IMG/VR virus record: IMGVR_UViG_3300046373_000093
Location: 1 to 54,793 of that record
Source of the DNA: a virus
Lineage: Duplodnaviria; Caudoviricetes
Strand: one strand, 5' to 3'
DNA: 54,793 nucleotides
The notes beneath the pieces are model-generated. The model made no database searches. It saw only the letters and a list, made by a program, of their open reading frames with translations, and was not told where the DNA came from. Position 1 is the first letter of the stretch, and each line of letters opens with the position of its first letter. Positions 1 to 54,793 of this stretch are shown one piece after another. Made by a program: the position numbers and the translations under genes.

Positions 1-53
1 CTCGCCCGCGCACCGCTGCCCGCTCAAGGTGGGGATGAGAAAGGCGGTGCAGC

Positions 54-395
54 ATGAGCAAGCGCACCTACCCGCTGGAAATCGAGAATATCGGCGTAGA
101 CATCTACACGCTGATGTCGCGCGGCCACCACGATCCTGAAGCCTTCATGCGCCAGGTGCGCGCCGATGGATACGAATGGCCGCTGGGCATGCCGAAGCAT
201 ATCTGGCTGCGTTGCATCCCGCCGCCTGACGGCTACGTGACCTGGTACGTCGAGGCGATGGAGGGCGCACGCGGCGCGTTCCCGGCTACCCAGTGCTGGG
301 AGTCGCAAGGCAGCGACACCTACGAAGCCATCATGGCCGCAAGAGCAGCCGCCCAAGGGTCGGCAACTCAACCCGCCACCAAGGAGACACCATGA
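54..395 (+). CDS. Phage hypothetical protein (pL arm)
   Basis: ORF in a chain of ATGA-overlapping genes. Confidence 0.7.
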   Translation: MSKRTYPLEIENIGVDIYTLMSRGHHDPEAFMRQVRADGYEWPLGMPKHIWLRCIPPPDGYVTWYVEAMEGARGAFPATQCWESQGSDTYEAIMAARAAAQGSATQPATKETP

Positions 396-661
396 CCGCA
401 CTGTCACGCCAAGACCGCACGCAAGTGCTCGTTGATGCGTTCTACGCGGCTCACGGCCCATGCTGCGCCGGGTGCGACTGGTGGCGTTGGTACAACTCAC
501 TGGTTGGCGAGTGCATACGTACCGAGCCAACAGCAGGAGCGCAACGCTTCGCAATGCTCGGCGCCACCAGCTACAGCATCGCGCCAGGCGCCGGCCACAT
601 CATGACGCCGCGCGAGCATGTTTGCGGCGAGTTTCAAGATCAACCTAGGGAGACACCATGA
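392..661 (+). CDS. Small Cys-rich protein (CCAGCDWW...C...C)
   Basis: AAGGAG RBS before ATG 392; ATGA overlaps at both ends. Confidence 0.7.
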   Translation: MTALSRQDRTQVLVDAFYAAHGPCCAGCDWWRWYNSLVGECIRTEPTAGAQRFAMLGATSYSIAPGAGHIMTPREHVCGEFQDQPRETP

Positions 662-906
662 GAATCTTAACCCTCATCCCTCTGACGAAACGCGCCAAGC
701 AAATCGTCAAGCAGCATGGGGAACGCTGGGAGGTGGTGCGCAGGGAGCAGCGCGTTCTACTTAGTGTTGCACCTGGTCCGTGGCTGTACGTCCAGCCATT
801 GACCGAAGAGCGCGCCCCAGCAAATGACGTGCGATCCGCCGGGGTTGATTCAGGCGCGCGCTGGGTGCATGAATTTAACGACGAAAATTTCAAGGTGGCA
901 CCATGA
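658..906 (+). CDS. Phage hypothetical protein
   Basis: GGGAG RBS; ATGA overlaps. Confidence 0.65.
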   Translation: MRILTLIPLTKRAKQIVKQHGERWEVVRREQRVLLSVAPGPWLYVQPLTEERAPANDVRSAGVDSGARWVHEFNDENFKVAP

Positions 907-1382
907 CCGTAGACATCGAAAAGCTGAAGGCGCTGGCACTGGCAGCAACGCCGGGACCGTGGGAGTGGTGGACTAGCAATAGCGTACTGCGCTTGACTGG
1001 CGCAGACGGCAAGGATGGCGGCGTGCTGTGTGGCTACGTGCACTCGGGCGACGGTGATGTGTACTGCTCCGATGCGAACCGCGCCTTCATCGCCACCGCC
1101 AACCCCGCCGCCGTGGCGGAACTGATAGCCGAAGTCGAGCGCCTTCGCTCTGCTCCCGCAGCGCAAGCACGGCAGCCAGCTGCGCCGGCCGATGATGCGC
1201 AGGATGCTAGCCGGCTGGCAGACGGTTACGAAAGCGGATTTTTTGCGAGTTCACCGCAGGACGGCGACGGCCAATTCACGCTGCATTACAAGACGGCGGC
1301 GCAGGCCGAGGCCGCCTATATGCTTGTGACGGGCATTATCGACGCCGCTATGTCTACCAGCAAACGGGAGGGCGACAAGTGA
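903..1382 (+). CDS. Ead/Ea22-like protein
   Basis: LKALALAATPGPW...DANRAFIATANPAAVAELIAEVERL signature. Confidence 0.75.
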   Translation: MTVDIEKLKALALAATPGPWEWWTSNSVLRLTGADGKDGGVLCGYVHSGDGDVYCSDANRAFIATANPAAVAELIAEVERLRSAPAAQARQPAAPADDAQDASRLADGYESGFFASSPQDGDGQFTLHYKTAAQAEAAYMLVTGIIDAAMSTSKREGDK

Positions 1383-1609
1383 GCATCATCATCGACAAAT
1401 ACGACGAGCATAACCCGCAGCTTCGCATCCGCTTCGGTGAGCGTGAGATGAGCTTCACCGTCAAAGATGTGGCTCCGGAGGCACGTGAATGGCTGGGTGA
1501 AGTGATTGAGAGTCAAGTCACGAAACTGATTGACCTGCGTGTATCGCAGGCTCTGGAGCAGCATAAAGCCGCGCTGCGCAGTCTCTTAGGAGTTTCAAAT
1601 GTCCGCTGA
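1379..1609 (+). CDS. Phage hypothetical protein
   Basis: GTG start overlapping upstream stop; GGAGG-like RBS. Confidence 0.65.
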   Translation: MSIIIDKYDEHNPQLRIRFGEREMSFTVKDVAPEAREWLGEVIESQVTKLIDLRVSQALEQHKAALRSLLGVSNVR

Positions 1610-2429
1610 ACTGAACATCGATGCTGAGCGCGCCGACCTCATCAACGACATCGAGGCGATCATTGATAGCACGATGATCTTCAGGCATAGCGCGGAAGGT
1701 AAAGCTGTTCTGTTGTTACTCGCCAAGTTGCGCGCCGCCCGCCGCACCCAGCCTGCCGTAGAAGGTGCGGAAGGACTGCCGCCGCTGCCGAAGCCTGAGT
1801 GCTTGCACGGCGATGGCGTGTATGGCTACACCGCCGCCCAGGTCGAGCAGATCAGGCGCGTCGCCATCGCAGCAGATCGCCAAGCGCGTGCTCAAGCGGG
1901 AACGGTGGAGAAGGATGCGTGGAGCCTGCTGCGTGAAGCTCTTGCGGCACTTGACACATGGAAGGATGTTGCCCCAGCGGTGAGTCTGCGAGCTGATATT
2001 CGGGCCGCTATCGAAGCGCACACCAAAGCCGGTAAGGTGCAGGAGGAGCAGTCAGCAGGGGCGCAGGGCGAATGCACACAGTCGATGCTGGAAGCTGCGA
2101 TGAGGGCGGCAGTGACCAGTGGGGTGCTTCCGAAACAGGCCGACGAGGAGCGCTACCTCCGCAACTGGAACGGTATGCGGGCATCGATCAATGCCGCGCT
2201 CGCCGCCGCCCCAGCTCCGGATAATGCCGCGCAGAAGGGCGAGGACACCAAGCACATCGAGAGTGAAGCCGTCAGCGCCATGCTGTGGCTGTATCGCCGC
2301 CTGCACCGCTGCTATGGCCGACCACCGAATGTCGAGAGGCCGATTGTCGCACTGGCCAAGCTCGCTGGATACGAGATGAAATTCATTTCGGAATCATTCG
2401 CTGAGCGCGGCGACAAGGAGGGTATATGA
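1599..2429 (+). CDS. Phage hypothetical protein (mosaic early protein)
   Basis: AGGAG RBS; 276-aa ORF in operon. Confidence 0.7.
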   Translation: MSAELNIDAERADLINDIEAIIDSTMIFRHSAEGKAVLLLLAKLRAARRTQPAVEGAEGLPPLPKPECLHGDGVYGYTAAQVEQIRRVAIAADRQARAQAGTVEKDAWSLLREALAALDTWKDVAPAVSLRADIRAAIEAHTKAGKVQEEQSAGAQGECTQSMLEAAMRAAVTSGVLPKQADEERYLRNWNGMRASINAALAAAPAPDNAAQKGEDTKHIESEAVSAMLWLYRRLHRCYGRPPNVERPIVALAKLAGYEMKFISESFAERGDKEGI

Positions 2430-2539
2430 CTCACCCGTACCTGAACCCCTACTTCGCCTGGCTGTTGATGGTCAGCTTCTGGATCGGCGCGCCGCAACCC
2501 GCCACACCGGCGCCATCGAAAGAAAAAGGCAACTCATGA
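2426..2539 (+). CDS. 37-aa hydrophobic peptide
   Basis: AAGGAGG RBS; fills the gap with ATGA overlaps at both ends. Confidence 0.5.
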   Translation: MTHPYLNPYFAWLLMVSFWIGAPQPATPAPSKEKGNS

Positions 2540-2757
2540 GATTCCATCGCGCAGCGAAGTTTTCCGGCGCCCGGGGCGGTAAAGGCTGGTACGTGTCCTT
2601 CATCACGAGCAGCGGTTTTTTGCTGATCGCTTTCCGCCCGGGGTGCTGGCGTTTCGCCACCCTCAAGCTTCAGGCGCGACCCGGCGTCACCCGCCGCTAC
2701 CTTGGGCCGTTGGAAATCGAAACGCACAAGATTTTTATCCAGCAGGAGAGCGAATGA
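2536..2757 (+). CDS. Phage hypothetical protein
   Basis: ATGA-coupled ORF. Confidence 0.55.
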   Translation: MRFHRAAKFSGARGGKGWYVSFITSSGFLLIAFRPGCWRFATLKLQARPGVTRRYLGPLEIETHKIFIQQESE

Positions 2758-2951
2758 TCGAGCGAAAACAAGACCGCCGCCAGGCGCCCGCCCTGCCGAT
2801 GGCCGTCGAGCAGCGCCGCCCCTTTGACCGCCGCGGCCGGCACGAGCGCGCAGATGTCGTGCCCGCTTTACCGGGGACGGTCCGGCCAGGGTATGGAGAG
2901 GTCCCGCCGCCGCGCGAGCGCCGGCAGCGGCCGGAATCAGGAATGGAATAG
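2754..2951 (+). CDS. Small Arg-rich protein with DRR/ERR repeats
   Basis: AGGAG RBS; MIERKQDRRQ...EQRR.FDRR...ERRQR. Confidence 0.6.
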   Translation: MIERKQDRRQAPALPMAVEQRRPFDRRGRHERADVVPALPGTVRPGYGEVPPPRERRQRPESGME

Positions 2952-2960
2952 GAGAGTTTG

Positions 2961-3164
2961 ATGACGAGCACGTTTCTCGACCACAACGAAATCAAGGACC
3001 TGACCGGACGGCCGCAAAAATCGAGGCAGATCGCCGCGCTGCGTAAAATGTGCATACCCTTCTTCGTGAACGATGTCGGCAAGCCAGTTGTTGCCAGATC
3101 GGCCGTCGAGGGGAAGAAGGGGGCCGCGCCGCCGCGCGTGAAGAAGTGGGAGCCGAAGGATTGA
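2961..3164 (+). CDS. Putative excisionase (DUF4224-like)
   Basis: FLDHNEIKDLTGR...QIAALRKM.IPF....GKPVV motif; directly upstream of integrase. Confidence 0.8.
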   Translation: MTSTFLDHNEIKDLTGRPQKSRQIAALRKMCIPFFVNDVGKPVVARSAVEGKKGAAPPRVKKWEPKD

Positions 3165-3167
3165 TCG

Positions 3168-4196
3168 ATGGGCCGGAAGCCAACGAAGCACGAAAATCTG
3201 CCGCCGCACATGCGCAAGCGCACGCGGAAATACGGGACGTATTACTATCTGGACACTGGCAAGACGCCCCGAAAGGAGATCCCGCTCGGGAGCGATTACA
3301 TCCTGGCCTTGAAAAAGTATGCCGAGCTCCACGAGATCGGACCAACCGCCGGCGCCACTTTCGGTGACCTCATCACCAAGTATGAGGCTGAGGCACTACC
3401 GAACCTGAAGCCGAACACGATCCGCGTCCAGAAGTCGGACATCAAGCACCTCCGCGAATATTTTAACGACGCGCCGCTGGATCAGATCGAGCCCGCATAC
3501 CTGGAGCGGTTCAAGCGCAAGCACAAGGACAAGCCCACCACGGCAAACCGGTGCCTGCGCTTGATCTCGACCATGTGGAACCTGGCGCGCAGCTGGGGCT
3601 ATACCAGCCTGCCAAATCCGCGCGCCGGCGTGAAGGGGCACAAGCTGCAGAGGCGCACCGTCTACATCACTGACGAGGTGTTCAATGCGGTCCATGGCCA
3701 GGGAAGCGCCCTACTGAAGGACGCTCTCGACCTGGCATACCTGACGGGTCAGCGGCCCGGGGACGCCTTGAGCATGAGCGAGCACGACATCATCGACGGG
3801 CATCTCGTCATCAAGGCCCAGGACAAGACTGGCAAGCCGCTCAGGATCCAGATCGTCGGTAAGCTCGCGGAAGTCATCGAGCGCATTCGCGCCCGGAAGA
3901 AGGGACTGAAGGTGGTGTCGACGGCACTGCTTGTGAATCTTCACGGCAAGAAACTGACGCCGGCCGTGCTGCGCAACCATTTCGAGGATGCGCGCGCCGC
4001 GGCTGCCAAGGCCAACCCGGAGCTTGCCGACCAGATCAAGGCAATGTGGTTCTACGACCTGCGCGCGAAGGCTGCCGACGACACCTCGGACGAGCGCGGC
4101 GACCAAGCGGCGAGCGACCTGCTGGGACACGAAACCGTTACTACGACGAAACGCCACTACCTGCGCCGTGGCAAAGTTGTCGCGCCGGTAAAGTGA
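3168..4196 (+). CDS. int: Tyrosine integrase
   Basis: Catalytic motifs TGQRPGD, QDKTG, FYDLRAK, LLGH, KRHY; adjacent to attP. Confidence 0.96.
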   Translation: MGRKPTKHENLPPHMRKRTRKYGTYYYLDTGKTPRKEIPLGSDYILALKKYAELHEIGPTAGATFGDLITKYEAEALPNLKPNTIRVQKSDIKHLREYFNDAPLDQIEPAYLERFKRKHKDKPTTANRCLRLISTMWNLARSWGYTSLPNPRAGVKGHKLQRRTVYITDEVFNAVHGQGSALLKDALDLAYLTGQRPGDALSMSEHDIIDGHLVIKAQDKTGKPLRIQIVGKLAEVIERIRARKKGLKVVSTALLVNLHGKKLTPAVLRNHFEDARAAAAKANPELADQIKAMWFYDLRAKAADDTSDERGDQAASDLLGHETVTTTKRHYLRRGKVVAPVK

Positions 4197-4252
4197 ATTT
4201 TGCGGAACTACGCCCGAATTTGCGGAACTACGGCAGCTGTTGAGAACTACGC

Positions 4253-4265
4253 CAAGCGCTTGATT
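4253..4265 (-). promoter_or_regulatory. IHF binding site in attP
   Basis: AATCAAGCGCTTG matches WATCAANNNNTTR. Confidence 0.7.
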
Positions 4266-4269
4266 TTAT

Positions 4270-4320
4270 TGGCCTGCCCAGCTGGGTTCGAACCAGCGAC
4301 CCTCAGCTTAGAAGGCTGAT
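4270..4320 (-). other. attP core: 3' half of tRNA-Arg(UCU)
   Basis: Minus strand TCAGC-CTTCTAA-GCTGA anticodon arm, GCTGG-TTCGAAC-CCAGC T arm, ends GCCA; no D arm or 5' acceptor strand. Confidence 0.93.
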
Positions 4321-4431
4321 TAAAGAATGGCTTAACCATGCGGGTTTCAAGCCGTTTTTAGTTCCGCAAAAGTGACTTTATCCACAGTCCTTTTGCCCCG
4401 GAATGCAGGATTCTTAAAGCGTTTTGCGGAA

Positions 4432-4743
4432 CTAAAAATGCCCGTCCGGCGGCCCGTATCCGATGATCTTTACCGACCACTCCTGCTCATACCCTACCCC
4501 GGCCTTGTCGCGCTCGATGCCCCGAAAGCGCATCATGTCGACGTGCATGGCGACGAGCTGGGCATACTCCAGCGCTGGGATGACCGGCCTCATGTGCTCG
4601 TCGTCCGGCTCGATCAGGATTGCGGTCGCGACGGTGCCGGCCATGGAAAAGCGCAGCTCACCCTCGAAGCCATCATCAGCGGCGATCTCTTGGGCCGTCC
4701 GCGGCGCGCCATTCTCGCGTAGGCATTTAACTATGCTGTACAT
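4432..4743 (-). CDS. Small SOS-regulated hypothetical protein
   Basis: 103-aa ORF whose start codon lies inside a LexA box. Confidence 0.75.
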   Translation of the reverse strand: MYSIVKCLRENGAPRTAQEIAADDGFEGELRFSMAGTVATAILIEPDDEHMRPVIPALEYAQLVAMHVDMMRFRGIERDKAGVGYEQEWSVKIIGYGPPDGHF

Positions 4744-4751
4744 TTATACAG
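4736..4751. promoter_or_regulatory. LexA (SOS) box
   Basis: CTGT-ACATTTAT-ACAG, matching CTGT-N8-ACAG. Confidence 0.85.
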
Positions 4752-4855
4752 TATAGCATTTGCCCTTGCGCCTGCCCTTCGGCACCGTTGACGCCTGCCA
4801 AGTTTCAGTAAACACAACTCTGCGACGATCTTCCTATTGAACGATAGGAGAATCC

Positions 4856-5206
4856 ATGCAGCGACTTCTAGCCCTGCTCCTTGCCCTGCCGCTGGCGGCG
4901 ACCGCGGCGCCATACCCCTACACCATGAGCGGCGATCGGTTCGTCAAGATGATGAGCCCGCCTGACCCGACAGGCCAGGAATACCTCGACCGGGAAAAGG
5001 CCTACAGCTACCTCGACGGCGTGCGCGACAGCGCTGAGGGGCGCGTGTGGTGTGACGTCGACCAACTCAAGACGCCTGACCTGGCGTACGAGCTGGCGGA
5101 CGACATTGCCAAGCTGCCGGCGGTCGAGCGAAAGAAAAACGCATCCCTACTGCTGCTTGAGCAATTGAAGCGCCACTATCCGTGCCGGAATGGGAGCAAG
5201 AGATGA
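4856..5206 (+). CDS. Rap1a/Tai-family T6SS amidase immunity protein
   Basis: Signal peptide; YLDGVRD...WC...LL..L...YPC pattern with two Cys; ATGA-coupled to the amidase. Confidence 0.8.
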   Translation: MQRLLALLLALPLAATAAPYPYTMSGDRFVKMMSPPDPTGQEYLDREKAYSYLDGVRDSAEGRVWCDVDQLKTPDLAYELADDIAKLPAVERKKNASLLLLEQLKRHYPCRNGSKR

Positions 5207-5664
5207 AGCCCTTCTTCGATATGGTCTGGCGAAATTATCCGCGCTCGGAGAAGCGTGAGCCGTTATTTGATGAGATCGGCTGGTCGGACATCAAGAACAA
5301 CGAGTCCTACAAAGACACCTGCGCAATCCGCATGAGCATAGCGTTGACGCGCGCCGGCGTGCCGCTGCCAGGCGCGAGCATGCGTGCGAAGGCTGGAACA
5401 ATCAGGGACGGTCGGATCGAGCCGCGCCAGCGTAAGCTATCGGACATCCTGAAGCAGATGTGGGGCAAGCCGGAGGTCTACGGCAGCGAGCGCGAAGCGC
5501 GCGACGGAATTGGCCACCGCAAGGGCGTGGTGTCGTTCTTCAGGATCGACGGCGGGCCTGGCGGGCACATCGATCTGGTGCACCCAGGCCCCAACGGATT
5601 TGTCGAGTGCGCGCGCAGTTGCTTCTTCTCGTCCGTGACGATCTGGTTCTGGCCGCTGGAATAA
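5203..5664 (+). CDS. Tae4-family T6SS peptidoglycan amidase effector
   Basis: Catalytic DTCAIRMSIAL and GHIDL motifs; C-terminal C...C.F....I.FW.L. Confidence 0.85.
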   Translation: MKPFFDMVWRNYPRSEKREPLFDEIGWSDIKNNESYKDTCAIRMSIALTRAGVPLPGASMRAKAGTIRDGRIEPRQRKLSDILKQMWGKPEVYGSEREARDGIGHRKGVVSFFRIDGGPGGHIDLVHPGPNGFVECARSCFFSSVTIWFWPLE

Positions 5665-5668
5665 CGCC

Positions 5669-5857
5669 ATGAAGCCGCGCACAGACCTCATCACAGCCAG
5701 CCGGGTCGACCTGACGCTGGCGCTACTCCCGCTGATCGGGTGGTGGGAGGCGTCATGGACGCTGGCGGCGAACGGCGTGCCGCTCGACGTCGCGGTGCGG
5801 GTGATGGTCGTGCCGGGCGCGCGGCGCACTATGTCGCTACCAGCATCTCCGGGGTGA
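5669..5857 (+). CDS. Small hypothetical protein
   Basis: 62-aa ORF right after the amidase. Confidence 0.55.
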   Translation: MKPRTDLITASRVDLTLALLPLIGWWEASWTLAANGVPLDVAVRVMVVPGARRTMSLPASPG

Positions 5858-5897
5858 CGGTATTGCGGCAAGCTCGCTCGAAGCCGGCGTGACGGTG

Positions 5898-7202
5898 TTA
5901 CCCAGGCCTGCGTTCGCTCTCTGCGCGCTCATAGAACCGGCCGCCGACGATTGCATGCCCAAATGTCGTGTCGATATACTCAAACTGCGTATGCTTCTTG
6001 TGGGTGTCGACGTGGCACAGCAGGAAGCCCTGCGACCACTTCTCACCGGCGCAGTAGGATGCGCGCGGCATGTGGCCGCAGCCAAGCTGGTGCCATTCGA
6101 ACGAGCCAAAAACCGGGCTGTAGTCATTCCAGACGATGTGCTTGTGGTGATGCCCGTTCGCGCCAGGGTACCCAAAATTCCTGCCCTCGGGGAAGTGGTT
6201 GAACAGTATTGCATCCCACAGGATCACGTAGTTCTTGCTCAACTCCTTCTTGACGTCGGCTTCGTTGAACGCGGCGAGATCCATCCGGGCGACGTAGTTC
6301 AGTTCAAACTCATCCAGCCCGAGCAGGCTGGGGACCGTCATCCCATGCAAGTCAGCCAAGACCGTCATCAGCGCAGGTGTTGCCTCGGTCAGGTGGCGAA
6401 GCAGCCGGAATTCGTGATTCCCCTCTACGAAGATGATTTCCGCCTCGGGGCAGGCTTGGCGCAAATCGCGCAGTAGCGCATGCACCCACTTGATGCGCGC
6501 CACCGGGTTGAAGGTGCGCGGGTCGGTTGCGTACTTCCCGAACTCAGCCAGATCGAAAATATCACCGTTCAGCACGATCTTCTCGGGCTGCACGCGGTGC
6601 GCGGTGTCGATCAGTAGGCGTCGATAGAACGGATCGCAGGCCATGTCATGAATATCCGAGCACACGAGGGCGGACTGGAAGCGCTTGCTGGATGGGCGAA
6701 GGTAGGCGCCCTCCCATCCGCGCTTGGCTTCGTTCATGCTGCGCTGGCGATCCTTGCTGGCGTGGAGCGCGATGTTTTTCTCGAGTCGATGCGCGTGGCG
6801 CGACAGGATGATGCCGGCCTGCCGCTTGAACTCTTCGAATGTACCGAAATGCCGGTTCCAGGTCGATTCGCTGATGCGCGACTCGTTGCGGAAGTAGTTG
6901 CGGCTGATGACCTTGGTGGTGTCGATCTCTGCAATCCGCCGCAGCTCCGCAATGCACATCTCGGGCGTCCAGTCGGCGTGGAACTTTTCCGTGGACTCCG
7001 ACAGAGGAACGACTGCTGATTGTCTTGCGGCGGCCTGGCGCACGCGCTCCACGGTGCCCTGAACCGCATTCTTGCTCTTCAGTCCGAGCGCATCAGCTGC
7101 CTTGCGGTAGCTGCCGTGTTCGATGTAGGCGTTGACGTGCTGTCTTTGAACGTCCGTGGTCGCGAACTCGATCAGCTTCGGGTCGATGGTTGTTTTGCTC
7201 AT
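5898..7202 (-). CDS. Calcineurin-like metallophosphoesterase with N-terminal HTH/helical repeat
   Basis: SDIH, GDIFD, GNHE, GHHH motifs; N-terminal SYRKAADALGL HTH-like segment. Confidence 0.85.
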   Translation of the reverse strand: MSKTTIDPKLIEFATTDVQRQHVNAYIEHGSYRKAADALGLKSKNAVQGTVERVRQAAARQSAVVPLSESTEKFHADWTPEMCIAELRRIAEIDTTKVISRNYFRNESRISESTWNRHFGTFEEFKRQAGIILSRHAHRLEKNIALHASKDRQRSMNEAKRGWEGAYLRPSSKRFQSALVCSDIHDMACDPFYRRLLIDTAHRVQPEKIVLNGDIFDLAEFGKYATDPRTFNPVARIKWVHALLRDLRQACPEAEIIFVEGNHEFRLLRHLTEATPALMTVLADLHGMTVPSLLGLDEFELNYVARMDLAAFNEADVKKELSKNYVILWDAILFNHFPEGRNFGYPGANGHHHKHIVWNDYSPVFGSFEWHQLGCGHMPRASYCAGEKWSQGFLLCHVDTHKKHTQFEYIDTTFGHAIVGGRFYERAESERRPG

Positions 7203-7702
7203 TTACTCTCCGGCGGATTGCTCGGCCAGGCCTCGATCAGGGTTCGTTTTTCGCTGTTGAGGCGCTCAGCTTCTGCTGCCACTTCGTTGCGTCTTCCTGC
7301 GCACTCTGCAAGAAGCTGCCCGTAGGTACCGGTGAGCGCACGTAGGGCATCGGCGGAATAGTCGGGCACTGCGCGGTCAATCTTGGCGACGGCGTCGCGC
7401 AGGCCGCCAGCAGCAGCGGCAGAAGTAGTGGCAAGGCTGCGGATGGTCTCTTCACGTTTTGCTCCCTCGGTTACTGCGGTGTCGCGCGCACTTCGCCAGG
7501 CGTCGGTGATAGCTACAGCCGCTTCCTTGTCCTTTGCGATCTGGCGATCCCATTCGGCACGGACCTCAGCCCGGCCGGCCTCGCGCGCATGCTCGAGCAC
7601 CAGGTGCACGCCGTACGCGCCGGCACCCGCCAGCGCGCCGAATATTAGGATTTCGGCGACCAGCTTGTACCGCGCCAGCTTGGCGAGAATGGCGGCGATC
7701 AT
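7199..7702 (-). CDS. Rz-like inner-membrane spanin
   Basis: N-terminal TM helix plus Ala-rich coiled coil; contains an embedded lipoprotein gene. Confidence 0.8.
   Translation of the reverse strand: MIAAILAKLARYKLVAEILIFGALAGAGAYGVHLVLEHAREAGRAEVRAEWDRQIAKDKEAAVAITDAWRSARDTAVTEGAKREETIRSLATTSAAAAGGLRDAVAKIDRAVPDYSADALRALTGTYGQLLAECAGRRNEVAAEAERLNSEKRTLIEAWPSNPPESK
7237..7455 (-). CDS. Rz1-like outer-membrane spanin lipoprotein (embedded)
   Basis: Lipobox LLAAC, Pro-rich, fully embedded in another frame of the Rz-like gene. Confidence 0.8.
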   Translation of the reverse strand: MKRPSAALPLLLPLLLAACATPSPRLTAQCPTIPPMPYVRSPVPTGSFLQSAQEDATKWQQKLSASTAKNEP

Positions 7703-8046
7703 GCCCCACCCCAATCTGGCAGGTCCACCGTCTGGCCTGCGAGCGCGTGCGAGCAATCGCCCAGGAACTGAATCCGGCCATCGGTCACAAACGAGTGGCA
7801 AGTGTGGTCGACCTGCTTTTGCTCCCAAGGCGCGCGACGCCACTCCGTCCAGTTGTCTGCGGTGACTGGCGGTACCCATTGCGGGGCTATTACCAAGATC
7901 GACGGCGAGAAGGTCGGACGCGCAGCATCGCCGTTGAATGACCACACAGGGCCCGGAATGTCGCTCGCGCGTACCGTGATAGCATGGTCCTCCCCGCACC
8001 CGGGGCAATGAAACATCACCATTTCGTCCAGGAGTCGGAGTTTCAT
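7699..8046 (-). CDS. DUF6527-like Cys/His protein
   Basis: FHCPGCG..H...WSFNGD..RPTFSPSI...CHSFVTDGRIQF..DC.H; ATGA-coupled in the lysis cassette. Confidence 0.75.
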   Translation of the reverse strand: MKLRLLDEMVMFHCPGCGEDHAITVRASDIPGPVWSFNGDAARPTFSPSILVIAPQWVPPVTADNWTEWRRAPWEQKQVDHTCHSFVTDGRIQFLGDCSHALAGQTVDLPDWGGA

Positions 8047-8534
8047 CGCAGTCCTTTCATGCACAGCTCGCGCTCGCGCTGCCGGCGCTTCGTCAAGCCG
8101 GCCACCTCGCGACCGCCGGCCCGGTTCCACAGCAGCAGCGCATCGCACGCGCCGACCATGTCGCCGGCGTTGGCCCGGCGCGCCATGCTCGAGCTGCAGA
8201 ACGCCGACACGCCGATGTTGAAGGCTGCGTCGACGAACGCCGCGCGCTGGCCGTCCGTCAGCCGATCCATCGGCACACACTGGGCGATGCCGGCGGCGTG
8301 CCGCTCCAGGTCGCGGTCCAGCTGCGCGTCGCACTCAGCCGGCGTGTAGACCTTGCCGGACCGGGCGTTTTCGGTGGCGCCGTCGCAGTAGGTCAGGACA
8401 CCGCCGATGTCGCGGTAGGTCTTGAGGACTCGCCCCTCCTGCACCGGTGTGAACGCCAGCAGCGCGGCGGCCGCGGCGGCGCCAACGACGGCCAGCAAGC
8501 CGAGGCGCGATGGCTTCTTGCTTTGCTCAGCCAT
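8043..8534 (-). CDS. SAR endolysin, GH24 lysozyme
   Basis: N-terminal Ala/Gly-rich SAR helix; EG......D....TYCDG catalytic triad; GLTKRRQRERELC. Confidence 0.93.
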   Translation of the reverse strand: MAEQSKKPSRLGLLAVVGAAAAAALLAFTPVQEGRVLKTYRDIGGVLTYCDGATENARSGKVYTPAECDAQLDRDLERHAAGIAQCVPMDRLTDGQRAAFVDAAFNIGVSAFCSSSMARRANAGDMVGACDALLLWNRAGGREVAGLTKRRQRERELCMKGLR

Positions 8535-8766
8535 TCGCGGCCTCCTTCGCTTTCGTCGTCGCGCGGCGCGATGCGTGCACGACGTTGTAGATCACGACGG
8601 CCAGACCCACCCACTTGTAGACGTTAGCCGGCAGGTACGGCGCCAGGGCCGGCAGGTTGTCGATGATCGCCTGGATGATCTGGTCGGTGAACGGGAATGC
8701 AGCCAACAACATGGCGTTGAACCAGACGCCGGCCGATGCCAGCCAGGCCTTGAGCCGGGCCATCAC
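8527..8766 (-). CDS. Two-TM membrane protein, putative holin/antiholin
   Basis: Two hydrophobic helices and a basic tail; between holin and endolysin. Confidence 0.65.
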   Translation of the reverse strand: MMARLKAWLASAGVWFNAMLLAAFPFTDQIIQAIIDNLPALAPYLPANVYKWVGLAVVIYNVVHASRRATTKAKEAANG

Positions 8767-8975
8767 GATTTCACCTCGAGCTTGGCCAGGGTGACCTCAA
8801 ACGCGCGCTGCTCGCGCATGTCGCGGCGGCGCATATAGAATGCGTTGAGGAAGAAGGTGGCCAGGGCGGTGAAGATGCCGACGAAGATGCCCCATTGCGT
8901 CAGGGTCATAGACGCGACGATCGCCACGACGGCCCCGGCGTAGCTTCCCGCTTCAGGTGCGCTTACTTGATTCAT
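8763..8975 (-). CDS. HP1-family-like holin
   Basis: SYAGA....ASMTLTQWGIFVGI...LATF..N.FY.RR. Confidence 0.8.
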   Translation of the reverse strand: MNQVSAPEAGSYAGAVVAIVASMTLTQWGIFVGIFTALATFFLNAFYMRRRDMREQRAFEVTLAKLEVKS

Positions 8976-8995
8976 TTTTGCCTTTCGGTGGGCGT

Positions 8996-9019
8996 AAAAA
9001 AGCCCGCGTCTTGCGGGCT
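8996..9019 (-). terminator. Intrinsic terminator between tail and lysis genes
   Basis: AGCCCGC/GCGGGCT stem plus T run on the - strand. Confidence 0.65.
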
Positions 9020-9043
9020 GGGTGGCTTGGAGGGTATGGCGCA

Positions 9044-9280
9044 TCAGCGGTATTCCGCCGGCAGTTGAGCGCGCAAGCGCTCGGAGTCGTACGCAGCCTT
9101 GCAGTGGCCCGGCTGCCAGAAAAAAAGCCCATCAATGATGGACCTCATAACGCCGTACGGGCGGGCCGCTCGCAGCCGCCAGCAGCGCGCGCTGATCGTC
9201 TCGTCGCTGTAGCCACCCAGGATCGCGTTCGCCAACTGATCGGCGGCGATCGCCACCTCACGCAGGCGGGATCTCATCAC
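9044..9280 (-). CDS. Conserved small phage protein
   Basis: DQLANAILGG..DETISAR...IDGLFFWQPGHC motif. Confidence 0.75.
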   Translation of the reverse strand: MMRSRLREVAIAADQLANAILGGYSDETISARCWRLRAARPYGVMRSIIDGLFFWQPGHCKAAYDSERLRAQLPAEYR

Positions 9281-9759
9281 AGCCCCGCTGCGGTGGTGAA
9301 CAGCGCGTCAAGCGCCCCGTCATCGAGGTCGAGCGCGGTGCCGAGCATCGTCACCGTGGGCGAGTTGCGCTCCACGTCGCTCGCGTAGTCCCACTCGATG
9401 CGCGCCGCCTCCTTCTGGGGGCTGGGGAGCGAGTCGATTGCCGCGTCGACGCCGGCATACTTTCCGCTGGCGAGCAGGGCCAGCCGGGCCTGGCGCATCG
9501 TCACGGACTGCGGGACGGCTGGTGGTGCGGGCGCTGCCAGCGGCGCGAGCTCCAGGCCATCGCGCGCGCCATTGGTGCGGTAGTTGACCCAAGCCGCCCG
9601 GGTCTCCTCGTCGACCTCGATCATGCGGCCGGCGTGCTCCTCGGCGGGCACTTGAAAGTAGCTGCCATCGAGGGTTCCGTCGGCGGCGAAGGTGACGTAG
9701 CCGATTGGTTGAGGCACTGCCGGCTCGGCCGGCTCAATGATCGTATCGATAGTTTCCAT
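9277..9759 (-). CDS. Tail fibre assembly-like protein
   Basis: VPQSVTMRQARLAL...IEWDYA...LDALF motif; follows fibre gene. Confidence 0.75.
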   Translation of the reverse strand: METIDTIIEPAEPAVPQPIGYVTFAADGTLDGSYFQVPAEEHAGRMIEVDEETRAAWVNYRTNGARDGLELAPLAAPAPPAVPQSVTMRQARLALLASGKYAGVDAAIDSLPSPQKEAARIEWDYASDVERNSPTVTMLGTALDLDDGALDALFTTAAGL

Positions 9760-10721
9760 TAGCTCAGCTTGGTGATTTTCATTTCGGAATAGACCTCGAT
9801 GACGCCGGCGCCGGAGCTAGGCACCGCGATACCATTTTGGCCGTAGTGGTCAAGGCGGATGTTCTTCGCCGAGGTAACGGTGACTCGCGCAAGCACGATG
9901 GACTGAGTAATCGAGCCGTAACTGGCGTCGGACTTCCCGTTGGTACCAACTTCGATCGTCACGTTACCAGTTGCGTCGTACAGCCTGGCCTTGTGCCCAT
10001 CGCAGCCACAGGCCGGCGCCACCGCCTCAATTTCGTAGGCGCCTGCCACAGTCAAGGTCACCATGTTCGAGGCAAGGCTCGCGCCTGGGATTGTGTTGAA
10101 CTTGACGGTGTTGAGTGCTCGTGTTGTCCACCCAGAACCCGGCCCGTCACCAACCGTGCCAGATGGCCTCTCGTAACGAACGTACATGGACGGGAGGACG
10201 TTCACTGGACCGGCATCTCCTTTATCGCCGGTGCGCTGGAAGAACATTAGGATATCGTCACCGTTCGTCAGGCCGCCAGAGCTTCCGGCGACCGCAATTC
10301 CCGCAATTCCGCCCACGACCCCGCCGCCATTTTGAGAATACGACGAGACTGTGTACACAGCCCATTTGCTGGGGTCCCCAACTTTACAGATGCGAATTTG
10401 TCCCTTTTGCGCGCTCGTCGCCCCAGAAAACATGCTCGCCAATAAATTACTGACATCGGCGCCCCTCGCATCCGTCGCATCGATATATGCCGATCCATTA
10501 CTCGGAAGTGTGAAATACCCACCCTTATCGATAGTCGCTGCACTGCCGCTCAATTTGTATGGAATCGCATACACTCCGCCGGCCGTAGCGGAATTGAAGT
10601 TGCCTACATCACGATTGAATTCGCTGACCAAAAGTGGAATGCGCGTGCCGAAAAATTCATCGACGTCGCTGCGGAATGTCGGGCTCGTCCGGTCCAGTGG
10701 AGGAATTGTTGAAAGTGTCAT
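9759..10721 (-). CDS. Tail fibre / receptor-binding protein
   Basis: Gly/Ser/Thr-rich, short GDKGDAG collagen-like linker, lower GC, position at end of tail module. Confidence 0.7.
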   Translation of the reverse strand: MTLSTIPPLDRTSPTFRSDVDEFFGTRIPLLVSEFNRDVGNFNSATAGGVYAIPYKLSGSAATIDKGGYFTLPSNGSAYIDATDARGADVSNLLASMFSGATSAQKGQIRICKVGDPSKWAVYTVSSYSQNGGGVVGGIAGIAVAGSSGGLTNGDDILMFFQRTGDKGDAGPVNVLPSMYVRYERPSGTVGDGPGSGWTTRALNTVKFNTIPGASLASNMVTLTVAGAYEIEAVAPACGCDGHKARLYDATGNVTIEVGTNGKSDASYGSITQSIVLARVTVTSAKNIRLDHYGQNGIAVPSSGAGVIEVYSEMKITKLS

Positions 10722-11630
10722 TTAAAGCCCTTCGATTTCAATGTTGAGCAGGTGGTAATCGTCGTAGGAGACGGTGATCCCGAAGTCTTTGTAAAAGCCG
10801 TAGCTGATCATCGGCTCATAGCCGACCTGGTCGGCGCCGATGTAGATGCAGGGCGTGGCGCGCAGCGAAGCCAGGCGGCGGTAGAGCTTGTTGAAGTCTG
10901 CTTTTGCAGTCAGGACTTGCAGCGTGCAGTGCTTGCTATAGTCGCGCTCCAGCACGTCCGAATTACCGAACTCGTCTCTACCCTTTTTGCTGAAATCGAT
11001 GATTCCGACCGAGGCGCCGCGCAACGTGCTCCCGACATCGATCACTTGGCCGACCTGCACCACGCCAACCGACACACCGGCGGTGCCGGTCAACCGCACC
11101 GTGAGCTCGCAGCTTGGGTATTGCTGCGGCAGGTCGGTCAGGACGAAGTCGGTGAGCTGCTCGTAGTCGGCGAAGAACCAGTCGTAGACGCTGGTGATGA
11201 GTGTGCCGTCAAGCTCGATCGTCCTGTCGTAGACCAGCGGCCCGCCGGGCGCCGTTTTCATCTGCACCTCGGCCTGGCGCCCGGTGAGCTCCAGCATCCC
11301 GATGCCGCCGGCGCCACCGGGGCGCAGGACATAGGTCATGTCTGTGTCGGCGGTAGTGGCGGTACCGACCTTCCGGTCGAAGCCGCCCCAGCGGTTCGTT
11401 GGACCGATGGCCTTCCAGTTGACCGAATCGCTCTCCGGCGGGCTGGCGGTCTGGCCCGCCGTAGTGCGCATGTAGGTGGTGTGCGTCGAGACCCGGATTA
11501 CTTCGTCGCCCACCTGGTAGGTGACGTTCGGGGCCCAAAGCACCTCACCCGCAGACGGCTCCGGCACGGTGCTGGAAGTCAGCATTGCGTCGGTGATCAC
11601 CGTCGGCTTGATGATCTTCATGCCGCTCAT
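10722..11630 (-). CDS. Tail tip / minor tail protein
   Basis: Immediately after tape measure; IDFSKK.RDEFGN motif. Confidence 0.7.
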   Translation of the reverse strand: MSGMKIIKPTVITDAMLTSSTVPEPSAGEVLWAPNVTYQVGDEVIRVSTHTTYMRTTAGQTASPPESDSVNWKAIGPTNRWGGFDRKVGTATTADTDMTYVLRPGGAGGIGMLELTGRQAEVQMKTAPGGPLVYDRTIELDGTLITSVYDWFFADYEQLTDFVLTDLPQQYPSCELTVRLTGTAGVSVGVVQVGQVIDVGSTLRGASVGIIDFSKKGRDEFGNSDVLERDYSKHCTLQVLTAKADFNKLYRRLASLRATPCIYIGADQVGYEPMISYGFYKDFGITVSYDDYHLLNIEIEGL

Positions 11631-14600
11631 TAACCCTCCACCTTGACATTGATCGAGTCGTTCGTCACCCTGACATCGATCGGGTCGTTCGTCCGTACGT
11701 TGATCCCATCCTCGCTGGTCACGCGGTTGAGCACTCGCGAGGTTTTCTCGGTGTGACCGGCGATCGCCCGTGCTTCAGCGCGCAGGCCCTTGACCTCTTC
11801 CCGCAAGGCCTTGAGTTCAGCAGCCATAGCCGCACTACCACTATCGCCGCCAGCGCGCGCCAGGAGCGCCGCAGTCTGGTTGCTGCTCCAAATCCGCGCC
11901 GGCCCGGTTGCCTCCAGCTCAGGGCCGTCCTCACCGACGATGCGCAAGCCGCCGCCGAACATGCCGCCGGCCGCGAAGCCCGGGATGCCGTGCAGCTTCT
12001 TGTACTCGCCCGACTTCATGATTTCGGCCCGGATGGTGTCGATCGACTGACCGGTGCCGAGCCAGTACTGCAGCCCGGCCGCGTCAGCCGTGCGCCCGCC
12101 CAGCAGGTCCTTGTAGGCCGACTGGATCTGCGCCTCAGCCGAACCCGAGATCATCGACGTGATGTCCGAGATCGAGGTGCCTCCGGCAGCCACCTGCTGC
12201 CAGTACTCCAGGCCTGCGGCTTCCGGCGCCCGGCCCAGGTACTGTTGGTAGGCGTTGTTCACGCCCTGGGTCGCTGAGACGATCGGGTTGCTCTTCGCGC
12301 TCAGGATTGCGCCGCTCAGCGACTCCATTGCCTGGATCAGGGTCAGCCCGTTGGTGTTGATTCCCTTGAGGATGTCGATCTGATCCTGCGCGTTGCTGAC
12401 GACCTGGTCGAGCGCCGTGAGCTGGTCCTGCGCCGCTTTCAGCGCCTGCTGCTCGATCGACAGTGAATCGTCGGTCAGGCCGGCCAGTTGCCCGATGTCG
12501 TTCTGGGTCTGGTACAGGTCCCGCAGGTAGTCCGTGTACGAGCCAAACTGCGAGCTCGCATCCTGGGTCACTGCGCCCAAGGCTTTCTTGAGCGAGGCAA
12601 CCTGCGCATCCGACAGCGAGCCACCGGCTTTGGTGATCGCCAGGTCGGCACGAATTTCCGCCTGCGCGCGGGCACGGCTTGCCGCCGTCTGGTCAGCAGA
12701 CTTCATGCCGTCCAGGGTCGAGTGCAGCGTTTCCGACAGCGACTGCAGCTTTGCCACTGCCGCCGCGTGAGCGTCGACGGTCACCTGCACCGCTTTTTTC
12801 TCACGCTCGACGACCTTCTGCAGCACCGAGAACGCCGAATCGACGTCGCCGAGCATCGTGCCGGCAGCGTCCTTCACTGCCTGCAGCGCTGCGGCCTGAT
12901 CTTTCAGTGCCTGCTCCTGGTCCTTCAGAGCCTGTATCTGGTCGAACAGCGACTGGTTGCTTGCGTCGAGCGCGGCGCGCTGCTTGGCCAGCAACTGGGA
13001 TGACGTCATGGTCATCTCGTCGAGCTGGTCCTGAAGGCTCTTGCGCTCGCTCGCGATATCAGACTCCGACCGCGACAGCACCCCCGAGGCTGAATGCACC
13101 TGGGCGAATGCATCCGCCAACTGCATCATCGCCGTGAACTGCTTCGCGCCGGCGTCGGTCGTCAGGTCCAGCGAGTTGACCACCTGCTTGAACTGGTCGC
13201 GCGTGGTCACCGACGCCAGACCCAGGCTCGACATGGCTTCGTCGACCGCCTTCTTCACCGGCGCCAGCTTCTCCGCGTCGGTCAGGTAGTTCTGGGCGTA
13301 CGACGATGCCCACGACGTCAGGTTCGATGCGCTGCCAGCCAGGTCGACCAGGCGCTCGCGCGCTGCGGCCGACTCGATGCCGACGGTGCCGAATGCTTCC
13401 GCCGCGGTCTTGCCCAGCAGCTGGGCCATCTGCGTGGTTGCATCGAAGTCACCGGCCAGGCGCTCGAGCGTGCTCGCCGCCGTTTCACCGGTCTTGGAGA
13501 ACTGCACGATGTTCGGGATCAGCTGGGTTGCCAGTTCGTCGCCGACGCTGGTGAGCAGCTTGGTGATGCCGTCTTCGATCTTCCCGTCCTTGCCCAGGTC
13601 GATGTTGAAGGTCTTGCTGTAGTTGGCGATCGAAGCGGCGTCGATACCCACGCTTTTGGCGAAGGCCGAGGACACGCCCTTGATCTGGTTTAGGCCGTTG
13701 GTGATCGCGGCGATCTTGTCCACCGAAAACGGAGTGCTGTCAGTGCCGTCCCTGTCGGAGCGAAACCAACCTCCGTCCTGCTTCCACTTCGCGTAGCTGT
13801 CAGCCGTCGTGCCGGCACTGGACAGCGTGCCTTTGATGCCCGTCGTCCGGGTTTCCTTGTCGCCCATGCCGAAGGCGCGGTTGATCAGGCCACCGATGGC
13901 GCCACCAATGGCACCGCCGATCGGTCCGCCCACAATCGCGCCGACGATAGAGGCGACGTTAGTCACGGCCTGCCCGTGCGCCACGCTGTAGTCGCCGGCG
14001 ATGGTGTTGCCGATCGCATGCCCCGCATACAGGCCGGCGCCGTAGCTTGCTGCCGCGCCGGCCATACCAGCCAGCGGCGTGAGTGCCTGGCCGGACGCTG
14101 TCGCCAGACCGGAAGATGCCAGCGGCGTATAGCCCATGGACGTCATCGCCGACTGGACACTGCCAGCCACCGCATCGGACAGCCCGGTGAAGCCACCGCT
14201 GATAGCCTTGTAGATGCTCGACGCAGCGCTGGCAGCGCTAATCAACGGGTTGCCACCTGGCGCAGCACCGGCAGCCGAGCCAGCAGCATCGCCGAGCCCC
14301 GGGATTGCGGCGCCGGCCGAGGTGAAGGCTGCGCGAATATCCAGGTAGATCGGCTTCAGCGCCACCTGCCAGATCCATTCGTACAGCCCGTTCTTGAGCG
14401 CCTGCTTTGCCCGGTCGGCCGCCGACTTGGCGCCGTTCTCGATGCTCAGGAAGGTTTCGTGCGCAGCGGACTCGATGCCGTCCCACGTCTTCTTCTGCTC
14501 ATCCAGGAAAGGCTTCGCCGCCTGGTTTGCGTACCATTCGTTGAAGTTCTGCTGCAGGCGCATCTGGGCTAGCGTGCCGTCGCCAGCGTTCTTGATGCGC

Positions 14601-16924
14601 TCTTCCCATACCTCGGAGTCGATCGCCAACTGCGCTGCGGCGCGCGCCTTGTCGTCGGCCAGGTACTGCAGGCCAAACTTCTTGTTCTCGTCCTCCAGCT
14701 GAGCTGCATACTGAAGCGCCTTCGTTTGGCCGAGGGTTGCCTGCGCCACCTCAGCACGGACCTTCGCTTCAGCATCGAGCTGAGCAATGATCTGATCGGT
14801 AATCGGCTTCTTGTCCTCGCGGAGCTTGGCCAGCTCCTTTTCCTTCCAGGTTTCAGCCTCGACAGCGGCCATTGCGATGGCGCGGGCGTCGGCGGTTTTG
14901 CCGTACATTTCGTACTCGACAGCGAGCGCGGCCGACTGTTGCGCCCTCGCCAAAACGCTGTCGGTGATGTACTTCGCCACCTCGCGCTGAGCCTGGTCGG
15001 CTTTCAACAGCTTCTCGGATGCCGCCAAGTCGGCGAGCTTGGCCTGCACGATCGCCTTGTGGCTGTCGGACAGCTTCAGCTTTCCGGTGGTCAGCTCCTG
15101 GTCGATCTTGATCTGCAGCTTTTGTGATTCGGAGGCATCCTTCCCGATCGCGACTTCAAGCTTGTTTTCCTCGATCTTGGCCTGGATGGCTGCGGTGACG
15201 GTGGCGTAGGCTTCGGTCTCTTTTTTTAGAGCGGCAGCCGCAGCGGCGGCGCCGCCATCGCTATTCCCGTCGTAGTCGACCGCTTTTTTCGCCTTACCTG
15301 CCTCGACGCCAACTTTCTGAATTTCTCCGATGCGAGCACGAATCTTGGAGCCAAAAGTTTCATCGCTGAACGCACTCGATATATCACTGACAACCGACTT
15401 CCCAATGCTCGCAACGGCGACACCCGCAACACGTGCAGTCTCCCAGCTTTGCCTGAATTCCCCGTGGATAAATTGCATGGCGGCGCTGGCCAAACCGGTA
15501 AGGCCGGTGGTGGCAATCGCCAGACTCGCGCCCATCGTTTTGCCGACCGCATCGACAAGCCGGCCGACATACTGAAACCCATCAAGCAGGTAAGTCAGCG
15601 CCGTGACGCCAGCGCGCGTCCACCTCGTAATGCTCCCATCATCCGCCAGCCCCTTGACGATGTCCTTCAGTCCGCCTGCTTGAGTCGTGACGTCAAGGAA
15701 CGCCTGGCTGGCCTCATACAGGCCGGGCAACATGCCATACGAGATCGCCTTCTGCATGGTAGCGCTGCTCTGATGGATCAGCGTCAGGTTATCGCCGAAG
15801 TTGTCTGCCATTGCGGCCATTGCCGCCTTGGATGCGATCTCCTGAGCGGTCAGGCTCTTCGTCAGGCTGTCGCTCTCCGCAGCAATATCTCCCAAGAACG
15901 GCAGAAGCTTTGCCCCCTCCCTGCCATACAGCGTCATCGCAACAGCGGACTTACCGGCGCCGTCACTGAAGTTATCCATTGCCTGGGCCACAGCAATCAT
16001 TTGCTGCTCCGGCGACATTGCCTTCAGCTTGTCGAAGTCAATCCCGATTGCCTTAAGCGCCTGGCCGAGGCCCTTGCTCTCCTCGCTTGAAACGGCCATA
16101 CCCTTGGCGAGCTTGTTCATCGCGCCGCTGATCGTCTCGACCGAGGTGTCCGACGTTTCGCCGATCCGCTTGAATTCCATCAACGCAGCCACGGACGCGC
16201 CAGTCTGGATCGACAGGTCATGCATGCTGGCGGCAGCGTCGATATTTTCCTTGATAGTATGGCCAAGCATCGCGCCGCCAGCAGTCAGGGCGGCAAGCGC
16301 GGCCATCGCAATTCGAAGCGGCGTGAAAGCCGCCAGCATGCCCCCGGCACCCTTCTCGGCCTCGCGCATTTTCGCGATCATCGGCGCCGCCGATTCGCTC
16401 ACACCCAACTGGGCTGCGCGCATCTCGGCGAGTTCCGATGCCGTCTTGCCGATCCCCTCGGTGCGCGACTTAAGGCTCTCAAGGAATTTAGTTGACTCGT
16501 CGAGTTTGCGTTGCGCCTGGGCTGCGAGCTCCGTCTTTTTGGTGGCGGCATCCAGTTGATCCAGGTACGGGCGAAGCGCGGCAACGTTGAGCCCGCGCTG
16601 ATTCGCCAGGGCGGCATAGTACTGCGCCGACCCCTTCGCGCCGGAGTCCATGCTCGCGGTCGCGCGCGTGATCGAGTCGGCCATTGCCTTGGTGGCGCGA
16701 TCCATTTTGGCGGCTGCAGTGCTGGCGCCATCACCGACGCCGCTCAAACCCGGCCCGCTGCCGATATCCTCGATCGCCCTTCCGGTGGACTTGGCCGTGG
16801 CACCGAGGTTTTCGAGGCTCTTGCCAGTTTTCGCGACCGCGTCATCGATCGGGCGCAGGCCGGCTTCGACGCCGGAAGCATCAGCAACAACTTTAATTGT
16901 TGCGGTGTTGACAATATCGGTCAT
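11630..16924 (-). CDS. Tail tape measure protein
   Basis: 1764 aa, Ala-rich helical; FAAGG...VGEDGPELE near C-terminus; follows tail chaperones. Confidence 0.95.
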   Translation of the reverse strand: MTDIVNTATIKVVADASGVEAGLRPIDDAVAKTGKSLENLGATAKSTGRAIEDIGSGPGLSGVGDGASTAAAKMDRATKAMADSITRATASMDSGAKGSAQYYAALANQRGLNVAALRPYLDQLDAATKKTELAAQAQRKLDESTKFLESLKSRTEGIGKTASELAEMRAAQLGVSESAAPMIAKMREAEKGAGGMLAAFTPLRIAMAALAALTAGGAMLGHTIKENIDAAASMHDLSIQTGASVAALMEFKRIGETSDTSVETISGAMNKLAKGMAVSSEESKGLGQALKAIGIDFDKLKAMSPEQQMIAVAQAMDNFSDGAGKSAVAMTLYGREGAKLLPFLGDIAAESDSLTKSLTAQEIASKAAMAAMADNFGDNLTLIHQSSATMQKAISYGMLPGLYEASQAFLDVTTQAGGLKDIVKGLADDGSITRWTRAGVTALTYLLDGFQYVGRLVDAVGKTMGASLAIATTGLTGLASAAMQFIHGEFRQSWETARVAGVAVASIGKSVVSDISSAFSDETFGSKIRARIGEIQKVGVEAGKAKKAVDYDGNSDGGAAAAAAALKKETEAYATVTAAIQAKIEENKLEVAIGKDASESQKLQIKIDQELTTGKLKLSDSHKAIVQAKLADLAASEKLLKADQAQREVAKYITDSVLARAQQSAALAVEYEMYGKTADARAIAMAAVEAETWKEKELAKLREDKKPITDQIIAQLDAEAKVRAEVAQATLGQTKALQYAAQLEDENKKFGLQYLADDKARAAAQLAIDSEVWEERIKNAGDGTLAQMRLQQNFNEWYANQAAKPFLDEQKKTWDGIESAAHETFLSIENGAKSAADRAKQALKNGLYEWIWQVALKPIYLDIRAAFTSAGAAIPGLGDAAGSAAGAAPGGNPLISAASAASSIYKAISGGFTGLSDAVAGSVQSAMTSMGYTPLASSGLATASGQALTPLAGMAGAAASYGAGLYAGHAIGNTIAGDYSVAHGQAVTNVASIVGAIVGGPIGGAIGGAIGGLINRAFGMGDKETRTTGIKGTLSSAGTTADSYAKWKQDGGWFRSDRDGTDSTPFSVDKIAAITNGLNQIKGVSSAFAKSVGIDAASIANYSKTFNIDLGKDGKIEDGITKLLTSVGDELATQLIPNIVQFSKTGETAASTLERLAGDFDATTQMAQLLGKTAAEAFGTVGIESAAARERLVDLAGSASNLTSWASSYAQNYLTDAEKLAPVKKAVDEAMSSLGLASVTTRDQFKQVVNSLDLTTDAGAKQFTAMMQLADAFAQVHSASGVLSRSESDIASERKSLQDQLDEMTMTSSQLLAKQRAALDASNQSLFDQIQALKDQEQALKDQAAALQAVKDAAGTMLGDVDSAFSVLQKVVEREKKAVQVTVDAHAAAVAKLQSLSETLHSTLDGMKSADQTAASRARAQAEIRADLAITKAGGSLSDAQVASLKKALGAVTQDASSQFGSYTDYLRDLYQTQNDIGQLAGLTDDSLSIEQQALKAAQDQLTALDQVVSNAQDQIDILKGINTNGLTLIQAMESLSGAILSAKSNPIVSATQGVNNAYQQYLGRAPEAAGLEYWQQVAAGGTSISDITSMISGSAEAQIQSAYKDLLGGRTADAAGLQYWLGTGQSIDTIRAEIMKSGEYKKLHGIPGFAAGGMFGGGLRIVGEDGPELEATGPARIWSSNQTAALLARAGGDSGSAAMAAELKALREEVKGLRAEARAIAGHTEKTSRVLNRVTSEDGINVRTNDPIDVRVTNDSINVKVEG

Positions 16925-16935
16925 CGAGCGCCCAT

Positions 16936-16961
16936 AAAAAAAGCCACCTCAAGGGCGGCTT
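16936..16961 (-). terminator. Intrinsic terminator after moron
   Basis: AAGCCGCC/GGTGGCTT stem plus T run. Confidence 0.65.
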
Positions 16962-16980
16962 ATGTTGGTGTTGCTTATTA

Positions 16981-17214
16981 CTACTTCGAGTTGATCTCCC
17001 CAAGCATCTGGCGACCCAGGGGTGTATCGATCGGAACAAGCTCGCGACTACCGCAAGCGCGGCATACCTGATGACGCCGAGAATGGCGCCATAAACTATA
17101 AATAATCCCTGGAATAAAAAAACATAGCCAGAGAATAATCTCGATAAGGATTGAGCCAGGCGTTTTCGATCCAGGCCTGCCCACCGTGCCGCACTGCTTG
17201 CATATTTTTTGCAT
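16981..17214 (-). CDS. Small membrane protein with CxxC...CxxC (LITAF/Pmp3-like) moron
   Basis: CKQC, hydrophobic hairpin ILWLCFFIPGIIYSLW, CRAC; AT-rich; own RBS and terminator. Confidence 0.8.
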   Translation of the reverse strand: MQKICKQCGTVGRPGSKTPGSILIEIILWLCFFIPGIIYSLWRHSRRHQVCRACGSRELVPIDTPLGRQMLGEINSK

Positions 17215-17262
17215 TTCCCCCTCCCTGTATTGGAAAAGAGATATTACACCAGCACAAATAGC

Positions 17263-17597
17263 CTACTTGCTCCGTGAAGCGCGCTCTTCCATCTGTTCGT
17301 GCATGACCTGCAGCGCAGATGCTTCCATGATCTGCAGGTCCTCATCAAGCTGGTCGTATTCGGCGGGCGACAGACCCATCCGGTCCATCCGCTGATATGC
17401 GATGGCGAACCGCAGCCCGAACGGACCATTCATCGCTACATACCACTGCGTGCGCATGCCCTGAAACAGCCTGTATGCCCGCTCGTTCTCGGGCCATACT
17501 TCGATCGACGTTGCGACATCCTCTGGCGTCAGGCCAGCGACCGCGAGTTCCTCTGCGGTCGGGTCTGACGTATAGAGGGCCGCCGCAACGTCGACTA
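17263..17597 (-). CDS. Tail assembly chaperone C-terminal part (gpT-like, DUF1799-like), made by -1 frameshift
   Basis: Open -1 frame LVDVAAALY...EVWPEN...MRTQW continues from the slippery site. Confidence 0.8.
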
Positions 17598-17909
17598 GTT
17601 TTTTGCGCGCGCTGCCGTCAGCTCAGCCATATAGGTCTGCACCACTGCCTGACCTGCCCCCATGTAGTTGTCGACCAGTTGCTGCAGGCTCTTCTCGCCG
17701 AACGCGTCCTCGAGCTCCCAGCCACTGGCGATGTCGAGCAGGATCTCGACGTCCTTGCGGCCATCCATGCTTTCCACGAATTCCTTGAATTCGTCGCGGC
17801 TGCGATGCTTGAAAACGAATTCGACCTGGACGGATTTGCCGCCGGGGACTTGGATGGTGACGGCCGCCTTGAAGGTCGGGGCTGGGACGAGGGAGAATTT
17901 CTTTGCCAT
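17595..17909 (-). CDS. Tail assembly chaperone (gpG-like)
   Basis: PTFKAAVTI.VPG...FKH...GWEL; ends in GCA AAA AAC TAG. Confidence 0.9.
   Translation of the reverse strand: MAKKFSLVPAPTFKAAVTIQVPGGKSVQVEFVFKHRSRDEFKEFVESMDGRKDVEILLDIASGWELEDAFGEKSLQQLVDNYMGAGQAVVQTYMAELTAARAKN
17598..17604 (-). other. Programmed -1 ribosomal frameshift site A AAA AAC
   Basis: X XXY YYZ heptamer just before the gpG stop; -1 frame open to 17263. Confidence 0.85.
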
Positions 17910-18014
17910 GATGTTTTCTTTCGGAGATGGGAATAAAAAGACCGCGAGGAGCTACCCCGCGGCGGTAAAGGCCGGCGCTGACAGTGCGGCGCCGGCTGGC
18001 AAAACGGCTGCGGA

Positions 18015-18650
18015 TCAGTTGTAGCGAACGACCTTGTTCAGCAGCGAGAAGGTGGCCTTCACGGACATCACGCTGCCCTTGGCCAGGGACGGGTTTTCGT
18101 TGAACGAGCAGTAGCCCGAGTACAGCAGCAGACCACCGCTCGGCAGGGTGCCGATCAGGGCGGCGACCTTCACGCCGTCCGAGATCGCTTTCAGCGCGGC
18201 GTGGTGCGGCTTGGAAGGCTCGTCGGCGATCGTCAGCGTGACGGTGGTTGCGTTGAAGCCATCCGGCAGCACGACGTCGACGGCGCTGTCGAGCAGCGAA
18301 ACGGTCTGGGTCTTGCCGTCGCCGCCCGAAATGTCCGCACCGGGAACCTGGACGATCGGTACGCGGGTGGTGATCTTGCGCACCGAGCCGACGCCGGCGC
18401 CGACCGGAAACAGCGAGGTATCCGAGGTGTCCAGGCCCTCGAACGTGAACCCCGTGCCCGACGGCGATTTGACACGGAACACGCGGTTGTTCGCCTGCCC
18501 CCAGCCGCCGGTGTATTCGACCAGGTCGCCGGCGACGAAGGTGTTGGTAGCGGTAGCCACCGCCTCGGTTGCGTTGGTCAGTGCAGTGATGTTGACGGCT
18601 GCGGCGTACGCCGTCGCCACGGCGAACGAGATGTTGTTGGGCAGTTGCAT
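18015..18650 (-). CDS. Major tail tube protein
   Basis: MQLPN...ITALTNATEAVAT lambdoid tail tube pattern; position. Confidence 0.9.
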   Translation of the reverse strand: MQLPNNISFAVATAYAAAVNITALTNATEAVATATNTFVAGDLVEYTGGWGQANNRVFRVKSPSGTGFTFEGLDTSDTSLFPVGAGVGSVRKITTRVPIVQVPGADISGGDGKTQTVSLLDSAVDVVLPDGFNATTVTLTIADEPSKPHHAALKAISDGVKVAALIGTLPSGGLLLYSGYCSFNENPSLAKGSVMSVKATFSLLNKVVRYN

Positions 18651-18741
18651 GAGGGCCTTTCAGATGGAAAAAAGCCCGGAAACCGGGCATGAAAAAGCCG
18701 CCCGGATCACTCGGGGCGGCTCGGTTTTGAATTTGATACGG

Positions 18742-19092
18742 TCAGCAGAACAGGTAGAATTCCTGCCTGGTCCCGCGGTATTTCGTGGCTTCATCGAAGG
18801 TATCGATGGGAATCGTCAGCACTTCGGGTTGCAAATTGGTTGCGGCGCGCAGCGCGTCTTCCACTTGCTCCGCGATCTGGCCAGCCTCGATAGTCGACTT
18901 GGACCAGACGTTGACCTGCACGCGGCGCTGCCTCTTTTCCGGCTTCTCTCCGCTCAGGAACTCTTGCGGATCGCCGCCGACGACCTGGAAGACGACGTAC
19001 GGGGTTGCCGTGTTCTCGTCAGCCACCAGCGGGAAGACCCGGTCGCCAGCCAAGCCGCGCAGCGCCTCGCGCACTTCAACATGGACGGTCAT
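18742..19092 (-). CDS. Tail terminator (DUF3168-like)
   Basis: RVFPLVA....PYVVFQ...RVQVNVW. Confidence 0.85.
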   Translation of the reverse strand: MTVHVEVREALRGLAGDRVFPLVADENTATPYVVFQVVGGDPQEFLSGEKPEKRQRRVQVNVWSKSTIEAGQIAEQVEDALRAATNLQPEVLTIPIDTFDEATKYRGTRQEFYLFC

Positions 19093-19601
19093 CGGGTTGC
19101 ATTCCTTACCAGTTGCTCCTTCAGCCGCAATGTCATCGCGTTCATGGCATCGCCCTTTTTGCTTTCATAGGCCGGGCGCATGAACGGGTATGCCGGCACG
19201 CGGGCGTTACCGTACTCGAGCTCGGCTGCATGCCGGTGCGCGGCCCAGCCGATCTTCTTGCCGGTCTTCGCGCTGACCTTGGTGTTCTTGGGCACGAACT
19301 TGTGTCCGCGCTCGACGAACCGCCAGTAGAAGGCATCACCGCCGCCGTAGTCGCCTTTCCGGACCGTGACCAGGTACGCCTGCCGCACTGCGCCGTCGGA
19401 GTCCTCCGGTAGGTGCTTCATGATGATGTTCCGGTGGATCGTCCAGGTTTTCGCATGGGACGCCGCGTTGTGCTTGGCCTCCTCCCGAAAGACATCGGCG
19501 CCGGCGACGCCAGCCGCGCGCAACGTCTGCTCGTCCGGCGTCACCTGACCGACAGTTTCAGCCACCGCGCGCAACAAGTCTGAGGTATCAAACCCGATCA
19601 T
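19089..19601 (-). CDS. HK97 gp10-like tail completion protein
   Basis: FYWRFVERGH...PAYPFMRPAYE. Confidence 0.88.
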   Translation of the reverse strand: MIGFDTSDLLRAVAETVGQVTPDEQTLRAAGVAGADVFREEAKHNAASHAKTWTIHRNIIMKHLPEDSDGAVRQAYLVTVRKGDYGGGDAFYWRFVERGHKFVPKNTKVSAKTGKKIGWAAHRHAAELEYGNARVPAYPFMRPAYESKKGDAMNAMTLRLKEQLVRNATR

Positions 19602-19906
19602 TTGACGGCCTCGCAGACGAGGAACATCTTCCGGCGGTCTTTCGAGTCCGGCTGGACCGAGACGATGTTGTAGTCGACGCCCAAGTAGCGTGCGCGCCAG
19701 GACTCATCGACAGCCGGATCGAAGTTGGCGCGGATCGAGCAGCGCTTGATCGCCACGGCAGCATTCGCGCGCATCACTTCCGCGCCTGTCTGGAACAGCA
19801 CGTCGCCCCAGCGATCTGGAAGCGGGGTCCAGCCACCGATCGACTGGCCGGCTGCGTCGCGGTCGGCGGGCGGCTTCAGCGGCGTAAATCGATGGTTCAT
19901 CGTCAT
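19598..19906 (-). CDS. Head closure protein
   Basis: RDAAGQ....W...W...YNIVSV.PD; position. Confidence 0.8.
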   Translation of the reverse strand: MTMNHRFTPLKPPADRDAAGQSIGGWTPLPDRWGDVLFQTGAEVMRANAAVAIKRCSIRANFDPAVDESWRARYLGVDYNIVSVQPDSKDRRKMFLVCEAVK

Positions 19907-20469
19907 GCGTAAAACACCTCGCCCCAGAGCAGGCCTTTGATATTTTGGTTAGTCGGCTGCCCGCCGGTCTGGAAGTGCTCTTGCACGCGCGCCAGGATGA
20001 AACCCGAGATGCCGTCTGGGACTGCAGCAGGGTCAGATCCATACCCGCAGCGGAAGCGGACCTCGACAGCATCGATCATCTGCGCCGTCGCCGGCCAGGT
20101 CCGGCCTGGCGCCAGGACGATGTATCCGGGGTCGGTCTTCCGATCAACCTGATAATCCTGTGGGTCCAGCGTCTGCTGCACTCCGTCGGTGTCGTAGAAC
20201 TTCACGTACTCAACTTCGATCAGCGGCGGCTTGTACAGCCGGATCGATCGCGAAGCCGGGAACGCGTCAAGCGTCAGCTCCCAGGTCTGCGCCATGATCA
20301 GGCGATTCGTTTCGATTTCCGCTTCCGCGGTGTAGGTGCGGATGGCGCGCACGATGTCCGGATCCAGCGCCGACTTTCCGTTTTCGTCGACATCAGCCCG
20401 GGCGTTCGATTGCGCTTCCGCCATAGACACCGCCAGAGCGGTCGGGCGAAGAACGATGTTGAAGCTCAT
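19903..20469 (-). CDS. Head-tail connector (gp6-like)
   Basis: QTWELTLDAFP...AVEVRFRCGYG...VP. Confidence 0.88.
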   Translation of the reverse strand: MSFNIVLRPTALAVSMAEAQSNARADVDENGKSALDPDIVRAIRTYTAEAEIETNRLIMAQTWELTLDAFPASRSIRLYKPPLIEVEYVKFYDTDGVQQTLDPQDYQVDRKTDPGYIVLAPGRTWPATAQMIDAVEVRFRCGYGSDPAAVPDGISGFILARVQEHFQTGGQPTNQNIKGLLWGEVFYA

Positions 20470-20660
20470 CGGTCATTCCTTTGCATTGCGGGTGGCCGCG
20501 CTCCGGCGGGCTGCGAACCAGATACCGCCGGCGCCCGGGCGTACTGCGGCACCGCTTCGGCCGTCGCCTTCGCGCGCTCCGCGTGTCGCTCCTTGAGTGC
20601 TGCGGCGTCGCGTTCCAGTTGGGCGCGCACGGCTGGGAGATCGGCTATGTTGAAGTTCAT
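20466..20660 (-). CDS. Hypothetical protein
   Basis: ATGA-coupled small ORF. Confidence 0.55.
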   Translation of the reverse strand: MNFNIADLPAVRAQLERDAAALKERHAERAKATAEAVPQYARAPAVSGSQPAGARPPAMQRNDR

Positions 20661-21202
20661 GTGTCCACCCGATTGAAGTAGGTCGATTTATCGAATCGTT
20701 CGCCGTTTGCGCACGGCACACGCGCGATCCAGCCCCAGTCGGCCGGCACTGGTCCATCAACACCGCCAAGCCGCACGACCACGTAAGTCCGGCTAATACT
20801 GTCCTTTACCGCTGTTTGCAGAAACGGCCCCTCCAACAGTGCCACTCCCGACAGAATTGGAATGACCTGGGCAGCGCCCGAGGGCGTGGTAGCGCGGTCG
20901 GCCAGCTCCTGCGTGATATCGGTGCCGTACCAGCTGATCTCGTCAGGGTCGCGATCGGTGGTCATTTTGCCGTTGACCAGCGTGGGTAGTTTCATAGTCA
21001 TTCCGTTGATCTCCGTTCTGGCGCCAGTACCGCCGAAAACCGCGACCCTGCTGCCACTTCCGTCGAATACGGCGATGTGCGCCGGGGAAATTCTTGATAT
21101 GTCGATCATGCCGCCAGTTGGCGGCGGATTGGGCGTCACAGCCGGGGCAGCCTGCCCGCCCACCCCGACTGCGCTCATGCCTACCGCGACAAATCCAGTC
21201 AT
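20657..21202 (-). CDS. Putative virion fibre adaptor protein
   Basis: RDPDEISWYGTD...NGERFDKS resembles phage fibre-adaptor proteins. Confidence 0.55.
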   Translation of the reverse strand: MTGFVAVGMSAVGVGGQAAPAVTPNPPPTGGMIDISRISPAHIAVFDGSGSRVAVFGGTGARTEINGMTMKLPTLVNGKMTTDRDPDEISWYGTDITQELADRATTPSGAAQVIPILSGVALLEGPFLQTAVKDSISRTYVVVRLGGVDGPVPADWGWIARVPCANGERFDKSTYFNRVDT

Positions 21203-21211
21203 GCCTACTCC

Positions 21212-21907
21212 CTATCGTGCCGGCAGGCGCTTGAGCGCCGGCACGATGAAATTCGACATGAGGTACGCATACCCTGCGCCGCTAAGGTGGATATGATTTC
21301 CGACTTCGTTGGACGCCAGCAGGCCGTACGCGGATAGAGCTGCTTCGAACGTGGCGTTGTTGTAATCGGGTAGGTTGAAGTTCGAGCCAGACCTGCGCAC
21401 GTCGAACAGCGCCTTCATGCCCATCGAACGGCATTGCGCACGCAGCAGGTCATTGTAAGCATCGATCACTGCATTCTGCGATGTGGTCTGCGCTTGGCCG
21501 AGGTCGGTCTGACGCGGCAGCACTGTACCGCCCAGGATGATCCAGCCAGGATGCGCGGCACGACGGGCTGCGACGTAATCCGACATATCCTGAATCGCCT
21601 GCGCGGCGGCGCGCCCAGCATTGCAGATGCTATTCGTGCCCTCCCAGGCGACCAAGACATTAACCTTACCGTCCACCCAATACGCGTCGGCGCCATGACT
21701 CATCATTTGCTGGGTCGTGTGCCCGCTCACGGCAACGTTGCGAATGGTAGAGGTGGCGAACTCCGGGTACTGCTCTTGCAAGCCGCTCGGCCACGGATAG
21801 GCTGTGGAGTCGCCCGCGCCCGCCGTCAACGAATTTCCATCGCAAACAAGGTTGAGGTTCGCGCCGATCTTAATCCGCGAGATACCACCCAAAATTGGCC
21901 CGAGCAT
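21212..21907 (-). CDS. SGNH/GDSL hydrolase (putative acetylesterase)
   Basis: DGNSLT, NVAVSG, EGTNS, IHLSGAGY blocks. Confidence 0.85.
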   Translation of the reverse strand: MLGPILGGISRIKIGANLNLVCDGNSLTAGAGDSTAYPWPSGLQEQYPEFATSTIRNVAVSGHTTQQMMSHGADAYWVDGKVNVLVAWEGTNSICNAGRAAAQAIQDMSDYVAARRAAHPGWIILGGTVLPRQTDLGQAQTTSQNAVIDAYNDLLRAQCRSMGMKALFDVRRSGSNFNLPDYNNATFEAALSAYGLLASNEVGNHIHLSGAGYAYLMSNFIVPALKRLPAR

Positions 21908-23694
21908 CAGGTTGCCCCCGTTGCGGAAACAACGCTCAGGCTTGCGTTTGCGCCCGGAACAACGCGGTAATACTGCGGAAGTTTGCGCAGACCATTCGTG
22001 CCGGAGTCGTTCGCCACGATAGTGGTCCAGGTTGCACCGCCGTCTTTCGAGACCGCCCAGTCGTAATCCACCAGGTAATCGGCTTTGGTTGCGGTGTTCA
22101 TGATCCTGAATCGGATCAGGTCGCCGTTTGCTGCTGGCACTGAACTGGTGACGTCCTTATTGCCAAATGCGCGATAAGCCCCCCCTCCGTTCGACCACAA
22201 GCTTTGCGTGTCGCTTGCATCATACTTGACGGTTGCTGCCGAAGTGGATACGCCAACCATGAAGTCGCCGGATGTCGTATTAACTTTCCAGATAACTGTA
22301 CCGTCTCCCGAAATGCCTGCGGCAGATACCGCGCCGGTCGCGCCGGTTGCGCCACCAGTTGAGGTATAGGTCCACGGCGCAGAAGCAGATTCCGTGACGT
22401 CAGCAGACTTCGTGCCCGTGAGGCGTACGGTGGTTTGCGCAGACTGAATATTGTTGGTGACGCCCACCGGCCCGAAGCTAGCCGTGACGTTACCGGCAGC
22501 GTCCTGCAAGCGCGGGTTGCCGCTGGGCTGGGTGTAGGTGACGGTGATCGTGTCGCCGGCGACATAGGCGGCACTGCACGTGAGCGACACCACGGCGCCG
22601 CTGATGGCGAGCGACGAAACCGTCTTGCCACCGCTGACCGCAAATGCCGAAGAAGGTGGCGCGCTGGCTGCCAGGCTCTCGCTCATGGTGATCTGGATCA
22701 CGGTCGGTGAAGCGCTGGCCACCTGGGCGCTGCTCACGGTCGGCGGCGTAACGTCTGCCGGCTGCACGTTGTTGGCAATGGCGCGGCCGCTGAAGGACGC
22801 CATCAGGTTGCCCGCCTGATCACGCAGGCCAGCAGATCCCGGCTGGGTGTAGCTGACGGTGCGCGCGGCCTCGCCGTTTGCGAAGGCAGCCGAGACGGTC
22901 AGGTTGACCGCAGTGCCAGCCACAGCGACGCCGGTGATGGTGTGCCCGGTCACGGCGAATGCACTCGCCGCCGGCACGTTGTTCGGGTCCAGGGCCTCGG
23001 ACGCCGTCAGCGTGACGATGGTGGGCGTCGAGTTGGCGACGGCCGCGGCAGTGATGGTCGGAGCAATGGTATCGACCGGCACAGCGCCGACGGCCTGGCT
23101 CACCGCGTACCAGTAGTTGTATCCGTCATACGAGAATTCAAGCACGTTCAGGATGCCGGCGCGATTGTCGTAGTCGGCCGAGCCAACGGCCTGCTTGAAG
23201 CCAGGGAACGTCACTGCGCTCGCACCGTCGGCGATGATGCCGCCATAGGCAAACGCGCCCTTTACCGCGCCGGCGGCAGGCGTGAAGGCCAGTGCGCCGG
23301 TCACGCTGTACTGCGGCATATAGGCGGTGCCAGGGCGAGTCAGCGAGATCGACTGCGAGAACGCAACGTCAAAAACGCCAGCAAGAGCATTGACCTCCTC
23401 CGCGGCGATCACGCATTGAACCGTCTTTGCGCCGGCACCGAAGTTTGTCTTACCTCCCGGGCCGTTGATGCCGTTCAGCACCACATCGCGCGAGAAGGTG
23501 GTTGCACTCAGGATCGTGCAGAGCGACAGCTCCCAGTCCGTGCCCGATTCATCTTCGATGCGCAGCACAACCTGCTTACCGACCGGGATATCCGAAAGGG
23601 GCCGAGCGCGCGCTGCGGCAGTGCTCACCACGGTCGCATTGCCGGTACCGATCGCCGCAGCGGTGGTCGAGGTCTTGATGCAGTTGTAGGTCAT
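21907..23694 (-). CDS. Virion-type protein with two SwmB/Ig-like repeats
   Basis: Tandem DT.AP...I.LT.SE.L...FAV...V.LT...TVSYTQP...L.D.AGN repeats. Confidence 0.75.
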   Translation of the reverse strand: MTYNCIKTSTTAAAIGTGNATVVSTAAARARPLSDIPVGKQVVLRIEDESGTDWELSLCTILSATTFSRDVVLNGINGPGGKTNFGAGAKTVQCVIAAEEVNALAGVFDVAFSQSISLTRPGTAYMPQYSVTGALAFTPAAGAVKGAFAYGGIIADGASAVTFPGFKQAVGSADYDNRAGILNVLEFSYDGYNYWYAVSQAVGAVPVDTIAPTITAAAVANSTPTIVTLTASEALDPNNVPAASAFAVTGHTITGVAVAGTAVNLTVSAAFANGEAARTVSYTQPGSAGLRDQAGNLMASFSGRAIANNVQPADVTPPTVSSAQVASASPTVIQITMSESLAASAPPSSAFAVSGGKTVSSLAISGAVVSLTCSAAYVAGDTITVTYTQPSGNPRLQDAAGNVTASFGPVGVTNNIQSAQTTVRLTGTKSADVTESASAPWTYTSTGGATGATGAVSAAGISGDGTVIWKVNTTSGDFMVGVSTSAATVKYDASDTQSLWSNGGGAYRAFGNKDVTSSVPAANGDLIRFRIMNTATKADYLVDYDWAVSKDGGATWTTIVANDSGTNGLRKLPQYYRVVPGANASLSVVSATGAT

Positions 23695-23981
23695 GCGGGT
23701 CCGCTTTCAGGGATTTCACTGCACTGCTGCAGCTGGATGGTTTTCATCTTCCCGCGCCGCTCGAGCATCACGGTGGTAACGCCGCGCTCTCGCAGCATGT
23801 CGAAGGCCTGGATCAACGCACGCCGGTTGATCTTGCCAACTGCACCGCACAGGTACACGGTCGTGTCGGTCAAGCACTTCACCCTGACGATGGCCAGGTA
23901 CGGCAGGCGCTTCGCGTAGCCGTCTGGCTGGTCGTAGAGGCGGATCGACCATTCTTCAGGAGTCATCGTCAGGTGGGTCAT
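23691..23981 (-). CDS. Hypothetical protein
   Basis: GGAG RBS; ATGA overlap with next gene. Confidence 0.65.
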   Translation of the reverse strand: MTHLTMTPEEWSIRLYDQPDGYAKRLPYLAIVRVKCLTDTTVYLCGAVGKINRRALIQAFDMLRERGVTTVMLERRGKMKTIQLQQCSEIPESGPA

Positions 23982-24002
23982 GTGGATCTCCAAGCGGAGG
24001 TG

Positions 24003-26297
24003 TTACTGCTCCGTCCACGCTTCCCCGGACATCGCAGGAATTGTCACGGTTAGGGTGATGCCCGATTGCGAGCCGACGGCAGCACCGGCGCTCAGGTAGT
24101 CGTACCTCTTCCCCGAGAATGTCTTGATTGCAGTCATCGGCACAGACAGCGTCACAGGGCTGCTTGTTCGATTGACTAACAGACAGATCAGCTTGCCGCT
24201 GTTGGTAAATGCGGCGAATCCAACACCACCAGGTAAAGCCGGTATTCCGCCTACACGCACGGAGCCGATCGGCACGTTATCGGACACAAACAGGAACGAG
24301 TTGTAATTTTCCAGAACTGGCGCGAACTCACCGTGACCGATCGATGGGTCGCTATCTCCCGCTGTCGTGGGCGCTTGGCTGAAAGGTGCTGGCAAACGAG
24401 TTTTCATCAGACCAAAACCGGCAGTGCTTGATGTTGAACCCGACTGCCCGAGTTGCTTCACCATGTGAATGATCGGCATCAGCACCGGCGCATTGCCATA
24501 CACAAGGTTGTGGCAGTCACGCAGCATGTTGTTTGCGCACTGGAACTGCGGCCCGGCACCCGTGTCGAAATATTCACACTCGTTAATCCACCAGTTTGGT
24601 CGCGCGCCTCTTTGCTGTGTTGTGACCACCTTCACGCAATCAGCATCTTTGTAGATCGGTACGATGCTGTGGTAGGTATAGCCAAAAATACGGGTTGGAT
24701 TCGCATTTGAAAATGCAGCGCCGTACAGGCCGTCCGCACTCCCAACATTCAGCAGCGGGGTATTTGCCGCGCCACCGTAGGTAGCCAAGACTGGGCTCGC
24801 GCGCACCTTCGGCTCCAGTATGGTCAGCACATCGCTGTACAGCGTGTCGGAATAACCGCAGGACCCGTAAGCGGCATTGCTGACGTTCGGCTCGTTCTGA
24901 AGGGAGTACATTCGCACCGGGCCGACATTGGTGTGCAAATACTCAAGATCGTTGAGTACCGCATCGGTAAATGCCGCAATTTGTGCGTTGTACTGCGTCG
25001 CATCGCTCGCCCTGATGCTGTCGAGCGTCACTGTTCTGGCATACGAGCCGCCGGCCCACAGCGTATTCAGGTTCGTATTACTGCCGGCATAGGAACTATT
25101 TACCATCCAGTACGGCGCTGGGCACCAGTATTCGGGTTGCAACCCGCCGCCTGCTGGGATGACATTCGTAATCAGAGCTGAAACCGCCACGCTTTGCCCC
25201 GCAAACCGTTCGCCGATATTTTTAGCAAGTCCAGTGGTACTGTCAATATTTCGGTATCCACGATACGCAAAGCCGAGAGGGAAACGCAGATACATGATTC
25301 CCTTGCCGCCACCGGGCATTACCATGCCCCGTAGGCGCGTTTGCTCCGGTGACGTAAGGCTGTACGGGAAGCCCCAAAGGTCTGTTGTGCTGTCCGTGGC
25401 CGGAGTGGTACTACCGCCGTTGAAGCTGTCTGGTTGCAGCTCGATATAGCCGCCTTTATAGGTCTGCGCGACTACGGAAAAGTCCGCTTGTATTGGGTAT
25501 ACCCTCAGAGCGCTACGGTAGGCTTCAATGGCTGCATTCAATTGGGCGTGCTGCGCCGCTGTCAAGCTTGCACCAACAGCCCCGAACTGGACGGTGCTGC
25601 CACCCACTCCGAAGTGAGTGCTGCCTAGTTTTCCAAACCCGAACGTACCATTCACGAGCGCGGTAGATGTCGGCGTTGCAGAATTAAACAGGGCCCCTTT
25701 AATGTATGCCTGCACGTTAGCAGAGTCAGAGCGGTTGACCGCGTACAGACCTGCCCCGCCCGCTTGTGAAATGGCCGTTGTTGGAACGGTTGCAGCAGCT
25801 TGGTTAATCCGGTATTGCATCTTGTCGCTTGAATTGCGGGGAACAATCTGCGTTCCATTTGTGCCGTTGTAAAGTCCGGCGACGTTCCCTCCATACCCGC
25901 TGGATTCAAGTATATAAGCAGCCATCATTGCGCTGTTTTGCTGGAATTTGGCACCTAGCGACGGGTTTAGTCCGGTGTCGGCCCATTGCGAAATGCTGTC
26001 GAACTTATAGCCCACATCCGCCCCGAAAACGGGTTGCCCGTTTGGTGCCAGGGTGTACGCCGCCGATACCCAATTCAGCCTGCCGGCCTGCTCGGTATGT
26101 GCTGCCATGACGTACAGCGCGTCGAGCAGCGACCAGATACCGGCCGTCTTCAGGCTCAAAATCAAGGCATCGATCGCATTCGCCCTCGCTGTGCTCGGCG
26201 GAACCGTCATCCTGGCGATCAAGGCCGCGGTTTCAGGTTGATACGACGGCTGCACGTACCTATGCCGAGCGCCTATGATGATGTTCCGAGGCGTCAT
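24003..26297 (-). CDS. Modular protein: N-terminal virion/lectin-like domain plus clan-A (GH30/GH5-like) glycoside hydrolase
   Basis: SLQNEP acid/base and WINECE nucleophile-like motifs; C-terminal beta-sandwich. Confidence 0.7.
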   Translation of the reverse strand: MTPRNIIIGARHRYVQPSYQPETAALIARMTVPPSTARANAIDALILSLKTAGIWSLLDALYVMAAHTEQAGRLNWVSAAYTLAPNGQPVFGADVGYKFDSISQWADTGLNPSLGAKFQQNSAMMAAYILESSGYGGNVAGLYNGTNGTQIVPRNSSDKMQYRINQAAATVPTTAISQAGGAGLYAVNRSDSANVQAYIKGALFNSATPTSTALVNGTFGFGKLGSTHFGVGGSTVQFGAVGASLTAAQHAQLNAAIEAYRSALRVYPIQADFSVVAQTYKGGYIELQPDSFNGGSTTPATDSTTDLWGFPYSLTSPEQTRLRGMVMPGGGKGIMYLRFPLGFAYRGYRNIDSTTGLAKNIGERFAGQSVAVSALITNVIPAGGGLQPEYWCPAPYWMVNSSYAGSNTNLNTLWAGGSYARTVTLDSIRASDATQYNAQIAAFTDAVLNDLEYLHTNVGPVRMYSLQNEPNVSNAAYGSCGYSDTLYSDVLTILEPKVRASPVLATYGGAANTPLLNVGSADGLYGAAFSNANPTRIFGYTYHSIVPIYKDADCVKVVTTQQRGARPNWWINECEYFDTGAGPQFQCANNMLRDCHNLVYGNAPVLMPIIHMVKQLGQSGSTSSTAGFGLMKTRLPAPFSQAPTTAGDSDPSIGHGEFAPVLENYNSFLFVSDNVPIGSVRVGGIPALPGGVGFAAFTNSGKLICLLVNRTSSPVTLSVPMTAIKTFSGKRYDYLSAGAAVGSQSGITLTVTIPAMSGEAWTEQ

Positions 26298-26716
26298 GCC
26301 AGCACCCATTCATTTGCATTGATGCGCAGCGCCGTGATGATGCCGTATTGAGTAGCGCCCGCGATACCCGAGGGCGTGCGAATGGTAACGTCAGGACCGG
26401 CCGCAAAACTGACACCTCCTGTGCTCATCTGGTACAAGGAGATGGTTGCCTGATTGGGCCACGCCACAGTCGCGTCATTCGGGATGGTATAAACCAGCGC
26501 TCCAGTCGAATTGCCGCGGATCAGGCCGTTGTTATCCGTCAGGGCAAGGGTTTCTGATGTGGTGGACGTGCGCGGCGCTGCTGGTGTGCTGCTGCCGCCC
26601 AGCGCAATCGCTTTCCCATCCGGCCCTACCAGCCCAGTCGTATTGCCTGACGAATCCTTCTTTACTCTCGGCACGCCGAGGATGGCTAAGCCCTTGATGA
26701 ATTCGCCCAGGTTCAT
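26294..26716 (-). CDS. Small fibre-like structural protein
   Basis: LALTDNN..I.....VYTIPND beta-domain typical of fibre tips. Confidence 0.6.
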   Translation of the reverse strand: MNLGEFIKGLAILGVPRVKKDSSGNTTGLVGPDGKAIALGGSSTPAAPRTSTTSETLALTDNNGLIRGNSTGALVYTIPNDATVAWPNQATISLYQMSTGGVSFAAGPDVTIRTPSGIAGATQYGIITALRINANEWVLA

Positions 26717-27009
26717 TGCTTCACCCATCCCGACTCGGTAGTGATCCGCCCCTGGGCGTCATAGCCATAGGTCATCTTGAAGCTGTTGCCGTCCCGATCC
26801 GGGCCGCGCGTCTCGCTCGTAAGGTTGCCGGTGGTTGCGTCGTACTGGCGAGCCGATACCGGCAGAGACTCCAGGTTGAAAAAATAGGCGCGGGTCGTGT
26901 CATGCGTAAGCAGGACGGTGGCCACGATTTCGGCGTGCGTGCCGTTACCCATATCCCGAAGCATCTTCTGCTGGCCGGTGCCGACCGCGTATTTAACGTC
27001 TTGACCCAT
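26713..27009 (-). CDS. Small protein with YD-repeat-like motifs
   Basis: AAGGAG RBS; YDATTGNLTSET and YGYDAQGRITTES. Confidence 0.65.
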   Translation of the reverse strand: MGQDVKYAVGTGQQKMLRDMGNGTHAEIVATVLLTHDTTRAYFFNLESLPVSARQYDATTGNLTSETRGPDRDGNSFKMTYGYDAQGRITTESGWVKQ

Positions 27010-27121
27010 CGGGACTCCTTGTGACATCCGTGTTTAACTCGGCCAGATGGCCGCAAATCTTGACAATGGAAGCCCGAAACCCCAGGCCGGCGAGCTAGGC
27101 GGCGGTTTCGGGCTTCATGGA

Positions 27122-27349
27122 TTACTTTGCACGCGCGCTGCGTCCGACCTTCGATTCGGCCGCGTCACCTGCGACCGGCTTGGCTTCGGCCGGCGCTTCG
27201 ATTGCGGCGACCTCGATCACCAGCCCGTTTGCAGCGAGATCCGCAAAACGCGCACGCGACACCGGGAATGGTGCGCTCGCCGGGTTCTTCGGACCTTCTT
27301 CGCCATAGAAGGTCTTGACGGCCTGTGCCATCATTTGGCTTTCGTTCAT
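27122..27349 (-). CDS. Small capsid-adjacent protein
   Basis: GGAG RBS; directly after capsid gene. Confidence 0.6.
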   Translation of the reverse strand: MNESQMMAQAVKTFYGEEGPKNPASAPFPVSRARFADLAANGLVIEVAAIEAPAEAKPVAGDAAESKVGRSARAK

Positions 27350-27394
27350 CTACCACTCCGAGAAAAGCGGGGCCGCAGGGCGACCCCTCGGCGA

Positions 27395-28588
27395 TTAGGC
27401 GGCGGCCAGCGAGCCGGTGACGAAGGCTTCCGGGCGATACACAGCCAGGCCCGCGCGCTCTTCGGCGCGGATGGTGCACATACCTTTTTCGAAGTCGTCC
27501 ACGTTCTCGGTCGACAGCAACACTTCGATTTCCTGGCGGTCGAAGATCTGCGCACCCAGGTTGAAGGCGCCGGTCAGGAAGGTGCCGGCAGCGATGGCCT
27601 GGGTTTCAGCCACTGGCAGACCCCACAGGCGCGGGGTGCCGCCATTGATCGGTGATCCGATGATGTAGTTGCCCTGGCTGTTCTTGGTCAACTCGATGCC
27701 GGTCCAGTCGATCGGGTTCAGCACGAAGCCCGAAGCGGCGTATTCGGCCAGGATCGCCTGCAGCATCGCCAGGCGCAGCTTGTCGATGCCGGTAGCGGCG
27801 GCGATGGTAATCGCGGGAGCGTACGCACTTGCCTGCGGCAGGATGCCCAGGACGTTGGTGCCAGTACCGTCGCCCGACAGGAACTGCAACTCTTCGCGGA
27901 AGGTCAGGCCATAGCGCGCACGGCCGTCGATGTAGCTCGCCAGGCCCTTGGCGTCATCCAGCAATTGGCGGGATGCCTTGAACATGTGCGAGATCGTGCG
28001 GATCGGCGCGGTTTTCAGGTCGAACTTCAGATCCGACTTCGCCGTGACGGCGCCCTCTGCGCGGGTGGCCGCGTTGTTGGTGAAGCCGGTCTCGCGCACG
28101 TACTCGATCGAGTTGGTGTCGGTCTGGCCGGGCATCAGCAAATCGCGGAGGACCATCTTGCGCTGCGGCGGGGCAATGATGCCCGGCTGACGGTCGCCGA
28201 CGACCAGCGAGTTCGACGAACTGGCGCCCGCGCCGACGGTTGCGGCGACGTTCAGCAGGTCCTTGCGCTCCATCTGGATGCGCATCGATTTTTGCGCAGA
28301 GCTGGACATGCCCTTGAATGCCTCGCTTTCCACGACGAGTTGGCCAGCGGTCTTGATTTCGGCAGCGGCGCCTTCGCCCGCGCGGCGGACAGCCTTCTGT
28401 TCCAGCTCAGCCATGCGCGCCGACAGCTCGCCGTGCTTGATCAGCAATTCGTCGACTTTTTCTTTCGACTCTTTGGCCATGTCGCCGGATTTCTTGGCTT
28501 CGTCCAGCGCTTTTTCGCCGGCCTCCTTCACCTGGTCTTTGATCTTGTCCAGGGCCTGCTTGACTTCGATTTCGGTTTGATCAGCCAT
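27395..28588 (-). CDS. Major capsid protein (HK97 fold)
   Basis: Coiled-coil delta domain; ASRQLLDDA, GDGTG, LWGLPV, RAEER motifs. Confidence 0.97.
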   Translation of the reverse strand: MADQTEIEVKQALDKIKDQVKEAGEKALDEAKKSGDMAKESKEKVDELLIKHGELSARMAELEQKAVRRAGEGAAAEIKTAGQLVVESEAFKGMSSSAQKSMRIQMERKDLLNVAATVGAGASSSNSLVVGDRQPGIIAPPQRKMVLRDLLMPGQTDTNSIEYVRETGFTNNAATRAEGAVTAKSDLKFDLKTAPIRTISHMFKASRQLLDDAKGLASYIDGRARYGLTFREELQFLSGDGTGTNVLGILPQASAYAPAITIAAATGIDKLRLAMLQAILAEYAASGFVLNPIDWTGIELTKNSQGNYIIGSPINGGTPRLWGLPVAETQAIAAGTFLTGAFNLGAQIFDRQEIEVLLSTENVDDFEKGMCTIRAEERAGLAVYRPEAFVTGSLAAA

Positions 28589-28652
28589 TTACTGCTCCAT
28601 AAAATGAAAAACCCGCCATGTGGCGGGCCGGTGTAGGTCGAATGACGGGGTG

Positions 28653-29336
28653 TTACTGCAGGCTGAAGTCGCTCAGGATCTTCAGCGTATCGCTGGTTTC
28701 GCCATCGGCCTCGCGCCGATCAAGCAGTTTGCGCAGGCCGTTACCAGCGATGGCCTTGGCCTGCGTGTTGGAGAACCCTGCCTCACACAGGAAGCTCTCG
28801 AATTCGGGAAGTGTCGGCAGCGCCCCCGACTTCAGGGTGCGCCCCATCGACTTGACGCTGTCGACGGTGGCCTCTTCGTTCATTGGAAACGTAACCGGGC
28901 TGATTTCGACCAGTTCGAGCTCGATGAGCGTGCGCACGCCGGTTTTCTCGTTCCAGCTGTCCTTGAGGACGTAGTAGCCAATCGAGAGGCCCTTGACGAC
29001 GCGGCGCTTCATCAGCGCATAAATCTCGGATGCGCGCGCCACCTCGTCCTTCAGAAGGAACCCCTCGCATTTCAGTCCATGGTCATCCTCCTCGAGTACA
29101 TCGAAGCCGCCAATGGGATCGCGCGAGCTATGGGACCACAGGGCCGGCAGCGGGTCGCCGGATTCCTTGATCCGCTTGATGCTGGCTGCAAACGCCCCCT
29201 TCTGCACTACGTCGCCACCCCCGTCGACATTGCCGAACACGGAGCCGTAGCCAGCGAAACGACCATCTTCGGTCACATCGCCAGCCTTGAAGGCAAACTC
29301 TTTGCGCTCCAGTACCGCGCCACTTTTATGCTTCAT
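28653..29336 (-). CDS. HK97-family prohead protease
   Basis: FAGYGSVFGNVD, LWSH, GLSIGY, EISPVTFPMN. Confidence 0.95.
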   Translation of the reverse strand: MKHKSGAVLERKEFAFKAGDVTEDGRFAGYGSVFGNVDGGGDVVQKGAFAASIKRIKESGDPLPALWSHSSRDPIGGFDVLEEDDHGLKCEGFLLKDEVARASEIYALMKRRVVKGLSIGYYVLKDSWNEKTGVRTLIELELVEISPVTFPMNEEATVDSVKSMGRTLKSGALPTLPEFESFLCEAGFSNTQAKAIAGNGLRKLLDRREADGETSDTLKILSDFSLQ

Positions 29337-30636
29337 TCTTGCTTTCTCCGTCTTGTTTCAGGCCGAGCCAGTCGAGCACCGCGTTTTTCGCGGCCGTCGC
29401 GGTCGATGTGATCTTGCCCAGCATGGACAAGGGGATCATGTTGCTCTGCACCGTCAACTCGTCACCACCATCCATACGCGGCATGTTTTCGAGTTGCCGG
29501 ACCTCATTGCGCGTATAGATGCCGTTCTGCGTCATAGTTGCGTAGAACTGGGCGCGCGCAGCGCTGTCGGCACGCAGTAGCCCCTCGACACCGAACTGAG
29601 CGGAAAATCGCGTTTTCTCACCAGGCGCGATGATCGACTTGCGGATCGCGTGCTCGACCTTGGAGATAATCGGGCGCAGCGCAAAAGTCAGGAAGCCGAT
29701 CATCTGCTGCTCAATGCCGGTACCCCAGTTCGACACGGCACCGCCGTGGCCAACCATCGAGGGGGGCGTGCTAAACCAGCGGCAGATTTCCTCGACTGCA
29801 AATTGCCGACTCTCCAGCATCTGCGAATCGGATGGGTTCATGGACAACTGCGTGTAGTCCGTTCCGTTCTCTAGGACCATCGCAGTCCCGGCATCCGGTC
29901 CGCCGGCGGTGAACGCCTTGAGTCGGCCGCGGAGCGTTTCGCGCTGCTCCGAATTGAGCGTACCCTGCACCTTCAAGAAGCCGGCGGCGCGCATTCCGGT
30001 CGAATAGACTTTCGAGCTAGCATCGTTGGACGCGTGCGCATCGCCGAAGACTTTTGCGCCATACGCCATTGGCGTAAGGCCGTTGACGCCATCCAGGCTG
30101 AAGGCCGGGATGTTGACCATGTCATCTTCTGCGATCGGGCGGAGCGTGCCGTCCAGGTCGCGGTATTTGTACTCCATCGAGCCATCGGTCAAGCGCCGCT
30201 TCTGCATGCGCTGCGGCAGCAGGAAATTCAGCGCCACAACCCGCTTTCCGATACGCGCTTTCTCGATGTAAGCGTTCCCCCAGAGGAGCATGGAGGCGAT
30301 CACTGCTTCCCAGAACTGCGCCGCGGTCATGTCCGCGTTCGGCTGGTTGTGCAACAGCTCGTACAGCGGGTGGTCGGTCGCGGCGCGGCGCGAACCATCA
30401 GGCATTTTCTCGTAAAAGCCGAGCGGCAGCGTGGAGATGGTCTGCGAAATCAACCGCACACAGGCCCATACCGTGCTCAACTGGAGCGCCGAATCGACGG
30501 TCATCGCCTTGCCGCCGACACCAGCGCCGTTCCATGCAGCCCAAAAATCGCCATCCGTGAGCGAAATTGGCGCGCCGAGCCACTTCAGCACGGCAGATTT
30601 AACCCTGCCGGGGCGTTTTGTCTTGGTTTCGCTCAT
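29326..30636 (-). CDS. Portal protein (HK97 family)
   Basis: STVWACVRLIS, LLWGNAY, GIYTRNEVRQLEN. Confidence 0.96.
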   Translation of the reverse strand: MSETKTKRPGRVKSAVLKWLGAPISLTDGDFWAAWNGAGVGGKAMTVDSALQLSTVWACVRLISQTISTLPLGFYEKMPDGSRRAATDHPLYELLHNQPNADMTAAQFWEAVIASMLLWGNAYIEKARIGKRVVALNFLLPQRMQKRRLTDGSMEYKYRDLDGTLRPIAEDDMVNIPAFSLDGVNGLTPMAYGAKVFGDAHASNDASSKVYSTGMRAAGFLKVQGTLNSEQRETLRGRLKAFTAGGPDAGTAMVLENGTDYTQLSMNPSDSQMLESRQFAVEEICRWFSTPPSMVGHGGAVSNWGTGIEQQMIGFLTFALRPIISKVEHAIRKSIIAPGEKTRFSAQFGVEGLLRADSAARAQFYATMTQNGIYTRNEVRQLENMPRMDGGDELTVQSNMIPLSMLGKITSTATAAKNAVLDWLGLKQDGESKNEA

Positions 30637-30646
30637 TGATATCCTG

Positions 30647-32323
30647 TTATCCGACGACCATGTCGTCGATCCAGTCGTTGCTTCCCGGGGCAGCCGGATT
30701 CGTCGACATCAACTCGACAGCGTTGAACATCGCCATCAAGGGGTCGATCTTGGCCGAGCCAGAAATCTGCTTGGTGATGATCACGCCGTTACCGCGCGGC
30801 TCGACCTTGGCGTTGCCGACACACCAAGCCATGAGCGGCTGGTTGCTGTGGACGAAGACGCCCTCGGCCAGCTTTCGCTCGGCCGTCTTGATGGGACTCG
30901 TCAGTTGCCAGCCCTGCTTGATGCCGATGATTCTGTCCTCTGGGATGCCGGCCTGCAGCATCGCGTCGAGCATGCCACCGATGCCGCTTGGGTCGAGCCC
31001 CACCTTGAAGAGCAGGCCGGCTTCGTAGACCTTGGCGACGCTCTCGGCAAATTGGTCGACGTCGTCACCAATCCGCTCGACCAGAGTCAGATGTCCGTCT
31101 CTGGCGAAATCCAGGAGCCGCGGTGCGATTTCCTTGCGGCGCTCCAGTACTGATGGGTGCGCCCAAGCATGACCCCAGCCAAGCCAGCGGCGCGTTTCCT
31201 TGCATCGTCCGATTGCGTACTGCCCGAGCAAGTCGTCCAGTCCGCCGCCGTCGCCACCCATCGTGACAACTTCGGATCGCTCGATGAGTTCGTCTAGCGT
31301 GAACGTGAGCTCGAAAACGCCCTGCTGCTCCCAGAAATCCGCGCCGGCCCAGCGATCTGATCGCAGGTTCAGGCCGATTTCGACGTTCAGGTGCTTGGCC
31401 AGGAATTCCTTGAACTCCTTCTCGCCCGCCTCCTTCGCCTGACTGTGCAGCTGCGTGATGCGCTCGATGTCCACCGAGGCGCCCCAGTTCGGGTTGGTCA
31501 CGTAGGCATTATTCAGGTCCTCGTGCGCTTTCTCGTCGAGCATGGCGCGTGGGAACTCGTAAATCACCGGCAGGAACTTGCGGTCAGCCACCCTGCCGTC
31601 GCGCACCTTGCGTGCGTAGTCGAGCTTCGCCTTGAAGACGCCGGCCGGCGGCTCCGCAGACTGCGTTGTGGCGTAGATCACGAAGCCCTCGGGCCGCGAG
31701 GTCAGGCCGCCAGTCGCCTCCAACAGCATGTTGGAAGCCTTCGCCTGCTTGCCGAATTCGTGGAGCTCGTCGACGAAGACGAAGGACGCCTTCTTACCGG
31801 ACACGGTATCGCTGTCGGCAGCCACCACTTTTAGCGTGGCGCCGGTTGAGAGGTGGGTAATCGTGCGGAAGTAGTCCTGGACCTTGAGGATTTTCTTCAA
31901 CCCCGGATCCGCTGCGATCATGTCGCGAATCGGCTTGTAGCTGTTGTCCGCGATTTCCTTGGTCGGGCTGAGAATCAGCAACTCCGCCGACGGCCGCCAG
32001 TTCAAGATGAGCGCCGTCAGCATGATGCCGGCGGCGACCGTGCTCTTCGCATTCTTCTTGCTGACCATCAGGAAGAATTCGTTGATGTGGCGGCGGCCGT
32101 CCGGATCCTCGGCACCGAATACTGCTTCCACGAATTCGCGCAGCCAGGGCAGGGATGCATCGCGCACCAACGGCTGGCCGGCGACGTCCACCAGGCACAG
32201 TCCGCCGCAGATGTCCCAGGCCTCGGCCGCCATCTCCGGGTAAAGCGGCGGCAGTGCAATCAGCGACTGACGCGCCACAATCCGGCGCTCCCAATCTGGA
32301 CACGCCGTGGTGTGGCTCATCAC
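30647..32323 (-). CDS. terL: Terminase large subunit
   Basis: SKKNAKST Walker A, VDELH Walker B, KIDPLMA nuclease motif. Confidence 0.95.
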   Translation of the reverse strand: MMSHTTACPDWERRIVARQSLIALPPLYPEMAAEAWDICGGLCLVDVAGQPLVRDASLPWLREFVEAVFGAEDPDGRRHINEFFLMVSKKNAKSTVAAGIMLTALILNWRPSAELLILSPTKEIADNSYKPIRDMIAADPGLKKILKVQDYFRTITHLSTGATLKVVAADSDTVSGKKASFVFVDELHEFGKQAKASNMLLEATGGLTSRPEGFVIYATTQSAEPPAGVFKAKLDYARKVRDGRVADRKFLPVIYEFPRAMLDEKAHEDLNNAYVTNPNWGASVDIERITQLHSQAKEAGEKEFKEFLAKHLNVEIGLNLRSDRWAGADFWEQQGVFELTFTLDELIERSEVVTMGGDGGGLDDLLGQYAIGRCKETRRWLGWGHAWAHPSVLERRKEIAPRLLDFARDGHLTLVERIGDDVDQFAESVAKVYEAGLLFKVGLDPSGIGGMLDAMLQAGIPEDRIIGIKQGWQLTSPIKTAERKLAEGVFVHSNQPLMAWCVGNAKVEPRGNGVIITKQISGSAKIDPLMAMFNAVELMSTNPAAPGSNDWIDDMVVG

Positions 32324-32330
32324 TCAATCC

Positions 32331-32789
32331 TTAATGCTTGGTCGCGCCGCGCGGGCCCTTCCTTGTCGCATACCTGCCGCTGCCGGCCGCCTCAGCCGCC
32401 TCTTCCTCGACCTCTTGCTTTTTCGAGGTCTCACCAAGTCGCTTGTGCGTAAAGGGCAGCATGGCTGTCGCCGCCTTGACCTGGGTGATGTTGGCATCGA
32501 TCTCGCCGCTCATTACCCTCCGAAGGAACGCGAGCGGATCGGTGATGCCGTTGACCGCCACAGGCGGAGCCTCTGCCTTGGCTGATGCCTTACTGACCTT
32601 TGGCGCTGGCGCAGCCGCCGCAGCACGCTTTTTTTCGAGGTACGCGACAACGTCCGGGTCTTTAACAAGTCGCGACCCGGCCGGGCCGGCACTTGCCTCG
32701 CTGTATCCCGCTCGAATTGCCGCTTCTCTATTCGAGAAACCGGCTAAAACGGCATCGGCGAACTTCTGCTTTTTGCCTGTTAAAGCCAT
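32331..32789 (-). CDS. terS: Terminase small subunit
   Basis: LTGKKQKFA...AAIRAGYS HTH. Confidence 0.9.
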   Translation of the reverse strand: MALTGKKQKFADAVLAGFSNREAAIRAGYSEASAGPAGSRLVKDPDVVAYLEKKRAAAAAPAPKVSKASAKAEAPPVAVNGITDPLAFLRRVMSGEIDANITQVKAATAMLPFTHKRLGETSKKQEVEEEAAEAAGSGRYATRKGPRGATKH

Positions 32790-32794
32790 TAACA

Positions 32795-32945
32795 AAATCT
32801 CCAAAAGGGGGAATTTTTTGCGCGTGAGAGAACATGCGGTGTCGGTCGGGAAAAGTTGCTAGACTTCAACTACCCCTACCCAATGCCTAAAGGAAATGTT
32901 GCTTCGATTCAACCATCCGGCGCCAACCGATGCCTGACGGCAACC
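32795..32945. other. Probable cos packaging region
   Basis: Non-coding gap between HNH and terS, the usual cos position in HK97-like phages; exact cut site not determined. Confidence 0.5.
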
Positions 32946-33269
32946 CTATCCGCCGCGCGCCCGCTCTGCTGCCTCGCGGGCCGACTTCGCGTCGTGACAC
33001 GTGGTGCACAGGGTTTCTTTGTTGGAGTCGGCATCGCTGCCACCCTTCCAGAGCGGGATGATGTGGTCAACCGGGTAGCCGATGGTGACGCGGCCATCGC
33101 GCAAGCACTGCTGGCACAGGCCGTTGTCGCGTGCACGGATGCGCTGGCGGTCCTGCACACCAGCCCAGCCTCGCTTGCGCTGCACCGTGTCCGGGCGCAC
33201 TGGCGTAAGCGTGGCGAGCCGGTTGCCGGCCGCCTGCAGCCGTGGCTTGAGGGTTTGCAGCTTAGCCAT
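32946..33269 (-). CDS. HNH endonuclease (terminase-associated)
   Basis: CQQC...VDHIIPLWKGG...N...LCTTCH. Confidence 0.93.
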   Translation of the reverse strand: MAKLQTLKPRLQAAGNRLATLTPVRPDTVQRKRGWAGVQDRQRIRARDNGLCQQCLRDGRVTIGYPVDHIIPLWKGGSDADSNKETLCTTCHDAKSAREAAERARGG

Positions 33270-33272
33270 CTG

Positions 33273-33638
33273 TCAGTCCAACTGCACGTTCATGTAGCGG
33301 TAGATCTCTTCTGTCGTGACGTCGCACGGCAGGCGCCGCCGGATCCGTGCCATGTACTCGCGGTGCGCACGCTCAGTGCGCTCTCGCATCCAGGTGTCGA
33401 AGTGGATCGGCTCAGCCTCGGTCTCGGCCGCTGGCAGCGCGTCAGCTGTGACGATGTGCGTCAGGCGCATGCTGCGGTCCAGAATCATCACCTTCACCGA
33501 GTCGGGCAGCGATGCCACGCACAGCCGGTGGATCCACTCCCGTTGATCGGCTGTCAGGAAGTTCGCTTCGATGTGCACGACGATCGTATCGCCAGCCTTC
33601 GGGCGCAGCACTTCGACGTGAGATTGAATCTCGCTCAT
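33273..33638 (-). CDS. Hypothetical protein
   Basis: ORF in late-leader gene chain. Confidence 0.6.
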   Translation of the reverse strand: MSEIQSHVEVLRPKAGDTIVVHIEANFLTADQREWIHRLCVASLPDSVKVMILDRSMRLTHIVTADALPAAETEAEPIHFDTWMRERTERAHREYMARIRRRLPCDVTTEEIYRYMNVQLD

Positions 33639-33640
33639 GA

Positions 33641-33841
33641 TCAATCCAGGAATTCGCCGTTCGGGTTGGTGCGGCGAGCAGCCGCGCCGCCTGCCGTCTT
33701 GAGACAGTAGGTCGCACTGTGCTTGCTGCTGCCGCAGTAGGAGCAGCGCAGGTTCACGCGTGCGGAGCTGCCGCCCCACGTGCGCGGACATAGCGAGCGC
33801 GGATGGTCCTTGCCGCAGTAGGTGCAGTATTGATAACTCAT
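33641..33841 (-). CDS. Double CCHC zinc-knuckle protein
   Basis: CTYCGKDHPRSLC and CSYCGSSKHSATYC. Confidence 0.75.
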   Translation of the reverse strand: MSYQYCTYCGKDHPRSLCPRTWGGSSARVNLRCSYCGSSKHSATYCLKTAGGAAARRTNPNGEFLD

Positions 33842-33987
33842 GATCGACGCATCAGATGCAAGCGCCGCACATCACGGCGACGCTGGTGTTGCGATAGCAC
33901 CCAGGCCAGGGCGAAAGTGGCGGGCAGCACCGCTAGGTGCAGCGCGAGCAGCGGCCAGAAGGTCGCGATGAATGCTTCGAACTTCAT
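33838..33987 (-). CDS. 49-aa single-TM peptide
   Basis: MKFEAFIATFWPLLALHLAVLPATFALAWVL plus basic tail; fills the gap. Confidence 0.5.
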   Translation of the reverse strand: MKFEAFIATFWPLLALHLAVLPATFALAWVLSQHQRRRDVRRLHLMRRS

Positions 33988-34226
33988 GGCTCAACGCTCA
34001 GCGATACGGGCGGCATCGTGTGGCCGATTACCATCAGGGAGACGGCGGCGCCGGCATTCAGCGCAGCCAGTTCTTCAGTAGTCGGTCGCCAATACGAGAC
34101 AACGACCTGCATGCCCTCGCACTCGGTGCGCGTGATCGGCAACGCGCCGCAAGGCAGTTCCTTCTGATCCCAGCCTGCCGGCGCGCCGAGCACGCCGTTG
34201 TTGGATGGGTGCTGCATGCGGTTCAT
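33984..34226 (-). CDS. Conserved phage hypothetical protein
   Basis: LGAPAGWD...C..LP...S.W.PT.EEL..LNAG. Confidence 0.7.
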   Translation of the reverse strand: MNRMQHPSNNGVLGAPAGWDQKELPCGALPITRTECEGMQVVVSYWRPTTEELAALNAGAAVSLMVIGHTMPPVSLSVEP

Positions 34227-34546
34227 CGCCCACTCCAGACGTCATGCACTTCGCTCAGGTCGGGGTAGCTGTCTGCCATCTGCGGCACGGGCTTCGGGGC
34301 GGGCTTGCTGAACAGGCGACGCAACCGACCGTAGGCGTTGCCCGGCACGGTCGCCACCATCTCGGTGAACGACATGCCGCTACAGCCATAACCCAGTGCC
34401 CGGATGGCCTCTTGCACCGACTCGCTGTCAGCCAGGCGCTCGGCGATCTGGCGCAGGCGGGCTGGGTTATCGACCTTCAGTTCGCTGTAGCGCGGGCCCA
34501 GGACGGCGCGTAGGATCTCGGCGCGGTAGATGTCGGCGGTGCTCAT
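34223..34546 (-). CDS. Hypothetical protein
   Basis: ATGA-coupled ORF. Confidence 0.65.
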   Translation of the reverse strand: MSTADIYRAEILRAVLGPRYSELKVDNPARLRQIAERLADSESVQEAIRALGYGCSGMSFTEMVATVPGNAYGRLRRLFSKPAPKPVPQMADSYPDLSEVHDVWSGR

Positions 34547-34666
34547 GCTGCCCGCCGCATGCGGTCGATAACGCCGTCTTCCAACAGCACCTGCATCATG
34601 AAGCGCAGCCAGGTCAATTCCGATTCAACGCTCATGTGCATCGCGCACCTCTCAAATGATTGAAGA

Positions 34667-34873
34667 TCAGTCGACGGCAACGTTGCCGGCGCCAGGGTGC
34701 TCAAGCGTCCGCATCAGTTCGAACTGCAACTGACCAATGGCCCAGAGCATCCCAAGCGCAGCGACATCGCGGCACGAGCCACCGGCAGCATGGAAGCCCT
34801 CGACAGTGACCCAGCCCGCTTCAATGGTGACCTTGCCGAATTTGGTGAGAGCGGCTGGCTTTGCGTCGAGCAT
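34667..34873 (-). CDS. Hypothetical protein
   Basis: GAGG RBS. Confidence 0.55.
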   Translation of the reverse strand: MLDAKPAALTKFGKVTIEAGWVTVEGFHAAGGSCRDVAALGMLWAIGQLQFELMRTLEHPGAGNVAVD

Positions 34874-35160
34874 GTGCGCCTCAGGCCGGCGAGAGCTTCG
34901 TGATACCGAACAGCGCAGCGTGCAGCCAGTCCAGCGGCTTCGCCCACAGTGGGCAGTGCAGCTCCATGGCGCCGCCGATACCTTCGGCCGTGATCTCGGC
35001 CTTGACTGGGCGGGCGCGCATCCACCACTTCGATAGCAGCGGATGGACGCCTTGGGCGGTGTGCATTTCTTGCATGGCGAACCTCAAATAAAAAAGCCGC
35101 CGGCGCAGGGGATGCGGCAGGCGGCGAAGCTCCCGGATTTGCCGGAGAGCGGAGACAGGT

Positions 35161-35490
35161 TGTGGCGGCCGGTGCTGATCTCCGGCTTTGGGGAAGCAAT
35201 ATCAGGACGGGTAAAAGACTAAAGGCACCCTAATACCACAAGGTCATCAGCCTGACCATTCACCACACGACTGCTGACTGAGGCCGTTCCCAGCACTTTC
35301 GTAGCAGCCCGATTCAAACATCGGGACAATCAGCATCCGTGTGGTTTGTAGTGGGAGCGCCCAGGACTTAGACAAGGCAGACCCTGGGCCGCATATGTGC
35401 TCCCACCACACAAAGCCGCACTACCTCTCAAGTCCTATGCGGGTCCAGCGAAGCAGTCGCGGCTCTGTGTGGTCACCGGTTTGCCGGTGA
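35161..35490 (-). ncRNA. Structured RNA array in late-operon leader
   Basis: Four long stems bounded by CCACAC/GTGTGG and TGTGGTG/C(A/G)C(T/C)ACA; last unit is a cloverleaf with complementary loops. Confidence 0.6.
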
Positions 35491-35500
35491 GGCGGCAAAA

Positions 35501-35620
35501 TCAGAGGCGCCCGAAGATGTTACGCTTGTAGAAGCGGCGGACGGCTTTCGCGACGTCAGTTTTGCCAGCGGCGGTACGCTTGGCCTGGATGCGATCAGCT
35601 TGCTTTTTGGTCGTTACCAT
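35501..35620 (-). CDS. 39-aa highly basic peptide
   Basis: GGAG RBS; MVTTKKQADRIQAKRTAAGKTDVAKAVRRFYKRNIFGRL. Confidence 0.6.
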   Translation of the reverse strand: MVTTKKQADRIQAKRTAAGKTDVAKAVRRFYKRNIFGRL

Positions 35621-35707
35621 GCGATCTCCGGAAATAGAAAAGCCCGCTGACCTTTCGGGGCGGGCTCGGTGTGCTCCATGGCTATCTGCCAAGTGAGCCG
35701 TAAAACG

Positions 35708-35743
35708 CAAAAGCCCGAACGTTTGAGGGTTCGGGCTTTTTTT
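35708..35743. terminator. tR'-like bidirectional terminator
   Basis: AAAAGCCCGAAC...GTTCGGGCTTTT; a second hairpin at ~35638-35667. Confidence 0.75.
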
Positions 35744-35771
35744 TGGACGAGCGAAATCGCCCAGTGACTAA

Positions 35772-35800
35772 ATTCTACTCGAAATAAATCTTCGTTGCAA
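35772..35800 (-). promoter_or_regulatory. Late promoter pR'
   Basis: TTGCAA-17 bp-TAGAAT overlapping the end of the Q-like gene, followed by terminators. Confidence 0.75.
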
Positions 35801-36203
35801 CGTTATTTTTCAGCTTCAACTCAAGCCCGGCGCGCGCCGCCTCTAGTACGTCAACGTAGTTTGCATTTTGGAACCGCCAAGCTGTGGAGATTCCCTGGCT
35901 TCGATAGATAGCCCATCGATGCTGCATGGTTAGGCTATCAACCATAGCATTGACTGCTGCACCCATTTTCAGGTCAGCCGCACGCTGCTGCTCGTACACG
36001 TCAAGCTCATCAATTACCTCGCCGTTCAGCCTCATTCGACCGGCGCCGAGATCGCGATCATCGGTATTCATGTAGTCGACCCAGCACGCCATGAGGATGG
36101 CGTATGGGTCGGGCTTATCGAAAGCCGGCTGTGCGGCCTCCGCCTTGCGGACACGGCGTAGGGTCGGGGCAGTGGGCAATCCAGTCAGGGCAAAGGCGGG
36201 CAT
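35775..36203 (-). CDS. Q-like late antiterminator (putative)
   Basis: Last early gene before pR'/tR'; helical C-terminus. Confidence 0.65.
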   Translation of the reverse strand: MPAFALTGLPTAPTLRRVRKAEAAQPAFDKPDPYAILMACWVDYMNTDDRDLGAGRMRLNGEVIDELDVYEQQRAADLKMGAAVNAMVDSLTMQHRWAIYRSQGISTAWRFQNANYVDVLEAARAGLELKLKNNVATKIYFE

Positions 36204-36363
36204 GGCGGTCTCCGGTAAGTACGCGCGCAACTCTAGCATGCGCCTCGGAAATTATTGCCGTGCCCGAACTTTAATGAAAAGCAACATGTTGCTCGGCGGC
36301 GACGTTTCGTTACCTCTTCTATATAGTGCCGCGCAGGTCGGTGCGCGGCTTGCCGCCTGCCAG

Positions 36364-36765
36364 TTAGACCGTGTGCGTACCCTCGACACCCCGGCGCATC
36401 CGCTCAATGGTGCGCTGCTGGAGCCAGTGCTGCGCCTCTTCGATGTGCGTTAGGGCGCAGGCGTTGGCCTTGCAGGCGTAGGGGCCTTTCTGGAAGCTGC
36501 GCAGGCGGTCTGCGACGATGGCGAGTAGCACCTCGTGCGTGACGCCATTGACGCCACTTTCCGGGATCGGCCCGTTCTGGAACAGGATCGCGAGCGGGCC
36601 GTCGTAGCCGGCATCGGGTGCGCCGCCGCTCGATGGGTTCGTGCTCGCGTCAAAGCCAGTGATTTCGTAACGGTGATTCGCGCCACCAGCACCCTGCTCG
36701 TCGGTTACCGCGATGGTGATCGTGTCGTTCGCGGGATTGATTTTGTGATCTTCTATATAACGCAT
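36364..36765 (-). CDS. Tad1-like anti-defence sponge protein
   Basis: DEQGAGGANHRY...FQNGP...GV...LLAIVADRLRSFQKGPY.C.ANACALTHIEEA..WL..R...R..RGVEGT. Confidence 0.85.
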   Translation of the reverse strand: MRYIEDHKINPANDTITIAVTDEQGAGGANHRYEITGFDASTNPSSGGAPDAGYDGPLAILFQNGPIPESGVNGVTHEVLLAIVADRLRSFQKGPYACKANACALTHIEEAQHWLQQRTIERMRRGVEGTHTV

Positions 36766-36814
36766 ATTGCCCTTTCAATGTGCCGCGCAACTCGGGGCGC
36801 GACTACCCGTCGGC

Positions 36815-37294
36815 TTACGCCGCTTTCCTCACCGACCCGGCCGCCATCGCAGTGATCGCCACACCCAGTGCCGGCCACGCGTGGGTCGAGATACCGTAGA
36901 GCGGTCCTGGCTTGCCCTTCGTGCCGACCTGGGGCGTGGCGCCGCCACCGGTGCGCGGGAACAGGTCGAGTAGCGCCTGGCGCACGTTCGCGTCCTTGGC
37001 CTTGTTGGTGCCGCACAGGTGCAGCTTCACGTCCTTACGGTAGACCAGCTCAACGTCCTCTGGGCTGCGCCAGGCCTGCTGGAAGCGGCCGATCCACACG
37101 CAGGTCTCGAACACCTCGCGCCCTACGGCCATGCCGTAGCTGGCGATCATCTCGATGGCGAGTCGGCCGTTGCCTGTGCCATGCACCACTTCCAGCATTT
37201 CATCATTCGGCAGCACACCGCAGGCCAGCACGCACACACCGTCATAGAAGCAGTAGCCCGTCTGGGTCGGGCCGGGGTCGAGGGCTAGGATCAT
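36815..37294 (-). CDS. RuvC-like Holliday junction resolvase
   Basis: ILALDPG...AIE...K..LCG...AKD. Confidence 0.8.
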   Translation of the reverse strand: MILALDPGPTQTGYCFYDGVCVLACGVLPNDEMLEVVHGTGNGRLAIEMIASYGMAVGREVFETCVWIGRFQQAWRSPEDVELVYRKDVKLHLCGTNKAKDANVRQALLDLFPRTGGGATPQVGTKGKPGPLYGISTHAWPALGVAITAMAAGSVRKAA

Positions 37295-37638
37295 CGGCCC
37301 GCCTCCAGGTGCGCAATCACAGCCGCCACGATCCCGTGCCGAAGTGCCGTATCGAGATCCTCGCCTTCGGCCCGGTCCCGCACCACGTCGTGCTCTGCTG
37401 GACCTCCAGGCGTGACGCCGACCAGCGCGCGGTGTGGCCACAGCCTCAGCCGGCGGACGTGCTGGGCCTGTAGCGGGCCGCAATCGCGCCAGTCGCCAGC
37501 CCAGTCCGGGACCCTCGCCTGATCGCGCGACTTCTGCGATCCGCCCGGCGGCCGGCCGAGCCAGGCGCCGCCGACGTTGACGATCTCCGTCCAGCCGAGC
37601 AGCTCGGCCAGGCGACGGTTTGCGTCGAGTGCAGTCAT
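37291..37638 (-). CDS. NinX-like protein
   Basis: NRRLAELLGW...PDWAGDWRDCGPL. Confidence 0.6.
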   Translation of the reverse strand: MTALDANRRLAELLGWTEIVNVGGAWLGRPPGGSQKSRDQARVPDWAGDWRDCGPLQAQHVRRLRLWPHRALVGVTPGGPAEHDVVRDRAEGEDLDTALRHGIVAAVIAHLEAGR

Positions 37639-37879
37639 GCTTCGGCTCCATCGAGGTTCAGCCGGACCCACGCCTTGCCATTGAACCGGAGCATGCCCTT
37701 CTTGCGCAGTGCCTGCAGGCGGCGGTCAATGACCCTGAAAACCGGCGTTGATGAGCCTTGGTGCGGCGCCGCCAGCGTGCGCAAGCTCTCGTTGTACTCG
37801 AGCTTCATTGCGGTATTTCCCCCCCCCTGATCAGACTCAGCAGCTCAGCGTCAAATGCGGTGTAGTCGGGTTTGCTCAT
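37635..37879 (-). pseudogene. Winged-helix-like small gene frameshifted at a G9 tract
   Basis: 245-nt span; two frames join at the G9 run (37819-37827). Confidence 0.7.
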
Positions 37880-37880
37880 G

Positions 37881-38147
37881 TCATCCTTTCGTTTGGGTTT
37901 GGACTGCATTGTTGTTTTGCTCTTGCGCGCGCTGCTGCGCTACCCACGCCTCACGCGCTGCCCTATTCGATGGTCGGGCGTACCGCACGCACGCCTTCGT
38001 CTTCCACGGCAGGAACGGATTGTTCAGCGGCGCCATGGTGCCTTCGTACCCCATGCAGCGGCCCAGGCCGATCTCGGCGTGCTTCGGGTATTCCTTCATC
38101 TTGAAGTGCTTGCACAGGGCGCAGATGTTGTCGGCCTGGGTGGTCAT
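37881..38147 (-). CDS. Cys-rich hypothetical protein
   Basis: CALCKHF...GRC...C. Confidence 0.65.
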   Translation of the reverse strand: MTTQADNICALCKHFKMKEYPKHAEIGLGRCMGYEGTMAPLNNPFLPWKTKACVRYARPSNRAAREAWVAQQRAQEQNNNAVQTQTKG

Positions 38148-38773
38148 GCGGCGCTCCCTGGCAACTGCGGCGGGCGGCTGGCGGCGATCTTCGGCGGCAC
38201 GGCCGCCTGCCCTCCCTCGATCACCTGGCGTGCGAGTGCGGCATTGCCCACCAGTCGTACGCACGGGCCGCCCAACTGCTTCGCCTGGTTGTGCGTGGTG
38301 GCAGCGCCCAGCAAGTACCGCGGGTAATCCGGCACCGCACCGGCGATCTTGAAGCCGCGGTAGCGCGTGATGAACTCCTTGGCGACGAACGGCCAGTTCT
38401 GATCCTCGTGGGAGCAGACCCGCACCCATCCACCCATGTCGGCCAGCACGCGGTGAATCACCGGGTCGTCGAAGGCGACGTCGGCCCATGGCCCGATCTG
38501 CCGCACGGCACCCTCGGCCTTCGACCACGCCAGCTGCGCCTGGTCTTCCGTGCGGCCCTGCAGCACCTTCGTGACGTCGGCGATCTTCGGCATGAACTGT
38601 CCGCTGTCCGGGTTCTGGACGTGCTGCCACAGCGCTCGCTCGATCGCCTTGTAGTCGTACTGCCTCAGGCCTTCCCAGTACAGGCCGATGGACGTCATGG
38701 ACAATTCGAAGCGGTAGTAATCCGCAATCCCTGTGATGAGCGTCACAAATTTTTCTTCATCTTCAAGCTGCAT
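38144..38773 (-). CDS. DUF6475-like replication-associated protein
   Basis: FMPKIAD...GPW..V.FDDP.IH.V...MGGW; follows replication protein. Confidence 0.75.
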   Translation of the reverse strand: MQLEDEEKFVTLITGIADYYRFELSMTSIGLYWEGLRQYDYKAIERALWQHVQNPDSGQFMPKIADVTKVLQGRTEDQAQLAWSKAEGAVRQIGPWADVAFDDPVIHRVLADMGGWVRVCSHEDQNWPFVAKEFITRYRGFKIAGAVPDYPRYLLGAATTHNQAKQLGGPCVRLVGNAALARQVIEGGQAAVPPKIAASRPPQLPGSAA

Positions 38774-39272
38774 TGCGACGTCCCTCCAACCAGCGCATGG
38801 CGTTCTGCGCCGTTGCTTGCCCTTGTTTCCCGAGCTGCTTCGGCTCGGCCTGCTGGCTCGACAGTTCGGCGCGGCGCCGCTGCATCACCAGCGTGTCCCA
38901 TTGCTTGCGCAGCTTGACCGGCGACTGGATGTTCGCGCACCAAAATGAGTCCTGCTGCGCCCATCGGAACAGGCCGCCGATCTCCTTTCGCGTACGGCCG
39001 TCGCACTCGCGCATGAGGCGAACATCGCGCGCCCAAGTCGTGAAGTTCGGGCCCTTGGCGGTCGGATTCACGGCACGCAGAACGTCGAACATCCAGCGGG
39101 CGCACTCCTCGTCCTCTTTGTCGCCCGGCTTCTGCTCACGCTTCTCCTTTGTTGGCACGAGCTGCACTGGGATGCTTTCGGCGGCATCCAGCAACGCCAG
39201 CAGCGTGGCCGAGTCGACGGTTACGGCCGGCAGCGACTGCGCGGCCTGGCGGAGGGCTTCGCGGCTAAGCAT
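38763..39272 (-). CDS. Replication protein (O-like C-terminal domain)
   Basis: WARDVRLMRECDGRT...WAQQDSFW..NI.SP.KLRKQWD. Confidence 0.75.
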   Translation of the reverse strand: MLSREALRQAAQSLPAVTVDSATLLALLDAAESIPVQLVPTKEKREQKPGDKEDEECARWMFDVLRAVNPTAKGPNFTTWARDVRLMRECDGRTRKEIGGLFRWAQQDSFWCANIQSPVKLRKQWDTLVMQRRRAELSSQQAEPKQLGKQGQATAQNAMRWLEGRRNAA

Positions 39273-39990
39273 GGGCGGCCTCCTCGCGCTGCTTCAGCTG
39301 CCACTTCGCCAACTCGCCGGCGACCCACTCCACGCCCTTGGAAGTGAACTTGGCCGTGCTGTAGGCGTGACCGCTGATCTGCGCGGTGCCAGCCCGCACC
39401 TCGAACCGGCCGGCCTCGATGTGCTGAGCATGCGCCGTCCATTCGCCGTTCAGGACGTACATGATCTTGGTGGCTCGCAGGAACTCGCGGAACTCCGGCT
39501 CCTTGACTTTTAGGAGCTTCGCCACCTGACGGAAGGTCATCAGACCAGTGGATTCCACGTAGCGGCCGACGAACTCGACGGCCGGTGCCGCGGCGGCGAG
39601 TTGCTCGGCCTGCGCCGTGATCACATCCTGCTGGTCAGCGGCCAAGCGCAGCGCCTCGGCGAAGGTGCGCGGCAGGGCCGGCACCGGCACCGGCGGCGCA
39701 CCGCGCTCCAGCTCTTGCCAGCGGTCGATGATCCGCGCACGCAGGTCGGCGTTATATCCCGAGACGACCACCAGCGTGTCGCGGAACGACAGCAGGAACT
39801 CGCTGTAGGTCTGGCCGTTCTGCGGGTGGTGGTAAGGGGTCTCGTTTCCAGCAATGACACCCTCAGCGATGAGGCGCCGTATGGTTTTCAGAACATTGTC
39901 GTGCGAGCTCCTGGTCAACTCAGCAATCTCGCGGCTCGACATCGTGACGTCGGCGCCGACGGTGGTTTGCAATGCAAGAATGCTTCCCAT
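39265..39990 (-). CDS. Rha / antirepressor KilAC-domain protein
   Basis: MSSREIAELT...IIDRWQELE...LPRTFAEALRLAAD...FRQVAKLL...FTSKG. Confidence 0.88.
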   Translation of the reverse strand: MGSILALQTTVGADVTMSSREIAELTRSSHDNVLKTIRRLIAEGVIAGNETPYHHPQNGQTYSEFLLSFRDTLVVVSGYNADLRARIIDRWQELERGAPPVPVPALPRTFAEALRLAADQQDVITAQAEQLAAAAPAVEFVGRYVESTGLMTFRQVAKLLKVKEPEFREFLRATKIMYVLNGEWTAHAQHIEAGRFEVRAGTAQISGHAYSTAKFTSKGVEWVAGELAKWQLKQREEAAHA

Positions 39991-40004
39991 GTCATTCCTT
40001 TCAA

Positions 40005-40685
40005 TCACAGCCCGAGGGCCGCAAAGATTCCTTGTTTCTTCTTCGTCACTTTTTGCAGGACGTACCGCGTGCGGCGCTTGATGTTGCGGTCCTCTCGGTA
40101 TGCCGGACTCTTCTGCAGTCGCGCGTGGCGGGCTGCCTTGCCCTCGACCGGCTTGCGCTTGTCCTTCTTCACGCCCACCGCGTAGACCGGCGTCCAGTCG
40201 CCGCCAGAGGTACCGCCGTGTACCTCCGAAGGGTGGCGCCAGTCGATGATGTACAGCTGGCGGTTGTCGGGCCGGCGCAGTTCGGTCACATACCGGCCGG
40301 CGGCATGGGTCACCATGTGCATGCATTTCGCCAGCTCGTGCCGAGTGCGCGGCCTCTCGGTAAGCAGCTTCAGGACTTGCTGCCGGCGCGCTACCGCGCT
40401 GACCTTCGGCGCCGGGCACGAGAGTGGAACGTATTCGACGTCTGGCTTGTCGCCCGCAGCAAAGATCGGAGCCGGCCGGCCGTGCCGCTGCTCGTGGCCG
40501 CAGATGAACACCTGGCGCGGCGCGGTGCGCAGCCGGTCCAGGTATCTCCTGGCGTTCTTCTGCCCCATGCCGAGGGCGGCGCACAGCTGGGTGATGGTCT
40601 TCGGTGCGGCGGTCAGGCTTTCGATGATCAGCGTTCTCTGCTGGATGCCGCGCTCGCGCAGGACGTTGGGGCTACGTTGTTTCAT
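40005..40685 (-). CDS. Tandem HTH protein
   Basis: Two winged-HTH-like repeats; GGAG-type RBS. Confidence 0.65.
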   Translation of the reverse strand: MKQRSPNVLRERGIQQRTLIIESLTAAPKTITQLCAALGMGQKNARRYLDRLRTAPRQVFICGHEQRHGRPAPIFAAGDKPDVEYVPLSCPAPKVSAVARRQQVLKLLTERPRTRHELAKCMHMVTHAAGRYVTELRRPDNRQLYIIDWRHPSEVHGGTSGGDWTPVYAVGVKKDKRKPVEGKAARHARLQKSPAYREDRNIKRRTRYVLQKVTKKKQGIFAALGL

Positions 40686-40871
40686 GCTGCCTCTCCTCGC
40701 TTTAGATAAACGCAGCCCAGATGGGATGGCCGGCAACGACGCGCCCGACCAGCAAACAGCCAAATGCAAGTAGGGCCTCGTCCAGGTGAAACTCCACCTT
40801 CCGCCCGCGCGCCTTTATCACCTTGCGGACCAGGTAGACAGTGGCGCCCAGCATCATCAACTCACCAATCG

Positions 40872-41411
40872 TCACGTGCATTTTTCGATTTCCTCGTTAA
40901 TATTTGCGGCGCAGTCAATCATGGCCATGCACTCGGCCAGCAACTCCCGCTCGGTGCCGTACCGCGCCTGGAAGGGTTTCTTCCGCCCGTGCAGGCTGAT
41001 CCGGCGGCGTGGGTCGGTGTCGTCCTGCAAATGGTGCGGGCCGCACAGCGGCAAGACCAAGAAGTGCGCGCCCGGCTTGGTTCGGCCGTCGACGTGGTGA
41101 AGGCTGATCGCACGGTTCGTCCAGCCGTCCTTGAGGCAGGCAATACACGGCAGCTTGCCCATGCGGTCCATGAAGCGGCTTTCCTCGGCGGTCGGTGGGC
41201 GACCCTTCATCCCGCGCGACTTCATCGGCTTGATCTGCTTCGCCGGCTTAGCTTCACGATCGCGCGTGACCTTGGCCTGAACCGCGGCGACGCGCAGCAT
41301 GCCGGCGCCGGCGGCCGGGGTCTTGCTGCTGGCGTGCGAGAATCCGGTCTGGCGCATTGGGGTCTTGCGCTGCAGGGGCTTGCCGGGCTTGAGGGTTGAG
41401 GTGCGCATCAT
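40872..41411 (-). CDS. Ref-like recombination nuclease (HNH-like)
   Basis: LPCIAC...LHH..GR......LPLCGPHH. Confidence 0.8.
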   Translation of the reverse strand: MMRTSTLKPGKPLQRKTPMRQTGFSHASSKTPAAGAGMLRVAAVQAKVTRDREAKPAKQIKPMKSRGMKGRPPTAEESRFMDRMGKLPCIACLKDGWTNRAISLHHVDGRTKPGAHFLVLPLCGPHHLQDDTDPRRRISLHGRKKPFQARYGTERELLAECMAMIDCAANINEEIEKCT

Positions 41412-41443
41412 GCTACGATTACCTTTTCAATAAGGAGATCGAC

Positions 41444-41692
41444 ATGGCGAAACAGCGCTTGAGCGAAGATGCCTACATCGCGGAACTGAATCGGCAACTG
41501 CAGCTGCACCCCGACTACGCTCCAGGGATGATGTTCCTGCCCTACCCCGACGGCGCGCGCGGCGGCAACATCACTGGTGTCGCGATCGCCGGCTTCGGCT
41601 ACAACCGCGCGTACATGGACACCAACAATGCTGTGCAAAATGAATTTGACGTCGAGCCGACGTACACCGGCTTCCAGCGGGAAGTGCGATAA
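41444..41692 (+). CDS. Lone counter-oriented hypothetical protein
   Basis: TAAGGAG RBS; fills the gap between two - strand genes. Confidence 0.7.
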   Translation: MAKQRLSEDAYIAELNRQLQLHPDYAPGMMFLPYPDGARGGNITGVAIAGFGYNRAYMDTNNAVQNEFDVEPTYTGFQREVR

Positions 41693-41697
41693 AGCAA

Positions 41698-42315
41698 TCA
41701 TGGCATCACCCGCTTGAACTCGATCACCCACACCCAGGGGTTGGCGTCCCAGCTGCCGGCGCCGTTGATGCGCTCCCACAAGTTGCGGTAATGGTCTCGG
41801 AAGCCGAGCGCCGACATGTTGCATTTCACGCCTTCGCACTCCGCATCGTTATGGCTGATGTCCTGCAGCCGCTCGACGCGCACCGACACGATCTCCAGCA
41901 GGATGCGGCTGGCCCAGCGTGGCATGTGGATGCTCGGGCGGCTGCGCCACTGGCGGTCTGGAAACTGGTGGTCCGGGCGCTTTGCGTCTGCTGCATAGAC
42001 AATTTCTCGCGATCCGCTCCAGTAGTAATCCTCATACTCGGCCTCCGGCCATCCCGGCGCGCACCACATTCCGCGCTGATGCCAGCTCTCGCGCACCCAT
42101 AAGCGGTGACCAGGCTCGCCATACGGGCAGAGCCCGGCCACCAATGGCGAGTGGATTGATGTTGTGGCTTTCTTCGTGGCGATCACCATGCCATCGCCGA
42201 TGAACTGGCGATCGTAGGTCGGCTGGACTTTGCAAACACTCCGCGTCTGTATCTTGCTGCCGTCGAGCAGCGCGCGCACCATCGGGCCGTTGAACAGGAT
42301 TGGGCGCTCTTTCAT
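41698..42315 (-). CDS. ASCH/PUA-like phage protein
   Basis: KERPILFNGPMVRALLDG.K.QTR...PSIHMPRWASRI...WDANPWVWVIEF. Confidence 0.8.
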   Translation of the reverse strand: MKERPILFNGPMVRALLDGSKIQTRSVCKVQPTYDRQFIGDGMVIATKKATTSIHSPLVAGLCPYGEPGHRLWVRESWHQRGMWCAPGWPEAEYEDYYWSGSREIVYAADAKRPDHQFPDRQWRSRPSIHMPRWASRILLEIVSVRVERLQDISHNDAECEGVKCNMSALGFRDHYRNLWERINGAGSWDANPWVWVIEFKRVMP

Positions 42316-43256
42316 GCGACCTCCGGGAAGCCATCGTGCTGCACGCCGTCGAGCAGGCGGCCGGCGGCCTTCTTGCCGGCCAGGCCCACCACCCACCCGT
42401 CAGCGGTGGTCGTCTTCTCGCGCACCGGCACGCCCTCAGCCTGGCCCAGCATGGGTAGCCACTCGCCCCATTGCTTGAACAAGAACGGCACGCCAGCCGC
42501 CGCGCACTGGTCGCGCAGGCTCCGGGCCCAGTCCGGACTCATCGGACGCGCACCAGGGCCGCTCTCGCCGCCGACGATGACCCAGTCCAGCGCCGGCAGG
42601 TCCGGGGACGGATTGCCATCGTCGTCCTCGCAGCCAGTGGAACCCGTCAGCGGGTAGATCTCGCGGTATCCATCGATGTCGATGCGCGTTAAGTCGACCG
42701 GACCCAGAAGTGGCTCCATGCTGAGGAACCGGCGGCGTGCCGGTATGGCCAGCAGCTTTGGGATGTCGCGGTCGGCCTCGGCCTGGTTGACGATCGTGGC
42801 TCCCAGCCAGACGTTGGGCGGCGGCGGCTTATGGATGCAGCCGATCATGCCCATTGCCGCCTGCGACATCGCGCGCGCATTACCGATGCGTTTGGTCAGC
42901 AGCAGCCAGTCGAGATTCGGCGTGGCATCGATCAATCGGAACAGGTCCACGCGCCACTGTGGATCGACCGCGTTATCGAACACATCGGCCAGGCTGGCGC
43001 AGAACACGCGCTGCCGGCGGCCGTGCTTGGCGAAGAACTCAGCGTGCGCGGAGTTCCAGGCCAGCGGCTTGCGCCAGTTCGCGGCGCTCGTGCGGCGCCG
43101 CAGCGCTCCCGGGCCCCAGTTCACGGCCTGGCCACCACCGAAGCGCGCGTTGCGGGTTTCGGCATAGCAGTGGTCGCAGCCCGGGCCAACCTTCTGACAG
43201 CCCTCCCACGGATTGAACGTATGGTCGGTCCACTCGATTTTGCTGTTCTCGCTCAT
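42312..43256 (-). CDS. Gp37/Gp68 (DUF5131) family protein
   Basis: IEWTDHTFNPWEGC.KVGPGCDHCYA; SMEPLLG; WVIVGGESG. Confidence 0.9.
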   Translation of the reverse strand: MSENSKIEWTDHTFNPWEGCQKVGPGCDHCYAETRNARFGGGQAVNWGPGALRRRTSAANWRKPLAWNSAHAEFFAKHGRRQRVFCASLADVFDNAVDPQWRVDLFRLIDATPNLDWLLLTKRIGNARAMSQAAMGMIGCIHKPPPPNVWLGATIVNQAEADRDIPKLLAIPARRRFLSMEPLLGPVDLTRIDIDGYREIYPLTGSTGCEDDDGNPSPDLPALDWVIVGGESGPGARPMSPDWARSLRDQCAAAGVPFLFKQWGEWLPMLGQAEGVPVREKTTTADGWVVGLAGKKAAGRLLDGVQHDGFPEVA

Positions 43257-43636
43257 ACGACCTCCACCGGCCACACGCCAGGCTTGACGCGCACACCCAT
43301 CTTCATCAGCGCTTGCGCGGTGTCGTACTGCGCCTGCCAGGCGGTTACAGGCTGGCGGCGCTCGACTGGCGGCGCATTGAAAAGAGCCATGATTGCGTCC
43401 TCGCCGGTGGTGGGCGGGCGCTTGCGGCGCAGGAAGAACGGGCGCTGAGCGGTTACATCACCATCCGCCCATTGAACCAAATAGGATTCAAGTAAGCGCA
43501 CTTTGCCGGATGTCGAATTGATCGACTGGCGTAGCTTGAGCGCACCAACGATTTTGCACTCCATCCCGTTTCTGTATTGGGCGTTGATGAAGTTTTGTCC
43601 GACACAGATTTCGCCAACTTTGAATTGCTCACCCAT
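43253..43636 (-). CDS. Hypothetical protein
   Basis: ORF in early operon. Confidence 0.6.
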   Translation of the reverse strand: MGEQFKVGEICVGQNFINAQYRNGMECKIVGALKLRQSINSTSGKVRLLESYLVQWADGDVTAQRPFFLRRKRPPTTGEDAIMALFNAPPVERRQPVTAWQAQYDTAQALMKMGVRVKPGVWPVEVV

Positions 43637-43638
43637 GA

Positions 43639-44028
43639 TCAGCCCCTGTGAAAAGTAGGATTCGCGCCATAGATGGCCGGCGCATCTGCGCGCGGGCCGC
43701 GGCGGTTCGGGATGTACTTCGGGCTCAAGCCCGGGCTCTTGAAGATGTCGCCGCGGTAGGCTGGCAGCGTCGGCGTACCCTCCTCCTCTTTCGGGCGGCG
43801 CCGCTCGAAATATCGCTTCGTGAACTCGGTGATGTCGATCCAGCCGGCGGCCGTCTTGCGCAGCCAGTCCACTTCGTAGGCGCGGTCGAGCTTCTTCTGG
43901 CGCGATTCCTCCGACCCAAGCTGAACCTCCTTGCACAGCGTTTCCAGTGGTTGCGGACCTTCTTTATCGATGAGCAGCGCCGCGCGGTAGATCGCGCTGG
44001 ACGGGCTCGGGATGGCTCCGTTGGTCAT
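43639..44028 (-). CDS. Hypothetical protein
   Basis: GGAGG RBS. Confidence 0.6.
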   Translation of the reverse strand: MTNGAIPSPSSAIYRAALLIDKEGPQPLETLCKEVQLGSEESRQKKLDRAYEVDWLRKTAAGWIDITEFTKRYFERRRPKEEEGTPTLPAYRGDIFKSPGLSPKYIPNRRGPRADAPAIYGANPTFHRG

Positions 44029-44137
44029 TGGTCGACCCTCCGAATGGTAAATTTTGCAAACTTGCAGCCGGCAGCATGCGGCTGACCTTGAAGTGCGCCG
44101 CGGTCGATGCAACGCGGCTCGGATTGGCGGATGTAGG

Positions 44138-44335
44138 TCATGCGGCCCCCTGAGTGTGCCGATATGTCCAGCCTCCGCTTGGGAAGCTGTACCCACTGAA
44201 GTCAGCAGAAGATCCCGCCTCGGCATCCCAGCGCCGCTCGACAGACTCCAGCCAAATCCAGTCGCCACCGACCTCTACCGGATGCCACGCAAACCAACGA
44301 TTCCATTCGTTACAGTTGTAGGCGGGCCACCTCAT
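44138..44335 (-). CDS. Trp-rich small protein
   Basis: W.RWFAWHPV...WIWLE.VERR motif. Confidence 0.65.
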   Translation of the reverse strand: MRWPAYNCNEWNRWFAWHPVEVGGDWIWLESVERRWDAEAGSSADFSGYSFPSGGWTYRHTQGAA

Positions 44336-45105
44336 CCAAGCATCTCCTTCTCGGCCAATTCGCAGAAAATCCCGCATTCGACTTCGCTCTCAGTCGGGTA
44401 ATCGCCAGCATCAGGTGGCAACTCATCCAGGAAAATTCGTTTTCCCTGAAACTTCACGAGACGAACCCCAAGGGCGCGAGACTGGCGTACACGCTCCTGG
44501 AACACGCGCGGGAAATCGACACGAATCTTGTTGAAGTAGCCCGCGCCGCCCTTCCAGCAACCCTTGCAGTTGTTGTTGCGGTAGCCCATGGCGTACATGC
44601 GTGGAATAGGGATGCCGGCGCGCTGCAGCATCGCTTTGCAGTCGGACTTCATCAGCCCCTTGTCGACTAGGATCGGCCATAGGTTGACGTAGTTGTTGGC
44701 GTCGATGAAGTCGTCGACTCGACCTTGCTCTTCGGCGGTGTAGCCGAAAACTTGGACATCGCCAGGCTTCTCGAATCGGTAGCGAACCTCCTTCTTCAGA
44801 ACGCGAGTGCACGCCGCGCCGTGCGGCCCCGACATGTAACGCTCGATGCGGGCCACTTCGTCCAACGTCGCCACTCCACCCTCGCCGCGGTACTTCTCGG
44901 CAGTCAGGATCATGATCGGCACACCAAACCAGGCTTCACACTCTCGGCCGAACCGGTTGTTGTCCTCATCCTCATCAGCAATTGCAATCCGCACAACGAC
45001 TAGCGGCAATGGGGTCGCACTACGCGCGTTCTCTTCAATTGCTAGCTTGGTAGCGACGGCCGACGCGGCGCCGCACGAAAACCAGCAGACGATTCGAGCG
45101 CTCAT
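44332..45105 (-). CDS. PAPS-reductase-like / PP-loop protein
   Basis: WFSCGAAS PP-loop; CTRVLKK; NNNC.GC.K. Confidence 0.8.
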   Translation of the reverse strand: MSARIVCWFSCGAASAVATKLAIEENARSATPLPLVVVRIAIADEDEDNNRFGRECEAWFGVPIMILTAEKYRGEGGVATLDEVARIERYMSGPHGAACTRVLKKEVRYRFEKPGDVQVFGYTAEEQGRVDDFIDANNYVNLWPILVDKGLMKSDCKAMLQRAGIPIPRMYAMGYRNNNCKGCWKGGAGYFNKIRVDFPRVFQERVRQSRALGVRLVKFQGKRIFLDELPPDAGDYPTESEVECGIFCELAEKEMLG

Positions 45106-45557
45106 GCTCGCGACTCCATAGCAACCGCGCCGGCGCCGAAGAATGCGGCAACCAGCGGATCCCTGGCGGGCTTAGCCCGGCTGACGCGGATCGCGTAGTG
45201 CTCGTCGTCCTCCAGGATGTGGAAGTGGCGGCGCGGGTCGCGAGCAGCGATCGCTTGCGGGGTGCGTGAAGCGGTCACCGGCCGGGCCGGCGCCTGGGTG
45301 GCGAGTTCAGCGAGGTATGCATCGACCTGGTCGACGCTCATGGCGAGGCGGATCATCGTCTCGGCGCCGGCCGGCACCTGCTTGACGCGGGATGCCAGGT
45401 CGGCGAGGTACTTGCGCACGCCCGACGGACCCATCTCGAGCAGGTCGCCGATCTCGTCGCGCGACATCGGGCCGGCCTGCAGCGCGGTGATCAGGGTGCG
45501 GATCTTCTCCAGGCGCTCGGCTGTGCGGGCGTGGGGGGCGTTGGTGACGCAGGTCAT
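45102..45557 (-). CDS. HTH protein
   Basis: MSRDEIGDLLEMGPSGVRKYL. Confidence 0.7.
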   Translation of the reverse strand: MTCVTNAPHARTAERLEKIRTLITALQAGPMSRDEIGDLLEMGPSGVRKYLADLASRVKQVPAGAETMIRLAMSVDQVDAYLAELATQAPARPVTASRTPQAIAARDPRRHFHILEDDEHYAIRVSRAKPARDPLVAAFFGAGAVAMESRA

Positions 45558-45886
45558 GCTGACACTCCGCCGGTGCGACGCACCCATACCCAGGCCGGCC
45601 CATCTTCGGTATCCGTGATCATCAGCGTGAACCAGCCATCGCCGGCAGGCGGTGCGGGATTCCACAGCGCGCAGCTGGCCGACTCCTCGTCGAAGTAGGC
45701 GATGTAGGCCGGATGGTCGATGGCCTCCCATTCGAGGTAGTCTTGGGTGACCTCCAGGCCCTGAGCTTCTAGCCATGCCTTCCATTCGGCATCCTGCCCC
45801 TCGTCGAGTTCCGGCATGCCGGGGTGATACCAGTGTCCATCCTTGTCGCGCTGCACCTGCAGCGGCTGAATCAGTGCGGCGTTCAT
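45554..45886 (-). CDS. Conserved phage hypothetical protein
   Basis: RDKDGHWYHP...W.P..P.G.GWF...I.DTEDGP. Confidence 0.7.
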   Translation of the reverse strand: MNAALIQPLQVQRDKDGHWYHPGMPELDEGQDAEWKAWLEAQGLEVTQDYLEWEAIDHPAYIAYFDEESASCALWNPAPPAGDGWFTLMITDTEDGPAWVWVRRTGGVSA

Positions 45887-46413
45887 TGTTCACCGCCGAT
45901 CATGGCGCGCGCAGCCGCACCCAGGTCGAGATCCGTGACGCTGTGGCGGCGGATGTTCTGGACGCCCAGGAAGTCCGGCGGGCACGCAAGCGCGATAAAT
46001 CCCCACACTGCTGCGCTGAGCAGGTCTTTCTGCTTGGGTGTGATGTTTGGGTAACCATCGGCCGCGTCACCGGCGAGCGCAGTGGCGCGCTGGCTCATGA
46101 GGACCAGGATGTCGTCGGCGCTGATCAGGTCGCTCAGCTTGATCGCCTTCTTCTCGCCGACGTAGACGATGTCGCCGGCGCGCAGCCAGTCGTTCGCGAT
46201 GATCAGGTTCGACAGGGTCTCAGCCTCGAAGCCCTCGTTCACGGTCGACCAGCACTGCACCGGCGCGGCCGAGGCGGTTGCTGCGGCCGCGTCGGTGCCG
46301 AGGCCGGTCCGCACGTAGCCCCAGTGTGCGGAGCGCGCTGCGAACCCGCCAGCCGTGGACGAAGACTGCTCTTCACCGGCGTGCGACGTCGGCGTGATTT
46401 TTTCTGCTAACAT
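45883..46413 (-). CDS. Hypothetical protein
   Basis: GAGG RBS. Confidence 0.6.
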   Translation of the reverse strand: MLAEKITPTSHAGEEQSSSTAGGFAARSAHWGYVRTGLGTDAAAATASAAPVQCWSTVNEGFEAETLSNLIIANDWLRAGDIVYVGEKKAIKLSDLISADDILVLMSQRATALAGDAADGYPNITPKQKDLLSAAVWGFIALACPPDFLGVQNIRRHSVTDLDLGAAARAMIGGEQ

Positions 46414-46661
46414 GCGAACCTCTCTTGTAGTTGTTTCACCGAAGCCCGGTTGCCGCCGGGCTTTTCTATTTCTGCTTCTGCTGCTCGGTCATGGATGCAC
46501 CTGGCTAAAAAATCCACCCCAGTACAGAAGGCTGATTGCAATCCACGTCGACAGCACCGCACTCCAGAGCGAGCACTTCCCGGTGCGCGGCTGACCGTCC
46601 TTCGCGGCCACTACTCCCAGCCCGATGAATGACAGGGCTAGATAGATCAGGGCTGGAGTGC

Positions 46662-46898
46662 TCATGCGCCGTCAGCCTTCAGCGACCATTTGCCCTTTTC
46701 GCCCACCGCGCCAATGCGGCGGCAGACGGGCGTGATCGCGGCGCTGATTCCGTAATTGCAGTAGCAGCACCAGGACTCGCCTATCTGCCGACCGATCTCG
46801 GTCGGCCCCATCGGCCCTAGCGCGGCCAGCAGCACCTTGCGCACCTTCTCGTTGCACTCCTCTGCCGACGGCCCTGCCAGCTTCTTCATTTGATTCAT
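46662..46898 (-). CDS. Small HTH-like protein
   Basis: AAGGAG RBS; GPMGPTEIG. Confidence 0.55.
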   Translation of the reverse strand: MNQMKKLAGPSAEECNEKVRKVLLAALGPMGPTEIGRQIGESWCCYCNYGISAAITPVCRRIGAVGEKGKWSLKADGA

Positions 46899-46971
46899 CT
46901 GCTCTCCTTCTATGAGGTGGCGCAGATCCGAAGACCTGGGCCGGGTTATCGTGGTATTGGTGAGGAGCGGT

Positions 46972-47280
46972 CTACGCTTCCCCGACGTCGGAAATGGACG
47001 CGGTGCGGAAGTGCTTGCGCCGGTCACCCATCAGAGCGCGCAGCTCCTTGATCTCCATGCCGGTCTCTTCGTGCATACGGATCAGCAGCGATGCGCCGAC
47101 CGGCAAGCGATGGTGACGAATCTTGCTGATCACCGGCGGCGCGACCCGCAGTGCGCCGGCCAGGGCCGAGTCACTCCTCAAGCCCAGCCGCGCGCGCAGG
47201 TGATCGAGCAGCGGGATTGCATTCATCACTTCGGTTGCATCGGTTTTTTCGGTTGCTGCAGCTGCTGCTGTCATCGCCAT
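46972..47280 (-). CDS. XRE-like HTH protein
   Basis: LLDHL...SDSALAGALRVAPPVISKIRH. Confidence 0.75.
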   Translation of the reverse strand: MAMTAAAAATEKTDATEVMNAIPLLDHLRARLGLRSDSALAGALRVAPPVISKIRHHRLPVGASLLIRMHEETGMEIKELRALMGDRRKHFRTASISDVGEA

Positions 47281-47326
47281 CTCCCTGTGATGTTGGTGGC
47301 GGCATGCCCTGCCGCCTGGGTGCTGC

Positions 47327-47914
47327 CTACTTCGAAGCGGATTCGGATACCCGGGCCAGCGTCTGGCGGGCGACCACCTTGGCCATTGCGTCCCGGGCCG
47401 CGTTGTCGCAGGCCTGGGCTGCCTCGGTCAGCTCCTTGTGCGCGTCCAGTAGGTCGGCATCAGAAGCGCTCGGCCCCAGGTTGACCAGCGCCATTTGCGC
47501 CTCGCCGGCCTCCTTCATCACGCCGCGGAGGTGACGGGAGACATCCAGGTCGGCCTCGACGGCGCAGTCGGCAGCGCGCGCGGAGACGCCAAGTGGGCAG
47601 AGCATCTGGTTGAGGATGTGCAGGCGCGCGTCGATCGGCAGAGCAAAGAGAATGCTCGACACCACCCCGGCCGGGAGCGTGCCGCCGTCGTCCAGCCAGC
47701 GAAACAGCTTCTGCGCCGCCTTCTTGGCCTGGGTGTAGGTGTCACCCACGAAGCTGAAGTCGACACCGGTTGCCGACTCCCCGCCCAGCGCCTGGTGCGC
47801 CTCCATCACCGAAGCGGCAAGGCCCTCGCGGCTGATGTTTCCGGCGCGGCGCCAGGCTTCAATTTCGGCGCGGAGAATGCTTGCGATGCCTTGGACATGA
47901 GGATGCATATTCAT
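47327..47914 (-). CDS. CII-like regulator
   Basis: Position after cro; helical, KEAGEA motif. Confidence 0.6.
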   Translation of the reverse strand: MNMHPHVQGIASILRAEIEAWRRAGNISREGLAASVMEAHQALGGESATGVDFSFVGDTYTQAKKAAQKLFRWLDDGGTLPAGVVSSILFALPIDARLHILNQMLCPLGVSARAADCAVEADLDVSRHLRGVMKEAGEAQMALVNLGPSASDADLLDAHKELTEAAQACDNAARDAMAKVVARQTLARVSESASK

Positions 47915-48128
47915 GACTTTTTCACTTTAGAAAGTTAATCTGGCAACACTGAATTTCGACAACACCGAGGCCTAAAAAATGCCGACCAACACCTTCGCAC
48001 TGATGAACATCGACCTGGCCGCGACGCCACTGCCTCGAGATGTAGCGCAAGGCGCTGCGCAAAATGCTCTGTACGCTGACTTCTTCGCGACCTGCTTAGC
48101 TCATGGCGCCGCTAAACGGCGGGAGCGG

Positions 48129-48341
48129 CTAAGCGCGGCCGATGTCCGAAGTGCTACAGCGCCTGACCAGTTCCGCGTGGACGGCCGCAATACGATTCCC
48201 AAGGTCGAAGGACGGGCGCTTTCCTCGCTTCCCGTTCTTGAAAGCGCTGATCGTGGCCTGGCTACATTCGAGCCGCTCCGCCAGCGCCTCCTGCGTGATC
48301 CCTGTGTCTAGGATCTCGGTGATTTCGGTTTGGATGTCCAT
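48129..48341 (-). CDS. cro: Cro-like repressor
   Basis: GITQEALAERLECSQATIS HTH; divergent from cI. Confidence 0.88.
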   Translation of the reverse strand: MDIQTEITEILDTGITQEALAERLECSQATISAFKNGKRGKRPSFDLGNRIAAVHAELVRRCSTSDIGRA

Positions 48342-48348
48342 GTAAGCC

Positions 48349-48400
48349 AGTATCACATACGTGTTTAAACAGGTCAACCACTTTCTAACACCAACGTGTT
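48349..48400 (-). promoter_or_regulatory. pR promoter with two operators
   Basis: TTGACC-17 bp-GATACT; operators ATCACATACGTGTT (48352-48365) and AACACCAACGTGTT (48387-48400). Confidence 0.85.
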
Positions 48401-48425
48401 TCACCTTTCCTATACCATTCTTCGA

Positions 48426-49016
48426 ATGAAAGAATCGACAAACCTGGTCGACCTGGCCGCTCGGCTAATTTGGTCCCGGGAACAAAAGGGATGGACTCAA
48501 GAGCAATTGGCGAATGCAGCCGATGTGTCGCAGTCGACTATCGGCAACCTTGAGTCGCGCATACGCCGCACTGCGCGCAAGCTAGCTGTGATTGCCAACG
48601 TGTTGGATGTGAACGCTTATTGGCTTGCGACGGGTGAGGGGTCGCCGCGCGATCAGCCGGACGATCCCCTTCTCGCGCAGGTTGCTGAACTTAGCCCGGC
48701 GGGGCGCAGTGTTGTCGCCACAGTCGTGGCGGGCCTGCGAGGCGTATCGGTGGGCGCACTACCAACTGCCAGCACAACTGCAGCCGAGCTCAGTGCGTAC
48801 GAAAAACGCATATTGGAGTTGATTCAGAAGCTGAACGACCGATCCAGAGAGACGGCCGAAGATCAGCTAAAGGAGATCCTGAGGGAGCAGCGGCAACACG
48901 CCTACCGAGAATCGGAATCGCCCGCCGAGCGAGAGCGTCTCGAGCGGACGGTAGCAAGCAAGACCCACCCTCTTGGCGTAATCGAAACACCTCCGAAGCG
49001 GCAGCGAAAGTCCTAG
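48426..49016 (+). CDS. cI: CI-like repressor lacking an S24 peptidase domain
   Basis: WTQEQLANAADVSQSTIGNLES HTH; C-terminus helical, no autoproteolysis motifs. Confidence 0.85.
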   Translation: MKESTNLVDLAARLIWSREQKGWTQEQLANAADVSQSTIGNLESRIRRTARKLAVIANVLDVNAYWLATGEGSPRDQPDDPLLAQVAELSPAGRSVVATVVAGLRGVSVGALPTASTTAAELSAYEKRILELIQKLNDRSRETAEDQLKEILREQRQHAYRESESPAERERLERTVASKTHPLGVIETPPKRQRKS

Positions 49017-49079
49017 CGCGCCAGGTTTAGCTGGTTCAGGTATATCATGGTGCATGTTCAATAACAGCGGAGATTCGCC

Positions 49080-49376
49080 ATGTCCTCGCACGAGCAAGAT
49101 AGCCCGAAAGCCAGTGCCGAAATCATCGACTTCACCGCGTACAAAAACAAACCGTTGATCGACGTCCTTGAGTCCGCGCTCGCCGACGCAAAGGCGGGGC
49201 GGATCGGCGGCGCGATTCTGGTGGTTGAGCGAGAAGGCCACCACCATGGAGTCGTCGTGGTTGGATCGTACGAAGACAATGCGCGGCAGGTCTGCGGCAT
49301 CGCTGGCGAGATATTCGTCGAGTTCCTACCGAAGACCCTGGACCGGCCTCAAATCATCGGGAAGCCACCCGCTTGA
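49080..49376 (+). CDS. Hypothetical protein (immunity region)
   Basis: GGAG RBS. Confidence 0.7.
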   Translation: MSSHEQDSPKASAEIIDFTAYKNKPLIDVLESALADAKAGRIGGAILVVEREGHHHGVVVVGSYEDNARQVCGIAGEIFVEFLPKTLDRPQIIGKPPA

Positions 49377-49542
49377 ACGGCACCACTTTCGAGGGCGGCT
49401 GAGCCTCCGCCACGTCACTCCGCGGGTACTTGCGCGCTGAATTTTCACATTGTCTGGTGTGCAGGACCAGGGCGCGCTCATCCATCATGTTTAATGCTGC
49501 AAGTGCTCTCCGAATGTATTCTTGGCGCTCCATGGTAACCAT
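49354..49542 (-). CDS. Small SOS-regulated protein, candidate antirepressor
   Basis: LexA box 21 bp upstream of start. Confidence 0.65.
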   Translation of the reverse strand: MVTMERQEYIRRALAALNMMDERALVLHTRQCENSARKYPRSDVAEAQPPSKVVPFKRVASR

Positions 49543-49563
49543 TCTTATATTAAGTTTATGGAA

Positions 49564-49579
49564 CTGTATGGATGTACAG
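49564..49579. promoter_or_regulatory. LexA (SOS) box
   Basis: - strand TACTGTACATCCATACAGT, near consensus. Confidence 0.88.
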
Positions 49580-50017
49580 TAGTCATATTCCTACGCACTT
49601 AGGATACATCTGACCTGGCAACGTGGCAATGTAACAGTTGGTTTTGTTTAATAGCCTATTTCTCTCGAAATCACCCATAACACCACATGGGAGCTATCAT
49701 TTTATTGTTGAACTAAAGATTAAATTACTATCTTTTAGAGATCATTTACGCGAACTTAGTTGATTACTTGTGTGTTATATATCATTGTGTCATGAATTTT
49801 CTTTTTTGACATAGCGGCTTTTCACAATCGTTACTTTACGTGATTTTCGGTATTCCTGTGCGTTGTTGTTCAATTTCAATATTGCAATTACGTTTCCACT
49901 GTGCCAAGCTACCAAAAGTGTCCAATATGTAACCACGCTTACAATTTTCTCGCGGGAAAGCCTTCAGAGTGAAGGCAAAAACGACAGTCTACATGTCTTT
50001 TGCTCAACAATGTGGGA

Positions 50018-50251
50018 ATGAAGAAACATGGTGAAACCAAGGATTCCGAAAGCGACATTGTAAAAACATCGCTCAGGCTGCCGCGCGGAGTTCGTGATGA
50101 GCTTATCCAGGCCGGCGAGCCTCACGGCCGAGGAATGAACGACGAGATTTTGCTCCGAATTACCAATAAACCGATACATGAGAGGCTCGATAAAATGGAG
50201 TCGGATATTGCCCTCATGAAATCCATCCTAATCGAGCTGCGTGACAGGTAA
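50018..50251 (+). CDS. Arc-family ribbon-helix-helix protein
   Basis: KTSLRLPRGVRDEL......GRGMNDEILLRI. Confidence 0.85.
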   Translation: MKKHGETKDSESDIVKTSLRLPRGVRDELIQAGEPHGRGMNDEILLRITNKPIHERLDKMESDIALMKSILIELRDR

Positions 50252-50287
50252 GGCGAACGGCACGCCTAGATGCCGCGCAGGAGCGAT

Positions 50288-50854
50288 ATGAGAGCACCTC
50301 CCCTCCTCCTCGTCAGTCTGCTGCTGTGCGCAGCTGGGGCGTCATGCGCGGCCGAGCCGATGATCGTCCTGGGCCTGCCACTGGGCGGAAAACTAAAGCA
50401 GCCGATCCCGCAGTGCCGCGGCAATAAGGCTGACACTCCAACCATCTGCCAGAGCGGCCCGCCGATGCTTACGACGGGTCTGGCGCGCGAAGTAACGCTC
50501 TATGTCCCAGGCGCAGACCAGCGACCGAAGTGGGCCGCCGATGTCGGCTTCAACACCTGGATCGGGAAGGATGGGTCACTGCGATCGTTCGAGGTCCGCA
50601 CATACCGTGACGACGCCTTCGTCGAGATCCTGAACTCGATCACCGGGCGGTTCGGCCAGTCGCAGAAAGAGTCGCGACCTGGCGCCACTATCCAAACGGC
50701 CGAGTGGGGCCGGAGCGACATCTATATCCGCCTGCTGTGCGCACCGCGCACAGGCTGCAATACCACTTTCATATCCCCCGCCCAATACGCGAGCGACCAA
50801 AGGGATTTAGCGGCGCGAAGGGCGAAGGATGCGATGCGCTCGCCGGCGCCGTGA
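50288..50854 (+). CDS. Exported hypothetical protein
   Basis: AGGAG RBS; signal peptide. Confidence 0.75.
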   Translation: MRAPPLLLVSLLLCAAGASCAAEPMIVLGLPLGGKLKQPIPQCRGNKADTPTICQSGPPMLTTGLAREVTLYVPGADQRPKWAADVGFNTWIGKDGSLRSFEVRTYRDDAFVEILNSITGRFGQSQKESRPGATIQTAEWGRSDIYIRLLCAPRTGCNTTFISPAQYASDQRDLAARRAKDAMRSPAP

Positions 50855-51239
50855 TAATTGGAGAGTCTTTTGCCAATTTGGCAGCGCCATGCTGAGACAC
50901 CGCAACGATTCGCTTGGCTTGCGCCGCGAATCTGTTAACCCAGACCTTACGCAGTTGCAAAGTCGACTATTCACGGAATAACAGCGTTGCTACATAGTTG
51001 CAGGAATTTTGCAACTAGTAGTAATGTCATGCTGTATTAATTTTTCAGCAATGTACGATTGAATATGGCGGCATGCCGTGATGACTAGATGTACAAACTA
51101 GTTTACCATTTGCAACAAATGTGTAGCGCGCTGACGACCATTATAAAAGTGAAACAGTTATAATAGCCGGCTGTCTACGTAGCCAAGATCAAACTTGATG
51201 CAGCGTAACGTGTGCGGCACATCTCACAAGCAAAATAAA

Positions 51240-51989
51240 ATGACAACAAACGTCCTTGATTGTGTGAATGGTGTGCTGTCTACTGACTCGCGCTGGTCGT
51301 CCGATAACGGAGACTGGCTCGCATATGTAGATGATACCCAGTACGACAAAATCGCATTTACCGGAAGGGCTGGCTTCCTGTTCGCAGGCGACATGCCCCC
51401 TATCGATGAGTGGAAGCAGTACGTCGCTGGGGGCATGAAGAAAAATGCGCGGCCCGTCCGCCGCGCTTGGGTGCCCGGTTCCAGGATCTCAATTATTCAG
51501 GTTGAGCTCGCTACGGGTCGGATCGTGTTTAAGTCGCATAATTTTCCGACTACATCGTTCGGCGCGTCTGTCCGAGCCCTGTTTGCAGGAACAGGCGCTC
51601 TTCATGCGAAGACTTGCTGGGACGAAAAGAAATGCGCAAAGACCGCGATTAAAAGTGCAGCCGAGGAAGATATGCGCAGTGGCGGGAGCGTCATCTACCT
51701 TGACCGTAAAACGCGAGAAAACAACGCTGCAAATACAGCGACAGCTGAATCTGTTCGAGAACAGTTAAAAGACAGGGGGTTCATCATGAATGTTGCAGAT
51801 AAGAACACAAAAGTATCGCTCAAAGATGCAGCGAATGACGTTTCGAACCCAGCAGCGCAGGCTTTTGCAAAAGCGGTAATGTCGGGCGCGGCGCCGCTCA
51901 ATGCTCCGTTTCCTGGCATGGACGAGCCATGGGCAGAAGAGAAATATGCTGAGCTGGATGTCGCCCTATCCGAATTTGAAGAAGACTGA
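51240..51989 (+). CDS. Ntn-hydrolase (HslV/proteasome beta)-like protein
   Basis: M-TT start, TDSRWS, FAGD, AGTGA, D.RSGG motifs. Confidence 0.65.
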   Translation: MTTNVLDCVNGVLSTDSRWSSDNGDWLAYVDDTQYDKIAFTGRAGFLFAGDMPPIDEWKQYVAGGMKKNARPVRRAWVPGSRISIIQVELATGRIVFKSHNFPTTSFGASVRALFAGTGALHAKTCWDEKKCAKTAIKSAAEEDMRSGGSVIYLDRKTRENNAANTATAESVREQLKDRGFIMNVADKNTKVSLKDAANDVSNPAAQAFAKAVMSGAAPLNAPFPGMDEPWAEEKYAELDVALSEFEED

Positions 51990-52007
51990 TTCTGTCCTGT
52001 TGAGAGG

Positions 52008-52032
52008 AAGCCCGCCCCGAGCGGGCTTTTTT
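52008..52032 (+). terminator. Intrinsic terminator
   Basis: AAGCCCGC/GCGGGCTT plus T run. Confidence 0.75.
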
Positions 52033-52384
52033 ACGCCCAGGGCGCTTGCTTGCGGTACCGGCGCGCCTGGCGCAGCACGAATCCGGCGACAGGGGACACT
52101 CTCGCGGCCGGCGCGTCTTCCTGCCGTTGCGCTGAGGCCGACGCCCTCCTTTCCAGCCCCTCCAAGCCGCGGCGCGCCTTGCTCGCAGTCGACTCCTTGG
52201 CGGTGGCTATCCGGGCCTTCAGGTCCTCGATCATGGCAGCCGTGATTTCCGTGGCGCCGTACTTTGCTGGCCAACCAGGCTGAAGCGGATACGGCACGCC
52301 AAACGCGAGCGCTTCTATGTGTGTCAGCGCCTTTACCTCTCCCCTGCCCTTCAGGTAGCGCGTCAGCGTGATTTTTTCCGACAT
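52031..52384 (-). CDS. Hypothetical protein
   Basis: 117-aa ORF converging on the terminator. Confidence 0.6.
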   Translation of the reverse strand: MSEKITLTRYLKGRGEVKALTHIEALAFGVPYPLQPGWPAKYGATEITAAMIEDLKARIATAKESTASKARRGLEGLERRASASAQRQEDAPAARVSPVAGFVLRQARRYRKQAPWA

Positions 52385-52772
52385 TTTCGGGCCTTTTTTC
52401 TGCGCACCTTGTATAGGTACTGTTGACGTATTGTTCTTAGCTGTTCTGAGAAGGTATTTCTACGCTACTGGTTCTAAAGGTATCCCAGCAGAGCCGAGGT
52501 CCAGAGCGGCACCCTCCCTAAAGGCCAGTCAAAAAGACTCGCTTTCGTGGAGAGCGCCTGCATCCCATGCTTTCGCGTTCGGACACTTTCGCTGTTTCGC
52601 AGACTTTCCAGGTGCTTCCACCTGTTCCCCCGGCGCGCTCTACGAACTACCACCCACGCGTTGCCCTTCCGGCTTCCTTGGCTCCTTGGGTCTGGACGTC
52701 GGCGGTTTCCCCTCCCTGCTCCAGGCTTGCAATCAACCAAATTCGGCTGACGAAAAGAATTTTACCTCATTC

Positions 52773-52813
52773 ATCACATTCGTGTTGATTTCTTCAAACA
52801 CGTATGTGATACT
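52773..52813 (+). promoter_or_regulatory. pL promoter with two operators
   Basis: TTGATT-17 bp-GATACT; operators ATCACATTCGTGTT (52773-52786) and AACACGTATGTGAT (52797-52810). Confidence 0.85.
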
Positions 52814-52852
52814 GGCTTCACTGATGCAGCGAACTCAACCCAGGAGCCAGCG

Positions 52853-53008
52853 ATGACGCAGACCAGCAAGCCCGACCGTGAAGTGGTGCGCACCTGGATG
52901 CAGCAGCGCCAGGCATCTGGATCACCGCCACCGTCGCCAGAGCAGGTCCGGATTGAACTGGGGTGGAAGCTGGTTGAGGCAGAGCGCGAGGCGAAGCGGC
53001 CTCGGTAA
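52853..53008 (+). CDS. 51-aa first gene of the pL operon
   Basis: AGGAG RBS; MTQTSKPDREVVRTWMQQRQ...PPPSPEQVRIELGW. Confidence 0.65.
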   Translation: MTQTSKPDREVVRTWMQQRQASGSPPPSPEQVRIELGWKLVEAEREAKRPR

Positions 53009-53055
53009 CGAAACGAAGCGGCGCACTGAGCGTTGCGAGAACCTGGAGAACAAAG

Positions 53056-53637
53056 ATGGGATGCGACATTCACCTTTACAAAGAAAAACTCGTCGATGGC
53101 AAATGGGTCACAGCTGACGAGTGGAGGTCCTACGACTACGGCGATGACGACAAGGGCATCGAAGTGCCGTACGAGAAGCGCTTTACCGTCCGGAACTATC
53201 AACTCTTCGGCTTGCTTTCCAAGGGCGTGCGTTCCGAGCATCCGTTTTCCTTCGAGCCTCGCGGCCTGCCCTTCAATCCCTGCGCCGAAATCGCGCAGGA
53301 ATCTGAGGGCTGGGGCGTCGACGGGCACGGTCACAGCTATCTGTATCTGCACGAACTGAAGGACATGGCTGTGCGCCTGGAAACTGCGACCATCCGCGTC
53401 AGCGGAATGAAGGACAAAGCCAGCCTCGAAGCGCTTCGCGCATCCATCGCTACCGGCGCCCCGGATTGGGACCTGTTGTTCCCGTATTGCGGGTCTACCA
53501 ATAATTCAAGCTATGTCGATTTTGAGCAGGACGTTCCGGCCTCGTTCTACATCGGCGCTGGACTCAAGGAAATTATCGAAGGCTTCAACGGCGTGGATGG
53601 CGACAACCACCGCATCGTTTTTTTCTTCGACAACTAA
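53056..53637 (+). CDS. Conserved phage hypothetical protein
   Basis: MGCDIH...RNY.LFGLL..VR...RGLP...HSY...RIVFFFDN. Confidence 0.8.
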   Translation: MGCDIHLYKEKLVDGKWVTADEWRSYDYGDDDKGIEVPYEKRFTVRNYQLFGLLSKGVRSEHPFSFEPRGLPFNPCAEIAQESEGWGVDGHGHSYLYLHELKDMAVRLETATIRVSGMKDKASLEALRASIATGAPDWDLLFPYCGSTNNSSYVDFEQDVPASFYIGAGLKEIIEGFNGVDGDNHRIVFFFDN

Positions 53638-53675
53638 ACGCCGCGCCTACCACGGTGGGCGCCCTGGAGCAAACG

Positions 53676-53885
53676 ATGAGTACCACAACCAACAACCCAC
53701 TGGCCCGCCTGCTGATCGAGGCGCAGCAGATCCTGGTGCCGGCCACCCAGCCGCGGGCGAACAAGGCGATCGCCATCGAGCGCCTGGCGGCCCTGCTGTG
53801 CACGCCGGCGGCTCACCTCGATCTGCTGAACGCCGGCGCCTTCGATGGCCTGCAGCGCGGTGCGGCGGCCCCTTCGGAATCTTGA
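53676..53885 (+). CDS. Hypothetical protein
   Basis: GGAG RBS. Confidence 0.55.
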   Translation: MSTTTNNPLARLLIEAQQILVPATQPRANKAIAIERLAALLCTPAAHLDLLNAGAFDGLQRGAAAPSES

Positions 53886-53895
53886 GGAGCGAGCG

Positions 53896-54162
53896 ATGAA
53901 CAAGAAGTATCTGCGCGATGCAGTCGCGATGGCAATTGGGATGGCCAACCATGAGGACGCGAAGGTTGATCGCGTACGCGGAGACCTCGATTACAAGATC
54001 ACAGATCGTCGTATGCGCGCCTTCCTCTCTTATCTCGCCGGCGGCCTCGTATCCGAATGCCCCGAGGCAAACGATCTGATCATGAATTTTCTCGATCAGG
54101 TCAACTGGGACAAAAACCCGCTGCTCGACGCAGCAGACAGCAACAAGGATAAGCCGCAATGA
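53896..54162 (+). CDS. Hypothetical protein
   Basis: GAGGAG RBS. Confidence 0.65.
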   Translation: MNKKYLRDAVAMAIGMANHEDAKVDRVRGDLDYKITDRRMRAFLSYLAGGLVSECPEANDLIMNFLDQVNWDKNPLLDAADSNKDKPQ

Positions 54163-54599
54163 GCACCCAGACCGAATGGCCCGAGCAGTACCTACGCGAG
54201 TGCGTCGCCGACGAGATCACCCTCGCCTTCCTGCACCCGCAGTTCCGCCGCCGGTTCGGCGCGCCGGCCGCACTGTCGCAGTCGGCCCCGATCGTGCCAG
54301 TAGCCCGCCGCGGTACCGCCATGATCAGCGCGGGCATGGCTCGGCTGAACTTCTCGACGTCGCAGTCGGAAAGCCCTCCGTGCTGGCGGCGCAACTGGGA
54401 AGCCGCTGGCGACCTGAGCCTCGAGCTTGGCCTGGCCGTCATCCATGACCCGGAAGAAGGCACCGTGTCAGCCGGCACCGGCAACCGCCGGCGCAACGTC
54501 ACCGAACGCTACGGGGATCACCCGAGCAAGGCTGCGGCTACCTGGGCTGCGATCGTGCGCTCTGCGATCCAAGAGCTCGAAGCGCGGGCGGGGCAGTAA
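54159..54599 (+). CDS. Hypothetical protein
   Basis: ATGA-coupled ORF. Confidence 0.65.
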   Translation: MSTQTEWPEQYLRECVADEITLAFLHPQFRRRFGAPAALSQSAPIVPVARRGTAMISAGMARLNFSTSQSESPPCWRRNWEAAGDLSLELGLAVIHDPEEGTVSAGTGNRRRNVTERYGDHPSKAAATWAAIVRSAIQELEARAGQ

Positions 54600-54601
54600 T
54601 C

Positions 54602-54793
54602 ATGACCGCCAAGCACCTCCTCGAAGGCGTAATGCAAACGATTAAGGCTCGGAGCCACTACCGCCTCTCGATCCTCCTGGGCCTTAATGCCGCCACGATC
54701 TCACGCCTGGGCGCCGGCAAGGTCACCGGGATGCGCATCGAGACGCTCGACCACATTCAGCGCAAGACGGACATTCCAATCGAGACGCTTTTC
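54602..54793 (+). CDS. XRE-like HTH protein, open at window end
   Basis: YRLSILLGLNAATISRL...IETLDHI. Confidence 0.65.
   Translation, partial: MTAKHLLEGVMQTIKARSHYRLSILLGLNAATISRLGAGKVTGMRIETLDHIQRKTDIPIETLF

Follow-up and report, generated by a model that had tools for sequence, protein, structure and literature searches.

A putative cassette of tRNA-derived and hairpin RNAs, conserved but dispensable, in a predicted late-operon leader of phages of Massilia-like Betaproteobacteria

Upstream of its first late gene, a tailed phage from soil carries a cassette of predicted small RNAs, some of them hairpins and others derived from tRNAs but not decoding tRNAs; the cassette is conserved in related phages, yet they can dispense with it. 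The window analyzed here is the whole of viral record IMGVR_UViG_3300046373_000093 (Caudoviricetes; 54,793 nt), whose relatives include Massilia prophages. The array is read on its - strand, where a 5' hairpin is followed by four stem-closed modules (35490-35158, by sequence reading). The cassette was also found in 20 related loci, and its order is a 5' hairpin, a slot A closed by CCACAC/GUGUGG, a slot B formed by the acceptor UGUGGUG/CRCCRCA and an adjoining T-like hairpin, usually the trinucleotide ACC, a UGUCUCC element, and a terminator. We put at about even the chance that this is an accessory cassette of small structured RNAs in the late-operon leader of temperate phages of Massilia-like Betaproteobacteria, cut by tRNA-maturation enzymes.

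Architecture and folding of the array

An earlier note on this DNA had described interlocking RNA structures in which a two-module unit occurs twice, and direct reading of the - strand found these elements in place, the two copies differing in their interiors. The array opens with the hairpin UCACCGG-CAAA-CCGGUGA (35473-35490, -; z -4.17), which abuts the first CCACAC. Module 1 (35406-35472, -; slot A, class A1) is a long hairpin with a 14-bp closing stem (CCACACAGAGCCGC/GCGGCUUUGUGUGG) whose outer pairs are CCACAC/GUGUGG, and it contains the motif GAGAGGUAG. It has UGUGG in common with module 2 (35348-35410, -), a slot B member of the plain-hairpin class with an acceptor-like closing stem (UGUGGUGGGAGC/GCUCCCACUACA). 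In module 3 (35263-35344, -; slot A, class A3), a closing stem of 18 positions (CCACACGG.UGCUGAUUG/CAGUCAGCA.UCGUGUGG), which has the form CCACAC-NNN-UGCUGAYUG/CAGUCRGCA-NNN-GUGUGG, encloses two small hairpins. Module 4 (35161-35267, -; slot B, class B1) reads as a tRNA-derived cloverleaf with a 7-bp acceptor (UGUGGUG/CGCCACA), a D-like hairpin (GGUCA-GGCUGA-UGACC; 35257-35242, -), and a T-like hairpin (GCCGG-AGAUCAGCA-CCGGC; 35186-35168, -) that adjoins the acceptor 3' strand, and ACC follows directly (35160-35158, -). The array is bracketed, as had been claimed, by CCGG-CAAA(U)-CCGG hairpins at 35490-35473 and 35150-35131.

Each module was folded alone as RNA and compared with 200 dinucleotide shuffles. 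Modules 1, 2, and 3 reached -40.9, -34.1, and -38.9 kcal/mol (z -6.91, -4.52, and -4.82), and 0/200 shuffles were as good in each case. The cloverleaf of module 4 is not beyond chance by energy alone (-34.7 kcal/mol, z -1.18, 29/200 shuffles as good). On the + strand, the four modules yielded -28.9, -28.6, -30.2, and -30.3 kcal/mol, respectively, so that each is 4-12 kcal/mol more stable on the - strand because of G-U pairs; for the whole 416 nt, z is -4.94 on the - strand and -3.85 on the + strand. This strand preference fits an RNA that is read in the late-gene direction.

The sharing of UGUGG by neighboring modules, which the earlier note had interpreted as competition between their outer base pairs, is visible in the sequence, and the GUGUGG competition is conserved in 20/20 cassette loci. 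By nearest-neighbor energies, the form with slot A closed equals or surpasses the slot B acceptor form in stability in 16/16 loci, by a gap of 0 to 14.6 kcal/mol (3.0 in the window; at most 5 in 12/16 loci). Since the A stem is at least as stable and would also be transcribed first, the tRNA-like fold may rarely form.

Features flanking the array

A promoter scan places a promoter-like site (TTGCAA-17-TAGAAT; 35772-35800, -) over the end of an ORF for a 154-aa protein (35775-36239, -), and the site is kept in relatives as TTGCAAC..TAAACT, at the start of every leader inspected. The ORF is conserved in all related loci, and an alignment of 20 sequences has a mean column identity of 69%. The earlier note had treated the leader as controlled by Q. 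The protein has no Pfam or PHROG family match, and its AlphaFold2 model (mean pLDDT 72) retrieves nothing with Foldseek at E<=1e-3. In VIA-align comparisons, the best partner is ECF sigma region 4 (Z 6.6, rmsd 2.4 over 68 residues), which the C-terminal half resembles, and a Q-engaged complex and AlpA gave Z 4.7 with an rmsd of about 8. Judged by this model, the protein would lie closer to sigma region 4, and the label Q is unproven.

Within 170 nt of the promoter-like site are two terminator-like hairpins with U tracts (about 35737-35705 and 35667-35631, -), which were read by eye and of which the terminator scan lists neither on the - strand. These hairpins flank the motif CGGCUCACUUGGCAGAUAGCC (35700-35680, -), present in relatives too. 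As far as sequence reading goes, the layout is conserved in relatives, and a promoter followed by two terminator hairpins fits antitermination control. Closer to the array is a putative 39-aa basic ORF with a GGAG ribosome-binding site (35501-35620, -) and no family match in Pfam or PHROG; many relatives have a different small ORF (MRYQARWSNG...) in its place.

Downstream of module 4, UGUCUCC (35157-35151, -) is followed by a CCGG-CAAAU-CCGG hairpin (35150-35131, -) and an intrinsic terminator (35126-35089, -), all by sequence reading, and this element folds with z -3.53 (35089-35157, -). The first late ORF lies 3' of the terminator, with its ribosome-binding site at 35085-35082 and its ATG at 35075 (-). 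The UGUCUCC element begins 2-4 nt past the acceptor 3' strand, at the position that corresponds to the start of RF02278, the Rfam model of a Betaproteobacteria toxic small RNA. Such RNAs of Burkholderia cenocepacia are described in excerpts of PMC4603805 as expressed, 57-92 nt long, and of unknown function. The likeness is that both begin with UGUCUCC(UCC) and consist of a hairpin and a terminator. The whole model is matched at 30.4-35.1 bits in six relatives (L002, L059, L030, L017, L006, and L019), but every relative's score lies below the gathering cut-off of 50 bits, and the window copy has no RF02278 match on the - strand at E<=10. The element also differs in its setting, behind a tRNA-like module and directly before a late-gene ribosome-binding site, and it falls beyond the stretch 35161-35490 that the earlier note describes.

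tRNA ancestry of the modules

No tRNA gene was found in the window by ARAGORN. At the gathering threshold, Rfam has no match in the window, including tRNA, Y RNA, and YrlA, and at E<=10 over positions 34800-35900 only chance-level matches appear, mostly on terminators, with no tRNA, Y RNA, or YrlA among them. Thus no Rfam 15 family covers the array, in agreement with the earlier statement that none could be assigned. A hammerhead ribozyme reading of the CUGAU/GAAA motifs was rejected because the motifs are in the wrong order and there is no Rfam match.

Module 4 nevertheless has one defining feature of tRNAs, a 7-bp acceptor with the T arm directly on its 3' strand: UGUGGUG/CGCCACA is paired at 7/7 positions and the T stem GCCGG/CCGGC at 5/5, with no spacer between them. 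Where a tRNA has a 5-bp anticodon stem and a 7-nt loop, module 4 has a 14-bp middle arm and a 16-nt loop, and it lacks the canonical D loop (GG) and T loop (UUCRANY), its own loops being GGCUGA and AGAUCAGCA. A covariance model, R1, was built from seven relatives with the window left out. R1, whose E-values are rough, finds 35158-35267(-) over model positions 1-104 of 104 (36.5 bits, E 3.3e-8). With R1, the B2, B6, and B4 modules of L030, L018, L017, L032, L003, and L010 are recovered as well (E<=0.02). The earlier description of the last unit as cloverleaf-like is borne out by the four-way minimum free energy fold and by R1, although not by the energy z of only -1.18. A weak R1 match at 39583-39674(-) lies inside a 439-aa ORF and was taken as chance. 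Another weak R1 match is located at 5809-5894(+).

Evidence of tRNA ancestry comes from relatives. Six related loci have a slot sequence above the 29-bit gathering cut-off of the Rfam tRNA model RF00005. In five of them, 29-42 nt replace the anticodon arm, and the scores are 41-43 bits (slot A of L005, L018, and L163; slot B of L032 and L059, where the slot B acceptor sequence is unchanged). In the sixth, L026, an additional slot is occupied by a normal tRNA-Tyr(GTA). When four tRNA-like modules are aligned, 12/27 pairs change on both sides, and in the same alignment the insert that replaces the anticodon arm is conserved and covarying. Recent capture of a host tRNA was considered and rejected, the tRNA-like module of L059 having only generic T-arm matches in three Massilia genomes (28 nt at 82%).

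The D-like and T-like loops of module 4 had also been proposed to kiss. The complementarity GCUGA/UCAGC is present, with five Watson-Crick pairs (six if one stem pair opens), and it is consistent in 12/12 modules of the same subclass inspected by eye. The bases concerned are near-invariant, three of four pairs being invariant among seven seed sequences. By rough arithmetic, a match of 4-5 bases between such loops is not rare, and for this reason the argument for a kissing interaction is weak.

Distribution and covariation among relatives

Of 38 untruncated unique leaders that adjoin a homologue of the 154-aa protein, 17 contain the cassette, and a DNA pattern scan added three more, to give the 20 loci. 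L006 and L007 come from Massilia genomes in which prophages carry it. The cassette is absent from the other 21/38, in which the promoter is kept; 10 of these 21 also retain the UGUCUCC element and terminator. A blastn search of 50,697 phage records produced a single 34-nt chance match. Among listed sequencing runs that contain the region there is none of RNA, and the one DNA run that covers it in full may be the source sample. The pattern GTGTGGTGAATGNNCA matches at least 118 stretches of viral contigs, and among the 80 looked at, a slot B 3' end lies within 260 nt of it in four, one of which is on the contig of L012 itself. A second pattern, GCCRCCRCWN{2,5}GTCTCC, matched 110 of 401 genomes of the family and was discarded as uninformative because its reversed control matches about as often.

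There are at least six slot A types and at least six slot B types among the 20 loci, and even close relatives differ strongly in cargo. Class A1 of module 1 recurs in L003, L059, and L032, and module 2 has the same ends as the slot B hairpin of L002. A hairpin of 5-8 bp stands 0-2 nt before the first CCACAY in 17/17 cassette loci examined, and its pairing, counted on per-sequence folds, is kept through eight different stem sequences. Slot A closing stems have at least six uninterrupted outer pairs in 18/18 modules. Pair 6 changes from CG to UA in 3/18, pairs 7 and 10 each occur with four pair types, and in a seven-sequence alignment of class A3, pairs 7 and 8 change on both sides (GC/UA/CG and GC/AU/GU).

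For slot B, 14/18 modules have 6-7/7 acceptor pairs and a directly adjoining T-like stem with 4-5/5 pairs. Two purines of the acceptor 3' strand that lie opposite U vary between A and G only, and pair 6 is seen as UA, UG, or CG. With the first-named locus as reference, changed slot B pairs are kept 3/3 in L007/L012, 2/2 in L032/L059, and 3/3 in L003/L018; with the reference swapped, the kept and broken pairs are 2 and 1, 3 and 0, and 2 and 2, respectively. Overall, 8 changed pairs are kept versus 3 broken in four gap-free comparisons with the first-named locus as reference, a tally that leaves out the L017 comparisons (indel). Some copies look decayed, as in L051 with three broken slot A pairs and a T stem of 4/5. 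The stems of the B1 subclass are 99% paired, and because they are almost invariant, their covariation is not significant (77/500 shuffles reach the score).

Relation to known RNAs

Lambdoid phages that convert hosts to Shiga toxin production carry ordinary decoding tRNA genes in the late-promoter leader. The locus described here is alike in that RNA genes of a tRNA kind lie on the late strand, after the late regulator or promoter and ahead of the first late genes, and L026 even has its normal tRNA-Tyr(GTA) there. It is unlike them in that no module of the window passes a tRNA test, that 29-42 nt replace the anticodon arm in the tRNA-like relatives, and that the modules occupy conserved, stem-flanked slots.

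Small stable RNAs of the phage T4 tRNA cluster and tmRNA retain the acceptor/T-arm portion of a tRNA and undergo processing by tRNA enzymes, yet they do not decode. The modules resemble them in retaining this part without decoding. They have no sequence or model match to them, however, and ARAGORN, which includes tmRNA, finds none; nor do those RNAs have a slot design with competing flanking stems.

YrlA and other bacterial Y RNAs, which occur in phages too, are non-decoding RNAs with acceptor, D, and T arms according to excerpts of PMC4201824, where tmRNA is also mentioned. They share with the modules a tRNA-like domain that does not decode, and in the same excerpts one tRNA-like RNA that is not a tRNA and has a 7-bp acceptor stem is cleaved by RNase P and given CCA. 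YrlA ends in a Ro60-binding stem with its acceptor capped and adjoins a Ro60 (TROVE) gene, whereas the module here ends at the acceptor stem, and no TROVE gene (PF05731) was found in the whole 54.8-kb record by a search in which control genomes gave matches. A link to Ro60 and Y RNAs was rejected for lack of this gene, and a GNCGAAN0-1G motif was not seen by eye.

Possible functions of the cassette

In the reading that we prefer, the - strand would be transcribed from the promoter that overlaps the end of the 154-aa ORF, after read-through of the two upstream terminators. Slot A would hold an exchangeable cargo hairpin closed by CCACAC/GUGUGG. Slot B would be a tRNA-derived module that keeps the 7-bp acceptor, the adjoining T-like arm, and the 3' ACC but no longer has an anticodon loop; in the window, its canonical D and T loops are gone as well. 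Its acceptor/T-arm unit might be a handle for host tRNA-maturation enzymes, with RNase P acting on the 5' side and RNase Z or E on the 3' side, and the long A stems would be suited to RNase III. Cutting of the leader at fixed points could free the modules as stable small RNAs, and it might also determine where the CU-rich UGUCUCC element, or the late mRNA, starts. One strand serves both helices, as the 3' side of the A stem and the 5' side of the acceptor, so a tRNA-like fold could form only if the A stem opens or is cut, and this sharing would order or gate the cuts. What the analysis demonstrates is the structures, how they are conserved, their descent from tRNAs, and the layout of the cassette; transcription, cleavage, gating, and the action of any released RNAs are what we infer.

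RNase P contacts the canonical elbow bases in the D and T loops of tRNAs, and module 4, whose D and T loops are without these bases, may therefore not be a substrate. Also, G at -1 and U at +1 are not a preferred context for RNase P, and these are the bases found at the slot B acceptor.

A more ambitious reading is a modular system for small-RNA cargo, which we consider rather unlikely. Its fixed frame would consist of the 5' hairpin, the CCACAC/GUGUGG clamps, and the acceptor/T-arm handle, and exchangeable RNAs would be released by clamp-gated cleavage with tRNA enzymes to work on host factors in trans. With the 5' strand of the handle sequestered in the clamp, the state of the cargo hairpin would gate the tRNA-like fold, and thereby cleavage and release of the downstream CU-rich small RNA. 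The cargo would comprise long hairpins and anticodon-less tRNA mimics with a conserved 33-nt insert. If true, phages would have a new class of RNA locus whose logic resembles that of RNA anti-CRISPRs or tRNA-flanked guide arrays. The idea of an RNA anti-CRISPR, with a 5' hairpin that imitates a CRISPR repeat, was rejected for three Massilia genomes, in which the hairpin of L003/L018 has no multi-copy match with up to three mismatches.

Action in trans could also take the form of mimicry, in which the modules titrate away a host factor that either binds tRNAs or attacks them, for example a tRNA-targeting defense nuclease or an acceptor-end-modifying toxin, and the cargo of this anti-defense locus is exchanged between phages. 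The diversity of cargo among close relatives, with its six or more types per slot in 20 loci, is typical of an arms race, and the cassette is dispensable. Furthermore, acceptor, D, and T arms persist in the tRNA-like modules, and the anticodon arm has given way to a conserved, covarying insert and not to random decay. L026 has a real tRNA-Tyr at the same place, and a phage tRNA-Tyr is reported to counter a retron in excerpts of a preprint (10.1101/2023.03.15.532788). We nonetheless judge decoys to be rather improbable. Among the Pfam families matched in 30 ORFs of the window there is no RNA-repair or tRNA enzyme, and module 4 is a poor mimic because its canonical D and T loops are lost. The tRNA-targeting defenses that phage tRNAs counter mostly cut the anticodon loop, and the modules have lost this usual cut site.

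The modules might also be functionless, decaying remnants of phage tRNA genes, with flanks kept only as recombination joints of mosaic genomes. This is quite unlikely in view of the pairing: modules 1-3 are far more stable than their shuffles, module 4 keeps 7/7 acceptor and 5/5 T-stem pairs, the 5' hairpin remains paired across eight stem sequences, and kept pairs outnumber broken ones 8 to 3 in the four gap-free comparisons with the first-named reference. Conservation and covariation of the insert that replaces the anticodon arm, together with the stabilization of the transcribed strand by G-U pairs in all four modules, point the same way. Remnants would nevertheless account for a module 4 that tRNA models miss and whose fold is unexceptional, for the broken pairs of L051, for a cassette that comes and goes among relatives, and for B1 stems without significant covariation.

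A purely cis-acting folding switch would have the exclusive helices CCACAC/GUGUGG and UGUGGUG/CRCCRCA, plus a third UGUGG at 35234-35230, set the use of the downstream terminator or of the first late ribosome-binding site. The GUGUGG competition conserved throughout the cassette loci, the pairing-preserving changes in both helices (pair 6 of the A stem and pair 6 of the acceptor), the difference of at most 5 kcal/mol between the forms in 12/16 loci, and the placement of the element between terminators and ribosome-binding site would all suit such a device. However, both helices lie clear of the terminator (35126-35089) and of the ribosome-binding site (35085-35082), the energies favor the A-closed form in 16/16 loci, and a ligand or protein sensor is not apparent. 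Moreover, late expression can do without the cassette, since 21/38 untruncated relatives lack it and still have the promoter, and in 10 of these the UGUCUCC element and terminator persist too. This absence makes a switch on which late expression depends unlikely, and a cis-acting switch of any kind seems decidedly improbable to us.

That the conserved CCACAC/GTGTGG inverted repeat, which precedes the HNH and terminase genes by about 2.3 kb, acts as DNA in protein binding, recombination, or packaging is very improbable, given the 4-12 kcal/mol better folding of the transcribed strand through G-U pairs, the pairing kept between modules of different stem sequence, the tRNA-model-matching sequences in the slots, and an integrase gene at 3168-4196, so that attP, as which the array was also considered and rejected, is probably far away.

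Concluding remarks

tRNA genes are a familiar feature of phages, and how they act against tRNA-cutting defenses is under current study. To our knowledge, non-decoding tRNA look-alikes in phages have barely been described. The locus is a conserved, swappable set of non-decoding tRNA-like RNAs at a defined and probably late-expressed place. It offers a built-in competition between a clamp helix and a tRNA-like acceptor stem, and a natural series that runs from sequences passing the tRNA model to degenerate forms. Even if the modules were inert remnants, the locus would still document the decay of phage tRNA genes within conserved flanks. Cultivable Massilia lysogens provide a route to direct tests of processing, structure, and phenotype, and the locus could seed at least one new RNA family.

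Architecture of the late leader

The array on the - strand of the window (35490-35158) is best read as a processed accessory RNA cassette, of which the structure and conservation are observed and from which we infer every further step. As judged by reading the - strand, there is no coding between a 39-aa ORF (35620-35501) and the ATG of the first late ORF (35075). A 7-bp 5' hairpin (35490-35473) opens the array and is followed by modules 1 (35472-35406), 2 (35410-35348), 3 (35344-35263) and 4 (35267-35161), with ACC directly 3' of module 4. Modules 1 and 3 occupy slot A of the design described below, and modules 2 and 4 occupy slot B. A UGUCUCC sequence with a hairpin (35157-35131) and an intrinsic terminator (35126-35089) complete the leader. 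The coordinates and motifs that the earlier note had described were all borne out on this strand.

The window is an entire IMG/VR virus record; it spans 54.8 kb, with an estimated completeness of 92% and a G+C content of 61%. Downstream of the leader, small ORFs on the same strand precede an HNH endonuclease gene (33269-32946, -) and the genes for the small (32804-32331, -) and large terminase subunits; an integrase gene lies at 3168-4196. Among 30 ORFs scanned, one matches Tae4 of Pfam, a type VI amidase effector (E 3.9e-14), and one matches the Rap1a immunity protein (E 1e-9); together they look like a phage-borne antibacterial effector/immunity pair. The same leader position is taken by two unrelated small basic ORFs, of 39 aa in the window and about 46 aa (MRYQARWSNG...RRK) in many relatives such as L007, L019, L030 and L059, and neither has a family match in Pfam or PHROG.

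A conserved but dispensable design

Relatives (loci with L numbers) were collected by searches with the 154-aa protein encoded upstream of the leader and with alignments of it. The viral loci numbered 4 at first and 18 later; Massilia genomes contributed 3 loci and metagenomes 34. With duplicates removed, the set comprises 44 distinct leaders, counting the window, of which 6 end within 400 nt. The cassette is present in 17 of the 38 untruncated leaders, 10 have the UGUCUCC element and terminator alone, and 11 have neither, a class defined by motif search. At least three further cassette loci (L113, L154, L163) came from a DNA pattern scan. On this distribution, the cassette is dispensable yet conserved.

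In all 17 loci examined, 0-2 nt separate the end of the 5' hairpin (5-8 bp) from the first CCACAY, and its eight distinct stem sequences leave the pairing intact in every case. Slot A is closed by CCACAC/GUGUGG, with at least 6 uninterrupted outer pairs in 18 of 18 modules; at pair 6, 15 modules have CG and 3 have UA, and four pair types occur at each of pairs 7 and 10. The interiors belong to classes unrelated to one another: a long hairpin that contains GAGGUAG (window module 1, L003, L059, L032); an 18-position stem, UGCUGAYUG/CAGUCRGCA, with both sides changing at pairs 7 and 8 (window module 3, L007, L012, L017, L019, L051, L010); tRNA-like forms (L002, L005, L018, L026, L163); and others (L006, L030, L056, L113, L154).

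Slot B begins within GUGUGG, with UGUGGUG as the 5' strand of its acceptor. This strand forms 6-7 of 7 pairs with CRCCRCA in 14 of 18 modules, and in these a 5-bp T-like stem adjoins CRCCRCA with zero spacer; the exceptions are plain hairpins (window module 2, L002) and a short form in L005 and L006. Among the 16 modules that the parser placed correctly (it misplaced the short form), the tail 3' of the acceptor starts with AC in most and reads ACC (ACCC in L030) in 8, which looks like a vestigial discriminator base followed by CC. The UGUCUCC sequence starts 2-4 nt 3' of slot B.

The locus is evidently an insertion hot spot. In L005 (about 820-1240) and L051/L012, the terminator 3' of the cassette is followed by an opposite-strand gene rather than by late genes, and its product looked, by eye, like an antitoxin-type HTH protein. 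Relatives also carry a conserved noncoding element of about 250 nt, absent from the window, that lies 3' of the first terminator and 5' of the cassette (L003, 3500-3780; L007, about 3000-3330; also L005, L006, L019, L026, L030, L032, L051, L056); L009, L020, L025, L029 and L037 have its 3' part alone. A strong ribosome-binding site and a mini-ORF of 2-8 codons (ATG AAG CAC TAG and variants) form its start and the hairpin GCCGGACGCUGUAACCGGC its end, and Rfam gives zero matches to it, both at the gathering threshold and at E<=0.05. This element could be a second leader RNA or a translation-coupled attenuator.

tRNA ancestry

Modules from several relatives exceed the 29-bit cut-off of the Rfam tRNA model, in slot A (L005 and L018, 41.4 bits each; L163, 41.7 bits) and in slot B (L032, 42.1 bits; L059, 43.2 bits), and in all of these the anticodon arm is replaced by 29-42 nt. 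In L002 and L018, ARAGORN called unusual "tRNAs" of 97-98 nt, and L026 has an additional tRNA-Tyr(GTA) with the normal class II shape. When four tRNA-like modules are aligned, they share a cloverleaf with changes on both sides at 12 of its 27 pairs; these include pairs of the replacement arm, which is thus conserved structure and not debris.

In the window, ARAGORN finds zero tRNAs and zero tmRNAs, and Rfam 15 gives zero families at gathering thresholds and chance-level matches alone at E<=10 over 34800-35900. A covariance model was built from seven modules of B1, the slot-B class of module 4 (L007, L012, L019, L051, L026, L113, L154); the window was left out, as were the two members of its subclass closest to it. 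The model matches the window over its full length (35158-35267, -; 36.5 bits, E 3.3e-8), also matches L163 and L056, and extends at E values of up to 0.02 to the other slot-B classes, among them L032, which scores as a tRNA. Because of this reach, module 4 is assigned to a tRNA-derived family as a degenerate member, though it fails all tests as a tRNA. Its acceptor sequence is identical to those of the tRNA-like slot-B modules in L032 and L059.

Competing structures and alternative roles

The motif UUAGCUGAUG lies within the replacement arm of the tRNA-like slot-A module of L018 (3398-3493) and also in the D-like hairpin of slot-B modules from L007, L012, L019, L026, L113 and L154. GCUGAU is found also in the UGCUGAYUG-type slot-A stems. 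That one motif recurs in such unlike structures suggests that they have a binding partner in common. Of the alternatives to processing, all of them less probable, one is that the modules are a trans-acting decoy.

Alternatively, the array may be a cis-acting switch. UGUGG belongs both to the 3' strand of the A stem and to the 5' strand of the next acceptor, so the two helices are mutually exclusive. Each has some support from pairing-preserving changes, and the competition for this strand, first noted from the window alone, is real and conserved and may work as a gate. When each helix was forced in turn, in an energy model that ignores tRNA tertiary contacts, the A-closed form was at least as stable as the acceptor form in 16 of 16 loci; the gap was 0-14.6 kcal/mol (<=5 in 12 of the 16, 3.0 in the window). 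The A stem also comes first in order of transcription. Within B1, the D-like loop GCUG(A/G) and the T-like loop (U/C)(C/U)AGC can pair over 4-5 bases in all 12 modules inspected, consistent with a putative kissing loop; three of its four pairs are invariant in the seven-sequence seed and one varies on one side alone, and on a rough calculation chance would produce a 4-base match between loops of this kind.

The modules may also be inert remnants. Among close relatives, with the first-named locus as reference, all changed slot-B pairs are kept in L007/L012 (3/3, including a CG-to-UA double change in the T stem), L032/L059 (2/2) and L003/L018 (3/3). With references swapped, L012/L007 gives 2 kept and 1 broken, and L018/L003 gives 2 kept and 2 broken. 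L051 has 3 broken slot-A pairs relative to L019, and its T stem retains 4 of 5. Covariation, which the earlier note had proposed as a check, is not significant in the B1 stems, which as a set are 99.3% paired but nearly invariant (the observed score is equalled in 77 of 500 shuffles). Taken together, the structures are conserved for the most part, and some copies are decaying.

Finally, and least probably, the repeats may be a DNA site; against this, all four modules fold 4-12 kcal/mol more stably on the - strand than on the + strand, and z for the whole 416 nt is -4.94 on - versus -3.85 on +. Folded singly against 200 dinucleotide shuffles, modules 1, 2 and 3 have z of -6.91, -4.52 and -4.82 (0/200 as good). 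The minimum fold of module 4 is a four-way cloverleaf of ordinary energy (z -1.18; 29/200 as good).

Upstream control and the adjoining element

The 154-aa ORF (36239-35775, -) matches neither a Pfam nor a PHROG family. A promoter-like site (35800-35772, -) overlaps its 3' end, and two hairpins with U tracts were read by eye 3' of that site in the window and relatives, a layout that fits a late promoter under antitermination control. The AlphaFold2 model of the protein (mean pLDDT 72) has zero Foldseek matches at E<=1e-3. VIA-align places it closer to sigma region 4 (Z 6.6, rmsd 2.4 over 68 residues) than to the complexes of Q or AlpA (Z 4.7, rmsd about 8); at such Z values, a match may stem from a shared helical arrangement alone. 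Description of the leader as Q-controlled is compatible with its layout, but naming the protein Q is premature.

The motif CGGCCCACUURGCAGAUAGCYYUGGGGCU, present in most relatives, lies 3' of the first terminator in the window (35700-35673, -). In L005 and L056 it is instead directly 5' of the cassette, which indicates that it travels together with these modules. Its role may be that of an RNA signal, or of a promoter served by the sigma-region-4-like protein.

RF02278-family RNAs act through a CU-rich anti-Shine-Dalgarno seed. The element 3' of the array scores 30-35 bits against RF02278 in six relatives (cut-off 50), with the match starting 2-4 nt after the acceptor 3' strand. The window copy is unmatched by RF02278 (Rfam, E<=10) and has, by eye, the same parts as the relatives' copies. 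According to PMC4603805, the family members of Burkholderia cenocepacia are expressed small RNAs of 57-92 nt whose function is unknown.

A proposed processed accessory RNA cassette

If the array is a processed cassette, the acceptor/T-arm unit of slot B would recruit tRNA-maturation enzymes, the long slot-A stems would suit RNase III, and cutting would free the modules and fix the 5' end of the UGUCUCC element. According to PMC4201824, RNase P can cleave a non-tRNA whose acceptor stem has 7 bp, and this RNA can accept CCA. Several points weigh against processing: module 4 is missing the canonical elbow and has G at -1 and U at +1, the folding energies predict that the A-closed form prevails, none of the sequencing runs listed as containing the region is of RNA, Ro60 is absent from the whole phage record, and the Pfam families matched in 30 window ORFs include no RNA enzyme.

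Such a locus is not described in the literature found on phage tRNA-like RNAs in connection with anticodon nucleases or decoys, on prophage late regions, or Massilia phage RNAs. Phage YrlA RNAs are tabulated in a supplement to PMC4201824, and similar phages could be among them; this is disfavored because the window phage has no TROVE gene and its array has no Rfam match. Phage-borne tRNA-type RNA genes in late leaders are already known, and what is new here is the apparent arrangement of non-decoding tRNA derivatives as a slot-and-clamp cassette.
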